Positions 1-32,000 of a stretch of DNA of 32,000 bases are shown piece after piece (within the stretch, counting starts at the first letter, position 1; each line of letters begins with the position of its first letter). The notes beneath the pieces are model-generated. The model had not been told where the DNA came from. It did no database searches and saw only the letters and a list, made by a program, of their open reading frames with translations. A program made the position numbers and the translations under genes. This DNA comes from Erysipelotrichaceae bacterium OH741_COT-311 (GTDB taxonomy: Bacteria; Bacillota_I; Bacilli_A; Erysipelotrichales; Erysipelotrichaceae). The stretch is taken from positions 30,001-62,000 of the forward strand of contig RQZE01000005.1 of assembly GCA_003858585.1 (NCBI GenBank), written 5' to 3'.

Positions 1-91
1 GTGCAATGTTTAACTCTTCTGCAATCTCATTTTGTGATATATCGGGCTTTGATGCAATTAACGATAGAATTTCAGACTCTCTTGCCGTCAT
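1..91 (-). CDS. N-terminal 30 codons of an HTH/winged-helix domain protein; the gene continues past the window start
   Basis: ATG at 91-89 sits 5 nt after GGAGG (101-97). The translation MTARESEILSLIASKPDISQNEIAEELNIA looks like an N-terminal HTH segment. The ORF is truncated by the window edge. Confidence 0.55.
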   Translation of the reverse strand, partial: MTARESEILSLIASKPDISQNEIAEELNIA

Positions 92-100
92 AACTACCTC

Positions 101-136
101 CTTTATATATGTTTATAATACTAAACATATATAAAG
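101..136. repeat. Perfect 15-bp inverted repeat with 6-bp spacer (CTTTATATATGTTTA-TAATAC-TAAACATATATAAAG); candidate operator or 5' UTR hairpin for the HTH gene
   Basis: Read directly: arm 101-115 is the exact reverse complement of arm 122-136. The repeat abuts the SD of the minus-strand HTH gene. Confidence 0.6.
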
Positions 137-167
137 AAGTCAATAACCTCCCTAAAATAAAAAGCGA

Positions 168-563
168 TTATTTTTTCATAATCACTAATTCATTATAACC
201 GGTTTCTTGATCAAACTCACGTTGAAATACATACTCTTTTAAAACCAACAAAACAATTTCACAAGTCGTATTCACCAAACAACCTTCACATAAATGTCCA
301 CCAAAAACAGAGCCATTTTGATCTGCAAAACTGATATGTAAATGACAAGCATCTTGGTTGATGGTCCCATTTACACTTATAATTTCTAAATCTTCATCAA
401 ACTCTTTATACTCCATCGCTTTTGCTAAGCGGATGTTAGCTTGATAAAGACACCCAACACTACTTACCACACAAGCCGCTTCGATTCCATTTTCTATACA
501 AAAAGACAATAAGCTCTTTTTTAAATCTTGCCCTTTTCTTAAACGAATTACACAATGTTCCAT
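168..563 (-). CDS. PPC/DUF296 domain protein
   Basis: 131-aa ORF. Size and sequence pattern (VIRLRKGQDL...SVGCL..A.IR, GHL) are typical of DUF296/PPC domain proteins. The start overlaps the upstream stop (TAATG). Confidence 0.6.
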   Translation of the reverse strand: MEHCVIRLRKGQDLKKSLLSFCIENGIEAACVVSSVGCLYQANIRLAKAMEYKEFDEDLEIISVNGTINQDACHLHISFADQNGSVFGGHLCEGCLVNTTCEIVLLVLKEYVFQREFDQETGYNELVIMKK

Positions 564-1522
564 TAGCGTCTTCCCACAATATAAATCAAGTATCCCACAA
601 ACACCATCAGCATGAGCAAACCATGTCTACGCTTCAACTTATCTTGATACTTACAAATAACAAACGTCATAACCGTAATCACTATCATAAAAATAACATC
701 AAACATAATTGCCGGATCAATGCTCATCGGTGATATGACACCACTTAGACCTAAAATAAACAATAAATTAAAGATATTTGATCCAACTACATTACCAACC
801 GCAATATCTACTTCCCCTTTTTTAGCCGCCACCATCGAAGTCACTAACTCCGGCAAAGAAGTCCCAATGGAAACAATTGTTAAGCCAACCAATTTTTCAC
901 TAAAACCTAAGCCTAAGGCAATTTCTTTCGCTGCCTTTACAACAAAATCTCCTCCAGCAATAATTCCAATTAATCCAATCATCATAAATACAATCGATTG
1001 TACAAGCCCAAACTTAGGCTTTTCTACCGTTAATGCCTCACGCTTTTTTAACGAATCATACACTAAGTAAGCTACATACATCACCAACAACATCAAAAAT
1101 ACAAGTGATTCAAAACGACCGATGGTATGATCAAAAAATAAGATACCATACAACATCACACTAAATACAATGACCAAAGGAAAATCAAACTTCACAATTG
1201 ATTTTGGTATCACAATATCCGCCATGCATGCACTAACCCCTAAAACCACTAATAAATTAAAAATATTAGATCCCACTACATTACTTACCGCAATATCATT
1301 ACTGGAAGTAATGGATGCAAAAATAGATACCGCTGCCTCCGGTGCACTTGTCCCAAAAGATACCACCGTTAATCCCACAATAATCGTAGGTACTTTTAAA
1401 ACACTTGATATGGAAGATGCTCCATCTACAAAATAATCCGCTCCTTTAATTAATAATACAAACCCCAATAATAAATACAATATCTCCATAGAATTCTCCA
1501 AATAACTCAACTCATTTATCAT
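563..1522 (-). CDS. CaCA-family calcium/sodium antiporter (YrbG-like)
   Basis: 319-aa polytopic membrane ORF with two alpha-repeat signatures, GTSAPE and GTSLPE. An alternative start at 1489 (MEILYLL, GGAGA SD 5 nt upstream) is possible. Confidence 0.85.
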   Translation of the reverse strand: MINELSYLENSMEILYLLLGFVLLIKGADYFVDGASSISSVLKVPTIIVGLTVVSFGTSAPEAAVSIFASITSSNDIAVSNVVGSNIFNLLVVLGVSACMADIVIPKSIVKFDFPLVIVFSVMLYGILFFDHTIGRFESLVFLMLLVMYVAYLVYDSLKKREALTVEKPKFGLVQSIVFMMIGLIGIIAGGDFVVKAAKEIALGLGFSEKLVGLTIVSIGTSLPELVTSMVAAKKGEVDIAVGNVVGSNIFNLLFILGLSGVISPMSIDPAIMFDVIFMIVITVMTFVICKYQDKLKRRHGLLMLMVFVGYLIYIVGRR

Positions 1523-1618
1523 AGCACATTTTACACCTAAGAGATAATAGTAATCTTACACTTCACTACGAAATATGCTAAAATTTACGTTGTGTATTTA
1601 TAAAGGATGGAAAGTAAT

Positions 1619-2812
1619 ATGAAAACATTAAAGTTAAAAGAAAACATATATTGGAATGGAATTTTGGATTATGATCTAAAAACATTTGACATTATTATGG
1701 AAACAAAATATGGAACTACCTATAATTCTTACTTGGTAAAAAGTAAGGATGAAGTTGCTCTAATTGAAACAGCCAAAGAACAATTTGTAGAAGACTACCT
1801 AGAAAAAATCAAAGAACTTACCGATATATCAAACATTAAATATATCATTGTAAATCATACAGAACCAGACCACGCCGGTTCCATTCAAACCTTACTAAAA
1901 TTAAACCCAAATATTACTATCGTTGGTACAAGTTCAGCATTATTATATCTAAAAAGCATTACCAACATGGAATTTAAATCCATTGCTACAAAAGAAAATC
2001 AAACATTAAAACTAGGTGATAAAACATTCCGTTTCATCATCACACCATTTTTACACTGGCCAGATACGATGTATACCTACCTTGAAGAAGATCAATTACT
2101 CTTTACATGCGATTCCTTTGGTTGTCATTACTGTTACGATGATATCTTATTAAGTAAACTGGAAGATGATACAAACTACCAAGATGCTTTGAAATATTAT
2201 TTTGATACCATCATCGGACCTTATAAAAATCCATACATGATCAATGCTCTAAAGAAAATTGATAACTTACCTATTCAAATGATTTTAACAGGACATGGAC
2301 CAGTCATTGATTGTAAAATTAAAGATATCATTAATCAATACTATGAATGGTGCAATGTGAAATGTTCAATCAACCGTACTGTGGTTATTCCCTATGTTTC
2401 AGCCTATGGATATACAAAAAAACTGGCAGAATCCATCGCCAAAGGCGTACATTATAAAGGCTTAGATGTAAAACTATTCGATATGGAAGTTAGTGATGTA
2501 AAAGAAGTCGTTGATGAAATCATTCACGCAGATGGTGTCCTATTTGGCAGTCCAACTATGTTAAATGATGCTTTAAAACCAATCATGGATTTAATCAATT
2601 GTCTTGTTCATCCACTTGTTCGTAACAAAAAAGCCAGTGCCTTTGGAAGTTACGGATGGACAGGAGAAGCTGTCGATCACATCTTAGAACGTTTAAATCA
2701 ATTAAAATTAAAAACTCTTCCCGGCTATAAGATTAAATTTAATCCAAGCGAAGAAGAGTTAAGTAGTGCCTTTGAATTTGGTGCAAATTTTGCAGTATTG
2801 TTGAAAGACTAA
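1619..2812 (+). CDS. fprA: Flavodiiron protein (FprA family: metallo-beta-lactamase-like domain plus flavodoxin-like domain)
   Basis: HTEPDHAG di-iron motif and a C-terminal flavodoxin-like half. The ATG at 1619 (MKTLKLKENIYWNG) is preferred over the track start at 1607 because the AAGGA SD abuts 1607. Confidence 0.85.
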   Translation: MKTLKLKENIYWNGILDYDLKTFDIIMETKYGTTYNSYLVKSKDEVALIETAKEQFVEDYLEKIKELTDISNIKYIIVNHTEPDHAGSIQTLLKLNPNITIVGTSSALLYLKSITNMEFKSIATKENQTLKLGDKTFRFIITPFLHWPDTMYTYLEEDQLLFTCDSFGCHYCYDDILLSKLEDDTNYQDALKYYFDTIIGPYKNPYMINALKKIDNLPIQMILTGHGPVIDCKIKDIINQYYEWCNVKCSINRTVVIPYVSAYGYTKKLAESIAKGVHYKGLDVKLFDMEVSDVKEVVDEIIHADGVLFGSPTMLNDALKPIMDLINCLVHPLVRNKKASAFGSYGWTGEAVDHILERLNQLKLKTLPGYKIKFNPSEEELSSAFEFGANFAVLLKD

Positions 2813-2837
2813 CACTAGAGTACTCTAGTGTTTTTTT
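2813..2837. terminator. Rho-independent terminator after fprA, shared with the convergent transporter gene
   Basis: Palindrome CACTAGAG-TA-CTCTAGTG followed by TTTTTTT. Confidence 0.75.
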
Positions 2838-3783
2838 ATCGAAATAACAGATTTGCCAAGATAACCATCAGTGGCATAGTAATAAAACTTAAAATGGTTG
2901 TTAAAGAAACAATCTTAGATACATGCGTATAATCCTGATTATAGACTTTTGCTATTACAGCTGCCGATGTTGCCGATGGCGTACATGCTGCAATAATGAC
3001 TAATAAACGAATATTATTCAAAGATTTTGGTAACCAAAGAATCGCTAAAATACTAACCATAGGAACTAACAACAAACGAAATAACGATACAATCCAACCC
3101 ATTTTATTTTTAAAGATGTCAACCAACGGACCATTCGCTAAAAAGCCACCAATAATCAACATCGATAATGGTGTTGACATACGACCTACTTGATCAATCG
3201 CCACACTTGCAAAACGAAATGGCTTGATTGGACTTATAAAAATCAATATACCAAGTATAATCGCAATAATATTGGGATTTAACATAATCTTTTTAAAAGA
3301 AACTTCTTTTAGATTATTCGTAACCATAAAAATACCAATGGTCCATATAAATAAATTAAACATCGCAATATAAGCCGCTAGATAAAATACATATTCCATC
3401 CCCAATAACCCAACGACAAGTGGAATACCCATGAAACTTACATTCGAAAATCCTATCGCAAAACGCTCTAACGCTAATTCTTTCTTCAAGAACACTCTTG
3501 GTAATGCTACCGCAATAAAACTTGTGATAAAAGCCAAGAAAAAAGTAATCAGTAATTGGTTAGCTGCTTCTTGACTATATTCTTTAATAAAAGCAGAAAG
3601 CAAGGTTGCCGGCATAATTAAATTCAGTAATATATGTGATAGTGTTTGTAAGGATTGTTCATTAAAAAAACGACGCTTTTTCAATATATATCCAACTCCC
3701 ATTAAGAAAAACATCATACATATCTGTTCAATTAACACAAAACCAATGCTGGTAAAATCATTCATAAATGTTTTCATATCCAT
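2836..3783 (-). CDS. AEC (auxin efflux carrier) family permease
   Basis: 315-aa ORF with about 10 hydrophobic segments. N- and C-terminal halves are typical of the AEC/malate-permease family. Confidence 0.7.
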   Translation of the reverse strand: MDMKTFMNDFTSIGFVLIEQICMMFFLMGVGYILKKRRFFNEQSLQTLSHILLNLIMPATLLSAFIKEYSQEAANQLLITFFLAFITSFIAVALPRVFLKKELALERFAIGFSNVSFMGIPLVVGLLGMEYVFYLAAYIAMFNLFIWTIGIFMVTNNLKEVSFKKIMLNPNIIAIILGILIFISPIKPFRFASVAIDQVGRMSTPLSMLIIGGFLANGPLVDIFKNKMGWIVSLFRLLLVPMVSILAILWLPKSLNNIRLLVIIAACTPSATSAAVIAKVYNQDYTHVSKIVSLTTILSFITMPLMVILANLLFR

Positions 3784-3845
3784 AAAATTAACCTCAAGTA
3801 AGTATTATACTATAAATCATTTCTATTTTTAAAGCCTTAGCTTCC

Positions 3846-3880
3846 TAAAAAAATCTCTATTTATTTACATAAACAGAGAT
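3846..3880 (-). terminator. Rho-independent terminator downstream of the HAD hydrolase gene
   Basis: On the minus strand, ATCTCT-16 nt-AGAGAT is followed by a T-run (plus-strand A-run 3847-3853). Confidence 0.5.
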
Positions 3881-3886
3881 TCTTTA

Positions 3887-4702
3887 TTATTTCTTCAAAC
3901 ACTCTAATTCTACATCCAAAGCTACACGCTCAACAATCCTTTTCACAATATGTTCCAAACGACTGTTTTGACTATAATCAGCTTTCGCCATATATTTACA
4001 GCGACCCTTACCAACCAATTCCTTAGCTAAATCCTTTTGCGTATCTTTAGGATGATAGACTGCAATGGTATTTCCATGAAATTGATTAATCACCTTCATA
4101 CAAGGAACATCTGTCAATCCATCCCCTATATAAATCATATGCTCATAAGCGATGTATTTCTCTTCTTTCGGTGTCCATTTATTTAAATCCACATCATTAC
4201 ATTCATCCAAAATACCCTTATGAATACGAAAGATATACTGTGTCTTAGTTGTATAGTTTACAACACGAGCAGGCCATACAGCCTTCCCATTTTCATAGAT
4301 ATAACTACATGCATAAATCTTTTTGAATTTTTTCGCAATGCTTGTACCTTCAATGATCTCTTGATTTCCACTTGAAATGATGTAATGCTCCACTTCAATA
4401 TTATGGAGTTTTGCAAACGCATTGATGCGATCAAACCATGTATCTACACCCTTAAATAACTCAATATATGTCCCTTCATCATTTAACTGTTTCTTAGTAA
4501 AGCCCCTCGCTTTTTCATTCATCAAAAACATATAAGTAAGAATATTATCCATACGACTTTCCTGTGACTTCGCATTGACCTCTTGCCAAAACACCTTTGG
4601 ATCTTCATAACCCAATGTCTTTAAAATCCGAAATTCCTGCATATCCTTAGGACTTAACGTTTTATCAAAATCATACATGATTGCCATCTTTGTCTTTTTC
4701 AT
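3887..4702 (-). CDS. HAD-superfamily hydrolase
   Basis: N-terminal DxDxT motif (MYDFDKTLS) and a late GDGLTD motif. Confidence 0.75.
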   Translation of the reverse strand: MKKTKMAIMYDFDKTLSPKDMQEFRILKTLGYEDPKVFWQEVNAKSQESRMDNILTYMFLMNEKARGFTKKQLNDEGTYIELFKGVDTWFDRINAFAKLHNIEVEHYIISSGNQEIIEGTSIAKKFKKIYACSYIYENGKAVWPARVVNYTTKTQYIFRIHKGILDECNDVDLNKWTPKEEKYIAYEHMIYIGDGLTDVPCMKVINQFHGNTIAVYHPKDTQKDLAKELVGKGRCKYMAKADYSQNSRLEHIVKRIVERVALDVELECLKK

Positions 4703-4711
4703 AGTTCACCT

Positions 4712-6064
4712 TTAAATCGCTAATAAATTTAAAATAGCTTGAACATAGATTTCCGTTTGTAATAAAAACTTATCTATTTCTAGAAACTCATTGGCATCAT
4801 GAATATGACAATTATCACCCGGAAACTCACAACCAAACGCAATACAGTTATTAATTCCTTTTGAATATGTCCCCCCACCAATCACCTCTGGCTCACTTGT
4901 ATAATCATTCGTAACACTACGATATGCACTTACTAAAGCTGTAACCATTGGCGAATTAGGATCAAAGAATAAAGATTTACCAAACGAACTTGACTTAATA
5001 TATCCATATTCATTTGTCATAGTTGCATTTAACTTATCTAGCAATTCTTGTGGATTCGCTGTTACCGGATAACGAATATCAATTGTACCTTCAATAACAC
5101 CATCCACCATTTTAATCACGCCAACATTAAATGTTAAAGCTCCATATTGATCTTCACACTTAACACCGCTTAAAGTACCATCTGTATGAATACCAATGAC
5201 CATATTGTAGTATGTAACAAAATCATCTTCAAATTTTGCATACTCTAATCCTTTAAACAAATAACTAATCGCATTGACACCTAAATGTGGCATCGATGCA
5301 TGAGCTGCAACACCCTTTACAATTAAAGTAATTACATCACTTTTACTAATGGAATATTCAATCTTATGTGTATCAAAAAACTCTTTTAATAATGCTTCAT
5401 CAAAGCTATGTAATGGAAGTTTTACTTCCACCTTATTACATACCGCATTAATAGCTTCTCCACCTTGAATATCAATAATCTTCGTGTTACGACTGGCAAA
5501 GATTCCCTTCATACCACCTTTTTCCCCATAAATACCAGGGAAATTACCATCCGGTGTAAATCCCAAATCAATATGCCCTTCTTGTTTCACATAATGTTTT
5601 AAACACTTCGAACCTGTTTCTTCATTACAGCCTACAATTAAACGAATACGTTTGTTTAAAGGAATATTGTTATCTTGCAAGATCTTTAAGGCATATAAAG
5701 AAGCAATCACTGCACCTTTATCATCCGTAGTACCACGACCATACATCTTTCCATCTTTAATCGTTAAGGCAAATGGATCAGTATTCCACCCTTCACCAGC
5801 CGGCACAACATCTAAATGTGCCAAAATACCAATAAGTTGTTCTCCTTGTCCAATTTCACCAAAGCCACAATAATAATCTAAATTCTTAGTTTTTAAACCA
5901 TTTTTTTCAAATAACGACAACGCCATCTCTAGTACTTCTTTATTTGCCAAACCAAATGGATAACCATCTACCGGTCCTTCATTAATTGAATTAAAAGAAA
6001 CCAAACCAGCTAAATCTTGAATCATTTGATTTTTATACGCTAACACTTGACTTTTAATATCCAT
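4712..6064 (-). CDS. pepV: M20-family dipeptidase (PepV/Sapep-like)
   Basis: 450 aa with [17 protein letters not shown] and CNEETGS metal-ligand motifs characteristic of PepV-type M20 dipeptidases. Confidence 0.8.
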
Positions 6065-6073
6065 AATAACCTC

Positions 6074-6826
6074 CTATTTATTAAAGATAATGCCCACCGG
6101 ACAATGATCAGAACCCAATTGTTCTGTATAGATTTTTGCATCACTAACCTTATCCATAACACGATTGGATACTACAAAATAATCAATTCTCCAACCTATA
6201 TTCTTCGCTCTGGAATTAAAACGATAACTCCACCAGCTATACTCTACTTTTTCCGGATATAAGGTACGATACGTATCTTTAAATCCACTTTCTAAAAGCA
6301 TTTGAAACTTACTACGCTCTTCATCTGTAAAGCCGGCATTCCTACGATTGGCTTTCGGATTTTTCAAATCTATTTCATTATGCGCCACATTTAAATCACC
6401 ACAATAAACAACCGGTTTCTTTTGATCGAGTTTCATTAAATGCTTACGCAAATCATCTTCCCAATCCATACGATAATCCAAACGTAAAAGTCCTTCTTTA
6501 CTATTTGGAACATACGCATTTACAAAATAGAAATCCTCAAACTCTAAGGTAATTACTCGTCCTTCATTAGGATGATTTTCCCCTTCAATATCATAACTTA
6601 CACCTAAAGGTTCTTTTTTTGTGTAAACACATGTACCTGAATACCCCTTTTTCTCTGCACTATATAAATATTTATGATAGCCATCAAAGTTTAAATCCAA
6701 TTGTTCCGGTTGCATCTTTGTTTCTTGGATTGCAAAAATATCTGCATCTTCCCTCAAGAAAAAGTCACAAAACCCTTTTGAAACCGCAGCTCTAAGCCCG
6801 TTTACATTCCACGATATAAATTTCAT
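6074..6826 (-). CDS. exoA: Exodeoxyribonuclease III (AP endonuclease, Xth/ExoA family)
   Basis: 250 aa with MKFISWNVNGLRA, IQETK, GDLNVAH and SDHCPV motifs. Confidence 0.9.
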   Translation of the reverse strand: MKFISWNVNGLRAAVSKGFCDFFLREDADIFAIQETKMQPEQLDLNFDGYHKYLYSAEKKGYSGTCVYTKKEPLGVSYDIEGENHPNEGRVITLEFEDFYFVNAYVPNSKEGLLRLDYRMDWEDDLRKHLMKLDQKKPVVYCGDLNVAHNEIDLKNPKANRRNAGFTDEERSKFQMLLESGFKDTYRTLYPEKVEYSWWSYRFNSRAKNIGWRIDYFVVSNRVMDKVSDAKIYTEQLGSDHCPVGIIFNK

Positions 6827-6875
6827 TCTACACCAACTTTCTATCCTATTTTATCAAAAACAACATCAAAATACA

Positions 6876-8636
6876 CTAGTTATGATAGTATAGTTCTTTT
6901 GTCATCTCTTTTAAAACGTCTTGATACGTTTCATCTAAATAAGGAGATAATGTTTGATACACATATTGATGATATCGATTAATTTGATCCACTTGTTCAT
7001 GATTCAAATACGATGTATCAATTAACTCTAAATCAAACGGACAATACGTTACAACCTCAAATTCCATAAACTGTCCATAAAAGTTTTTCGTTTTCTTCTT
7101 TACAACCAATTCATTTTCAATACGAATACCAAATTGATGTTCCAAATAGATACCAGGCTCATCGGTAACAACCATCCCTTCTTGTAAGATGGTATCTTCA
7201 TGGCGATTGATAGATTTTTTCCATTTAATCCCATGTGGACCCTCATGTACACCTAAAACATAACCAATCCCATGACCTGTTCCACTTTGATAATCTAAAT
7301 CCATCTTCCAAATAGCTTGGCGTGCTAAAATATCTAAACTCATACCACTACAACCGTGCAAGAAAGTTACATTTTGTAAATTCAACATACTCTTTAATAC
7401 CGTTGTATAACATTGTTTTACAAAAGGATCAACACTTCCTAACGCAATGGTACGCGTAATATCCGTTGTTCCTTGTAGGTATTGACCACCACTATCCACT
7501 AAAAGAATACCCTTATCATATACCTTCGAATAATTTTCAGGTGTAGCACTATAATGCATCATAGCCGCATTGGCATTGTAGGCAACAATTGGTTCAAAAC
7601 TTAAATCAAACGCTCCAGCTTCCTTACGCAAGGTATTTAAAGTATCCGTAATTGTAAGTTCATCTAATGCTTGTTTTTTAATGGTTTCTTTTAACCAATG
7701 GATAAACTTCACCATGACAATCCCATCGGTAATATGACTAAAACGTATATTTTTTAATTCCACTTCATTTTTACAAGCCTTCATCCCATCAATTGGACTT
7801 TCCACATTATAAATGACATTTCCTTGTACTTGCTTATAAGCCTCATAATTCATCTTAGAAAAATCCATCAGGATAGATCCCCTTTGCGTTTTTAAATAAT
7901 TATAAAATGTATCATAAGGATAAATATCAATATGATCTTCATGCAACGACATGATTAACTCATCACTTAGTTTAGCTGTATCAATAAATAAACTACACTT
8001 CTCATCATCAATTATCATATAACTAAGCACCACCGGTGTATGTTTAATATCACCACCACGAATATTTAACACATAACAAATCGCATCTAAATGGGCAACC
8101 ACATGAATATGATGGTGTAGTTTTTCCCTTAAAGCCTGCAATTTGTCTTTACGAGATACTCCTACATATTGTAGTTCCATTTCAAAAACTGCTTCTCTAG
8201 GTAAAGCAGGGCGGTTTTTCCATATTCGAGATACATAGTCAATACTTGTCATCTTTATTTGTAAAGATTCTAACTTTAATGCAAACACTACATCAACACA
8301 ACGCCCATCAAAACCAATGTGCTTTACGCCTTTTGCTTGAATCAACTCAAAAATATCTAAAACACCTTCTTGTCCCATACGCATTAATTGAATGTCACTA
8401 TTTTGAAGCTCTCTTTCTGCCTGAATAAAATAACGTCCATCCGTATAAAGAAAAGCTTCCCTTTGCGTGATGAAAAGATAACCAAACGATCCTGTAAAAC
8501 CTGACATAAATACACGTGCCTGAAAATAATCTGCTAAATACTCACTTTGATGATAATCAGATGCGTTAATGTAATATGCATCGATATGATCTTTCTGCAT
8601 AAATTGACGCACCTGTCTGATTCTTTCTTTTATCAT
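6876..8636 (-). CDS. Aminopeptidase P family protein (M24B Xaa-Pro aminopeptidase, long form)
   Basis: 586 aa. The C-terminal M24 pita-bread motifs are DSGGQY, TDITRT, GHGIG, TDEPG and IRIEN. Confidence 0.85.
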   Translation of the reverse strand: MIKERIRQVRQFMQKDHIDAYYINASDYHQSEYLADYFQARVFMSGFTGSFGYLFITQREAFLYTDGRYFIQAERELQNSDIQLMRMGQEGVLDIFELIQAKGVKHIGFDGRCVDVVFALKLESLQIKMTSIDYVSRIWKNRPALPREAVFEMELQYVGVSRKDKLQALREKLHHHIHVVAHLDAICYVLNIRGGDIKHTPVVLSYMIIDDEKCSLFIDTAKLSDELIMSLHEDHIDIYPYDTFYNYLKTQRGSILMDFSKMNYEAYKQVQGNVIYNVESPIDGMKACKNEVELKNIRFSHITDGIVMVKFIHWLKETIKKQALDELTITDTLNTLRKEAGAFDLSFEPIVAYNANAAMMHYSATPENYSKVYDKGILLVDSGGQYLQGTTDITRTIALGSVDPFVKQCYTTVLKSMLNLQNVTFLHGCSGMSLDILARQAIWKMDLDYQSGTGHGIGYVLGVHEGPHGIKWKKSINRHEDTILQEGMVVTDEPGIYLEHQFGIRIENELVVKKKTKNFYGQFMEFEVVTYCPFDLELIDTSYLNHEQVDQINRYHQYVYQTLSPYLDETYQDVLKEMTKELYYHN

Positions 8637-8668
8637 AAAAAACCTCCATTACATATAGAGTATCACAG

Positions 8669-8697
8669 TTGACTTTTATTGTCTTATTATTTATTAT
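8669..8697 (+). promoter_or_regulatory. Sigma-A-type promoter of the cop operon (TTGACT-17 bp-TATTAT)
   Basis: -35 TTGACT at 8669-8674, -10 TATTAT at 8692-8697, 17-bp spacer. Confidence 0.6.
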
Positions 8698-8700
8698 TTA

Positions 8701-8728
8701 TATACCCCTATGGGGAGTGGAGGGTATA
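8701..8728 (+). promoter_or_regulatory. CsoR-type operator (TATACCCC-TAT-GGGGAGTGGAGGGTATA)
   Basis: A GC-rich pseudopalindrome flanked by TATACCC/GGGTATA arms lies immediately after the -10 box and overlaps the copA SD. It resembles the TACCC..GGGGGTA operators known for Firmicute CsoR, and a csoR gene lies in the same operon. Confidence 0.55.
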
Positions 8729-11172
8729 TGAAAAAACACTATGATGTAAAAGGTATGACTTGTAGTGCTTGTGCAAATATTATTGAAAAAACATTGACGA
8801 AGCAACAAGGCATTTCCAATATAAATGTAAATCTACTAAGTAATAGTATGGATATTGAATACGATGCTTCTATCATTAATGAAGAAGCCATTATTAAAAC
8901 CGTAGATGGCTTAGGCTATAAAGTAATAACGGACACGATCGTAAAAGAATATGACCAAGAAAGCCAACAACAAAAATACAAGCTCATTCTTTCTATTGTC
9001 TTTATGGTTCTTCTGTTTTATATCTCAATGGGACACATGATGCATTGGCCACTGTTAGATTTGTTCCATCAAAAAGAACACCTTCTGACCTTTGCCTTTA
9101 CACAATTTATTCTGTCATTACCTATTTATATTTTAAATGCTCATTATTTTACACATGGCTTTAAATCCTTAGCGAAAAAACACCCTAATATGGATTCACT
9201 GATCGCTATTGGATCTCTTGCTTCTATGCTTTATGGCATTTATGCCATATATAAATTAGGCTATTTCATTTCAACACAAAATATGGAAGCTGCCCATGCC
9301 ATCTCTATGGATTTATACTTTGAAACAGGAGCCATGATTTTAACGCTTATTAGTCTTGGTAAATATCTAGAGAGTAAATCAAAGAAGAAAACAAGTGAAG
9401 CCATTAGTAAACTCGTTGACCTACAAGCTAAAACTGCCACAATCTTAAAAGATGGTAAAGAAATAGAAGTTGATATTCATCAAGTAGCAGTCAATGACAT
9501 TGTCATTGTAAAACAAGGTACCATCATTCCAAGTGATGGAACGATTATCTATGGTTCAAGCAGTGTAGATGAATCTATGATTACAGGAGAATCTATTCCT
9601 GTAGAGAAAACCATCGGTCATACTGTCATTGGTGCAACGATGAATTTAAGTGGTTACCTACAAATCCAAGTAAGTAAAAGTGTGGAAGATTCCACATTAT
9701 CTTCCATCATTAAATTGGTAGAACAAGCAAGTAACTCCAAAGCACCAATTGCCAAATTAGCAGACCAGCTAAGTGGCATCTTTGTACCAATTGTTATAGT
9801 CATTAGTTTTATTTCCTTTATAACTTGGTTATTCATTACAAAGAACTTTGAACAAAGCATGTCCTTTGCCATTGCTGTATTAGTGATTTCTTGCCCTTGT
9901 GCCTTAGGACTTGCAACTCCTGTATCTATTATGGTTTCTACCGGTGTTGCCGCAAGCAATGGAATTCTAATCAAAAGTGCTAAAACGCTAGAAACAACAG
10001 GTAAAATTAAAACGATTCTATTAGATAAGACAGGAACCATTACCAAAGGTAAACCCCATGTAGTAAATATTCATAGTTTCAAAGAAGATTTTACTCGCAT
10101 TGCATACTCATTAGAGAAGCAATCTTCGCACCCACTATCCAAAGCAATTGTTGATTTCTTTACGTATGAAGCGATTACGTTTGATGATTTTACACAATTG
10201 GACGGCAAAGGAATCCTTAGTCACTTGAAACAGGATCGTTATCTAGCCGGTAACTTACGTTTAATGAATGACTATAATGTAAAGATGGATGCCTACATCA
10301 ATCGTATTGATGAAGCTTCAAAACAAGGACACACCCCATTAATTTTCGCCTTAAATGATGAAGTAATCGGAATCATTGAAGTTGCTGATACAATTAAAGA
10401 GACAAGTATTCAAGCCATTAAAGAACTACAAAAAATGAATATCGATGTTGTTATGCTAACAGGAGACAATCCGTTAGTAGCCAAAAACATTGCCGATAAA
10501 GTAAACATCAAAGAATTCAAAGCCAGTATCTTACCGGCTGAAAAACATGAATATGTACTGCAATACCAAAAACATGGAAATGTAGCCATGGTTGGTGATG
10601 GTATCAACGACTCCATCGCCCTTGCAAGTGCCGACGTAGGCATTGCCATTGGTTCCGGAAGTGACATTGCAATTGAATCAGCAGATGTCATCTTAGTAAA
10701 AGACAACTTAATGGATGTTGCTAATTTTATCCGTCTAAGCCAAAAAACAATGTTAAATATTAAAGAAAATCTATTCTGGGCATTAATCTACAACACCATT
10801 GGTATTCCACTGGCAGCAGGTTTATTCTACCTACCATTTGGATTAAAACTAAATCCGATGTTTGGTGCCTTTGCCATGAGTATTAGTAGTGTATCTGTTG
10901 TACTGAATGCCTTACGTATACGTAAGTTTAAACCAATAAAAAGTAAAGGAGAAGAAACGATGATTAAACAAGTTATGATTGAAGGAATGTCTTGTAAACA
11001 CTGCGTAAAACATGTAAATGATGCATTAAATGCCATTTCCGGCATCCAAGCAACCGTTGATTTAGCTAGCAACAGTGCAACCTTAACCTGTGCATCAAAC
11101 ATTGATGATCAAGTGATTACTACTGCCATTGAACATGCCGGATATACCGTTAAGGACATCAAACACTTATGA
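8728..11172 (+). CDS. copA: Copper-translocating P1B-type ATPase with an N-terminal HMA domain and a C-terminal CopZ-like HMA domain
   Basis: GMTCSAC (N-terminal HMA), TGES, CPC (SCPCALGLATP), DKTGT, GDGIND and a C-terminal GMSCKHC HMA. The start is set at 8728 (MKKHYDVKG) rather than 8710. Confidence 0.92.
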   Translation: MKKHYDVKGMTCSACANIIEKTLTKQQGISNINVNLLSNSMDIEYDASIINEEAIIKTVDGLGYKVITDTIVKEYDQESQQQKYKLILSIVFMVLLFYISMGHMMHWPLLDLFHQKEHLLTFAFTQFILSLPIYILNAHYFTHGFKSLAKKHPNMDSLIAIGSLASMLYGIYAIYKLGYFISTQNMEAAHAISMDLYFETGAMILTLISLGKYLESKSKKKTSEAISKLVDLQAKTATILKDGKEIEVDIHQVAVNDIVIVKQGTIIPSDGTIIYGSSSVDESMITGESIPVEKTIGHTVIGATMNLSGYLQIQVSKSVEDSTLSSIIKLVEQASNSKAPIAKLADQLSGIFVPIVIVISFISFITWLFITKNFEQSMSFAIAVLVISCPCALGLATPVSIMVSTGVAASNGILIKSAKTLETTGKIKTILLDKTGTITKGKPHVVNIHSFKEDFTRIAYSLEKQSSHPLSKAIVDFFTYEAITFDDFTQLDGKGILSHLKQDRYLAGNLRLMNDYNVKMDAYINRIDEASKQGHTPLIFALNDEVIGIIEVADTIKETSIQAIKELQKMNIDVVMLTGDNPLVAKNIADKVNIKEFKASILPAEKHEYVLQYQKHGNVAMVGDGINDSIALASADVGIAIGSGSDIAIESADVILVKDNLMDVANFIRLSQKTMLNIKENLFWALIYNTIGIPLAAGLFYLPFGLKLNPMFGAFAMSISSVSVVLNALRIRKFKPIKSKGEETMIKQVMIEGMSCKHCVKHVNDALNAISGIQATVDLASNSATLTCASNIDDQVITTAIEHAGYTVKDIKHL

Positions 11173-11429
11173 TGGCGGATAAAAAACAAGTCAACAAATA
11201 CTTAAAAACAGTAAAAAGTCAGGTGGATTGCCTTTTAAAAATGGTGGAAGAGGATAGACAATGTGCTGAAATATCCAATCAATTACTCGCATCCATTGCT
11301 TTATTAAAGAAAACCAATCGTATGATTTTAGAAAGTCATATCAATACCTGTATCCAAGAATCTTTACAAAATGGTAACAGTGAAAAAGTTGCTGAAGTAC
11401 TAGATTTATTAGAAAAGCTAAATAAATAG
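11169..11429 (+). CDS. csoR: CsoR-family metal-sensing transcriptional repressor
   Basis: 86 aa with the C..H...C ligand pattern (QCAEIS ... ESHINTC). The start overlaps the copA stop (ATGA). Confidence 0.85.
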   Translation: MMADKKQVNKYLKTVKSQVDCLLKMVEEDRQCAEISNQLLASIALLKKTNRMILESHINTCIQESLQNGNSEKVAEVLDLLEKLNK

Positions 11430-11460
11430 GAGAGATGTATTATTCCATCTCTCCTATTTT
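11428..11460. terminator. Bidirectional rho-independent terminator between csoR and convergent murI
   Basis: Perfect 10-bp stem AGGAGAGATG / CATCTCTCCT with an 8-nt loop, followed by ATTTT. It overlaps the murI 3' end. Confidence 0.75.
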
Positions 11461-12213
11461 CATATTCCATAATTTATAAAATATATCTAAATTTGACTCA
11501 CTGCTTTCAAATACAATCCTACCACCCTTTGTATCATCATTTAATAATTGATGTTGTTGTAAGATATGCTTTAAATGTTTAGCAACCCCCAAAGCACCAT
11601 CATATACTTTGACATTACCTAACTCCTTTACAATACCCGTTTGAACAAACGGATAATGCGTACAACCCAAAACAACCGCATCTACCTGATCTTGATATTC
11701 ATGCAATTCTTCTTTTAAATATGTTTGAATTTCATCATCCTTTAAATCGTGATGTTCAATCAGACATGCAAGCAAAGGCATTGGCTTTAACAAGATGTGT
11801 GTATGTTGATTATATTGATTTATCAGTTTATTCACACGCTTTGACTGCAATGTCATCGGTGTTGCCAATAATAAAATCGCTTTGTTTTGATCCAGTACAG
11901 CAGGCTTTATCGCAGGTTCAATCCCAATAAACAACATTTCCGGATATTTTTCCCTCACCACATCAATAGCTTCACTAGTAGCGGTATTACACGCAATTAC
12001 AATTGCCTTTACCGACTTACTCATCAACGTTTCTACCGCTTGTATCGTTAATGCAATAATCTCTTTTTGACTTTTGCTACCATAAGGAGCATTTGCACGA
12101 TCTCCATAAAAATAAATATCTTCATTAGGCAAAAGGTTTACAATTTGCTTTAGCACACTTAAACCGCCAACACCCGAATCAAACACTCCAATTGCTTGTT
12201 TCTTCTTATCCAT
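11440..12213 (-). CDS. murI: Glutamate racemase
   Basis: VFDSGVGGLSV, the catalytic CNTA and GCTHYP motifs; 257 aa. Confidence 0.92.
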   Translation of the reverse strand: MDKKKQAIGVFDSGVGGLSVLKQIVNLLPNEDIYFYGDRANAPYGSKSQKEIIALTIQAVETLMSKSVKAIVIACNTATSEAIDVVREKYPEMLFIGIEPAIKPAVLDQNKAILLLATPMTLQSKRVNKLINQYNQHTHILLKPMPLLACLIEHHDLKDDEIQTYLKEELHEYQDQVDAVVLGCTHYPFVQTGIVKELGNVKVYDGALGVAKHLKHILQQHQLLNDDTKGGRIVFESSESNLDIFYKLWNMKIGEME

Positions 12214-12336
12214 ACACTCACCTACCTGTTCATTTTACTATAAATCTTTTAAAAATTACAATTATGTCACTTCCATGCATTTCCCTAGTAATTTTTTTAT
12301 TTCTTATATTACTATTTTTAAAAAGGGAGAACATAT

Positions 12337-14460
12337 ATGAACAATATCTTAAATATCCAAGTCTTTATTGCTGGAATTTTAGCTTTCTTTTCACCTTGCA
12401 TTTTACCTTTAATTCCAGTCTATCTTTCACTCTTTACATCGGTAAGTATAGAAAACAAACACAAAGGAAACATTATGCTTAAAAGCTTTCTGTTTGCTTT
12501 AGGCATCAGTTTTAGCTTTCTAGCTCTTGGAATAACAGCCGGATTATTAGGTACTCTTTTAAATAATAAATTACTTTTAATCCTTTTAGGTATCTTAATT
12601 ATCTTGTTGGGAATACATCAAACCGGAGTAATCCAAATTCGCTTTTTAAACAAACAAGGTTATCAAAACATCAACACAACAAATCTAACAAACTCAAAAA
12701 TCTTTTTTCTAGGCTTTGGATTAAGCTTCGCATGGACTCCATGTGTTGGACCCGTATTAGCGAGTATTCTAGCAATTAGTTCAAGTCAACAAAACATTCT
12801 TGTATCAACCTACTTACTCATCTTATTTTCCCTTGGCTTCACCATTCCGTTTTTGCTAATTGCTTATTTCCAAGATGCTGTATTAAAACAAATCAAAAAA
12901 CTATATCGATATTTTCCTGTAATTAAAGTATTGACCGGTATTTTAATCATCTACATGGGTATTACAATTATTGCACAAAACATTAATTTTTCTGTTAAAA
13001 ACGACTTAGTAAATTTAAACGATACCATTGTTTTAACAGACTTTAACAACAAAGAATACACACTGGATGACTTTAAAGGAAAAAACACCTATGTTAAATT
13101 TTGGGCTAGCTGGTGTCCAATTTGTGTAAGTGAATTAGATGCTGTAAATGAACTATCAGCCACAAATAAAGATATAAACATCATCACTATTGTAGCTCCA
13201 AACTACAAAGGTGAAATGAATAAGAAAGACTTTATACAATGGTTCACATCTTTAGAACACACCAAAAATATTACAGTTTTATTCGATGAGCGAGGAGAAT
13301 TAAATCAAAGTTATTTAATCAAAGGCTATCCAAGCGCATTATTTTTTAATACCAACGGTGATCTTCTTTCACGTAATATCGGTCATTTAGAAAACCAACA
13401 GATAAGAGATGTCTTTAACGGAAAGAAAATAGTTCATAAACCAACACAAACCAGTGAAAAGAAAATGCACAATATTCTAACTACGCAAGAAATCTATTTA
13501 GCCGGAGGATGTTTCTGGGGCTTAGAAGCATACTTTGAAAAATTACCCGGAATTCTTCATGCTGAAGTTGGATATGCCAATGGTTCAACGGAAAAACCAA
13601 GCTACCAAGATGTAATCAATCAAAGCGGTCATGCTGAAACGGTTTATATTAAATACGATCCTACCGTTATCTCTACTACAAATATCATCAAGGCCTTCTT
13701 TAAGGTAGTCAATCCTACTTCATTAAATAAACAGGGAAATGACATTGGCATTCAATATCGTAGCGGAATCTACTATACAAATGAATATCAAAAAGAAATT
13801 GCTTTAACTTACATCCATGAATTACAAAAAAATTATGACAAATCTATTGTAACCGAGGTGCTTCCATTGGAAAATTACTATAAAGCGGAAGAATATCATC
13901 AAAATTACCTACAAAAAAATCCACATGGATATTGTCATATTGATTTAAACGATGCCAATACATTTATTGAAGAAAGCAGTTTAAATAAATCTATCTTAAA
14001 AAATATTATTGATAAAAATTATCAAAAACCAAGTGATGACGTATTAAAGAAATCATTAACAAGATTACAATATGAAGTAACACAATTTGCTGCAACAGAA
14101 CAATCCTTCACTAATGAATATGTCGATCTTTTTGATGATGGAATTTATGTCGATATTGTAAGTGGAGAACCACTATTTAGTTCTATTGATAAATACCATT
14201 CAGGATGTGGTTGGCCCTCTTTCACAAAGCCTATTATCTCTGAAATAATTACTGAACACGAAGATCCGTCGCTTGGTTTAATACGCACAGAAGTACGATC
14301 AAAGTATGCCAACAGTCATTTGGGACATGTCTTTGATGATGGACCAAAAGAAAAAGGTGGTTTACGCTATTGCATCAACTCTGCATCCATTCGCTTTGTA
14401 CCATTAGAACGTATGGAACTAGAAGGCTATGATTACCTATTACCATTATTTCAAAAATAA
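12337..14460 (+). CDS. msrAB: Four-domain fusion: CcdA/DsbD-type membrane thiol-disulfide transporter, TlpA-like thioredoxin, MsrA and MsrB
   Basis: The N-terminal polytopic region has FSPCILP and WTPCVGP motifs (CcdA). It is followed by WASWCPIC (thioredoxin fold), GGCFWG (MsrA) and GCGWPSF...RYCINS (MsrB). SD AGGGAGA lies upstream of the ATG at 12337. Confidence 0.88.
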
Positions 14461-14482
14461 AAAGCACTTTAAGTGCTTTTTT
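14461..14482. terminator. Bidirectional terminator between the msr fusion and the convergent TPM gene
   Basis: AAAGCAC-TTTAA-GTGCTTT palindrome flanked by an A-run and a T-run. Confidence 0.7.
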
Positions 14483-15719
14483 AAAAAGATCCGCCACGTC
14501 CTCCATGACTACGTCCACTTGAACCAAAATGTGTTCGACTACCTGAATTATTCTTAGGTTTAGCACGTCGAGTCGTATTGGAATACATAAACATATCATG
14601 ACTGTGTTGAATATCTAAACTACCACTCTTTAAATAATCACTCGCACTTGCTTTACGACGTACACTTCGTAATGTACTAGCCAATGCAGCACACACAATT
14701 CCTGCCAAAATTAACCCGGATACTAAAGCAATCGCTATATTCTTCATTAACTCTTGACTTGCTTGTTTAGGATTATTTATTTTATTATCATAGTCATAAG
14801 CTTCATCACTTTGATATTCAATAATATAGTCTTCTACATGATAAATAAATGTATCAAACGCTTTATAAAACTCATTTTGTGATAAATACGGTAAAATTTC
14901 ATTCTCTAATTGCTCTAATCCATAATCTGTAAAAATATCAATCCCTCTACCTGATGTAGAAATATGCCACTTACGATCCTCTTTACTTACTAAAAATAAG
15001 ATTCCATCTGCTCCATAACCAGCATAATCAAAATAATCATCTGCTGCTGCCTCTGCACTTTTACCACGTAAATAGTCAGAGAATACAATCACTACATCTA
15101 ATTGATATTTATTTTTTAAAGCAATTAAACGTTGTTCTAATTCAGCTTGCTCATAAGAATCCAAATAATTTTGATAATCTACATAATGCTTTAAATTACC
15201 TGACTCATCATAAAAGTACTGTGTTTCATCATTAAGTTGTGTCTGTGGTATGGTATTTGTTTGTTCTTGAAAGATAGCAGTATTTTCTATATCCCAGTAA
15301 ATATCAAAGTATAAATTACCAATAGCGCTAGCACTCATATTATCATCCGATAAAATAGAAGCAAAATAACTATGATGATCATTGATATAATCCTTCACTT
15401 TTGAACTACCATAATAATAGTAATTGGAATTATTGTTGTAAAAATAGAAGACTATTTTATGCTCAACCGTAATACTATCAACAAAAGCCTGTGCATCAAC
15501 TAAAGGATCCGCAGGATCTTTGGCGAATTTGATATAGACACCAACCTTCCAACGATCTTCCAATTCACTGGCTGATTGATTTAATTCATTTAATTCTTCT
15601 TGTGTATAAGCACCATATTCATCAAAAATATGCTGCGTTGTTTCCGCTTTTACAGTATGAACATCCAGTAATAAAAGACAAAGAAACAAGCTAAATAGTA
15701 TGGTAATTATCTTTTTCAT
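14481..15719 (-). CDS. TPM-domain membrane protein (YdjH/YgcG-like)
   Basis: Signal peptide (MKKIITILFSLFLCLLLL..VKA), two TPM-like segments, a late TM helix and a Gly-rich tail (GSSGRSHGGRGGSF) typical of TPM/YgcG proteins. Confidence 0.65.
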   Translation of the reverse strand: MKKIITILFSLFLCLLLLDVHTVKAETTQHIFDEYGAYTQEELNELNQSASELEDRWKVGVYIKFAKDPADPLVDAQAFVDSITVEHKIVFYFYNNNSNYYYYGSSKVKDYINDHHSYFASILSDDNMSASAIGNLYFDIYWDIENTAIFQEQTNTIPQTQLNDETQYFYDESGNLKHYVDYQNYLDSYEQAELEQRLIALKNKYQLDVVIVFSDYLRGKSAEAAADDYFDYAGYGADGILFLVSKEDRKWHISTSGRGIDIFTDYGLEQLENEILPYLSQNEFYKAFDTFIYHVEDYIIEYQSDEAYDYDNKINNPKQASQELMKNIAIALVSGLILAGIVCAALASTLRSVRRKASASDYLKSGSLDIQHSHDMFMYSNTTRRAKPKNNSGSRTHFGSSGRSHGGRGGSF

Positions 15720-15729
15720 GTTTCTCCTC

Positions 15730-16812
15730 CTATTTCTTTAAAAACTGTAAAACAGAAAACGTACTCAACGCCGTAACAACAAAAATAAGTAAGAACGTTA
15801 AGACTACCTTTTTATAATCCATTGGTAAATTTCCTACAAACTTACCTGTTTGCCCATTCATCGCAAAGACATAACGCTTCCCGTTCCAAGTAGTATTTAA
15901 TAACCAAAGTGGACATAATGCATAACGAGCTTGTCCATTTTGAAGTTGAATCGAACTATTTACAGGAACAATCGTTGTATAACCAACAACCGTACTTGCA
16001 AAGACATCTTCGGTACTGCGCTTAATACGTTGATTGGCACGTGTAATGCTTTCATTGGCATTTACATCATAGCGATCTGCAAGATAACCAGCAAGATATG
16101 CTGTTTTAAAATCAATCATTTCATTATAGTGATAAGGTTCTACAGACTCCATTAAATCATCATCCATTTTTGTCGAACCATCCACCGGAACATAATCAAA
16201 CGCCACACTACCTGCACGATAAACACTATAATAATTTGTTCTTGTGTAATAATAATTACTATCACTCCAAGTATCAACCGTTGTTGCCTTATAACGAACA
16301 GCCGCATCTACTTCTGCATCAAACAACCAAAACGGAACATAAAGACCCTTAATTTCATCAATATGATTTTCTTCTTTAAATACTTTTGGCAAAAAGAATT
16401 TACCCTTTAAATGCTTAAAATAACCATCCTTAGCTGCACGTTTATCCAACTTAAATGGAATCACAAAATCCGGCTTTAAATCACCTTTAAACTGTGAAGC
16501 AATAACCACTTTATTATCACAAAACGGACAACTTGTAGCAGCTAAAGTTTTATCACCAACAATTTCACCCCCACATGATCGACATGTATAAAGCATCATG
16601 TTTTCAATCTCGGATTCTTCCCACTCACTTCCGGGCTTGATGCTCCAATCCATTGTATCCGGTGCTTCACTATCCAATGCCTCATCCTGTGACTTTAAAG
16701 CATCCACGTTAATTTCACTACTACAAAATGGACACTTCATCTTTTGGCTATGACTATCAAATTGTATGGCACCGCCACACGATGGACATTTATAATCAAA
16801 TAACTCACTCAT
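15730..16812 (-). CDS. Double zinc-ribbon protein with a C-terminal TM anchor (YdjG-like)
   Basis: CPSCGG..CPFC and CRSCGG..CPFC ribbons, plus a C-terminal hydrophobic helix (VVLTFLLIFVVTALSTFSVL). Confidence 0.6.
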   Translation of the reverse strand: MSELFDYKCPSCGGAIQFDSHSQKMKCPFCSSEINVDALKSQDEALDSEAPDTMDWSIKPGSEWEESEIENMMLYTCRSCGGEIVGDKTLAATSCPFCDNKVVIASQFKGDLKPDFVIPFKLDKRAAKDGYFKHLKGKFFLPKVFKEENHIDEIKGLYVPFWLFDAEVDAAVRYKATTVDTWSDSNYYYTRTNYYSVYRAGSVAFDYVPVDGSTKMDDDLMESVEPYHYNEMIDFKTAYLAGYLADRYDVNANESITRANQRIKRSTEDVFASTVVGYTTIVPVNSSIQLQNGQARYALCPLWLLNTTWNGKRYVFAMNGQTGKFVGNLPMDYKKVVLTFLLIFVVTALSTFSVLQFLKK

Positions 16813-16845
16813 ACCAGTTTCCCTTTCTAAAATAACTAGAGAGAA

Positions 16846-16875
16846 GAAGCACTAAATCTTTTGATCTAATGCTTC
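16846..16875 (-). other. Intercistronic RNA hairpin between the SPFH and zinc-ribbon genes
   Basis: On the minus-strand transcript this is a 13-bp stem with a UUUU/AAAA loop, fully paired with two G-U wobbles. The same positions would be C-A mismatches on the plus strand. Confidence 0.5.
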
Positions 16876-16896
16876 CTAATCCTACTATTTGGTTTT

Positions 16897-18081
16897 TTAT
16901 TGACGTGGTTTACCACACTCTACACAAAATTTACCAACGTTATCTGTTCCACAAGAACACTTCCAATTACCATTTGGCTTTGGACTACCACATTCAACAC
17001 AGAATTTACCGGTGTTACTTGTATTGCAATTTGTACATTTCCAACCATCCGCTTGCGCTTGTTGGTTATTATTTTGTTGTGACATCGCAAACAAATTATT
17101 CGCATTCATCCCACCGGCATTACCGGCCATATTCATACCCATAAAACCAGTCATCGCTCCACCGGTATTAGACGCAGCAGCCTTCATCGCATCCGCTTGA
17201 GCACCGACAAGAGTAGCCGCAGCCATATTTGGATCACGCATAATCGCATTTCTTTGTGCTTGTTTAATTAATTCCGCATCTTCTTCCGGTAAAGTAATCG
17301 GATTTAACGCAATAGAAACAATGGATAATCCTCTTAATTCTCCCCACTTTGTATTTAATGCTTCATTCATCGCATCAATTAACTCATTTACATGTCCGGG
17401 TATCATATTTGGACGCACTTCTAATTGTGAAATCTTCGCTAATGCAGGTTGTAAGGCACTAATAAACTCTGTTTTAAGTTGTGTATCAATTTCTTCACGA
17501 TTGTATTCACGTTCTACATTACCACATACATTTGTATAGAATAATAACGGATCTGAAATACGATACGAATACACTCCATTGCAACGAATCGCAACATCAA
17601 TATCTAATCCAATATTACGATCCACCACTCTAAATGGAATTGGATTTGCAGTACCAAATTTATTATCAACTAATTCTTTTACATTGAAATAATAAACACG
17701 TTGATCCTTACCAGTATCTCCACCATAAGCAAAACGCTTCCCAATTGTCGCAAATGTATTCTTAATACCTTGCCCTAGCTTACCGGTAAAAATACTTGGC
17801 TCTGTTGATGTATCATACGTATACTCACCCGGTTCTGCACACACTTCAACAATCTTTCCTTGTTCCACGATAATCATACATTGTCCATCCGCAACCGCAA
17901 TACCGGAACCGTTTGAAATGATATTGTCATTTCCTCTTGTGTTTGATGAACGACCTGAAACTCTTTTTTGACCCTTTACCACTAATACATCTTTATCTAA
18001 AGAATCGCAATAGATAAATTCCTTCCACTGATCAGCTAACGTACCGCCAATTGCTCCAAGCCCTGCTTTAATAAGTCCCAT
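16897..18081 (-). CDS. SPFH/Band-7 domain protein with a C-terminal tandem zinc ribbon (YdjI-like)
   Basis: The N-terminal MGLIKAGLGAIGG..WKE pattern and SPFH-like core match the YdjI group. A Gly/Met/Asn-rich linker precedes WKCTNC..CVECG and WKCSCG..CVECG. Confidence 0.7.
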   Translation of the reverse strand: MGLIKAGLGAIGGTLADQWKEFIYCDSLDKDVLVVKGQKRVSGRSSNTRGNDNIISNGSGIAVADGQCMIIVEQGKIVEVCAEPGEYTYDTSTEPSIFTGKLGQGIKNTFATIGKRFAYGGDTGKDQRVYYFNVKELVDNKFGTANPIPFRVVDRNIGLDIDVAIRCNGVYSYRISDPLLFYTNVCGNVEREYNREEIDTQLKTEFISALQPALAKISQLEVRPNMIPGHVNELIDAMNEALNTKWGELRGLSIVSIALNPITLPEEDAELIKQAQRNAIMRDPNMAAATLVGAQADAMKAAASNTGGAMTGFMGMNMAGNAGGMNANNLFAMSQQNNNQQAQADGWKCTNCNTSNTGKFCVECGSPKPNGNWKCSCGTDNVGKFCVECGKPRQ

Positions 18082-18122
18082 TTAATAATTCCTCCTCATT
18101 CTATTATATTTATATTATTAAA

Positions 18123-19034
18123 TTATTCTTTCTCTTTTAGTGACAAGATTTTAAAATGCAAAATCGAATGGTAAGGAACCGCAACTACTTCATATTGCTT
18201 ATCCTCAACACTTGCCTTAATTAAAAATTCATCTTCTTTTACCATTTCCACTTGATCAATTTGAACTTTCATTTCTAGGGGAAACTCATTCATCAAATAA
18301 TAATACGAATCATATCGCTCATCATAAACCAACGGATTACCTTGATAATCTTCATCGCGAACACCAACAATTGCACTGTAATACTCTTTTACTAACCAAA
18401 ATGGAATTTCCACTTGTTGAGCCCCCTCTAAAGAACTATCCATTGGATCTGTAATGGATAATGCCATCGCAACCCCTTCTTGTAATAACGCATCATTTTG
18501 TTTAAAATTTACCGATTTAAACTCATATGCCTTTACAAGCAATCCCTTGAGATAATCCAAGAAAAAATCACTCATAACCACTTCATCTTTTTTAGAGGAA
18601 AGCACAATCTCCTCTTTTCCCTCTTTGCCATTATAAGTCAGCAACCATCGTTTCGTTACACCATTATGGCTTATCAGTAATTGACGATCCGGAAGACCCT
18701 CTGCAAGATATTCATTGAAATGATAAAGTTGACCAGCTTTTGTCTTTACTTCAAACAACTTATCTTCCTCAACAAAAAGATAATCACTCTTATAAAAATA
18801 ACGTCCTTTTTGTAAAGTCACAACAACATCATCAAGTGAAGAAAAAAAATACACATCTTCTCCACTTCCTTCATACGCAATCTCCTCTGCCTTATCAAAG
18901 GTATAATTTCCAGCCATAATCTTCAACAATTCTTCCGACATGACATTCACTTTATTATCATCTTGTTTTTTATTTGTACAACTACTTAGAAACACTGTAA
19001 AAATGGAAACTACTAAGATGAACCAACGTTTCAT
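18123..19034 (-). CDS. Lipoprotein of unknown function
   Basis: Signal peptide with lipobox FLSS-C (MKRWFILVVSIFTVFLSSC). There is a 41-nt gap to the SPFH gene on the same strand. Confidence 0.7.
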   Translation of the reverse strand: MKRWFILVVSIFTVFLSSCTNKKQDDNKVNVMSEELLKIMAGNYTFDKAEEIAYEGSGEDVYFFSSLDDVVVTLQKGRYFYKSDYLFVEEDKLFEVKTKAGQLYHFNEYLAEGLPDRQLLISHNGVTKRWLLTYNGKEGKEEIVLSSKKDEVVMSDFFLDYLKGLLVKAYEFKSVNFKQNDALLQEGVAMALSITDPMDSSLEGAQQVEIPFWLVKEYYSAIVGVRDEDYQGNPLVYDERYDSYYYLMNEFPLEMKVQIDQVEMVKEDEFLIKASVEDKQYEVVAVPYHSILHFKILSLKEKE

Positions 19035-19120
19035 GAAATCACCTCATCTCTACAAAAATAGTTATACATATTCTTGTATCTTTATTTTATATTATTATAT
19101 AGCGTTATTCAATATATCAG

Positions 19121-19150
19121 TAAAAAAAGGTTATAAACTTGTTATAACCT
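19121..19150 (-). terminator. Strong rho-independent terminator (minus strand)
   Basis: 9-bp stem AGGTTATAA / TTATAACCT with a 5-nt loop, followed on the minus strand by a run of 7 T. Confidence 0.75.
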
Positions 19151-19380
19151 CTACTTCTTTCACGAATAAATTCTTTTATTTTAACTGACTATGCAGCTTA
19201 TTTACACTATTCAATTTTTAACTTAACTTGTCCATTGGTCTACCCTGTTGCAGACTCTACTTTCTATCTTAATCAAATTGCTCCATCTTATATTACTCTG
19301 CACAATAATATAAGACTTGAACTACGGTTTGAATAACACCCTTTTCATTATAACTACCTCCAAGAAGTATTCTTCTTTTC
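19121..19380 (-). ncRNA. Candidate ~260-nt structured transcript or leader with an 8-codon mini-ORF
   Basis: Putative promoter TTGTAA-16-TATGAT (19414-19387). GGAGG SD (19361-19357) lies 8 nt before the ATG at 19348, and the mini-ORF MKRVLFKP stops at 19322. A perfect 10-bp hairpin lies at 19286-19315 and a terminator at 19121-19150. There is no longer ORF on either strand. Confidence 0.35.
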
Positions 19381-19453
19381 ACTTACATCATACTATACTT
19401 CTATGACTTTACAAGTCTATAATAGAAATTAAAAATATGTTATAATAAAAAGG

Positions 19454-19954
19454 TCAGTTAACAAGTAATAAAAAAGAATACAACAACATGAATACCAACA
19501 TACCAACCGTTAGAACTACCTTTAATACTCTATCGGTTTTCTTTTTGAAACCAAGATATAATAAATGATAAAGAGCCAAGCCTACCATACCACCTGAAGT
19601 ATTTGTAATAATATCTGTAATATCACTAATACCAATATGCAATACATACTGTATTACCTCAAAAAGAAGACTGGTTACAAAAAAAAGAAGCGCTGCATTT
19701 AAAATGGACACTTTGTGATGTAACATCTTTAACAATAATCCAAAAGGAATAAAAACAACTATATTTTCAATGACATCCGCAAAGTTAATTGTATTACCTA
19801 CTCTTTTCACATACTTAAACGGTTCTAAATTAATACCTTGTAACCCTTTTAAAGGTTCGATTGAAAACTCTGTTTTAAAGATAATAATCCATATAAGTAA
19901 AAACAGATAAACGACAAAGAGTCCCTTTACATATTTATGTTTCATCTTCATCAT
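19454..19954 (-). CDS. VanZ-family membrane protein
   Basis: 166 aa with 4-5 TM segments. LEPFKY and NIVVFIPFGLLL motifs are typical of VanZ-like proteins. Confidence 0.7.
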   Translation of the reverse strand: MMKMKHKYVKGLFVVYLFLLIWIIIFKTEFSIEPLKGLQGINLEPFKYVKRVGNTINFADVIENIVVFIPFGLLLKMLHHKVSILNAALLFFVTSLLFEVIQYVLHIGISDITDIITNTSGGMVGLALYHLLYLGFKKKTDRVLKVVLTVGMLVFMLLYSFLLLVN

Positions 19955-19962
19955 CCGTTTAC

Positions 19963-20403
19963 CTATTGAATCATTTCATTAAAAGCTTCATGAATCGCTT
20001 TACCATCCGTAGAACCCTCAAATTGTTCTAACATCTTCTTTGTAATAATCCCTTGTGATTTTCGACTCTTTGGTAACGCTAATGCTACAAACAATGTTTC
20101 CATGGCTTCTTTTAATTCTTCTTTTGTTTTTTGTTTAGGTAAATAACTCTTTAAAATTTCAATCTTGCGCTTTGTCTCAGCAATAAACTCTTCATAAGAA
20201 CTTGGCGTTAATTGTAATGTTTCATTTTGTTGTTTTATCTCTTTTAAAATTAACGCATATTCTCCCTGTAATGTTAATTCACTGTTTTCCTTTCTTGCTA
20301 GGGCAATACTGCTAATCAATAAGGTTGTAACATTATTCTTTACACTATCCTTATCCTTTAACGCCTGCATTTTGTCTTTACGTAATGTTTCTAATAGTGA
20401 CAT
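19963..20403 (-). CDS. yqeY: GatB/YqeY domain protein
   Basis: 146 aa. The N-terminus (L..L..D...A.K.KD) and overall pattern are typical of YqeY. Confidence 0.75.
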   Translation of the reverse strand: MSLLETLRKDKMQALKDKDSVKNNVTTLLISSIALARKENSELTLQGEYALILKEIKQQNETLQLTPSSYEEFIAETKRKIEILKSYLPKQKTKEELKEAMETLFVALALPKSRKSQGIITKKMLEQFEGSTDGKAIHEAFNEMIQ

Positions 20404-20414
20404 TATAAACCCTC

Positions 20415-20696
20415 CTATTGTTCCATCAAGGACTCTTGATACGCCTTTGATAACTCCATTAACACTTCTAAATAATCATGATAAAACACTCTAAGCTGTT
20501 CATCCTGAATATACCCTACATTTCTCTTTATGACTTCATGCTCACGAACACTATCATAGATTGGTAACTTATGATTTAATTTATATTCTAAAATCTCTTT
20601 TACGACACCCATACGTTGTTCAAAAAGCTTCGCCATTTCACAATCAATTTCATCAATTTTATTTCTTAAACCTATTAATTCTTTCATATCCAACAC
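20415..20696 (-). CDS. Chorismate mutase (AroQ class, monofunctional)
   Basis: 93 aa with the LRNKIDEID..MAKLFEQRM helix-1 pattern of AroQ mutases. Confidence 0.75.
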   Translation of the reverse strand: MLDMKELIGLRNKIDEIDCEMAKLFEQRMGVVKEILEYKLNHKLPIYDSVREHEVIKRNVGYIQDEQLRVFYHDYLEVLMELSKAYQESLMEQ

Positions 20697-20755
20697 CTTC
20701 TTGTATTAATTATAAATGAAATAAGCTAAAATAAATAGTAGAAAAGGAAGATACT

Positions 20756-21535
20756 ATGATACATCAACACATTGGACTACGTACCATCAAAACAGGCATT
20801 GCGGTTACTTTAGCTGTATTCATCGCCTACCTATTAAAGCTAAAGTATCCTTTTTTTGTAGGCATTACCACGATTATTTCTATGGATAAAACGGTCGTTA
20901 ATACCTTTAAACTTGGAAGAAATCGTATTTATGGAACCATTCTTGGCGCTATAATTGGAACCATTATGGCACTTATTGAACCGGGAAATCCTCTCCTTTG
21001 TGGTCTAGGTGTTATTCTATTGATTACTACTTGTAATAAACTAGGCATCCAAAGCGGAATTAGTGTAGGTGGGATTGTCATTTTAGCCATTATGGTTCAT
21101 ACCAAAGAAAACATTTACTTATATGCCATAAATCGTACTTTAGATACCTTTATTGGTGCAAGCATTGCCTTTATTGTAAATATCTCTATCTTTCCATACT
21201 ATAATTTTCATCGCATTCAACAAAAAGTAGAATCCGTAAAACAAGCTATGGACTCTTTCATTGATCATCTTGAAGAAAACAATCAAGCTATTAATTTACC
21301 TAACCTACAAAAAGATCTTCTGGAAGCCAAAGAATTTTTACACTTATATAAAAATGAAATCTTACTAAGTCGTAAAAAAGAAACAACGATACAACTAGAA
21401 GAAGATTTAAATCGTTTACAAGACATCTTAACGCAATATCATATTCTTCAAACCATTCATAAAGAAAAACACCCAAGTGTATTTGCTTATCATAAAGAAA
21501 CCATCTATCAACAATATCTACAATTAAAAAAGTAA
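20756..21535 (+). CDS. Aromatic acid exporter (ArAE/FUSC-like) family membrane protein
   Basis: N-terminal IGLRTIKTGIAVTLAVFIA signature, four TM segments and a C-terminal coiled-coil half. Confidence 0.65.
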   Translation: MIHQHIGLRTIKTGIAVTLAVFIAYLLKLKYPFFVGITTIISMDKTVVNTFKLGRNRIYGTILGAIIGTIMALIEPGNPLLCGLGVILLITTCNKLGIQSGISVGGIVILAIMVHTKENIYLYAINRTLDTFIGASIAFIVNISIFPYYNFHRIQQKVESVKQAMDSFIDHLEENNQAINLPNLQKDLLEAKEFLHLYKNEILLSRKKETTIQLEEDLNRLQDILTQYHILQTIHKEKHPSVFAYHKETIYQQYLQLKK

Positions 21536-21600
21536 AAGTGTTTACTAACCTTTAAAAATTCGATATATTATATAAGCGTTTTTTATAAAGGGGAGTATCT

Positions 21601-22788
21601 ATGAATTACATTTTAATTTCACCAACTTTTCCAGTGAACTATTGGCAATTTGCCAAAGCCTTAAAAGAAGTTGGTGTCCACATACTAGCAATCGGAGAAG
21701 ATCACTATCACACATTGAGAGAAGAATTAAAAGCCAGTCTTACAGATTACTACCAAGTTACTTCACTGAGTGATTACAAACAAATGTATCAAGCTTGTGC
21801 TTATTTTGCCTATAAATATGGAAAGATAGATTGGCTAGAGTCAAACAATGAATATTGGTTAGTCCAAGATGCTAAATTACGAGACGATTTTAATATTAAT
21901 ACGGGCTATAAAAGCCATGAAATTGACAAAATTAAATTAAAATCACGCATGAAACGCTACTACCAACAAGCGAATATTCCTACAGCACGTTATCAATTGG
22001 TATCTACATTAGAAAACGCCAAAGAATTTATCGCAAATGTTGGATACCCTGTCTGTGTTAAACCGGATGATGGAGTTGGTGCAAACGGTACCTTTAAAAT
22101 CAATAACGAAGAAGATTTACTACGTTTCTTTCATCTTCATCTTCATCAAGCCTACATTATGGAAGAATTCATTGAAGGAACCATTATATCGTATGATGGT
22201 ATCTGTGACCAACAAGGTAACATTCTCTTTGAAACTTGTCATTATTTTCCAAAACCAGTCATGGAAATTGTAAATCATCAACTAGAAACTACTTATTACT
22301 CACTCAAAGACATTCCGGAACATGTAAGAGAAGTTGGAACTCGTGTTGTAAACGCCTTTGATATTAAAGCACGCTTCTTCCACCTTGAATTCTTTATCCT
22401 AGAACAAGAAAAAAAAGGATTAGGTAAAAAAGGAGACTTGGTAGGTCTTGAAGTCAATATGCGACCTCCAGGAGGCTATACAACCGATATGATGAATTGG
22501 GCTAATGATATTGATGTTTATCAAATCTATAGTCAAATGATTAACGGAACTATACCATGCATTCCAAATCATCGTCCCTATCATGCCATCTACATTGGAA
22601 GAAGAAGCTATCAAAACTATGTCTATTCTTTAACACAACTTAAAGAAAAGTATCCTTCTATTCTACTGGAAAGTACAATGGCTTCCTGCATGGCTCCAGC
22701 TTTAGGCGACATAGCGATTATTGCACGCTTTAAAGACATGGATGTCTTGAAACAATTTGAACAGGACGCTACATTAAAAGCTGAATAA
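21601..22788 (+). CDS. ATP-grasp domain protein (carboxylate-amine ligase-like)
   Basis: 395 aa. The central region (GYPVCVKPDDGVGANG ... MEEFIEG ... LEVNMRPPGG) fits the ATP-grasp fold. The substrate is unknown. Confidence 0.65.
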   Translation: MNYILISPTFPVNYWQFAKALKEVGVHILAIGEDHYHTLREELKASLTDYYQVTSLSDYKQMYQACAYFAYKYGKIDWLESNNEYWLVQDAKLRDDFNINTGYKSHEIDKIKLKSRMKRYYQQANIPTARYQLVSTLENAKEFIANVGYPVCVKPDDGVGANGTFKINNEEDLLRFFHLHLHQAYIMEEFIEGTIISYDGICDQQGNILFETCHYFPKPVMEIVNHQLETTYYSLKDIPEHVREVGTRVVNAFDIKARFFHLEFFILEQEKKGLGKKGDLVGLEVNMRPPGGYTTDMMNWANDIDVYQIYSQMINGTIPCIPNHRPYHAIYIGRRSYQNYVYSLTQLKEKYPSILLESTMASCMAPALGDIAIIARFKDMDVLKQFEQDATLKAE

Positions 22789-22802
22789 TCAGCTTTTTTT
22801 TA
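22778..22802. terminator. Terminator shared by convergent ATP-grasp and sortase genes
   Basis: AAGCTGA-ATAA-TCAGCTT followed by a run of about 9 T. It overlaps both stop codons. Confidence 0.7.
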
Positions 22803-23472
22803 TACCCACAACAAGCAAACGCTCTTCATCATTGCTAGGATTGCAAGTTACTAATGTAATCATACCTTTGACACTTGAAACATCTACATTCAAATCAAAC
22901 ATAGTATATTCACTTAAATTCATTAATAGCTTCTTAAACAATTCTGCATGTTCAAAATGTGTCTCAAAGATCATCGCATCATACTCTTGATGAACATTAA
23001 TCATAAATACATACGCAAGCTCATACTCTTGATCTTGATATGAAATACGAGGGTGCGCTTTTATAAATTCATAATCGACATACTTCATTAAAGAAGTAAA
23101 AACCAAATTTTTCTTTTTACTGGAATGTCCATATAAAATAATATTACTAGCCTCATCATCAACCCTGTAATCTTGAAACACGGTACCATATACATTATAA
23201 TTACCATCTAAATCTTGATGTACATAATCAATATTGTTTTCAGTTTGGACCACAACTTCATCTATCACTCCATCAATAAAAACTCTTCCTACAATATCCG
23301 GATTCCAAGCCTTTGCTTTTTCAACCTCAAAGTTTTGATCATAATCCATATACTCTTTAATTTTTTTATTATACTGCTTCATATCATATTTTACTTGTTG
23401 TTGATGATAAAACCAAAAACCACCTAATAATAAACCAATCAAGATTCCAATCTTAACTAAAACCTTAGTCAT
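22789..23472 (-). CDS. srtB: Class B sortase
   Basis: N-terminal TM anchor, NPDIVG..FIDG..D..VVQ motif, LYGHS (His), TLVTC (catalytic Cys) and a downstream Arg (ERLLVVG). The ATG follows the adhesin TAA directly, in the same frame. Confidence 0.8.
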   Translation of the reverse strand: MTKVLVKIGILIGLLLGGFWFYHQQQVKYDMKQYNKKIKEYMDYDQNFEVEKAKAWNPDIVGRVFIDGVIDEVVVQTENNIDYVHQDLDGNYNVYGTVFQDYRVDDEASNIILYGHSSKKKNLVFTSLMKYVDYEFIKAHPRISYQDQEYELAYVFMINVHQEYDAMIFETHFEHAELFKKLLMNLSEYTMFDLNVDVSSVKGMITLVTCNPSNDEERLLVVGIKKS

Positions 23473-25800
23473 TTAAACACCCATCTTAGGAACAATGGGA
23501 TATTCAGGATTATAAGGATCCACCTCTATCTTTTGATTATAAAGTTTTAGAATTGCAGTATTTTCCTGCTCACTTGGTTTTAAAACTTGCTCAATACACG
23601 TAGAATCTAAGTGATAGCCACTAGGAGCCTTCACTTCACACACCTTCACTTTATCTCCATAAACCAGATCAGCAAGCGAAACAATACCCTTAGAAACCCT
23701 TGTTTGATATACAAGAGAATCGTCTGCTTTTTTATAGTAATAAGTCCCTTCTTTTAACGCTAAGATGATTTGTCCTTGTTCATCGGTAGTATGTATAGTA
23801 CTATTATTAAAATTTATTTCATCACTTACCAGATACTTTGTATTAGGTTGCCCATGAATGGTAAGCATACCTGTATAATAATCCCCAAGATACGTATCAT
23901 TAACATAGACTTGTAAACGAGCCAAATCCAATAAGGAATGATACTTACGATCTAATTTTTCAATTTCAACTTGAACTCTTCGCTTACGGTTTAAACTTGT
24001 AACGACATACTCAACATCCTTAACATCATTTACCTCAATCGTTTCACATACTTCTTCTGAAAGATCATAACCCTCTTTTGGTTTTATTTCACAGATCTGA
24101 TAACGACGTCCCCACTTTAAATCCTCTACCAAAAGATAACCTTCTTTTTTATCTTGTTGAAATTTACCTTGATAATCTAAATACTTATAATATATGACAT
24201 CCTGAGTAAACTTATCTATCTTTATAACACCATACTCATCACTTACTCTTTTTTCAATTAAGATGGTACGCTCTTCATCTTCATAAAATGAAACTTCTAC
24301 AAAAGGGATTGGTCTATTATGATTCTTTAAATCAAGTGTACGCAAGTAATAATTACCGGTAGCACCTTGAAACAAAATTGGATTCTCTTTTGGATAAGGC
24401 ATTGTATACGTATTGGTTGCCTGCATATCCACACGATAATGCATAAGATATCCATCATAATCAATATCAAAATAACCATCCTTTAGACCAATGATACGAT
24501 TACCATCTACACGATATAAATCACTCTCTTTAAAATAAACAATATCATCCTCTTCCACCACTAACTCCTTAAAAACAGTTAAAACTTTAGAAGATGCTGC
24601 AACCATACTTTCTTCCACTTCATCCGTAACATCTTTTACACTAAAATAAGTATCATTTAAGTATAACGATTGATCTTCAATATCCTTTTTAACAATCTTT
24701 ACATCGACATTCACTACTTGATTCACCATTTGAATTGTAGTCAGTTCATTTGCCTTAATTTCAAAAGAATAAATCGTTGGATTAATCAAATAAGGAAACG
24801 ATGTTTGTAACTCTTTTATATAATAAGTACCTGGAGGTAAATATTGATGTAAACTCACTACATCTTCTCCATTTGTATGTAATACCTTAATTAATTCTGT
24901 AGCCTGTTCATCTTTATAAATACCAAACTGATGAAATCCTTTCGCTACCTTTTGAAATTCATCTACTTTGACAACTTTTAAATCACCGGTAATTAGTTTT
25001 ACCTGAAAATGAAAGGATGTCGATGGCTTCGCATTACTAGCCAAAAACACAGCTTGTGAGTTCGGTTTTCCATACACGATATTGGTATGCAATTGATCTT
25101 GATTAGATGAAAACTGATAGTGTTTTTGATACTCTAACTGATTAATCTTAATGGATAATTGATTTTGTTTCGCTATAAGATTAGGATGTTGAATTGGAAA
25201 ACTACTTAACACTCGATTATGATCCTCTATTATATACGCTTCATTAAAAGGAACTTCAATCGTTTGATTATGAAAACTAGGTAATTGATCTCCTTGATGC
25301 ATAGAAGCTACTATCTCTTGTTTCTTTTCTTCTAAATGATACGTAGATAAATCTTTATACAAAGCCTCTCCATAATAGCCAAGAGCTTCCCATATCAATA
25401 CTTGCGTTGCTGCATAATAATCTTCACCATAACGATTATAGTTACCATAACCATGATGCGTAATCTTCCAAAGCTCACGCTTAGTATTTTCATTTAAATA
25501 TTCATAATCTTCATAATAACCATCACCAAACTTTGCATTGATCATTGGATCTAAACAATAAACCACTTCACCATTTAACTCCATAATCGTTATATACGAT
25601 AATTTACCATTAATACGATAACGACCAATTGTTTTATGTTTGTGCAATGACGCATTATAAAAAGAACTCTCTTGATGAAACAACTTCTCAAACGCTTCAT
25701 AAGATTCAAACTCTGTAATATGCACCTCTTGTGCAAAAGCACGCTGGAATGGAAATAAAATCAGCATACACATCCATATCCATACAATTTTAAATTTCAT
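23473..25800 (-). CDS. Secreted surface adhesin: N-terminal possible thioester (Cys-Gln, TQxx-W) domain plus repeated SpaA/Cna-B-type domains
   Basis: Signal peptide (..FQRAFA-QE), VYCLDP (Cys82) and AATQVLIWE (Gln133). Repeated stalk motifs are YYIKELQTSFPY, YQICEIKPKEGYDL and VKVCEVKAPSGYHL. There is no C-terminal LPXTG/TM/charged tail; the protein ends ..NPEYPIVPKMGV. Confidence 0.8.
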   Translation of the reverse strand: MKFKIVWIWMCMLILFPFQRAFAQEVHITEFESYEAFEKLFHQESSFYNASLHKHKTIGRYRINGKLSYITIMELNGEVVYCLDPMINAKFGDGYYEDYEYLNENTKRELWKITHHGYGNYNRYGEDYYAATQVLIWEALGYYGEALYKDLSTYHLEEKKQEIVASMHQGDQLPSFHNQTIEVPFNEAYIIEDHNRVLSSFPIQHPNLIAKQNQLSIKINQLEYQKHYQFSSNQDQLHTNIVYGKPNSQAVFLASNAKPSTSFHFQVKLITGDLKVVKVDEFQKVAKGFHQFGIYKDEQATELIKVLHTNGEDVVSLHQYLPPGTYYIKELQTSFPYLINPTIYSFEIKANELTTIQMVNQVVNVDVKIVKKDIEDQSLYLNDTYFSVKDVTDEVEESMVAASSKVLTVFKELVVEEDDIVYFKESDLYRVDGNRIIGLKDGYFDIDYDGYLMHYRVDMQATNTYTMPYPKENPILFQGATGNYYLRTLDLKNHNRPIPFVEVSFYEDEERTILIEKRVSDEYGVIKIDKFTQDVIYYKYLDYQGKFQQDKKEGYLLVEDLKWGRRYQICEIKPKEGYDLSEEVCETIEVNDVKDVEYVVTSLNRKRRVQVEIEKLDRKYHSLLDLARLQVYVNDTYLGDYYTGMLTIHGQPNTKYLVSDEINFNNSTIHTTDEQGQIILALKEGTYYYKKADDSLVYQTRVSKGIVSLADLVYGDKVKVCEVKAPSGYHLDSTCIEQVLKPSEQENTAILKLYNQKIEVDPYNPEYPIVPKMGV

Positions 25801-25861
25801 ACTATCACCTCAACCATTTATAGTAATAAAAAATAAAATACCCAATATTCTCGCTTAGATA

Positions 25862-25890
25862 TTGCATTTCACCGATAAATTTGATAATAT
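25862..25890 (+). promoter_or_regulatory. Sigma-A-type promoter for tRNA-Leu (TTGCAT-17 bp-TAATAT)
   Basis: -35 at 25862-25867 and -10 at 25885-25890, about 14 nt upstream of the mature tRNA 5' end. Confidence 0.5.
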
Positions 25891-25903
25891 GATTAAGCAA
25901 GTT

Positions 25904-25986
25904 GCGGATGTGGCGAAATTGGCAGACGCACTAGACTTAGGATCTAGCGGGTAACCATGGGGGTTCGAGTCCCTTCATCCGCACCA
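25904..25986 (+). tRNA. tRNA-Leu, anticodon UAG, class II (long variable arm), CCA encoded
   Basis: Acceptor GCGGATG/CATCCGC and anticodon stem CTAGA/TCTAG with loop CTTAGGA (anticodon TAG). The variable arm is CGGGTAACCAT, the T-loop is TTCGAGT and the 3' end is ACCA. Confidence 0.92.
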
Positions 25987-26034
25987 TTATTAGTAAATGC
26001 AAAAGCCTTAAAAACAGGCTTAAAACTTGTAAAA

Positions 26035-26057
26035 CCCTTTATTTAAGGGCTTTTTTT
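26035..26057 (+). terminator. Terminator after the tRNA
   Basis: CCCTT-TATTT-AAGGG, then C and TTTTTTT. It is preceded by a second hairpin, AAGCCT..AGGCTT (26003-26021). Confidence 0.5.
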
Positions 26058-26147
26058 ATGTTATAAAGTAACCAAGGAATAGTCTAGGAATATCCTAGAA
26101 AATCTAATTTTTTTTCGACTCTCTGTTCGACTCTGCTTTTTTATTAT

Positions 26148-26169
26148 AAAAACTACCTTTCGGTAGCTT
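26148..26169 (-). terminator. Terminator of the 5-gene operon
   Basis: On the minus-strand RNA, AGCUACC-GAAA-GGUAGUU forms 7 bp including one G-U with a GNRA loop, followed by a U-run. It overlaps the stop codon of the ParB-like gene. Confidence 0.65.
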
Positions 26170-26680
26170 ATATTTTATTTTTTGATTTAAATTCTTCCCA
26201 GCTTTTTGAGAATTCGTGATCCATGAAAGCAGACTTTAAACCACTTATCTGTTTCAAACGAATCAACTCTTCTGCGTCCATGCCAAGTTGCTTTGCAATT
26301 TGTTCATCTGTCCAACCGCTATTTATTAAATCGACAACGATGTCAGACATATTTCTTATTTGATGCGTTCCTCTTGCACGATTGTGTCTGATGGTGCTGG
26401 CCATGCGATTTTCTAATGGCTTATCAATAATCGTTGCAGGTATTGCATCGATATTGAGTTTCTTTCCTACTGTGAATCGATGAAAACCATCAACAATAAT
26501 GTACTTATCTTTATTAGAGTCATAATATACAACAATAGGCATTGTATACCCATCTTCTTTTATTGACAATTCAAGAAGTTTCATTTCAGGAGTCGCTACT
26601 TTGTTTGGATTATAATCATTCGCTTCGATTTTATCCATGGGGATCATTTTTAAATTCATTACAGGGAATTGTATTTTCAT
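26168..26680 (-). CDS. ParB/Srx-fold N-terminal domain protein, IbrB-like
   Basis: 170 aa with KIEANDYNPN and VDGFHR motifs of the ParB N-terminal (Srx-like) domain and a C-terminal HTH-like segment (TDEQIAKQLGM). There is a 4-nt ATGA overlap with the GNAT gene. Confidence 0.75.
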   Translation of the reverse strand: MKIQFPVMNLKMIPMDKIEANDYNPNKVATPEMKLLELSIKEDGYTMPIVVYYDSNKDKYIIVDGFHRFTVGKKLNIDAIPATIIDKPLENRMASTIRHNRARGTHQIRNMSDIVVDLINSGWTDEQIAKQLGMDAEELIRLKQISGLKSAFMDHEFSKSWEEFKSKNKI

Positions 26681-27084
26681 AATAATTCTGCCCTCATTTT
26701 CTTATATTTCACATATTCATATATTGTTTGAAATCCATACTTTTCAAACAACTTAGAATATTGCATTGTAGCTACAACGTTAATTGCATCTACCTTATTT
26801 TCCTTAGCAAAATCAATTTGCTTTTTTAATAATTTAGCACCTAGTCCGTTTCCTCTTTCACTTCCGACAACATATAAATAACCGATATAAAAACCGTCTT
26901 TTCTTGAATAATTAGAACAGAAACCTATTACTTTGTTGTCTTTATATGCAACGAACCAAACTTGGCTTGAATCAGTAATAATAGGCTCACCAAGTTCTTT
27001 TATAACAGACTTGTTGGTGATAAGCTCACCTAAGTCTTTATAAAAGTTCTTATCATCATTCTGCATTTTCACTATTTTCGCCAT
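26677..27084 (-). CDS. GNAT-family N-acetyltransferase
   Basis: 135 aa with acetyl-CoA motif A (YVVGSERGNGLGAKLL). AGAGG SD lies 8 nt upstream, and the start overlaps the upstream gene by 29 nt. Confidence 0.8.
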   Translation of the reverse strand: MAKIVKMQNDDKNFYKDLGELITNKSVIKELGEPIITDSSQVWFVAYKDNKVIGFCSNYSRKDGFYIGYLYVVGSERGNGLGAKLLKKQIDFAKENKVDAINVVATMQYSKLFEKYGFQTIYEYVKYKKMRAELL

Positions 27085-28339
27085 ATAATTTACCTCTCGC
27101 TTTCGTTACTTTCTCATCTATATCGACTAAATCCATTATCTTGTTATATTTTTCTTGGATTTGTCTTAAGTACTCATATCCTTTTTTAGTTTCTGCAAAG
27201 TACAAGCTCTTAAACCAAAAGTCATTTTTTTCGATGGCTTTAGCAATTAGTCTCCAGGAACAATAATCAGCATTGCCTTTAGTTCCTTCAATATCATCGT
27301 CAGTGACTGGATTTCCTTTTTTGACATTATGCCAATACAGTGTTCTTTCTATCTTCTCTGAATAATGTTTCATGATTTCAGGCGAATATAGACCAATTGA
27401 TTCTAATAAGAACATGCTATATTCTTCCCAAGTCATATGTTTTGGTTTGCAAGTACCAAGATGACCTAATAACTTAGTTCTACAATATAACGACCCCATA
27501 TTCGCACCTGAGACACGATTCAATAATTTTTCCCATGTTTCAGGTTCAATCGCTTTAAATTGGTCTAGTCCTTGTCTTTGATCTAATCCAAACGGCTGAC
27601 AAAGTCTTTGCTCATGAATCGATAATCCGTTTTTATACATCAATTCATAAACTTCATTGAACATTAGATCATACTTTGCTACTGCACCCCATACATCTTC
27701 TGTACGCCAATCATAAAGAGGATAGAAGTTATATACATTATCACAGATTTTAGTAGTCCAGTTTAAATTGTTGTATGTTTCTTTTTTAGATTGAGCAATC
27801 GTTCTGAATCGATTTAAGCTTTCATCAGAACGAATGCCAACACCAACTGCAACTGTTCCTCCGTGATGTTCCTGGTACCATTTTGAAAATAGTTTGGTGA
27901 AGTCGAAATCTTCCATTCCATCAAAATAGAAATCGAAAGGACAATTGTCTCTATTAATAATTTCTGCTCCTGTTGGCATTTCACGAACCCATAATTCTTT
28001 TTTGGTATGGTCCCATGTAATCCATTCAGGATCAAACATTGATACTCCGTTGTCCTCGTTCCACTCCAAGCAGCAATGATAGAATTTTCTAATCATGCTT
28101 AGTTGTTTAAGTTCTTCTATATGTTGCATAGTTAAGCTGTATTGTGCTTCAAAATCCATAAAAAGAACATCGTACTTTTTGTTTTTCTTTTTTGCTACTA
28201 TATTTGCTAATTGCACCATGACAGATGAATCTTTCCCGCCACTTACAGAAAAGTATACATTGTCAAAATTATCAAAAACATATTCCATTCTTTCAAAGAA
28301 TGCATCTAATACATTTTTTTCTAAGTATATCTTTCCCAT
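27056..28339 (-). CDS. PAPS-reductase-family PP-loop ATP pyrophosphatase, IbrA-like (N-terminal PAPS_reduct domain plus a C-terminal extension resembling DUF3440)
   Basis: 427 aa with the SVSGGKDS PP-loop near the N-terminus. The size and the adjacent ParB-like partner match the IbrA/IbrB architecture. The DUF3440 assignment is from memory of the family, not from a search. Confidence 0.7.
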   Translation of the reverse strand: MGKIYLEKNVLDAFFERMEYVFDNFDNVYFSVSGGKDSSVMVQLANIVAKKKNKKYDVLFMDFEAQYSLTMQHIEELKQLSMIRKFYHCCLEWNEDNGVSMFDPEWITWDHTKKELWVREMPTGAEIINRDNCPFDFYFDGMEDFDFTKLFSKWYQEHHGGTVAVGVGIRSDESLNRFRTIAQSKKETYNNLNWTTKICDNVYNFYPLYDWRTEDVWGAVAKYDLMFNEVYELMYKNGLSIHEQRLCQPFGLDQRQGLDQFKAIEPETWEKLLNRVSGANMGSLYCRTKLLGHLGTCKPKHMTWEEYSMFLLESIGLYSPEIMKHYSEKIERTLYWHNVKKGNPVTDDDIEGTKGNADYCSWRLIAKAIEKNDFWFKSLYFAETKKGYEYLRQIQEKYNKIMDLVDIDEKVTKARGKLYGENSENAE

Positions 28340-29658
28340 AACGCTTGAAGTTCCTTTCTAGTGTCAATTGTTTTGTTATTTTTAATCGCATTGATTTCTT
28401 TAGTTAATTCTATTATGAAATTGACTTTTTTATCAATGCTTTTATTTATTATAGATTCAATCCCTGCTTCAGTGCAAATTTGAATATATTTGCACTCCTT
28501 ATCTTGACCTATTCTATGTATTCTATCTTCTGATTGAATGCGTTTAGAATAATCAAAAGTTAAATTCATGTAGATGATGATATTTGATTCTTGAAGATTC
28601 AATGAAAACGCCCCCGTTCCATAAGTGATTAATAGAACCCCATTCGCTGATGCTTTCCAATTTCTTAAATTTATACTTCTATCGTGTAAACTGTATCGTC
28701 CACTATACTCAAACGTTTCAATTCCATTGGCTTTTATCATTTTTTTAGCTTTATTTAATGAATCAATAAATTTAAAGTAAATTATCTTTCTTCCTTTTAA
28801 ATTTTCGATTACATCTAACATTTCAAAATATTTATTATCGCTTAGATCACATATATGTTGCAATACGGTGTACATAGAGAAGATTACACCTTCCTGGACA
28901 TAATCGCAATCAATTATTCTGTCTAAATAGAAACTTTTAAATTTATAGTAATCATCTTTAGACAACAAATCCATGTAAGTATATAGAGTGTGTTGTTCTT
29001 TTGGAGGTAACGTCAAGCATTCATACTTTTTAACTTGATAGGTGTAATGAATTATTTTTGATGTTAAATAGTCTAAATTATGACTCTTTTTAACATATAA
29101 ACCGCCTTTATCAAGTTCTAAATGTTTTTTAACAAACTGATTATATGATGGATAGCCTAGAATTCTAGGATCTAAGAAGTTAAATTGTGCATATAAATCT
29201 CCTGCGTGTTTAGGGGTCGGTGTTCCTGTCATGATAAATTTATATTTTACTTTCTTAGAAATAGCTAACATTCTATCTGTTCTTTTGCTTTTTATGTTTT
29301 TTATGAAGTGGGACTCATCAAGGACAAGCATTGTTTTTTCATCAATACTGTTAAACATCTTAAGATATTTTGCATCGCTACTTTGAATTGTTTCGTATGC
29401 GTATAATTCAAAATTAGGAATAATCTTGAAATGTTTTTTGAATTCCATATAGATGTTTTCTTTTGTTGTAAAAGGGCAAATAAATACAAGTTTATTTACT
29501 TTGTTTTTTCTGTATTTATAATCAAATACCTCGAATATAGTTCTTGTTTTACCTGTTCCCATATCCATGAACAAAGCTCCCACTTTTAAATCTTTTAGTT
29601 TAAGAAAAGCTACTTCTTGATGTTGAAGTAGCTTTGTATGAAAGTTATTATTCATCAT
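28321..29658 (-). CDS. Minimal SNF2-family (superfamily 2) ATPase/translocase
   Basis: 445 aa with motif I DMGTGKTRT, motif II LDESHFIKN and motif VI QSEDRIHRIGQ. No accessory domains are recognisable. Confidence 0.8.
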   Translation of the reverse strand: MMNNNFHTKLLQHQEVAFLKLKDLKVGALFMDMGTGKTRTIFEVFDYKYRKNKVNKLVFICPFTTKENIYMEFKKHFKIIPNFELYAYETIQSSDAKYLKMFNSIDEKTMLVLDESHFIKNIKSKRTDRMLAISKKVKYKFIMTGTPTPKHAGDLYAQFNFLDPRILGYPSYNQFVKKHLELDKGGLYVKKSHNLDYLTSKIIHYTYQVKKYECLTLPPKEQHTLYTYMDLLSKDDYYKFKSFYLDRIIDCDYVQEGVIFSMYTVLQHICDLSDNKYFEMLDVIENLKGRKIIYFKFIDSLNKAKKMIKANGIETFEYSGRYSLHDRSINLRNWKASANGVLLITYGTGAFSLNLQESNIIIYMNLTFDYSKRIQSEDRIHRIGQDKECKYIQICTEAGIESIINKSIDKKVNFIIELTKEINAIKNNKTIDTRKELQALWERYT

Positions 29659-30040
29659 CGACTAAATCATCAATGATTGCTATTTCTTTAGCTTGGATTT
29701 TTTCAGGAACACGAGACTTAGGTTTTTCGTAATATTTTCCGACTTCTAACGATGGATTGTAAAATTCATCTTTTATTTCTTCAGGACCAATTATTTTTTC
29801 ATCAATCACTTGATTTTTATTGTATTTTCCTTTTCCGTATTTTTTAAGTTTAAATTCAAATTCATCAGTGAATGAAAAGGATTTTCTATATCCTTTATTT
29901 CCTTCGTCTCTAACCAATCTGGCTGGATGCCAAAAACAATATCCGGCATAGTCACCTTTTGATGGCATCTTAATCAATACCGCTTTAGCTGTTTCAGCTT
30001 CGATGTTTTGTGCGTTGAAATATACTTTTTCCCAGTTCAT
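29648..30040 (-). CDS. Hypothetical Lys-rich protein with an acidic C-terminal tail; first gene of the operon
   Basis: 130-aa ORF with a strong AAGGAG SD 7 nt before the ATG. The tail is IIDDLVDDE. It overlaps the SNF2 gene by 11 nt. No family was recognised. Confidence 0.6.
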   Translation of the reverse strand: MNWEKVYFNAQNIEAETAKAVLIKMPSKGDYAGYCFWHPARLVRDEGNKGYRKSFSFTDEFEFKLKKYGKGKYNKNQVIDEKIIGPEEIKDEFYNPSLEVGKYYEKPKSRVPEKIQAKEIAIIDDLVDDE

Positions 30041-30075
30041 ATTTTTTCTCCTTTTTTTAAATTAAAATATTTAAC

Positions 30076-30124
30076 TTATAAATATTTACATTTATATTAT
30101 AAATATTTTAATTTATTTTGTAAA
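30076..30124 (-). promoter_or_regulatory. Promoter of the 5-gene operon (TTTACA-17 bp-TATAAT, minus strand) overlapped by two phased operator-like repeats
   Basis: -35 at 30124-30119 and -10 at 30101-30096. TTATAAATATTT occurs at 30076-30087 and 30097-30108, 21 bp apart. The first copy contains the 10-bp palindrome TAAATATTTA (30079-30088). Confidence 0.45.
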
Positions 30125-30166
30125 TAGTTTTTATAAACTTTTTAATTTATCTTAGAAATTAAAAAG

Positions 30167-30195
30167 TTGTTTTTTTAAATTTTTAAATTTATAAT
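30167..30195 (+). promoter_or_regulatory. Promoter of the XRE gene (TTGTTT-17 bp-TATAAT)
   Basis: -35 at 30167-30172 and -10 at 30190-30195. GAGG SD at 30216-30219 lies 5 nt before the ATG at 30225. Confidence 0.45.
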
Positions 30196-30224
30196 TAATT
30201 TGAAAAGATAAAAGTGAGGTTAAT

Positions 30225-30437
30225 ATGAAAACTGAGAAGCAAATAAGCACCATATTAGGTTATTTAGGATTAAGCAAAGCCGAATTAGCAAGGCGATTAG
30301 GAATGTCAGCGCAAAATTTTGCTCAAAAAATAAAAAGAGATAACTTCACTAAAGATGAATTAGAACATATAGCTGAAGTATTAAATGTTAAATATCACGC
30401 TTATTTTGAGCTGACAGATGGAACTATCATAAAATAA
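30225..30437 (+). CDS. XRE/Cro-type HTH transcriptional regulator
   Basis: 70 aa with HTH LSKAELARRLGMSAQNFAQKIKR. It is divergent from the 5-gene operon. Confidence 0.8.
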   Translation: MKTEKQISTILGYLGLSKAELARRLGMSAQNFAQKIKRDNFTKDELEHIAEVLNVKYHAYFELTDGTIIK

Positions 30438-30443
30438 AAAAAG

Positions 30444-30480
30444 ACCTACCCACTACATAAAATAGTGAGTAGGTTATTTT
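30444..30480. terminator. Bidirectional terminator separating the lysis cassette from the XRE gene
   Basis: 12-bp stem ACCTACCCACTA / TAGTGAGTAGGT (one mismatch) with a 7-nt loop, an A-run upstream and a T-run downstream. Confidence 0.75.
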
Positions 30481-30811
30481 ATTTATCTAAAGCTTTGATT
30501 TTTGTATCAATAGCTTTGTCTAGTTGTTCCTGAGCATACGCCTGCATTGCGTTGAACGTGTTTTGAACTAACTGTTCAATCACTTTCTTAGTAAAGATAA
30601 ATTTTAGAAAAGATGGCACTAAATTATAGATTTTATCGACTACCATGTTAAATTTCTCAGTTCCAGCTTTCGCATAGTCTTTGTAGTATTGCTCTGCTGC
30701 TAAAATCCATCTAACAACCAAAGTCTTTAGATTTGATTTAGTCTTGAAGTAGCTAACTAAAAATCCGAATAATACTGTAATAATTGCGATAATAACTTGA
30801 TTAATGTTCAT
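30479..30811 (-). CDS. Phage holin, LL-H-like family
   Basis: 110 aa with a single N-terminal TM helix (VIIAIITVLFGFLVSYF), then an AAEQ...G.EK segment as in LL-H-type holins. It lies next to the endolysin. Confidence 0.55.
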   Translation of the reverse strand: MNINQVIIAIITVLFGFLVSYFKTKSNLKTLVVRWILAAEQYYKDYAKAGTEKFNMVVDKIYNLVPSFLKFIFTKKVIEQLVQNTFNAMQAYAQEQLDKAIDTKIKALDK

Positions 30812-31148
30812 TGTGTTTTCCTCCTCGATTATTTAAAACATCGATTACTTTTTCTACTTGTTCTAATCGATGTTGGTTTAATGTAACTATCTTTGATAGT
30901 TCGTCTAACTCTTTTCCGTGAGTTGTTGCTCTGTTTCCTATGCGATCAATTTCTGCTTTATAAAACTTCAATGTAGTGTTGATCTCGGCAATAGTTGTAT
31001 TTAACTTGCTAACACTATCATTAAAAGTCTTAGTTATAACCGCAAACTCATTGGCTTGCTTTTTTGCGTCATCCCGGATTTTTAAATACAAGCCAAAGAT
31101 ACCAGCTAATAAGGCAACAACTGCCGATACAATTCCGATTGTTTCCAT
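30801..31148 (-). CDS. Membrane-anchored coiled-coil protein (lysis-cassette accessory, function unknown)
   Basis: 115 aa with an N-terminal TM (IGIVSAVVALLAGIFGLYL) and a heptad-rich remainder. It lies between the endolysin and the holin. Confidence 0.5.
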   Translation of the reverse strand: METIGIVSAVVALLAGIFGLYLKIRDDAKKQANEFAVITKTFNDSVSKLNTTIAEINTTLKFYKAEIDRIGNRATTHGKELDELSKIVTLNQHRLEQVEKVIDVLNNRGGKHNEH

Positions 31149-31154
31149 GCTCTC

Positions 31155-31784
31155 TTAATTCACCTTTTCTATTAGTAACCAACTGCCATCCCATCCTAAT
31201 TCTTTTACAATATCATCATGAATCTGTTTAGCTTCAGCTTCTGTTTTTTGATAAAGCGGATTGACTAAGCGCCAGTTATACTTCTTTTCTTCTTCTTTTT
31301 CCGTGTCTTGGCATAATGAAAGGAACTTATTCCAAGTTCCTTCAGCTCTGATACGATGTGGACAATCTTTGCCACTCCAACTGTTATGTTGAACAACATT
31401 TTCAATTGGTATATCAAACTTTTCCATTAACATTTTGACTACTTCAACTGCGTTATGAAATGATTTTTCGTGCTTATTAGTTGAATAATCCGTTGAATAA
31501 CAAATCTCAATACCTATTGATTGTCTATTCCCTTTTCCTTTGCCACCATCACCGCAGTGCCAGGCATTGCGATTAAGCGGAATTGCTTCGATTGCTTCTT
31601 TATCGTCTACGAAAATATGACATGAAGTAGGATTATTATTTCTCTTCATATACGTTACTTCATTACGTGCCGAAGCTTTATTGTAAGTATTATGAATAGT
31701 TATGTATTTAGGTGCCATATCATTGGGGCACTTAAGATACCATTTTTCTCTATTAATATGATCAATTATATAAGGTAATTTCAT
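31155..31784 (-). CDS. N-acetylmuramoyl-L-alanine amidase (Amidase_2/PGRP-type phage endolysin)
   Basis: ITIHNT, AWHCGDG, QSIGIEIC and HNSWSGKDCPHRIR motifs. A short C-terminal domain of about 45 aa has unknown binding specificity. Confidence 0.85.
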   Translation of the reverse strand: MKLPYIIDHINREKWYLKCPNDMAPKYITIHNTYNKASARNEVTYMKRNNNPTSCHIFVDDKEAIEAIPLNRNAWHCGDGGKGKGNRQSIGIEICYSTDYSTNKHEKSFHNAVEVVKMLMEKFDIPIENVVQHNSWSGKDCPHRIRAEGTWNKFLSLCQDTEKEEEKKYNWRLVNPLYQKTEAEAKQIHDDIVKELGWDGSWLLIEKVN

Positions 31785-31798
31785 TTTCTTTCCCCTTC

Positions 31799-32000
31799 CT
31801 AATCCTTCACTTCTTCAAACCACATTTCCTTTAGCTTTACCCAAGGACCGTAGCTATTGTTTGAAGCATTATATCTAAATAAAGTAAATCTTGAATTATG
31901 CGAAAATAAAGTCAAATCTATAAAAAACTCAATTCTTGCATTTGTAACTATCTTCTTTACGAATTCTATGTTTCCGGGAACAACCCTAAAATTAGTATTA
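31799..32000 (-). CDS. C-terminal 66 codons of a phage protein (likely a late/structural gene); the start lies beyond the window
   Basis: I translated this open frame by hand: ..NTNFRVVPGNIEFVKKIVTNARIEFFIDLTLFSHNSRFTLFRYNASNNSYGPWVKLKEMWFEEVKD, with TAG at 31801-31799, 14 nt before the endolysin ATG. It is not in the supplied track because no start lies in the window. Confidence 0.5.
   Translation of the reverse strand, partial: NTNFRVVPGNIEFVKKIVTNARIEFFIDLTLFSHNSRFTLFRYNASNNSYGPWVKLKEMWFEEVKD

Follow-up and report, generated by a model that had tools for sequence, protein, structure and literature searches.

The SNF2, PP-loop and ParB-like families supply parts common to the Dpd, Dnd/Ssp, BREX type 4 and Zorya systems, and a PP-loop enzyme and a ParB-like protein are likewise paired in IbrA and IbrB. 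To our knowledge the sole published phenotype of the IbrA/IbrB family is that it activates expression of the eib genes in E. coli, and a literature search on DUF3440, IbrA and YbdN turned up no functional study. IbrA genes are often mislabelled as sulfur-metabolism genes. The same pair is present on the E. coli K-12 chromosome (ybdNM) and in the Listeria core genome (lmo1310/lmo1309). Here we analyse a five-gene operon encoding such a pair in a prophage of an Erysipelotrichaceae bacterium. We conclude that this cluster is not a one-off gene combination and that it is one version of a very widespread, uncharacterised IbrA/IbrB gene set of phages and bacteria. The operon most probably serves the phage by acting on DNA, rather than constituting a unique new host defence system.

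Results

An earlier note on this DNA had described five overlapping minus-strand genes, and the ORF listing reproduces them at 30040-26168 with junction overlaps of 11, 19, 29 and 4 nt, exactly as claimed (Table 1). All motifs that it quoted are found in the translations (FSVSGGKDS, VDGFHR, RGNGLGAKLL, GTGKT, DESH, QSEDRIHRIGQ and the acidic tail DDLVDDE), and profile searches place four of the proteins in the families that had been read from them (SNF2, PAPS_reduct with DUF3440, GNAT and ParB_N). Three of the five (the SNF2, ParB_N and PP-loop proteins) belong to DNA-handling families and have intact motifs. A profile search of the cassette proteins revealed no nuclease or other effector.

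Table 1. Coordinates of the operon and its flanking features in the window (the whole 32,000-nt stretch of DNA that was analysed)
Feature	Position	Strand	Basis or remark
tRNA-Leu gene	25904..25986	+	borders host genes
Short hairpin, candidate operon terminator	26153..26166	.	listed on + strand; TTTTTATAAT after it on - strand
IbrB-like protein (170 aa)	26168..26680	-	ORF listing + Pfam
Minimal GNAT acyltransferase (135 aa), between IbrA and IbrB	26677..27084	-	ORF listing + Pfam
IbrA-like enzyme (427 aa)	27056..28339	-	ORF listing + Pfam
Minimal SNF2-family ATPase (445 aa)	28321..29658	-	ORF listing + Pfam
p130 (first gene, 130 aa)	29648..30040	-	ORF listing
Three TTATAAATATTT repeats, 21-nt spacing	30055-30146	.	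candidate operators
Candidate sigma-70/SigA-like promoter	30096..30124	-	TTTACA-17-TATAAT, 11/12 matches
Perfect 13-nt inverted repeat, AACTTTTTAATTT N7 AAATTAAAAAGTT, between the divergent genes	30136..30168	.	candidate operator
XRE/Cro-CI-type HTH gene (70 aa), divergent from the operon	30225..30437	+	HTH_26 4e-06, Phage_CI_repr 2e-05
Bidirectional terminator hairpin	30444..30474	.	13-pair stem then CTTTTTTTAT (T-run)
Amidase_2 gene	31155-31784		Pfam

The signals around the operon (a candidate promoter, a terminator hairpin on either side and the divergent XRE gene) are also as the note had described them. The candidate promoter precedes the first ATG by 56 nt, and AGGAG precedes this ATG by 8 nt, but promoter-like sites are not in excess overall (38 vs 35.8 in shuffles), so that such a site alone is weak evidence, and the inverted repeat and the TTATAAATATTT repeats may be due to chance because the region is very AT-rich. 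The XRE gene is a possible local regulator of the operon; homologous cassettes mostly come without a divergent XRE gene, and it is not conserved with them. The bidirectional hairpin divides the lysis genes and the XRE gene from the operon region, and the short hairpin directly follows the IbrB stop codon. To the left of the tRNA-Leu gene, a possible integration site, are sortase and TED/SpaA pilin genes; the window does not extend to the other prophage end. The Amidase_2 gene, together with the tail genes that precede it in a matching contig, supports a siphophage late region.

The IbrA-like protein consists of a PP-loop ATP-pyrophosphatase domain of the PAPS-reductase/CysD/FMN-adenylyltransferase branch (PAPS_reduct, PF01507, 3e-14) followed by a helical DUF3440 domain (PF11922, 7e-23). 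It matches phrog_2302 over its full length (2e-83) and aligns over 92% of its length, at 38% identity, with phage proteins that carry the annotation IbrA. The proposed IbrA/IbrB kinship is borne out. The top PDB folds for its AF2 model (pLDDT 80.7) are PAPS/APS reductases, CysD and FMNAT, matched by the N-terminal 240 aa only; CysD and FMNAT are among the enzymes of this fold that transfer AMP to an oxyanion. Invariant in the family are SxSGGKDS, D62, E64 and RxxES, and C247 is nearly so. The IbrB-like protein (phrog_2159, 1e-69; ParB_N, 8e-10) has the ParB N-terminal (ParB/Srx) nucleotide-binding domain with a DGFHR motif, matches the structures of Noc, ParB/Spo0J and SbnI in sequence, and ends in a segment (TDEQIAKQLGMDAEELIRLKQ) that appears helix-turn-helix-like. 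The GNAT matches Acetyltransf_7/10/1 (~1e-11).

The SNF2 protein (phrog_62, a phage 'DNA helicase' family, 2e-74) comprises SNF2-rel_dom (4e-17), Helicase_C (9e-10) and ResIII and is devoid of accessory domains. Its residues 29-409 match the Sulfolobus SNF2/Rad54 core (1z63), eukaryotic remodellers match too, and we presume it to be a dsDNA translocase. The first gene product, p130, starts with a beta-rich domain of ~95 aa, in which an FWH motif is invariant, and ends in a disordered, acidic tail. A Pfam search assigned it to no family; it does match phrog_27058 (2e-36), and its 93 close homologues and 617 cluster representatives are almost without exception proteins of ~125 aa that stand alone. 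The phrog match and the cluster representatives indicate a real gene family. Its AF2 model (pLDDT 82.6) has no fold match in the PDB, its structure matches being uncharacterised viral proteins only. At 10 of 27 non-redundant SNF2-type loci p130 lies at or adjoins the upstream side of SNF2, with which it co-varies (rho 0.60), and it is a partner of the SNF2 gene.

The five genes had been taken for a fixed unit borne by a prophage. The IbrA/IbrB pair is indeed nearly universal, being adjacent in 85/87 viral-derived and 81/88 genome-derived loci (together ~166/175), but the cassette as a whole splits into two weakly co-varying sub-modules. The first is the IbrA–GNAT–IbrB triad: IbrB and GNAT both co-vary with IbrA (rho 0.73 and 0.90; 0/300 permutations as high in either case), and a homologous GNAT occupies the same slot in 75/88 genome-derived and ~10 viral loci, a tblastn search with our GNAT at 1e-5 giving no phage match. 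The second, p130 and SNF2, co-evolves separately and occurs in phages only; SNF2 co-varies only weakly with IbrA (rho 0.195) and could be an independent function that is just carried along. Nor is the pair confined to prophages, as the triad stands in ordinary chromosomal contexts at 75 Clostridia genome loci and the pair in the E. coli K-12 and Listeria genomes named above. Since the triad is found in housekeeping contexts with neither phage genes nor a partner nuclease, the IbrA core must have a cell-autonomous role.

The slot behind the lysis genes recurs. The p130–SNF2–IbrA–IbrB cassette follows the lysin gene in S. thermophilus Moineauvirus phages, in S. equinus phages, in L. helveticus phiAQ113 and in C. 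scindens phiCs5676-1. We take the Moineauvirus phages, D4276 included, to be virulent. In D4276 the cassette (from 24705-25076) begins at the stop codon of acrIIA5 (24283-24705), which makes an anti-defence neighbourhood and early co-transcription likely. The note had named embedding of all homologous clusters in replication or packaging modules as an outcome that would refute its reading; in many phages the pair does lie among replication and recombination genes or directly ahead of terminase genes, which in part counts against that reading. DNA methyltransferases are also among the phage neighbours.

Discussion

We interpret the operon as a DNA-directed, ATP-dependent modification module that serves the phage, probably in counter-defence, and assign this reading a probability of about 0.4. 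It would be a phage accessory operon built from the IbrA–GNAT–IbrB enzyme core and the p130–minimal SNF2 translocase. By analogy with ParB, Noc, DndB and DpdB, IbrB would bind DNA in a nucleotide-gated manner and recruit IbrA, which would spend ATP on adenylating an oxyanion or carbonyl on DNA (base or backbone) or on a donor. The GNAT would then help to exchange or cap the activated group, and the p130–SNF2 pair would move the complex along duplex DNA or bare its target. We infer that DNA is the substrate and that marking or altering phage DNA or DNA-bound targets would let the phage evade host restriction or CRISPR-type immunity. Having a promoter of its own, the operon could also act on host DNA in a lysogen. 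In favour of this reading count the three DNA-handling families, the AMP-transferring enzymes that share the IbrA fold, the co-inheritance of IbrA, GNAT and IbrB, the replication, recombination and methyltransferase genes near phage pairs, the recurrent post-lysin slot and the acrIIA5 and phiFN37 neighbourhoods; against it count the chromosomal triads, the weak co-variation of SNF2 with IbrA and the eib phenotype. Of the earlier interpretation, the genes, their families, their kinship and their genomic slot stand and a DNA-directed enzymatic machine is plausible, whereas the fixed unit is not supported and defence of the lysogen is weakened.

That last idea, a prophage-encoded superinfection-exclusion system expressed in the lysogen to mark resident or attack incoming phage DNA, appears unlikely to us. 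The position of the operon behind the lysis genes, at the prophage end nearest the tRNA gene, its separate promoter-like site, its flanking terminators and its XRE neighbour would fit such a system, and promoter and XRE gene, which also suit a moron expressed in lysogeny, count against our preferred reading. A C. difficile CD160 cassette lies ~5 kb from a ParB_N+HNH protein, one chromosomal triad adjoins an SF1 helicase with a DUF2726 domain, and PADLOC reports partial matches to parts of Dpd, Dnd/Ssp, BREX type 4 and Zorya; however, no PADLOC model covers any cassette protein, the cassette includes no nuclease or other effector, many homologues reside in early or replication operons, and the chromosomal triads sit among housekeeping genes and not in defence islands. 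Moreover, retention of the cassette after acrIIA5 in phages that are presumably virulent favours a role that serves the phage, such as counter-defence, over defence of a lysogen.

Just as doubtful is a role in gene-expression or nucleoid control, in which IbrB would be a ParB/KorB-like, nucleotide-switched DNA-binding regulator that turns on phage or host genes, and IbrA and the GNAT would modify RNA or a protein bound to DNA, such as a nucleoid protein. Homologues carry the database name 'co-activator of prophage gene expression IbrA/IbrB', E. coli ybdNM has a dedicated LysR repressor and YbdM is a predicted transcription factor, and an Alkalithermobacter pair lies just upstream of HNH and terminase genes, the usual place of late activators. 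A 92-aa gene immediately precedes the triad at 13 Clostridia loci and is HU in the one locus with Pfam data, but this adjacency largely reflects shared synteny of related genomes. A regulator would leave the strictly conserved catalytic motifs of three enzymes unexplained and give the SNF2 translocase no obvious role.

We regard it as improbable that the operon aids phage DNA replication, recombination or packaging without covalent marking, with p130–SNF2 remodelling DNA or stalled forks and IbrA/IbrB as an associated nucleotide-dependent factor. SSB, DnaB, ERF, NinG and exonuclease genes are recurrent neighbours of IbrA/IbrB pairs in other phages (locus L006 lies between SSB and DnaB, and L007 adjoins terminase genes) and phrog_62 bears a 'DNA helicase' label, yet phages with the cassette also have a complete, separate replication module, the post-lysin slot is an accessory region and the core triad occurs without any phage genes. 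Very improbable are an auxiliary sulfur-metabolism gene (a cysH-type PAPS reductase), as which phage papers and annotation pipelines name these genes and treat them as AMGs, in the face of NCBIfam CysH, PAPS-reductase and APS-reductase scores of 20-25 bits against cut-offs of 154-254, an IbrA translation with no ECGLH-type C-terminal motif and a DUF3440 domain and obligate ParB-like partner that are foreign to sulfate assimilation, and a ParB/DUF3440 toxin-antitoxin pair, for which TASmania lists lmo1309/lmo1310 through guilt by association but in which no known toxin fold is present.

The modification module that we favour can be set against the named systems. As predicted, PADLOC identified none of them in the operon: the PP-loop enzyme, whose branch includes the DNA-modification enzymes DndC and BrxP, gave weak partial matches to these two and the SNF2 protein partial matches to DpdE and ZorD, and the NCBIfam models for DndC, DpdE, ZorD and CysH scored far below their cut-offs. 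DndC is an Fe-S enzyme, whereas IbrA has a single nearly invariant cysteine; this difference counts against DNA modification, as does a cassette in which no donor-biosynthesis or sulfur-donor gene was found. In Fusobacterium phage phiFN37, genes for a ParB-like protein, a queuine-tRNA-ribosyltransferase and a queuosine-precursor transporter lie ~1.4 kb from the cassette, a neighbour set that resembles that for 7-deazaguanine DNA modification.

The window cassette and its flanks

ORF calls bore out the description of the cluster as five minus-strand ORFs running from 30040 to 26168 with overlaps of 11, 19, 29 and 4 nt, and every motif quoted in the earlier note is present in the ORF translations. 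The family readings made there (SNF2, PAPS_reduct with DUF3440, GNAT, ParB_N and an XRE/CI-type HTH) were likewise confirmed by profile search. The 427-aa IbrA-like protein matches PF01507 (3e-14) and PF11922 (7e-23) above cut-off in the Pfam profile search, with the PAPS_reduct PP-loop domain N-terminal and DUF3440 after it, and matches phrog_2302 (2e-83, PHROG) over residues 3-400. The 170-aa IbrB-like protein, encoded in the same operon and on the same strand one gene (GNAT) downstream, matches PF02195 (ParB_N, 8e-10) and, over its full length, phrog_2159 (1e-69). The 445-aa SNF2 protein carries PF00176 (SNF2-rel_dom, 4e-17) and PF00271 (Helicase_C, 9e-10), and Walker A, Walker B and motif VI are all present in its translation, in agreement with the structure-sequence matches. 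The 130-aa product of the first gene (p130) has no Pfam family by profile search; it belongs to phrog_27058 (2e-36), and its family comprises 617 cluster representatives. Its sequence matches an NCBI protein of Erysipelotrichaceae bacterium OH741_COT-311 with 100% identity.

The signals and flanks of the cassette are collected in the table. Between the operon and the divergent XRE gene, the intergenic region holds three copies of TTATAAATATTT with a spacing of 21 nt and a perfect 13-nt inverted repeat, all of them possible operators for XRE. The gene order of the lysis region is unusual: the Amidase_2 endolysin gene leads, and after it come two overlapping ORFs (115 and 110 aa, no Pfam family) that are presumed holins. 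In a contig with an identical amidase, the amidase gene is preceded by tape-measure, Dit and tail genes, and a matching contig from another sample stops directly after the amidase gene. Left of the window cassette lie sortase and TED/SpaA thioester pilin genes; in a Clostridia MAG the same two also border a chromosomal IbrA–GNAT–IbrB triad that is unrelated, possibly by coincidence.

Coordinates of the window cassette, its signals and flanks, and of the compared loci (L-numbers are handles for homologous loci)
Feature	Position	Strand	Basis or remark
p130 (130 aa)	29648..30040	-	ORF calls
SNF2 (445 aa)	28321..29658	-	ORF calls
IbrA-like (427 aa)	27056..28339	-	ORF calls
GNAT (135 aa)	26677..27084	-	ORF calls
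IbrB-like (170 aa)	26168..26680	-	ORF calls
XRE gene (70 aa)	30225..30437	+	divergent from cassette
Promoter match, 11/12	30124-30096	-	candidate operon promoter; good ribosome-binding site before first ATG
Divergent intergenic region	30055-30210		repeats
13-nt inverted repeat	30136-30148 / 30156-30168		perfect
Terminator, 13-pair stem	30474-30444		hairpin search
Short hairpin	26153-26166		hairpin search and sequence reading
tRNA-Leu	25904-25986		tRNA search
Lysis region: Amidase_2 endolysin, two small membrane-type ORFs	30479-31784		right of cassette; ORF calls and profile search
Sortase and TED/SpaA pilin	22789-25800		left of cassette, across tRNA-Leu; profile search
Streptococcus phage D4276 acrIIA5 and cassette	L178 5582-9363		record 24283-28064
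Fusobacterium phage phiFN37 region (ParB-like genes, queuosine-type genes and cassette)	L001 3199-10255		
Clostridia MAG triad with sortase/pilin flank	L095 7364-9477		
Alkalithermobacter thermoalcaliphilus JW-YL-7 operon	L007 4921-10630		= L108; LSFY01000001
Clostridioides difficile CD160 region (cassette and ParB_N+HNH gene)	L089 3550-14269		also L098
Replacement of p130 (~375-416 aa)	L004 5181-6359; L009 7326-8576; L010 2333-3469; L026 3467-4594; L029 7226-8377; L168 4411-5598		position upstream of SNF2

The five genes form two sub-modules

We gathered a first, IbrA-anchored set of 88 loci, of which 80 came from viral contigs, 3 from annotated phage regions and 5 from metagenomic or genomic contigs, and a second, genome set made of 80 genome loci and 8 further contigs; a single IbrA protein as query found no close relative among the genome contigs, whereas an alignment-based scan did find loci. 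IbrA was present in 87 and IbrB in 85 of the 88 loci of the first set, the SNF2 family in 28 (a second SNF2 cluster adds 5), GNAT in 10 and the 130-aa family in 9. The corresponding counts in the genome set (n = 88) were 88 for IbrA, 81 for IbrB, 75 for GNAT and just 5 for SNF2, and all 75 GNAT genes were placed between IbrA and IbrB. An adjacent IbrB accompanies IbrA in 85/87 and 81/88 loci. Comparison of similarity matrices revealed strong co-variation of IbrA with GNAT (rho 0.90) and with IbrB (rho 0.73) and of SNF2 with p130 (rho 0.60), values reached by 0/300 permutations in each case, and weak co-variation of IbrA with SNF2 (rho 0.195, reached by 6/300). Because co-variation is strong in some pairs and weak in others, the genes fall into two sub-modules, a core (IbrA, GNAT, IbrB) and a phage-associated pair (p130, SNF2), so that the proposal of one fixed five-gene unit did not survive either the co-variation analysis or the locus counts. 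The window joins a p130-type SNF2 module, as in Streptococcus phages, to a GNAT-type core, as in Clostridia, and the nearest relatives of its IbrA (71% identity, in L004 and L005) stand in the order SNF2–IbrA–GNAT–IbrB without p130.

Several variants of this architecture were observed. A protein of ~375-416 aa that matches phrog_16123 only weakly and has no Pfam family replaces p130 upstream of SNF2 in GNAT-containing phage cassettes and is often followed by a peptide of ~66-82 aa. One IbrA/IbrB subtype (13 viral loci) has IbrB, then a helical ~140-aa protein without known family, then IbrA; a divergent GNAT was ruled out as the identity of the ~140-aa protein (hhalign probability 0.1%). Another has a long IbrB (375-400 aa) immediately before IbrA. 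These subtypes come from viral loci such as L033, L045, L054, L062, L065 and L078, and from L031, L038, L047 and others. C. difficile CD160 carries IbrA–GNAT–IbrB–137 aa–SNF2, with SNF2 downstream, and ~5 kb upstream of this cassette lies a gene for a 422-aa ParB_N+HNH protein that resembles a type IV restriction enzyme.

Phage and chromosomal settings

In several phages, namely S. thermophilus Moineauvirus CHPC1148 and D4276, S. equinus phages, L. helveticus phiAQ113 and C. scindens phage phiCs5676-1, the p130–SNF2–IbrA–IbrB genes immediately follow the lysin gene and precede the cro/early or integrase region, and the window cassette sits in the same post-lysin slot as in these Lactobacillales and Clostridia phages. 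A comparison of 24 further SNF2-type loci showed lysis genes as the recurrent upstream neighbours, with integrases and CI-type repressors as the recurrent downstream ones; other loci carry on an early operon. In Streptococcus phage D4276 the annotated acrIIA5 gene ends at base 24705, the very base at which the p130 homologue starts, and SNF2, IbrA and IbrB follow, all between lysin and cro. Because of this shared base, acrIIA5 and the cassette look, on sequence grounds, like one transcription unit. We take the S. thermophilus Moineauvirus carriers to be virulent phages, and genetic tools presumably exist for D4276.

Elsewhere in viral contigs, one IbrA/IbrB pair lies just upstream of HNH and terminase genes. 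Fusobacterium phage phiFN37 has three ParB-like genes within 8 kb, one of which adjoins genes for a queuine-tRNA-ribosyltransferase and a queuosine-precursor transporter; these genes resemble a 7-deazaguanine DNA-modification set, and they lie ~1.4 kb from a helicase–p130–IbrB–IbrA cassette.

In gut Clostridia, IbrA–GNAT–IbrB triads are found between housekeeping genes, with gatCAB/cotJ, hrcA-grpE-dnaK, HU and aspS, or sortase/pilin and hflX as neighbours. The compact form of this triad (~430, 125 and 175 aa) occurs in many uncultured gut Clostridia (L091, L093, L095, L099-L176) without SNF2 or phage genes and in at least 5 different housekeeping neighbourhoods. In 13 loci the gene directly before the triad encodes 92 aa, and the single locus with Pfam data identifies it as HU. 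Since this adjacency is mostly shared synteny, we do not count HU as a partner in the function of these chromosomal triads. The same pair as IbrA/IbrB is also encoded by E. coli K-12 ybdNM, which is repressed by the LysR-type regulator YbdO, and by the Listeria core genes lmo1310/lmo1309.

Protein features

The N-terminal 240 residues of the IbrA AF2 model (pLDDT 80.7) have a fold that matches PAPS/APS reductases, CysD and FMN adenylyltransferase and, next, TtuA, TilS and NAD synthetases. The helical DUF3440 half found no structural match, and sequence search found no solved homologue past the PP-loop. Conserved positions comprise SxSGGKDS, D62, E64, R170, E173 and S174, and the only nearly invariant cysteine is C247, within RLCQP; inspection of the translation and of conservation found neither a DndC-like cysteine cluster nor the CysH ECGLH motif. 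IbrB matches Noc, ParB/Spo0J and the ParB-fold kinase SbnI in sequence and ends in an HTH-like segment, and the SNF2 protein consists of the ATPase core alone. The p130 model (pLDDT 82.6) shows an eight-strand beta domain followed by a disordered acidic tail, with fold matches among uncharacterised viral proteins only. Fusions sought in the p130 family as a functional clue amounted to a few longer members (207-365 aa) whose extensions have no Pfam domain, and a 111-aa S. mutans match labelled DUF3440 was set aside as a chimeric ORF by appearance.

A possible modification module serving the phage

We favour, at a probability of roughly 0.4, a DNA-directed, ATP-dependent modification module that would serve the phage, probably in counter-defence. 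This reading draws on the ParB-type DNA-binding partner that is nearly always present, the kinship of the adenylating enzyme with the DndC/SspD/BrxP branch, the co-evolution of the acyltransferase with IbrA, the SNF2 translocase of the phage versions, the DNA-metabolism and anti-defence neighbourhoods, and retention by phages that we take to be virulent. As a more tentative proposal, IbrA–(GNAT)–IbrB would represent a new class of nucleic-acid modification, in which a ParB-type nucleotide-gated clamp targets a PP-loop adenylating enzyme to place an adenylation-dependent, possibly acylated DNA mark that is neither phosphorothioate nor 7-deazaguanine; phages would add the p130–SNF2 translocase and evade immunity alongside anti-CRISPRs, and in bacteria such as E. 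coli (ybdNM), Listeria and numerous Clostridia the core would act on the cell's own chromosome. Our literature search found no functional study of DUF3440, IbrA/IbrB, ybdN/ybdM or a PAPS reductase+ParB+SNF2 combination.

The suggestion made in the earlier note, an exclusion or defence system of the lysogen, appears unlikely to us, as the cassette lacks an effector, is carried by phages presumed virulent and adjoins acrIIA5 in D4276. A gene-expression or nucleoid-control module would fit both the chromosomal triads and the sole known phenotype, and we likewise give it a low probability; to our knowledge, activation of eib expression is all that has been described for E. coli IbrAB, and the window holds no eib-like gene. 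A helper role in replication or recombination seems quite improbable. The commonest neighbours of IbrA/IbrB in viral contigs are SSB, DnaB, ERF, NinG, exonuclease and integrases, and one cassette is located between SSB and DnaB. A toxin-antitoxin pair or a sulfur-assimilation auxiliary metabolic gene, as which phage studies routinely class IbrA-type genes, is rejected by family models and architecture and is highly improbable, the sulfur annotation being opposed by the nearly constant ParB-like partner, the frequent GNAT or SNF2 and the failure of the CysH models.

With at least 4,216 protein clusters at E<=1e-20, the IbrA family is very large, and it ranges over hundreds of cultured phages, gut Clostridia, E. 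coli K-12 and the Listeria core genome. Counter-defence through a new DNA-directed modification is made testable by the fixed post-lysin position, by the acrIIA5 junction in D4276 and by the presence of the core in model organisms (E. coli ybdNM, Listeria lmo1309/1310).

Comparison with known systems

Judged by its sequence, the window cluster belongs to the IbrA/IbrB (YbdN/YbdM) kind, sharing with IbrA/IbrB of E. coli prophages, their paralogues YbdN/YbdM and Listeria lmo1310/lmo1309 the core of a PAPS_reduct+DUF3440 protein beside a small ParB_N protein. Its IbrA is 38% identical to IbrA of S. thermophilus phages and of Escherichia phage PhiR5_2 over 92-93% of the length, and 35-49% identical over >90% to phage proteins annotated as IbrA or PAPS reductase; in the same test of similarity to annotated IbrA/IbrB, the IbrB-like gene was matched at the DNA level. 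Unlike the E. coli pair, the window has a GNAT gene between the two and the p130–SNF2 pair upstream. Gene order, overlapping junctions and the post-lysin slot are shared with the phage cassettes (D4276, CHPC1148, CHPC1062, the S. equinus Pika group, phiAQ113 and phiCs5676-1), whose p130 is 50-54% and IbrA 35-49% identical to those of the window, whereas the Lactobacillales and Clostridia phage cassettes lack GNAT. We found no discussion of these genes as a unit; they are annotated as hypothetical protein, helicase, PAPS reductase and ParB.

The claim that the cluster matches no named defence system held in a comparison with PADLOC-DB v2.0.0, in which there was no near-full-length match of each component to one system, only partial generic matches to DpdE, ZorD, DndC and BrxP. 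With DndB/DndC, SspD and BrxP the window shares a PAPS-reductase-family ATP pyrophosphatase and a ParB/Srx-fold protein with a DGxHR-type motif, but the DndA, DndD, DndE, SspABC and PglZ partners of Dnd, Ssp and BREX type 4 are absent from it, and its IbrA differs from DndC, SspD and BrxP in having one conserved cysteine and the DUF3440 domain that those enzymes lack. TIGR03183 DndC scored 28.7 bits (cut-off 290.4), the PADLOC DndC match covers ~62 residues, and no DndA or other cysteine desulfurase, DndD/SspC ATPase or DndE/SspB was matched among the five proteins or their neighbours. The BrxP match is limited to 82 residues (27 bits), and the block has no PglZ or BrxC. Dpd islands also combine a ParB-like ATPase with SNF2 helicases in a DNA-modification context, and DpdE is the best PADLOC partial match of the SNF2 protein (2.5e-18, SNF2 core only); DpdE is, however, ~1000-1300 aa long as against 445 aa, its NCBIfam model scored 17 bits against a cut-off of 500, and the window has no DpdA/TGT or preQ0 gene. 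The likeness of the IbrA fold to PAPS/APS reductase is limited to the nucleotide-binding core, and the CysH and APS-reductase models remained far below cut-off (TIGR02057, 21.9 vs 254; TIGR00434, 20.4 vs 165; PRK02090, 25.5 vs 154).

Like the window IbrA, the cysH-like accessory protein of type IV-B CRISPR-Cas has a PP-loop and resembles PAPS reductases; it is found on mobile elements, and a role in the modification of DNA or RNA has been suggested for it. At ~258 aa it is short, with neither DUF3440 nor an obligate ParB partner, and the window contains no csf genes. In A. thermoalcaliphilus JW-YL-7, IbrA and IbrB lie inside a type IV-B-like operon (Csf1, 148 aa, 275 aa, short cysH-like PAPS_reduct protein, 66 aa, IbrA, IbrB, Csf3) in a prophage, directly upstream of HNH, TerS and TerL; the Csf names are precomputed Pfam matches (PF27781, PF27782), and the type IV-B reading comes from the literature only.

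The window cluster is not Dnd/Ssp, BREX type 4, Dpd or CysH, whose defining features it lacks, and by analogy it may work like DndB/DndC or DpdB-type systems, with a ParB-fold protein alongside a nucleotide-consuming modification enzyme. The kinship with IbrA/IbrB and the lack of a named system stand from the initial interpretation; the fixed unit does not, and the window itself is not unique. Published phage genomes already contain SNF2-linked cassettes that passed without remark; the window therefore adds to a known kind a new mosaic in which p130–SNF2 is combined with a core that includes GNAT, and it is one more pointer to a very large system often mis-annotated as cysH.
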